NCBI GenBank assembly: GCA_002245135.1
Contig: NGBS01000612.1
Location: 58,077 to 78,076, forward strand
Direction of reading: 5' to 3'
Length of the DNA: 20,000 bases
DNA from: Proteromonas lacertae
Lineage: Eukaryota
Shown here: piece after piece, positions 1-20,000 of the stretch
Position numbering within the stretch: the first letter of the stretch is position 1
Layout of the letters: each line of letters opens with the position of its first letter
The notes under the pieces: generated by a model
The model's database searches: none
The model's input: only the letters and a program-made list of their open reading frames with translations
Told to the model about the DNA's origin: nothing
Translations under genes and position numbers: made by a program

Positions 1-3000
1 TGGGTACATAAACTGATTTTATAGCTTCCCAATCCATATTTGCAAGAATAGAATCTTTAACAATACCAGCAGCATGGAAAACACCATTAATAGTTAAATT
101 CTTTTCGTTATTATGTTGTTTAATTGAATTAACACAGTTCTTATCTGCAATATCACCTTTTATACATTCAAATTTATATCCATTACTTTCTAAATCACTA
201 ACAAATGATTTCATTGATTCTGGTAAGCCATTTCTACCTAATAATATGAATGTAATATTCTTAGCTAATGAACAACACCATTTAATTAATTCTTGAGCAA
301 TTTGGCCATATCCACCTGTTAATAAATAACAGCCATTATCTTTAACACTTTGTCTTTCCTTTCTTTGATTCTTATTACTTTCTCTTGTTATAACAATCTT
401 ACCGATGTGTTTACCTGAAGCCATAACTCTGAATGCATCTTTAGCATGATTGAAACAATATGGAACAACGGGTAATGGAGCATAAGTATCATTTCCAACA
501 TTATTAGCTATTGAATTTAATAAAGAATTACCTAAATTATGATCATTTTCAAACACATCTAATAAATCAAAGTGATAATATTTCACACCTGGTTTATTCT
601 TATTTACATCTTCTTCTGTCCAAATTCCAGTTTTACCAATTTCAACAAATGTACCAGTATTCTTAATAATAGAGAATGATTTGGGTATGAAATCTTTTGC
701 TAATGAGTTTAATACAAAATCAACACCTTCTGGAGCAATTTTTGGTATTTCATCTGCAAATGATAATGTTCTTGAATCATATATATGATTTACACCTATT
801 GATTGTAAGAATGAATGTTTTCCAACACTTGCAGTACCAAATATCTCACATCCAAGTGATTTAGCAATTTGTACAGCACAGAATCCAACACCACCTGCAG
901 CAGCATGAATTAATACTTTATCACCTGCTTTACAATGACCTAAATTCACTAATGAATAATAAGCAGTAGCATAAACAACAGGTAAAGCAGCACCATCAAT
1001 ACATTTAACACTTTCAGGTATAACAGCTACTGAATAAACTGGAACACAAACATATCTTGAGAATGAATATTTACCAATGCCAAATACTTTATCACCAATA
1101 TGAACATTTTGTACATTTGAACCTGTATTTACTACATAACCGCTGAATTCTAAACCAAGTGGACCAGCATCACCAGGATATGTTCCTAATACGTTTAATA
1201 CATCTCTAAAGTTCAAACCAGAAGCGAATACTTCTACTTCAATTTCATCAGGTTGTGGCAGTTTTCTATCAACAACTTCTGTAATAATATTCTCAAATGT
1301 TCCTTTATTAATTACATTCAATCGATCATTAACTGTTGATTCTTCTTGTAATGGTAAAGATTTAATCACTGGTACAAATCTTGAACCATAATGAAGTGCG
1401 ACTTCTGAATCATCATTAGAATTACATAATTCATTGAATAACCACTGTGATTCTAATTGATAACTCATTGGAGAACTACCACCATTAATATCAATTAATG
1501 TACATTTCATTGAAGAATATTCGGTTTTAATACATCTACCAAAACCCCATAATGTTGATTCATTGGAATTAATTGATAATTCATATCCAATTTGTTGTGT
1601 TTTTCTTGTAACAATTGCTAATCTTCCTTTGAAATTATTGGATATTGTTTGTACAATGGTTAATAATGATCCTGTACCATTGATATTTTGTATTTCTAAA
1701 TCATTATCATTTTCATTAATATCTAAAGGCCAGGCATAAACAATCAAAGAGTTTGGCTTGACTACTTCTCTTGTTATATCTTCTAATTGTTTTTTATCAT
1801 TTCCAACAACTTTAGAATTTGGTATTTTATCATCATGAGATATGATTATTACTTCAGTTGAATTCTTTTGATATGATTTTACTAATTCTTCAGTAACACC
1901 AGCATGATCAGCATATATAACTACATTAGGATATATTGTCATTGTATTTGATTCACTTTGTTTTTCTACCCATTGTAATGTATTTAACAATGAAGAAGTA
2001 ATTGATGATGATGATGATGTAATTCCTAATAACTTATGAAATATTTCAGTATTTATAACAGAGTACTTTATTTCATTAATATATAATATCAATTCATTCT
2101 TTTCATTATATAAAGTAATACTTGATGTTAAACCTTCATTTGATGATAATTTCTTACAATAACACCACAATCCATTCAATTCAACATTTGAATTATACAC
2201 AACATTATTAACAGATACTGGAACATAGCATTGATTGGATTTTAACAATAGAATAGGTAATTGAATACAAGCATCAAGTACTGATGGATTCAATGATAAA
2301 TAATTATCACTATTACCATTACTCTTATTATCAATATCAGCAACAATTGTATTTTCACCACATAATGCTTTCATCACTTTCTGATATTCATTTCCATATT
2401 GATAACCATTTTCTACAAAGAATTGATATATTTCTGATTGTGAATATACAATTTGTTGACATTGATTTACTGCTTCTTCTTTAGATGATATTGTTGAAAT
2501 ATTAATATCATTATTAGTATAAACACCTTTACAATTCTTTGACCATACTTGATTGTTGATATTATTAGATATTTCAAAGTTCTTATCTTGAGATAATTCT
2601 AATTGTAAAGACCAAGGTTTTACATTTTCAAGTGATGGAATTGGTAAAGCAGATTGTATTTCCATTGATTCTAATTTTGACACATCTGATTTTGATGTTA
2701 ATTTATCACATTCTAAAGCTAATGAAATGAAATAAGCAGCTGGAACAATTGTAACATCATCAATCTGATGATCAGTTATGTAATTGTAAATACTATTACT
2801 TTCAATTGAATATATTGTTCCTTGGAATAGTGATGACGATATTTGTTTAATTCCTTGTGTTTGATAAGTTGTATGACTATATCTATTTGATGTAAACCAA
2901 CATGATTGTGACTGATATGGATAACTTGGAATATGAACTAATGCTAAATGTGAAGCAGTTGTAAACAGATTTCCAATTGATTGAAATATTATGTAAATAT

Positions 3001-6000
3001 AATGTAGAAATAGATTGTGAAATTGAGTATAAATTGGATTTGTTATTGGATAATGATGGTACATAGATAATTGATGGATCATTTAAGATATATTTACTCA
3101 TTCCTATTAATACTGCATTTGGACCACATTCTAAATAAATCTTATTAGAATATAATTTATCACTACATTCTATTGATTGAGTAAATTGAACTGGATTTCG
3201 CAAGTGTTCGACCCAGTAATCAGCGTTACTCATCTCATTTTCTTTTATTAAACTTCCACTTACATTACTGATTATATCTTTTACTGCTTTTCCATATTTA
3301 ATCTCATTTGCCACTTTTCGAAATTCTTCTAAGATTGGATTCATCATTGAACTGTGGAAACCATGACTTACTTCTAATCGCTTATATCCAACCCATCACT
3401 CTTTAGTTCATTCTCAAGTTTTTCAATCTCACTTATTAAACCACTTACTACATTCAGTTTTGGACCATTATAACATCCTATCTCTATACCATTATATTTA
3501 TTTATATATTCTAACACTTTTTCACTTTCCATAAATACACATAACATTCCTCCTTTTCCATGTTCTAAACTACTCATCAATTTACCTCGAACACTTATCA
3601 ACTTCAATCCATCTTCTAAACTCATTATTCCACTTACTACTCCAGCTACATATTCACCTATACTATGACCTAATACACATGAAGCTTCGATTCCAAAACT
3701 TGACCACATCTTATATAAACTATATTCCATACTGAATAAACAGGGTTGAGTGTATTTTGTATCATTCACCAATTCTTTATTTTCTTCATTATATAATACT
3801 TCTAATAGATTTGGAGATAAATATGAGGATAATATTCTATTACATTCATCCATATTTTCTTTGAATATCGGTTGAGATTCATATAATTCTTTACCCATAT
3901 TGAAATATTGAGATCCTTGACCTGTAAACATTACTACAATTTCATATCTTTTTAAATCATCACTACTTTGAACATCACACTTTTTATTGCTAATATAAGC
4001 TTTCAAATTATTAACTAATTCATTGACATCATTGTTACATGGAACAGCAATCTTATTTTGATAATTTGATCTTAATCTATTGCTTGTTTGAGCAATTTCA
4101 GAAACAGAAACTTCTGGGACATTCTCAATAAATTGATTCACCATATCATTTAAGGAATTTTGTGAATGAGCTGATAATGTAAATACCATAGGAGTATTTT
4201 TACTTTCATCTTCAATTGACTTTGGAATATTTGTCTTTGGAGGTTCTTCTAAAATAAGATGTGCATTTGTTCCACTAAAACCAAATGAACTAATAGCTGC
4301 TCTTTTAACTTCATTATACTTTGGCCAAGGTACTAATTTAGAATTAACTACAGCTGGAATTGAATCAAGATGAATCAATGGATTGCATTGATGATAATTC
4401 AAATGAGGAGGAATTTCATTATATTTCATTGCTAATAATACTTTCAATACACCTGCAATACCAGCAGCAGCTTCTAAATGTCCAATATTCGTTTTGACTG
4501 AACCAATATAGAGTGGTTGATCCTTTCTATTTTCATTATAAATATGACTTAAAGCTTCTACTTCTATTGGATCTCCTAATTTTGTACCAGTACCATGAGC
4601 TTCTACATATGCTATTGAAGATGAATCAATATTTGCATTTTGAAGAGCAGATCTAATAACACTCTCCTGCATTGGACCATTTGGAGCAGTTAAACCACTA
4701 CTTCGACCATCTTGATTTACCGCACTTCCACGAATTATTCCCAATATATTATCATTATCTTTCATTGCATCACTTAATCTCTTTAATACAATTATACCAC
4801 ATCCTTCACCTCTTACATAACCATTAGCAGAAGCATCAAATGTTTTACATTTTCCATCAGGAGATAACATTCCTGCTTGTGAAAAGTTGATAGTCATATC
4901 TGGAGCTAACATAAGATTAACACCACCAGCTAAAGCAGCTTCACATTCACCAGATAACAAGCTTTGACAAGCCATATGAATACTTACTAATGATGATGAA
5001 CAAGCAGTATCAACAGAAATAGATGGACCAGTTAAGCCATAAGCATATGATAATCTACCACTTGCAACACAAGCAGAATTACCAGTTCCAAAATGAGAGG
5101 TAATATTATTCAAACCAGCTTCACGAGTTTGTAAGATTTGATAATCATGAGTGAAAATACCAATAAATACACCATATTTACTACCATTTAATGAGAATGG
5201 TTGATAACCTGCATTTTCTAATGCTTCATAAGAAACTTCTAATAATAATCTATGTTGAGGATCCATAATATTTGCTTCTTTCTTTGATATACCAAATAAT
5301 GAATAATCAAATTCATCTACTTTTTCATTCAGAAAACCACCCCATTTTGTATTCATTTTACCATTACCACCATTTTCATCGTAATATTCATTAGAATCCC
5401 ATCTTGATAATGGTACTTCCGTTATACAGTCTTCACCATTCTTTAATACATTCCAGAAATCTTCTAATGATTTTACATTTCCTGGGAAATGACAACCAGC
5501 TCCAATTATAGCAATTGGTTCATTTCTATTAATAGATTTACTATGAGAAATTTGTTTTGGGATTGATTCTGGTTTGACTATATATTGTTCTAATGTATTC
5601 TTCCATAAATAATTACTGACAGCTTCAATTGTTCCATAATCAAATAAGAATGATGATGATAATTCTAATCCAAATTTCTCAGAGAATATCGCAGTTAATT
5701 CTTGACTTAATAAACTATCAACTCCTAAATCTCTAAATCCAACACTTTGTATATTACCATTCTTCTTTTCTTTACCAACAATTGATAAGAATAATTCTTC
5801 CACTTTATCACAAATATATGGAATTCTATTGTTGGAAGAAATTGATTTGATTTTTTCGTATAATTCCATTAACCATGTTGATTTAATATTCATTTCTTCT
5901 TCTTTTTCTTCTTCTTCTCTAGATTCTATTGATTCATTAAGTCTATATGGTTTATTATCAAATGGATAAGTTGGTAATTCAATAAATTCACCTCCTTCAT

Positions 6001-8151
6001 ATATATTTCTCCAATTAATATTCACACCTCTTTGATATAATGTGGAGATAATATTCAAAATACACTCATCATCTGATTTTACGCTTAACACATTTTCAGA
6101 AGAAGATAAACCAAAGTTTAGAATAAGATTACACTCTTGAGTGTTTTTGTATAATATATCGATTTGTTCTGCTTTAATTTCATTTTTGTTACTGACTTTT
6201 GAAATAGCAGAATCAAATGGAATAATAGATAATGATCGAATATCTAAATAAGGATATTTAGGTGTAGAATAGTTAAGTGGAGTTGAATGATATAAGTAAT
6301 TAAAAGCATCTTGAATAGTTATAATATCAGAAATACAACCAGCAGATAATATACCAACTCCATTTCCACCTACACACACAGGTTCAATACCAACTGATAA
6401 AAATAATTTTGATAATGAATACTGAATAGATAAAACCAAAGATTGATATGTAATATCATCACCTGGGTTTTGAATGTGATCATATAATGATTTTGATGTT
6501 AATTGTTGAAATATTAGCATTGCATTCATCAAACGACTTCTTAAAATTGGAGTATTTACATAGATCAGTTGTTTTCTGAATGTCGAAACAGTAATCAAAG
6601 AAAAATCCATAATGTGTTGGTAATACTACTACTACATCTTGTTGTTTATCAGTCTCATTCTTCCATTTATCTAATTGAGAGAGTAATTCATCAATTGAAT
6701 TAACATTGAAACTAATTCTTGAAGTACATTCATATCTTCCTGTATTAATAGCTTTAGCAAGATTATATATTTCAATTGAATTCTTTTTTTCTTCTACAAC
6801 AGTATGTAATTGATCAACAACTTCATTCAAATGTTGTTTAGTTGGTGATGATAATGTTATTAAACAGGATGAATAAGAAGGAATAGATTTGGTTGGTTTA
6901 TTATATTCTTTTAATATCACAGATACATTATTACCACTCATACCAAATCCATTTACTAAAGCATAACGAATATTATTATTATTATTGTCCCAATTACATA
7001 TTTGTTTTGGTATAACAATGACCTTTTCCTTCATCATAACCTAACTCTGGATTAATAGTATTTAAATTCACAGTACCTGGAATTTGTTTATTATGTAATG
7101 CTAATATAGTTTTAATTACACCTGCAATACCAGCAGCAGCTTCTAAATGTCCAATATTACCTTTAACAGATCCAATCATTAATTTCTCATTATGTTCAGC
7201 AAAAACACTACAAATTGAATTAGCTTCAGTTTTATCACCCACAGATGTCCCAGTTCCATGAGCTTCAACGTAACTAATATCAGTTGATTTAATACCAGCC
7301 ATTTGTAATGCTTTTTTCATCACATCTTGTTGTGCGCTTGTACTTGGTGATGTTAATGTCTCAGAATGACCATCTTGAGTTACAGAACTACTTTCTATTG
7401 TACACCATATATTATCACCATCTCTTTCAGCATCTTCTAAACGTTTTAATATCACAAAACCACATCCTTCACTTCTTACATAACCATTAGCAGATATATC
7501 GAATGGTTTGCATTTTCCATCTGGTGATAACATTCCAGCTTTTGAATATCCAATTGTTTTTTCAGGCGAGAGGATTAAATTGATTCCACCAGTTATTGCC
7601 ATGTTACATTCACTTAATTTTAAACTTTGACAGGCTAAATGCAATGCAGTCATTGAAGAAGATTGAGCTGTATCTATTGACATTGAAGGACCTTCTAAAC
7701 CGAGAAAATATGATATTCTACCAGATGCAACACCAGCAGCATTTCCTGTCCCGAAGAAAGCGCTAGATGCATTTGATTGATTTGCATATTCTGAACCACT
7801 AATTCCCAAAAATACTCCTGTATTACTACCTTGCAATAACGATGGTTGCTGATGTGCATTTTCAAGAGCTTCTACACATGTTTCTAATGCAATTCGTTGT
7901 TGAGGATCCATTAATTGTGCTTCTCTTGGCGCAATTCCAAAAAACTCTGTATCAAATTCATCATAATTAGAGATAAAACCTCCCTGATCTGACACAATTT
8001 TTCTATTCTTAATTAATTCATTCACATCAAATCTAGAATCAGGTACACGAGAGATAGTGCTCTTCGAACTTGCCAGTACATCCCAATAGGAACCAGGATT
8101 ATCCGCTCCTGGAAACCTACACGCAATACCAATGACAGCAATGGATTGCAT
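1..8151 (-). CDS. Modular type I polyketide/fatty-acid synthase, KSQ-AT0-ACP-KS-AT-DH-ER-KR, 3'-truncated by the window, with four apparent single-base frameshifts
   Basis: ATG at 8151 (aaaaATG). KS1: IAVIGIACRFPG, MDPQQR, DTAQSSS, HGTGT, GHLEAAAG. Degenerate AT: GGNGVG at ~6353-6370. ACP: LGVDSL (Ser 5714-5716). KS2: DTACSSS, HGTGT, SSFGFSGTNAH. AT2: GQGSQ, GHSIGE, HGFHS. DH: HQIDDVTIVP (His 2768-2770) and LDACIQ (~2261-2278). ER: LIHAAAGGVG (~885-915). KR: LLTGGYGQIA (~298-327) and HAAGIVKD. ORF pieces join at ~7025, ~6515, ~3393 and ~2958; the DH His and the KR at base 2 are in the same frame. Confidence 0.95.
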
Positions 8152-8720
8152 TTTTAAAATACGTAGAATTATTTTTGATGACGTTTATACATTTTATTAA
8201 TAGTGTGTTGTTGCATTTCTTCTTTTTGCAGCTTAAACCCATCGAGAAACCCATTATTATGATAGAACTGTAATATATTGCTGATACAGGAGCTTTTCAC
8301 ACCATTTTTCAAAATTTTGTAATATAAATCAATCTATTCTTCATTTATAAATTAAGAAAAAACTTCTCTACTCAATGACATGCTGTGGAAGGTATTCAAT
8401 GTGATATATAAAATAATGGCACTACAAAATGAATATGGTTGGAATAAAACTATGACTAAGTTATATTATTTTTTTATACTTAATATAATATGAAATTCGA
8501 TACTAAAGTACAATCTTCAGAAACAAGCGATTTGAGGATGTTATATAACATTTATGACAATTTAGAACATCAGTAATAAACCTAATTCTTTTTTTCTATG
8601 AAATCTCTTCTTCTTTTCTCTTCTAATCACTCTTAAAAGGATTTGGCGCGAAGTAAAGTGATTTAAACACGACTTCGGTTCGACCCTTTCAAGCTTTTTC
8701 TTTTTCAATTTTTTTGAAAA
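8152..8720. promoter_or_regulatory. Divergent intergenic/promoter region between PKS and COG5, with an E2F-type motif
   Basis: Head-to-head start codons at 8151 and 8721. TTTGGCGCG at 8642-8650 matches the TTTSSCGC consensus and stands out from the AT-rich background. Confidence 0.4.
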
Positions 8721-9955
8721 ATGGCTGATATCTTATCAGAAATAAGACAGGACTGTATGTATTCAACATTTATTATTTTTTAGCAACTTTTTCTTCGATT
8801 CTAAGCGATGGTTTCGATGAGACTGAGTTTGCTAGTAGATTTGTTGGAAATAATGCAGCAAAAAATACAGCAGTAACAAATGTGAATAGCTGTATTAAAA
8901 GATTGACTGATCATATTTATTCTGTTGAAAAATCTATTGGAACTATGGTTACTGAGAATCAAACCATTCTCTTGAATACTGTGACTGATACAATAAAATT
9001 TAAACGTGAGATAGAACCATTAATAACAGAACTAACTAATTTAAAAGCAAAAACTTCGCAAATTAAAGGCTTAATCACAAAACCATTGAATGATATGAGA
9101 AATTACGTGTTACAATTAGAGCGTATGCAACTAACAGCCAAAATACTCCGTCGTGTCAAATCAATTCTTGTCTCTCTAAAGAAATTACAAGGAATGGATA
9201 TGAATTCATTAAACGGTAGAGATTTACTAAAAGCTAGTGTAACAATCCATGATATAGAATACTGTCTAAAAGAAGACGATATGAGTGGTATTCCAGTAGT
9301 AGAAAATCAATTACCATATGTTGTTCAATTCTCCAGTCAAATTAGAAAATCAGCAATGGATTCATTTCAATCAGGATTAAGTGAATTAAATAACACCAAT
9401 ATATCAATAGCTATACAAGTATTTTACAATTTGAACTGTCTACCAGCAAGAGTAAATGACGCAATTACATGGTCAGTTCAATCTGTATTAAAATCAATAC
9501 AGCAAGTGATTATATTAAATAATACTAGAAATCCATCACCACAAACATTATGGGATAGAATACAAGAATGGTCTGAAGTATTTCATTCCAGTTGTTTACA
9601 GATGTGGACATTAGAAAGAGTATTATCAAAGAAAAGAGAACCAAACACTAGACAAACCTATGCTGAATTGTTAAAGAAGGAAGGATTAGTAGGAATAACA
9701 GATACTTTCACTTTGTTAGTTGGTAATGCTATTAATAATGAGTTTGTTAGTTGTCCACCTAAATCTTTTGTTTATAATCATTTGGTTAATGAATATAAAC
9801 GATTAGCTGAGATTATTGATAATATATATAATAGATTATCAACTTCAACTAAAACTGTAGGTATGCAACAAGGTATTAGTTCTAAATGGAATAAAGCTAA
9901 CTTTTTGAAAGGTTTTGAAGAATTTGAAATTGCTTTTTCAAGAAATAAATCATAA
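8721..9955 (+). CDS. COG5: Conserved oligomeric Golgi complex subunit 5-like protein (~401 aa); exons 8721-8754 and 8784-9955
   Basis: A 29-nt GT-AG intron (8755-8783) joins MADILSEIRQD in frame to the 8882 ORF. COG5-like segments recognised by eye: FSSILSDGFDETEF, QLERMQLTAKILRR, AIQVFYNL, QMWTLERVLSKKREP, LVNEYKRL. Confidence 0.85.
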
Positions 9956-10288
9956 ATTAATTTATTATTATTGTTTTTTTTTAATTATAGATTGGAAAAT
10001 ATTCGATTAGGTTTGGGAGTATTAGATCTAATATATTTTGTTAAAACATTCTTATTCTTTGCATATTTCGATTTATAAAGTGCATAAACATCTTCACTAT
10101 TTTGCATATTTTAATATCAAATATAACATGAAAGACTATATTTATAGAATTATTCATTCTTTACATTTTTGCAAGAAGTGATGTTTTTGTTTTTGTTTTT
10201 GTTTATTTATTTTATGGAATATAAATAAACTACAAACATATTCGTAATTATAGTATCAAAACTATATATGATTAAAATAGAATTAGGA

Positions 10289-11884
10289 TTAGGAATATAC
10301 ACCTAAACCCATTCTTTTAGATAACTTAGTTTTCTTTTTCTTCTTGTCAGACACTTCATTCACTTCTTCCATCTTTATCATCCCATTTTCTGTATATTGG
10401 GTAATATAATTTGTTAATGTTTTTTTATTTCTTACATATTTAGAGCTTAAAAGTTGAAGAAGTATTTCAATCCCATTCATTTTATATAAAACATCAATAT
10501 CTTCATTTGTATGAGTAAAATATGAATATAATTCCATAATTCGATTATTATTTTCACAAAAATCTCTACAGAATAATACTTGTTTCAAAATCTTTATTTT
10601 ATCCTCAAGAGTAAATTTTTCATATAATCGTATTTTGATTTTCTTTGATAATTTGTATATCACCAGTATTTCTATTGCACTTTTTGTTCTTTTTACTTCT
10701 TCTAATAACATACTTGACAAATCAAGATGAATAATCTGTCTAATGTTACTTTCATCATCATCTATAAGACATAACATAATTATTCAAAAATACAAAAAAT
10801 ATCAATATTATTTCTTCTATACTCTGAATTATTCTTACTTTCATAAATATCTAATTTCAATTCTATTGATGGTTCTTCATTTATTATATCAATTCTATTA
10901 GTTTTTTCTTCTTCATTTTCAGGAGTAAATCCTACATTATCTTCTTCAACAATCTCATCATCTTTCATTAAACTCAATTCTCGAATACCTCTTCGAATTA
11001 TTCGATTAAGAATGTCATTTCCTGTTTTAGGTTCTTCTATTATAAATCATATAATATAAATAATATACCACTATATATTCGATTTTTAATTTCATTTTCA
11101 TTTTTTCTTTTATACATCATATTCAGATCAATCAATTCCATATCATCAGGATTTATATCACCAATGTTGATCTCTTTCCAGTTCAATAATTTCATTGTTT
11201 CATCATATTCATTCTTTTCTTTTGATTGACTTATTTCATTATTTCGTCTCTTTTCATTATGATTCTTATAATGATTTAATATCTTATCCAACAAATATTT
11301 CTCATTTGGAACTAGTAAATTATTAATAGAGATTATGAATTTTAAATCATTAATCAATAGTGATTTTAATATCATTTCATCATTTAAGATTTCACAACAG
11401 TTGATTTGAATGAAATCTTTTAATGACAATTCTATATCATCCATATAGTTCTTTGGAATTAAATATAGCATATTCAGTATATTTATTACTAAATTCTTAC
11501 TCGGATGAGTTTTTATATATCTCAGACAAATATTCATCATTTTTTGTTCATCTAAACAAATACAACACTTTAATAACTCACATACATCCTCTTCATCAAT
11601 TTCTATTGTTCCATATCCATAATAACATGATAATAACAAGAAAGCTCTTTTAGTTATTTGATCAGGAAGTGTAATTTTCGATTCAGCTTTTGGATCTTGA
11701 ATTATTCTTCTTAACCTCTCATTAGAATGACACATGAACAAGGAAATAGATGGAATTTCTTCTTTTTCAGCGATAAAGACTAGATCAGAATATCCATCCT
11801 TTATCATTGTTTCAATTATTCTAATGTGCAACAAAATAAATAATAATCATACCCATATTCTCCACAACCTTTTGTAACCTTCAT
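10289..11884 (-). CDS. BTB/POZ(-BACK-like) domain protein (~499 aa); exons 11884-11853, 11820-11069, 11036-10794, 10761-10289
   Basis: Three 32-nt GT-AG introns (11821-11852, 11037-11068, 10762-10793) splice three ORF-track fragments into one frame (1500 nt). BTB-like motifs: YSDLVF, ITLPDQITKRAFLLLSCYYGYGTIEI, VCELLKCCICL. BACK-like motif: NNLLVPNEKYL. The extreme 3' end is uncertain (possible extra intron ~10262-10300). Confidence 0.75.
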
Positions 11885-12030
11885 ATTTTACTTTCAAATA
11901 TTACATGAAACGACTATATTTTTGTATTTAAGATTATTCATCAGCAAGCTGAGAAAAGAAGGTAACAGTATGATAAATCTACCCATTTTTATTAATCCTT
12001 TATTTATTAAAATTCACACAAAAATATAAA

Positions 12031-13027
12031 CTAAAAGATTAATGTATTTAAAACAATCTCTTTATAGATTTGAAAATAAATTTGAAGTATTACTTTATTT
12101 ATTGGATTATTTTCTATGCCATTTATTAACATTTTAATGTATTTACTCATCTCACACAACAATATCAATGTTCTTTTATATATACAAAAGTATTGATGTA
12201 TGATGTTATTCTCATTTGAAAAGAGAGATAACAATATTGAATTATTCTTATTATCATCAACTATATAATATATATATATACATATATATATACATGCAAA
12301 ATATGTTAAAAGGTAGAAACAATTCTTCTTCAATTCATTAAAATCATTTAATTTTATTATAAAATCTTTCATTTCATTATACTATATATTAACAACATTA
12401 ATAAGAGTAATAATATATACAAATAATGGTAAAGTATCATTTTGATACAATATAGTTAGTGTCTAGTAATGATAATGAATATATATTAGAAATATAGAAA
12501 TACATTTATTAATTCATTAACATTTGATTGAGATAATCTATTATTAGATTCTAGTTTCTGTGGATATTGACATGACAATAATGCTGTTATTTCATCAATT
12601 TGATTTTTATTTTCTATTAACATATTAACAGACATATTAGATTGAAGTGTAGCTAAAACTACTTGTTTAGATTTTAAATATTCCTTTTGATTTATTCTAC
12701 ATTGAATATTATTCTATGCATTTCATAATTTTAAATCATAATACAATTATTTCTGGATTTATTGGATATATTGGGGGAATATTTAACTGTTTTCTTAAAT
12801 TTTTATCTTGAACATTTGGAAATCCGCATATTCTGCAAACATTAAATGAATCAGCAAGTATTACAACAAAAGAATGGCATATATAGCAAGGGAACAAGTT
12901 ATTCTTACATAAAGGACTATATTATAAATAATTAGTTTCAATACCATGAATAGGTTACAATCTGATTAGTTTTATCCTCTATTAATGAATCATTAATCTC
13001 ATTCTCACAAGAAGGACAAATTACCAT
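12031..13027 (-). CDS. Hypothetical protein (~274 aa) with N-terminal double zinc-ribbon-like 4xCxxC region; six exons
   Basis: ATG at 13027. GT-AG introns at 12917-12944, 12714-12744, 12463-12503, 12382-12420 and 12261-12293 give an open 825-nt CDS beginning MVICPSCENEINDSLIEDKTNQIVTYSCPLCKNNLFPCYICHSFVVILADSFNVCRICGFP. It joins the 12031..12372 ORF in frame. Confidence 0.7.
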
Positions 13028-13119
13028 ACTGACTTATGTAATGTCATAGTTACCAAAAAACAAAAAATATAAAAATTACATCATTTCCACTGATTTATTT
13101 TTTATTAATTAGTTATATT

Positions 13120-14246
13120 TTAAATCCATGCAGGACGATGACCATATTCTTTATGTTGAATAAGTCTTCCATACATAATACTCATTTGTTCAAGGAATAC
13201 AAATGTAAGAATTGTATGTGGACCAACTCTGAGAAAATAAGGCATAAAACCTTTCCAAAATCCTAATACACCTTCATTCTTGAGTAAAGTAACAGCACAA
13301 TCAATTGGTCCTTTATATTGTCCTGGTTTCATTGTCTGTAAACGTGTCTTAACAGTATCAAGTGGTAATGACACAGCTGATGATATAAAACCAGCTGAAA
13401 GTGAAGCCATACCGTGTAAAAGTAAACAATCACTATTAATTGATTAATAATAATATATATATATATATATATATATTATATTATATTATATACTGTTTGA
13501 ATAATCGTAATTTCTTCCAAAAGAATTGTTTTGATTGACTATACATACCTAATTGTGCAGCATTGTGAACCATCGAACGTACAACTGTGGAACTTAAACC
13601 AGCAAATAATGTCTTGAATCCTTCTTCACGAATTATACGGACTAAAGCAGATATAGCATTTTTATAGTTTCTTCTTTGTTCTGGTGGTAAACGACCATCA
13701 GCAGACATACGAATTAACACCACTTCTCCTGGATTACCAACAAATGCACCTACTGCACCTGCAACTGTACCAACTGTTAATCGATCAAATATATTCATAT
13801 GTTTACCTTTAGCATTCTTCCTTTCTCTTTGTACTGCATATAAACTGTTGTATCTATACAAATGCATATAAATAGAATCATATATACACTCCCAATCGGG
13901 TTGTGGCATAAAGAATTTGTCTTAAAATACCACCGGTAAGACTATATATTAAAATTATATTCATTATAAAAAATACCCTCGATATAATCCTTGTCTACCT
14001 TCTTCCTTTGCGATCTTAGATAGTAGCTGAAACGAGCCTATTTTCTTGTTTCCTTTACCTCCCTCATTTCTATTTTATATCATTAAGATAAATTATACAT
14101 CAATTGCATACGAGTTTTGCAAAGATCAAGAGGATGGACAATCAAAGTTGCCATACATCCAGCAAGTCCACCAAATATAAACTTTGTCTATAACAAAATT
14201 AAAAAAGCAATAATACCCAGGTCGGGGTTTCAGAAACAGAAGACAT
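13120..14246 (-). CDS. Mitochondrial carrier family protein, 2-oxoglutarate/malate or dicarboxylate carrier-like (SLC25A11-type, ~312 aa); six exons
   Basis: Introns at 14188-14216, 14070-14098, 13942-13976, 13854-13887 and 13433-13493 give a 939-nt CDS. Three carrier repeats: PLDLCKTRMQ, PGEVVLIRM, PLDTVKTRLQ. OGC-type motifs: FIFGGLAG, LRQILYATTRLG, ADGRLPPEQRRNYKN, FWKGFMPYFLRVGPHTILTFVFLEQM. Confidence 0.93.
13454..13475. repeat. (AT)n microsatellite inside carrier intron 5
   Basis: Perfect TA run that enlarges this intron to 61 nt versus 29-35 nt for the other four. Similar TA runs at ~12268-12292 (intronic) and ~19781-19795. Confidence 0.8.
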
Positions 14247-14350
14247 CGTCAAAGAATGATTAAGATTTGTTGTTTAGGCTCGTTTAGTTTGAGTGTGTTT
14301 ATTTCTATTTGTAAAGTTTGTAGAGATTTAAGTTTCGTATTTCTATATAT

Positions 14351-14730
14351 GTATAACCGTAAGAATATCACTGTATGTGGGTAAACCGTACCAGACTATT
14401 CTTAGGTGCCTTCTACAGATAAGAATAAGCGATTTGAGTGTGAATTAGTTTTTGGTACGGGTTATACTGGAGCAAGTGGTGAATTTAAAATTGTGTATAT
14501 ATTTTAGTGTGTGAATAAATTTATGGGTTAAAATTTATTTTTATGTTTTTAATAGTTTTTAGCGTAGGATAGTAGAAATAATGTGTATAAATAGAAAGGT
14601 AGCTACCTGTTCTACCCCGGCAGGGTAGCTACTTTATATAATAAGAAATGTATTTCTATGTAAGTAAGTAGCGTGTCCTGTGTAGCCTAGCTAGGACTTA
14701 GTGATTAAATAGTGTGGTGGCCAAGCTACA
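14351..14730. other. Cluster of imperfect inverted repeats and palindromes at the host/virus boundary
   Basis: ccgtacca (14386-14393) pairs with tggtacgg (14453-14460), enclosing tattctta/taagaata (14397-14404/14420-14427). The palindrome gtagctac occurs twice (14599-14606, 14625-14632) as hairpin arms. The 10-bp palindrome cctagctagg is at 14686-14695. Confidence 0.6.
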
Positions 14731-14987
14731 GAATACGTTCTTACTTTTTTTGGTTATTTTTTTTCATTTATCAAATTAATAATGGATTTATATAGTGTAG
14801 TTAAAAACATTCAAAAGAATTTAAATAGTATCAAAAATATATATTTAAAGAATTATCTGCAGTATTCTATATTTTTTAATAAATCGAAATTCTGACGAGA
14901 AACTGTTGTTATAAACAGAAAAAAGAAACAGTTTTGATTTTCCTGGCATTTTTGAAAAAACCGTTTTTTATCAAAAAAATATAAAAT

Positions 14988-15467
14988 ATGTGTGCTTCAG
15001 TAAACTTTGCTTTCTTTTGTTCATTTAGAAATAATGAAGATTATTTAGATAAGTGTATATGTGGAACATGTAAGTTTTACTTATATTTTAACCATAATAT
15101 AAGTGCAGTTTTAGATAGTCCATTACCTAAGGAAGAGATAAAGTCTTATAATGAATTCTGTGCTATTTGTCATCAAAAGATGTGGACAAAGTACAGTGAT
15201 AAGAGATATTACATGATGCTTTTCGATATTAAACCATCAGTAAAACCAAGAGGATTAAATAGACATTATTTTGCAGTGTTTGATAAGTATATTGAATGGT
15301 TAACACTACCTGAAGGAATGGGAAGTGTTCATTTGAAGAAGAATCCTATGTTGAAACATTATGTAAAGAAGAATTATATATTTGATGATAGTGATGATGA
15401 TGAGGAAGAAGAAGCACAAGAAGAAGTTAAAGGAAACAATGATCAAACTACGATAAACATACTCTAA
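14988..15467 (+). CDS. Cys-rich hypothetical protein with acidic C-terminal tail (possibly viral)
   Basis: 159-aa ORF with CICGTC, CAICH and DDSDDDEEEE. The ataaaatATG start context is shared with the capsid gene. Possible in-frame 39-nt intron at 15070-15108 (GTAAGT...CAG). Confidence 0.55.
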   Translation: MCASVNFAFFCSFRNNEDYLDKCICGTCKFYLYFNHNISAVLDSPLPKEEIKSYNEFCAICHQKMWTKYSDKRYYMMLFDIKPSVKPRGLNRHYFAVFDKYIEWLTLPEGMGSVHLKKNPMLKHYVKKNYIFDDSDDDEEEEAQEEVKGNNDQTTINIL

Positions 15468-15602
15468 ATTTTAAAACGAATCTTTATCTTAAAATGATTT
15501 GGGACAGGGTTTAAAAATATGCGTAATTTAATAAAAATCATATAATATAATAAAAATATAATAAATTTTATAATAAACATAATAAAATAATCATAATAAA
15601 GA

Positions 15603-16433
15603 TTAAAATGGTTCTGTAACACCTGTATCCATCCACTCTGTTATAATAACTTGAGGTGGGAATGCTTGATATGAATATGCATCAAGACCTTTTCGTTCTA
15701 TATAAAGATTACATTTATTATTATTATTTCTTAATATAGGCCAAAAACATCCATAATCATTAATTGCAGGTTGTGAAGTTTCATTTATTACACCTTGTAT
15801 AGGGAAGTATATTCCATTACTACCATCTACAAAGTATGTTTCTAATAATTTGTTATAATATTGTTGCAATAAATCTTCTTTACCTGGTTCAGCTTTAATA
15901 ACATGATTGTCATCTAGATATAATATAAATCCATAACCATCATCATGATTTTTTAAAACAAGGCCATTGTATATCTTGATTCTCATAAAATGTTCAAACA
16001 TTTGAATTTTTATAGGTACTTTTACAGTAGATTCATATTGATTGATGGAACCATCTTGAAATATATAGAAATTAACTGACCAATATGTATATTCAGTATG
16101 CAATAATTTAGGTGATACAGAATTATTAACTATTGTAGTACTACCTCCAGAGCTATTATTTACAACATTATATATTTCTTGACATTTACCATATATAGTA
16201 TTTGTAGTAGTTTTGATATCATTAACAGGTGTAATAATATTATTTATTTGAGTATCAGTATGATTATTAATAGGTTTAACAATAGTATCAGGATCAGTAG
16301 GTTGTATATTTATTTTGTCAGCTATATCTTTAGCAAGCTTATCTGTATCAATATTTATATCTGAAGTATTTCGTTCCCCAATAAACATTTTTTGAATTAA
16401 TAAACAATAAAATAACAAAATTAATAAAAACAT
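15603..16433 (-). CDS. Hypothetical viral protein, possible fibre/spike or minor virion protein
   Basis: Open frame directly after the ATPase; start either at the TGATG overlap (16433) or at caaaaaATG (16388, MFIGER). N/T/D/I-rich N-terminal half, SSGGS linker, aromatic-rich C-terminal domain. Function inferred from context only. Confidence 0.55.
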   Translation of the reverse strand: MFLLILLFYCLLIQKMFIGERNTSDINIDTDKLAKDIADKINIQPTDPDTIVKPINNHTDTQINNIITPVNDIKTTTNTIYGKCQEIYNVVNNSSGGSTTIVNNSVSPKLLHTEYTYWSVNFYIFQDGSINQYESTVKVPIKIQMFEHFMRIKIYNGLVLKNHDDGYGFILYLDDNHVIKAEPGKEDLLQQYYNKLLETYFVDGSNGIYFPIQGVINETSQPAINDYGCFWPILRNNNNKCNLYIERKGLDAYSYQAFPPQVIITEWMDTGVTEPF

Positions 16434-17193
16434 CAAGAAACTTCAGAATGATCTTCAATCAAAATATTAAAGTTAGCTCTAAACACTTTTTTAACATTAT
16501 CAATATATAAGAAGTTATATTGTGGCTTAGTAACAGCTAAATATAACTCTTTAAATGTTTCATATTCAGGTATCCATATATTCAATGAGTTGTATAAGTC
16601 AAACAAATTTCTATTACTCAATCCATAAAATGTTAAACAATAATCTACTTGTGATCTTGCTGAAGGTACTATATCAGTAATATATTGACTACTAATTATA
16701 ATTTTTGATTTTAAATGTCTATTTTCTTTCATTAATACTGGTATGATATTAGCTGTTTTCAACTCTAAACTAAGATCATCAAATATTATAATATGTTCTG
16801 CATACTCAAAATTATCTTTGTTTGTATCATCAATTGATTTCATTAACTTCTCTACTAAATTATCTCCTGAATAAGGTTCAAATAATGAATCGTTTTCATC
16901 ATAACTAATTTCATTATAATCTAATAACTCTTTAATTGAATCATATATCCTATCTTGTTTAATTGTACCTACGAAAAAATGTACATGTTGTTTTTTCTTA
17001 TATTTTGGATCTATAATATGTCTTAATATATTGTATATCAAAGTAGTTTTCCCACTGTTCTTACGAGCTACAATAAATATATTGCAGAAAGGCTCATTAA
17101 AGTAATCATATCCAGAATTTTCTTAGGATCAAAAGACTCACCACCATCAACAGGTTCAATTTGTATATTATTTATTTTTTCAAATTTAAACAT
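16433..17193 (-). CDS. A32-like (FtsK/HerA superfamily) viral genome-packaging ATPase, one frameshift near 17115
   Basis: Walker A-like NIFIVARKNSGKTT at ~17042-17083, upstream of and in frame with the ORF-track start. Walker B HIIIFDDL. A32-type ENRHLKSKIIISSQY and ARSQVDY. ATG at 17193 (MFKFEKINNIQIEPVDGG) needs one extra base at ~17115 to join. Confidence 0.88.
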
Positions 17194-17263
17194 AGTGTGT
17201 GTATATATTATGTAGTGAGAAATCAAAAAATAAAAATAGAAGTCAATAATAAAGTATTATTAC

Positions 17264-18682
17264 TTATACTACCTTTTCAACACCTCTTGGTCCAATAATC
17301 AATTGTTTACCAGTAATTATGTAGAACTTATGATGAATTGTATATGGATTATGATTAGCATCAAATCGTTGATTTGAGCAATCCAAAGTAATTTTTAAAT
17401 CACTTGCTAAGTCTTTACCAGCTCTTAATTTTAATTCAGTTAATCGATCAGTACTGAAATTTAGAACATCAAAAAATGAATTGGGAAATGATAATGTATT
17501 ACATTTATCAAATATTGTATTTTGAATAATATTTCTCATATATTCCCATGTCTGATATTTTGCAGGATATAAATAATCAGGTGTATAAACGAAATCATTA
17601 ATTTGCCATCTTATTCTATCTTGATCTTGATCAAAAGGAATAGTATCTCTATTATATGCATCATTATAATATGCTCTGTATAATATATATTTAACATAAC
17701 TTCCTATGCTACTATTAATACTGAAGTTATAGTTAAAAGTATTACTACCTGGAATTGGATCTTTAGTGATTTGAACTATATTAAAGTCAGTAAAGTCAAT
17801 AGGATGATGAGTTGAATAATTAATGGTATTAGCATTACATGTTGGATCTTTATTGTAACAAATGTAAAGTCTAGGATTAATAATTTTCATTCCTACATGC
17901 TGTTGCCATGAATTAATCCAAACAGAACCATTGCTATGATGAATCCAATTCATTATAGGAGCAAATGTGAATTGAATATAAATGACTTCACCAAAATAAA
18001 TATCATTCTTCAAAGCTAATATGGTATTATAGAAATCTGCAAAATGAAATCTACAGTATAGTTTTCCATGTAATATATCTTCTGTTGTTCCCATTTCTTC
18101 CCAATAATTCCAAACACCTCCATTTGCATTTAAAGTAGAATTAGAATTACATATAGTTGTTTCAGCTATTTTATTATTTCTAATGCGTAAGCCATCAAAT
18201 AAATATTCATAATAATGATAATCTTTTATATCATAAGGATACTGGTTAGCAATTTGATGAGCTAAATCTCGATATTCATTATAACTACTATCTAAATCAC
18301 ATAGAAGTGTTCCAGTTTTATTGTATACTTTGATAGTTCCAAAATTCATTGAATTCCTTAAATTTATATGATCTAACATTTTACCAGTAGTAGAATCAGT
18401 TACAGGTGTAATAGGTAATTTCCATTGTCCTTTACCTGCATCTGCATGATCTCTTTTTTGACCTGTAGTATAATCTAATTCAAATTCAAAGTAACTTTTA
18501 GATAGATTAACACAATTATCACCAGATATTTCAAATGTAATAGCATCACTGTTTGAATTTAAAGATAAAACAGTCTCATTTCTGCTTTGGTTAGGTGTAA
18601 CTAAAATATGATTGTAGACAGGTATATAAGCTGGCACAATGCTTTCATGTTTTTGTGAATTAGGTACAGCAGTGATTGACAT
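17264..18682 (-). CDS. Putative double-jelly-roll major capsid protein (472 aa)
   Basis: Intact ORF of typical MCP size. N-terminal ITFEISGDNCVNLSKSYFEFEL and C-terminal KQLIIGPRGVEKV resemble PLV/virophage MCP strands. Beta-strand-like composition; located between penton-like and ATPase genes. Confidence 0.75.
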   Translation of the reverse strand: MSITAVPNSQKHESIVPAYIPVYNHILVTPNQSRNETVLSLNSNSDAITFEISGDNCVNLSKSYFEFELDYTTGQKRDHADAGKGQWKLPITPVTDSTTGKMLDHINLRNSMNFGTIKVYNKTGTLLCDLDSSYNEYRDLAHQIANQYPYDIKDYHYYEYLFDGLRIRNNKIAETTICNSNSTLNANGGVWNYWEEMGTTEDILHGKLYCRFHFADFYNTILALKNDIYFGEVIYIQFTFAPIMNWIHHSNGSVWINSWQQHVGMKIINPRLYICYNKDPTCNANTINYSTHHPIDFTDFNIVQITKDPIPGSNTFNYNFSINSSIGSYVKYILYRAYYNDAYNRDTIPFDQDQDRIRWQINDFVYTPDYLYPAKYQTWEYMRNIIQNTIFDKCNTLSFPNSFFDVLNFSTDRLTELKLRAGKDLASDLKITLDCSNQRFDANHNPYTIHHKFYIITGKQLIIGPRGVEKVV

Positions 18683-18736
18683 ATTTTATGTTATTTTTTA
18701 AAAATCAAAAAATGCTTAAAAATAGCAAGAAATTTA

Positions 18737-19709
18737 TTAATACAAAATAATCTCAAAATAAATAGGTAAGTTATTTAAATCAATTGCATAACCATCTTGT
18801 TGAGAGACTGATATATTCATTCGTTGATATTCGTGATATTGCATCTTTTTAGTTGTCCATTCAATTTGTGGATTAGTGAATGTAGTATAATCTGCATTTA
18901 TATCAGTTTACAGGTATATTTGCTAAAACCATTGAATTCTCACCACTATTAACCCAGTCACATCTAATTTGTATGAATGACACCCATAGTAAAGAAGGCT
19001 GATTTGGTAACAAATTAGAATAATAATTAAAATCTTTACTGAAATATGCATCACTTAAATGATTTGCATGATAAATTGATATACTTTTATTTATTTCATC
19101 TAAACCAAATAACTTATATGCTAAGTTAGGGAATTCCATACTAAAATCTGTAAAGTAATATTTTCCGAAATGAGTAATATAATTAAATTGTAACTTTAAT
19201 CTATTTTCTGAAGTTTTTTTCAAATTGAAGTACATCTGTTTGATCATCTACTTTATGAAATGGAAATCTATTTGCAAAATCTTCATCAGGTAATGGTACC
19301 ACTCCATTATCAAATGCATAAAAAGTAAAACTTAAGAGATTTCTAGCAAAATAATCTAATAATTCTTTTCCTGTATATTTTCTTTGAGGTATTTTAATAT
19401 CAATAGTTTTATTATAAGGTCCATTTTGGTTTCAGGGTATGCCCATTTTATTGGATTTGTTTCATCTGGATTAATGCAGCTATAATAAGTAAATTAAAGA
19501 GTATATGATCATTTACTTCATCTTGTACTGTATAAGAAGTTATTTGGAATAATGCAGTAATTAAACTCATATATTTGATATTTTTCAGTTATAGTTGGAG
19601 TATTAATACATCTTGTCCATCTATTTGAAAATTTTGAATCATAGTCTGATGTAGTTAAGAACAATGATCTTCTATTATTTATAACATTATTACTATCTTT
19701 AGGTTGCAT
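18737..19709 (-). pseudogene. Putative minor capsid (penton) gene, broken by about five single-base indels (pseudogene or sequence error)
   Basis: Fragments in successive frames: SLFLTTSDY...CIIPNNF, YTVQDEVNDHILF, IKIPQRKYTGKELL, IQIRCDWVNSGENSMVLANIPV, and NISVSQQDGYAIDLNNLPIYFEIILY* (stop 18737-18739). Frame changes at ~19534, ~19494, ~19425, ~19217 and ~18907. Confidence 0.7.
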
Positions 19710-19793
19710 TTATGATTTATAATTGTTGAGAAATATTAAAATATAATTTTATTTGAATTATTCTTTAATTTATATATCGTTATATATATATAT

Positions 19794-20000
19794 ATGCAAC
19801 CACAACCACAAGTTAACAATTCAAATGATGAGAAGATGAACCAACAGATGATGATTATGAATATGAAGAAGATGAAGATAAGTACCTATTGATATGAACA
19901 GAATAAGACATAGAAGAAGACATAGAAGGAATCAAGTCATACCATTTCAAGATATAAGCGAAGATGATTTGAATAACTATGTGAATCAAGAAGTGAAAAG
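19794..20000 (+). CDS. 5' part of a divergent, apparently frameshifted gene (acidic then Arg-rich), truncated by the window
   Basis: ATG at 19794 (MQPQPQVNNSND), then EDEPTDDDYEYEEDED in a second frame and VPIDMNRIRHRRRHRRNQVIPFQD in a third frame that stays open to base 20000. Confidence 0.4.

Follow-up and report, generated by a model that had tools for sequence, protein, structure and literature searches.

Polinton-like viruses (PLVs) are elements of 14-40 kb that encode a replicase and an integrase and often carry terminal inverted repeats, and endogenous copies of them are common in protists. In these viruses, as in the virophages, trimers of the major capsid protein (MCP) make up the facets of the shell, penton proteins form its vertices and an ATPase packages the genome. 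The described system closest to the locus considered here is a cluster of endogenous MCPs in Proteromonas lacertae that was catalogued by Bellas et al. 2023 (PMC10120064, Tables S3-S4), comprises 285 hits, all of them in P. lacertae, and consists of elements that have been termed PLVs (bioRxiv 10.64898/2026.07.28.741278). The text of PMC10120064 consulted here deals with MCPs only, does not mention Proteromonas in its main part, and gives no account of a penton, an ATPase or a fibre for this clade. Other points of comparison are PLVs of aquatic and soil environments and the MELD virus of Blastocystis (Starrett et al. 2021, PMC8502044), which is defined by an adintovirus-like PolB and an integrase and has divergent virion genes.

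The DNA analysed here (the window) is a stretch of 20,000 nucleotides that very probably contains the virion-building module of a PLV. The element is likely an insertion in the nuclear DNA of a gut stramenopile resembling Proteromonas, and a likely member of the catalogued P. lacertae cluster. It represents a new member of a PLV clade that has been catalogued but not described. Such a finding is unsurprising, because endogenous PLVs are widespread among protists and the capsid family had already been counted in P. lacertae; what it contributes is a link from a likely penton, an ATPase and a candidate fibre to capsids that had so far figured only as a cluster in a supplementary table.

Genes of the virion module

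The module occupies positions 15603-19709 of the minus strand, where the list of open reading frames (ORFs) and a six-frame translation reveal four genes in the same orientation. The preliminary description had recognized four co-oriented, apparently intronless genes here and had read three of them (penton, MCP and A32 ATPase) as a PLV morphogenesis module; both statements stand, the latter being supported by the fold of the MCP, the family of the ATPase and the homology of the penton. Introns were considered as a cause of the breaks in the viral genes and were ruled out, because the breaks amount to shifts of 1-2 nt relative to intact homologues. That the module is not a product of chance is evident from the structural match of its MCP and from the high identity of its ATPase relatives, both given below.

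The MCP, at 17264-18682, is encoded in an open frame of 472 aa, and its suspected double jelly-roll fold is borne out by structure prediction. An AlphaFold2 model built on a 133-row alignment (pLDDT 87.7, pTM 0.88) was used, the single sequence having given a pLDDT of 29.8. The best Foldseek match of this model is the PBCV-1 capsid (E 1.2e-12), which also ranks first in VIA (Z 22.9, rmsd 4.0, 351 aligned), and VIA listed nothing but double jelly-roll proteins (capsid, hexon or scaffold) in its 50 rows. At the level of sequence, a pattern scan of viral, metagenome and prokaryote contigs yielded no close relatives of the MCP, and the 133-row alignment holds no stretch conserved enough for such a scan. 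In the MCP tree a branch with 100% SH-aLRT support sets the window MCP and Logan-only relatives apart (13 of 56 rows).

Downstream lies the A32-like packaging ATPase (16433-17193, minus strand, about 253 codons), which matches Pfam Pox_A32 at E 7.3e-5, at the curated cut-off, and the packaging NTPase B204 at E 0.0018. Its frame is broken once, near 17112 and close to the 5' end, a frameshift that had gone unrecorded; in a frame-tolerant alignment across it, 232 of 253 residues are identical to those of P0008, and identity to an intact relative reaches 92%. The motifs ARKNSGKT and IIIFDD that had been reported for this protein are present, but four residues, not two, separate RH from IIISSQ. 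A pattern scan with the ATPase alone gave no close relatives in viral, metagenome and prokaryote contigs. In an ATPase tree made up of rows other than cellular ones, a branch with 100% SH-aLRT support again sets the window protein and Logan-only relatives apart (14 of 81 rows), and a cellular origin of the ATPase appears unlikely from the list of its matches and its gene context.

The gene at 18737-19709 (minus strand, about 320 codons) is likely a penton (minor capsid) gene, to judge by intact homologues and a profile link. It is interrupted by about five frameshifts of 1-2 nt (near 19572, 19492, 19430, 19220 and 18906) and contains no in-frame stop; frame-tolerant alignment shows it to be 52-59% identical over its full length to four intact homologues of 315-322 aa. 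The profile of this family links to an ORF family that lies beside the MCP in environmental PLVs (hhalign 91.8%, E 7.3e-7). Direct library matches are weak (Pfam E 0.0024 for one of the four homologues), and among 32 environmental members of the family none matched a penton family. The top PDB match of the close penton alignment is an entry named alpha-amylase (E 0.021), a homologue searched against PDB sequences gave 0 matches at E 10, its Atlas recognition of 2021 lies below the mark of 2300, and a pattern scan of viral, metagenome and prokaryote contigs found no close relatives. Of the features expected of Polinton-like viruses (Polisuviricotina, unclassified), the locus has a double jelly-roll MCP, as predicted, and an A32-like ATPase, together with a minor capsid protein that is recognized through a chain of homology only and is frameshifted here.

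The fourth gene, at 15603-16436 (minus strand), encodes 277 aa from a TTG codon, the first 19 residues of that version being hydrophobic, or 261 aa from Met 16388. The earlier guess that it specifies a fibre gains support from modelling: a homotrimer with a coiled-coil stalk scored 0.39 against 0.00 for the best control, with low fold confidence, and its interface involves residues 15-77 at 3-4 spacing, mostly Ile, Val and Leu. Contact agreement among trimer runs was at least 52% and partner pLDDT at least 45; the mark applied was reached by 21 of 30 proteins whose solved structure is a pair of one chain and by 0 of 23 whose solved structure is a single chain, a calibration unlike the three copies modelled here. 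Pfam, 82 fetched loci and the pattern scan of viral, metagenome and prokaryote contigs provided no homologue, and on the strength of the model the product is likely a trimeric fibre or spike.

The same order and orientation of penton, MCP and ATPase were found in 18 of the 36 environmental PLV loci that have all three genes (out of 82 loci fetched), where it is the commonest order. If the locus works as PLVs and virophages do, its MCP would assemble as trimers into the facets of an icosahedral shell, with pentamers of the penton protein sealing the vertices and anchoring the fibre, and the ATPase would drive a linear DNA genome into the capsid; virions would be the product of such a system. 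Entry into the host chromosome would be the work of the element's own integrase, and a replicase encoded outside the window, probably beyond 20000, would copy the element. Within the window the ORF list and Pfam gave no replicase, integrase, protease or pPolB, and repeat searches found neither a terminal inverted repeat nor a target-site duplication. Rfam returned 0 matches at E 1 over 12000-20000, and exact look-up placed 0 of 6 window proteins in the collection searched.

Frameshifts in the ATPase and probable penton genes

The preliminary description pictured an intact MCP and overlooked the frameshifts, one in the ATPase and about five in the penton. It was right that the MCP frame is open, but the step from there to recent integration or retained function is unsupported, because two of the four genes, the ATPase and the penton, are frameshifted. 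The main competing account of the locus accepts the same virus and holds that this is a decaying fossil copy, in which the breaks are real and from which no virions arise, the copy being at most complemented by sister copies. We regard this as a serious but less probable reading. It draws on the density of breaks in the penton, 5.1 per kb as compared to 0.37 in host genes (14 times as many, p 3.4e-4, the host count having been made by eye and being a lower bound), on the location of most breaks outside long homopolymers (at only one of the six viral breaks is the homopolymer at least 5 bases long), and on viral GC3 values that resemble those of the host (0.11-0.23 versus 0.11-0.22) together with depletion of CpG. 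Set against it are the absence of nonsense codons from the penton and ATPase, the closeness of the ATPase to its intact relative, and a combined rate for MCP, ATPase and fibre of 0.33 breaks per kb, which equals that of host genes. Moreover, the breaks crowd towards the end of the window, within its final 1.1 kb, neighbouring ORF included, and artefactual frameshifts in such elements were removed by polishing, according to PMC10120064. Assembly error probably plays a part, because the host polyketide synthase (PKS) genes are frameshifted too, with four frame changes in the absence of introns. As between the two causes of the frameshifts, faulty assembly of a family with many copies appears somewhat likelier than decay.

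The ORF that shares in this crowding begins at 19794 (plus strand, to 20000), is divergently oriented to the penton, and runs off the window; a by-eye six-frame reading shows an acidic and then Arg-rich start with two apparent frame changes, and Pfam gave no match.

The capsid cluster, the host and the junction

Assignment of the window MCP to the catalogued P. lacertae cluster is likely from sequence comparison. Of four motifs of the window MCP, three are each found a single time in the PMC10120064 supplement, every time in the row for the P. lacertae MCP; the fourth is absent from that text of 4.0 million characters. Two such motifs were present in 11 of 14 and 12 of 14 close relatives, as compared to 0 of 120 and 2 of 120 distant ones. 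Blocks aligned by eye to the P. lacertae MCP, at window residues 48-69, 316-338 and 356-370, are identical at 14 of 22, 16 of 23 and 9 of 15 positions; the mark for cluster membership is at least 23% identity and E 1e-12, and the link made here consists of motifs and by-eye blocks at 60-70% identity. The clade-specific motifs follow the same order in both proteins, their lengths are similar (450 versus 472 aa), both were identified through a fold match to PBCV-1, and host GC is about 27% in both cases; the window protein, however, belongs to a divergent subtype and is not the representative that was printed. The suggestion of an undescribed lineage finds no support in its strong form, since a capsid family matching that of the window is on record in the supplement of PMC10120064: with three of four motifs unique to the P. 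lacertae row of a 285-hit cluster, this is no undiscovered lineage.

The flanking DNA was thought to hold genes of a small-intron protist, and this is upheld by an intact host gene for a mitochondrial carrier (13120-14246, minus strand, start at 14246; Pfam Mito_carr), which lies outside the element and splices to 312 aa through five GT-AG introns of 29, 29, 35, 34 and 61 nt. Window GC is 27.5%. Table 1 of PMC12129017 lists 27.0% for P. lacertae, as compared to 21.5-23.1% in Blastocystis from tortoises and 39-55% in the human subtypes. This composition and the 29-61-nt introns fit a host that is probably Proteromonas or a close opalinatan. It is unlikely that the host is instead a low-GC Blastocystis, of the reptile type or another, and the element the MELD virus of Starrett et al. 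That virus is likewise a midsize dsDNA virus found in a gut opalinatan, and its virion proteins have diverged too far for sequence search; the window has introns near 30 nt and a type I PKS, as in Blastocystis ST7 (PMC3129679), and a 'MELD virus sp.' protein stands at Foldseek rank 9 for the MCP (E 1.4e-11). The last match is only 14% identical, however; ten Blastocystis assemblies are without an MCP count in Table S1 of PMC10120064, and window GC is closer to Proteromonas than to any Blastocystis in the PMC12129017 table. Neither of the genes that define the MELD virus, PolB and integrase, lies within the window.

Of the claim that the element starts some 750 bp from an intron-rich carrier gene, the carrier introns and a distance of 742 bp to an ORF at 14988 are confirmed, but the start itself was assumed, no terminus having been found. 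The ORF in question (14988-15467, plus strand) is intronless and encodes a Cys-rich protein of 159 aa that ends in an acidic tail and may be of the virus or of the host; Pfam gave sub-threshold zinc-finger matches only (E 0.072 and 0.22), and its best match in fetched loci has an E of 0.081. In the spacer between host and virus, an imperfect palindrome at 14596-14635 (12-nt arms, 92% complementary) is a possible terminal structure of the element; the surrounding 14560-14760, a region picked by eye, folds as DNA with a z of -2.29, one of 200 shuffles being as good. No tandem AGT/ACT run is present in 14201-15000. That the join is an assembly chimera of a host contig with a virus genome that was free or lay elsewhere, as might be suspected from the frameshifts in the assembly and the lack of a visible terminus or target-site duplication, is very unlikely, since composition is continuous across it (28.1% GC to the left and 25.8% to the right, with no step) and members of the matching cluster are found within long P. 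lacertae contigs at a depth of 100-165 kb, a placement that makes integration the rule for this family. Integration of the present element is likewise the likely state. The lack of a GC step at the presumed junction, and of terminal repeats, a target-site duplication, an integrase, a replicase and a protease in the window, counts against this reading of the locus.

Environmental relatives and other virus classes

The environmental PLVs (for example L001, L002, L008, L010 and L013) have an MCP homologous to that of the window (profile E down to 1.3e-9) and a homologous penton and ATPase, with 25-46% identity in the best segment. They differ from it in that a long branch separates them from the window MCP, in that an ORF of ~130 aa, lacking in the window, often lies between MCP and ATPase (L008, L010, L013), and in that they are without a relative of the window's fibre or 159-aa ORF. 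The P. lacertae cluster is thereby placed as the long-branched sister of an environmental PLV group, six motifs of which match no row in the available parts of the PMC10120064 and PMC7805220 supplements.

Assignment to a virophage, a Maverick/adintovirus or a giant-virus fragment, rather than to a PLV, is most improbable: the MCP fold matches the capsids of PBCV-1, faustovirus, iridovirus, mavirus and Sputnik alike, the distant relative L008 has pPolB and an rve integrase, and the Sputnik V18/19 cluster is at Atlas rank 3 for a penton homologue, but neither a virophage-type (Virophaviricetes) nor a Maverick-type (Polintoviricetes) MCP is recognisable by sequence (no Pfam capsid match for the window MCP or 46 relatives, and 0 PDB sequence matches at E 10 with the MCP profile), the sequence relatives of the MCP lie within PLV-type genomes of 16-21 kb, and Table S4 of PMC10120064 has the matching cluster in neither its virophage columns nor its Maverick-Polinton-Adintovirus column. 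Mavirus and endogenous virophages, like Mavericks and adintoviruses, share with the locus the module of double jelly-roll MCP, penton and A32-like ATPase, and they differ from it in the lack of an MCP sequence match and in the protease, pPolB and integrase that the window is without.

Beyond the PLV assignment, we tentatively envisage a still-active, family-level PLV clade confined to gut opalinatans, with several subtypes, a trimeric fibre of its own that has no known relatives and hundreds of copies per host genome. If true, the clade would consist of viruses living autonomously in an anaerobic gut protist, or else would serve its hosts as an endogenous defence against some unknown giant virus in the gut of reptiles or amphibians. 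The analysis also provides profiles with which to search the protists most closely related to Blastocystis for DNA viruses, few of which have been described there. As a separate observation, the MCP and ATPase relatives of such a clade were encountered only in raw-read assemblies.

Genes of the probable virion-building module

Most likely the stretch holds the genes with which an integrated Polinton-like virus (PLV) would build its virions, and judged from its genes alone the element works like a PLV. The coordinates and motifs given in the preliminary description for four minus-strand genes at 15603-19709 hold in the ORF list and in translation, and its reading of a penton-MCP-A32 ATPase module of PLV type is borne out by a gene of each of these three kinds, the penton as a candidate. 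The PLV core is set out as the major capsid protein (MCP), the minor one (mCP) and the ATPase in passages of Bellas and Sommaruga 2021 (PMC7805220).

The MCP is encoded by an open frame of 472 aa (17264-18682, minus strand) that has no match in Pfam. Of the 1813 candidates from a word search, 7 were relatives (39-75% identical), exclusively from Logan raw-read assemblies; searching 1.84 billion representatives with a profile gave 257 at E <= 0.001 and 12 at <= 1e-30. The MCP alignment comprises 133 sequences, short fragments among the 150 relatives listed having been left out. The alignment-based AlphaFold2 model (pLDDT 87.7, pTM 0.88) retrieved PBCV-1 capsid proteins first with Foldseek (E 1.2e-12, TM 0.56), followed by the MCPs of mavirus and iridovirus. 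Against predicted viral structures, those of its top matches that bear a name are capsid proteins; a "MELD virus sp." protein (14% identity) stands at rank 9. VIA-align gave Z 22.9 and an rmsd of 4.0 over 351 residues, and 50 of 50 rows among the matches listed are double jelly-roll proteins. As modelled, the fold is settled as a double jelly-roll, and the jelly-roll capsid first proposed for this ORF stands. Judged by its MCP sequence, the element is neither a virophage nor a Maverick.

The A32-like packaging ATPase (16433-17193, minus strand) matches Pox_A32 at the curated cut-off (E 7.3e-5) and, as its best PDB sequence match, packaging NTPase B204 (E 0.0018). It carries one frameshift, near 17112, its first 27 codons lying in another frame, and across this break 232 of 253 residues are identical to the relative P0008. 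Relatives made up 153 of 521 candidates; among the 120 matches listed, the closest (at least 14) are 44-92% identical and found in Logan only, and the others are 28-43% identical. The exact sequences of two relatives, P0013 and P0021, lie on 59 and 49 Logan contigs, which means that close kin of the ATPase are repeated across many assemblies or as many copies.

The frameshifted gene at 18737-19709 (minus strand) is a candidate penton, or minor capsid, gene, reached through a chain of profiles and homologues. A profile of 38 ORFs that border the MCP in fetched loci matched, among the window ORFs, only the last piece of this gene (E 3.6e-7; next 0.25), and a search with its 114-aa middle piece found, among 52 candidates, 4 intact proteins of 315-322 aa that align across the whole gene at 52-59% identity. 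Alignment to two of these requires five breaks; four sites recur against all 4 homologues and one, near 19430, against 3 of 4, one homologue requiring two extra compensating breaks. The close and environmental families match in hhalign (91.8%, E 7.3e-7), and the environmental profile matches PBCV-1 P1v1 (E 0.0093), which we take to be a penton, and the EhV penton (E 0.55). One of the 4 homologues matches Adeno_Penton_B weakly (E 0.0024), none of 32 environmental members matches a penton family, and the top PDB match of the close alignment is a weak one to an entry named alpha-amylase. The Atlas put a homologue, at 0.97 but with low recognition, in a cluster where 26% of the members are Sputnik V18/19.

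The fourth gene (15603-16436, minus strand) is a fibre candidate, for which Pfam, the fetched loci and a pattern scan of contigs yielded no homologue. Its 261-aa form, modelled as a homotrimer, scored 0.39 against 0.00 for the best control, the mark being reached by 21 of 30 same-chain pairs and 0 of 23 single-chain proteins, and a three-copy job lying beyond the tool's calibration. At least 52% of contacts are shared between runs, and the partner pLDDT is 45-46. The in-register interface spans residues 15-77 and consists mainly of Ile, Val and Leu spaced 3-4 apart. The model predicts a parallel coiled-coil stalk, a Gly-Ser linker and a C-terminal domain, an arrangement that fits a fibre or spike. 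By analogy with known relatives, MCP trimers would build the shell, penton and trimeric fibre would sit at its vertices, and a motor of the A32 type would fill it; integration and replication genes would lie outside the window. The boldest reading, in which an active family of viruses in gut opalinatans has a fibre of its own, is tentative, and we hold it less likely than not.

Relatives and the published cluster

We fetched 82 loci with the ATPase alignment (80 of 95 loci from the metagenome scan were kept). They are distant genomes of PLV type, at most about 21 kb long, with a mixture of replication modules. Of the 82 loci fetched, 36 have homologues of penton, MCP and ATPase together, and 18 of these 36 show the window's order and orientation. 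Among 13 ORFs scanned in environmental loci, L008 has pPolB with an rve integrase, L010 a primase-D5 helicase plus rve, L002 a PIF1-like helicase, and L001 and L013 have Ulp1-type proteases. These near-complete environmental PLV genomes (L001 1-18843, L002 1-16267, L008 1-16151, L010 1-17806, L013 1-14837) have one capsid module in common and four different replication modules, and their MCP group matches no Pfam family. Pairing of morphogenesis and replication modules as mosaics is reported in passages of Barth et al. (10.64898/2026.10.13.758929).

Both trees are quick maximum-likelihood, midpoint-rooted ones built without named references or cellular ATPases. In the ATPase tree (81 rows, after removal of one fragment and thinning of the distant rows at 65% identity) the window and 13 Logan relatives form one side of a branch with 100% SH-aLRT, as do the window and 12 Logan relatives in the MCP tree (56 rows, among them a selection of 30 distant proteins and of 13 MCPs from the loci). 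The longest contig is equal in length within 6 Logan MCP and ATPase pairs (10216, 9425, 8989, 7154, 5898, 5312), which suggests that the two genes travel together in the close clade.

The preliminary description considered a perhaps undescribed lineage, a suggestion that gives way to a probably catalogued one: three of four window MCP motifs tried occur once each in 4.0 million characters of the supplement of Bellas et al. 2023 (PMC10120064), all in the P. lacertae MCP row, and the fourth is absent from those 4.0 million characters. Table S3 there, in the part available, opens with this P. lacertae MCP of 450 aa, which a fold match to PBCV-1 confirmed, and window residues 48-69, 316-338 and 356-370 are identical to it, by eye, at 14/22, 16/23 and 9/15 positions. 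One such motif pattern occurs in 11 of 14 close relatives and 0 of 120 distant ones, another in 12 and 2; a third separates the groups poorly (7/14 versus 17/120). On these sequence matches the window MCP likely belongs, as a divergent member, to the P. lacertae cluster. The available part of Table S4 gives 285 P. lacertae matches in one nameless cluster, whose total is also 285, from 1352 genomes screened, and no MCP count for ten Blastocystis assemblies; the available main text does not mention Proteromonas. In our literature search, which left most subscription papers outside, both "Proteromonas" and "Polinton" occurred only in a 2026 preprint (10.64898/2026.07.28.741278) that, in the text available, refers to PLVs in P. 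lacertae, and a fuller description may exist. A MELD virus of Blastocystis is the subject of passages in Starrett et al. 2021 (PMC8502044), and those of an egovirus preprint (10.1101/2024.03.23.586382) report no gene flux with Blastocystis.

Frameshifts

The MCP, ATPase and fibre genes together have 0.33 breaks per kb, the host genes 0.37 and the penton 5.1 (p 3.4e-4). There are no nonsense codons in the penton or ATPase gene and, in frame-tolerant alignment to the 4 homologues, no in-frame stop in the penton gene; an ORF starting at 19794 (plus strand) also seems to change frame twice in six-frame translation read by eye, and together these suggest a poorly polished stretch. A multi-module, intronless type I polyketide synthase (PKS) at 2-8151 (minus strand; 2 KS domains, AT, ACP, reductase-like parts) has, by eye, 4 frame changes without introns, near 7020, 6520, 3385 and 2950, which look like assembly errors, so that the assembly or the locus has errors. 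Frameshift artefacts in multi-copy elements are reported in passages of PMC10120064. A long homopolymer at only 1 of 6 viral breaks counts against assembly error, which we nevertheless favour, by a modest degree, as the source of the viral frameshifts. Recent integration or retained function, as suggested in the preliminary description, is accordingly no more than a possibility.

Host flank and presumed junction

The window, part of an AT-rich eukaryotic contig, has a GC of 27.5%. Its mitochondrial carrier gene, which starts at 14246 (minus strand), has 5 GT-AG introns (29, 29, 35, 34 and 61 nt) and a spliced product of 312 aa. In the parts of Lind et al. 2025 (PMC12129017) available, Table 1 lists P. 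lacertae at 27.0% GC, tortoise Blastocystis at 21.5-23.1% and human Blastocystis subtypes at 39-55%, and the introns of the human subtypes are nearly all 30 nt. Both the GC and the mixture of short introns in the window would fit a Proteromonas-like host best. Blastocystis ST7 has a type I PKS, according to passages of PMC3129679. A COG5 gene with a short first intron runs from 8722 to 9955 and onward (plus strand), its long ORF stopping at 9955 ahead of a likely further intron. Between COG5 and the carrier (10289-11834, minus strand) lie a BTB/BACK ORF that looks intronless and, downstream of it, an ORF of 162 aa that matches Armadillo weakly, possibly one gene of an expanded family. Upstream of the carrier, 14340-14500 (plus strand) resembles a short, broken coding remnant with 2 stops.

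Base composition is equal on either side of the presumed host-virus junction, and repeat searches within the window found no element terminus. A G-rich spacer (14560-14760; DNA fold z -2.29, no Rfam match) holds a second hairpin besides the imperfect palindrome at 14596-14635, and as a lead this region could be the end of the element. Midsize DNA viruses have zinc-binding, acidic accessory proteins. A Cys-rich, acidic-tailed 159-aa ORF (14988-15467, plus strand), convergent with the fibre gene and without a homologue in our searches, recalls such proteins ("Oncoids" in passages of PMC8502044). Across coding regions 2-19247, CpG is depleted alike in host and viral genes (observed/expected 0.15-0.46), with the smallest ratios in the fibre, MCP and penton genes and in one part of the PKS.
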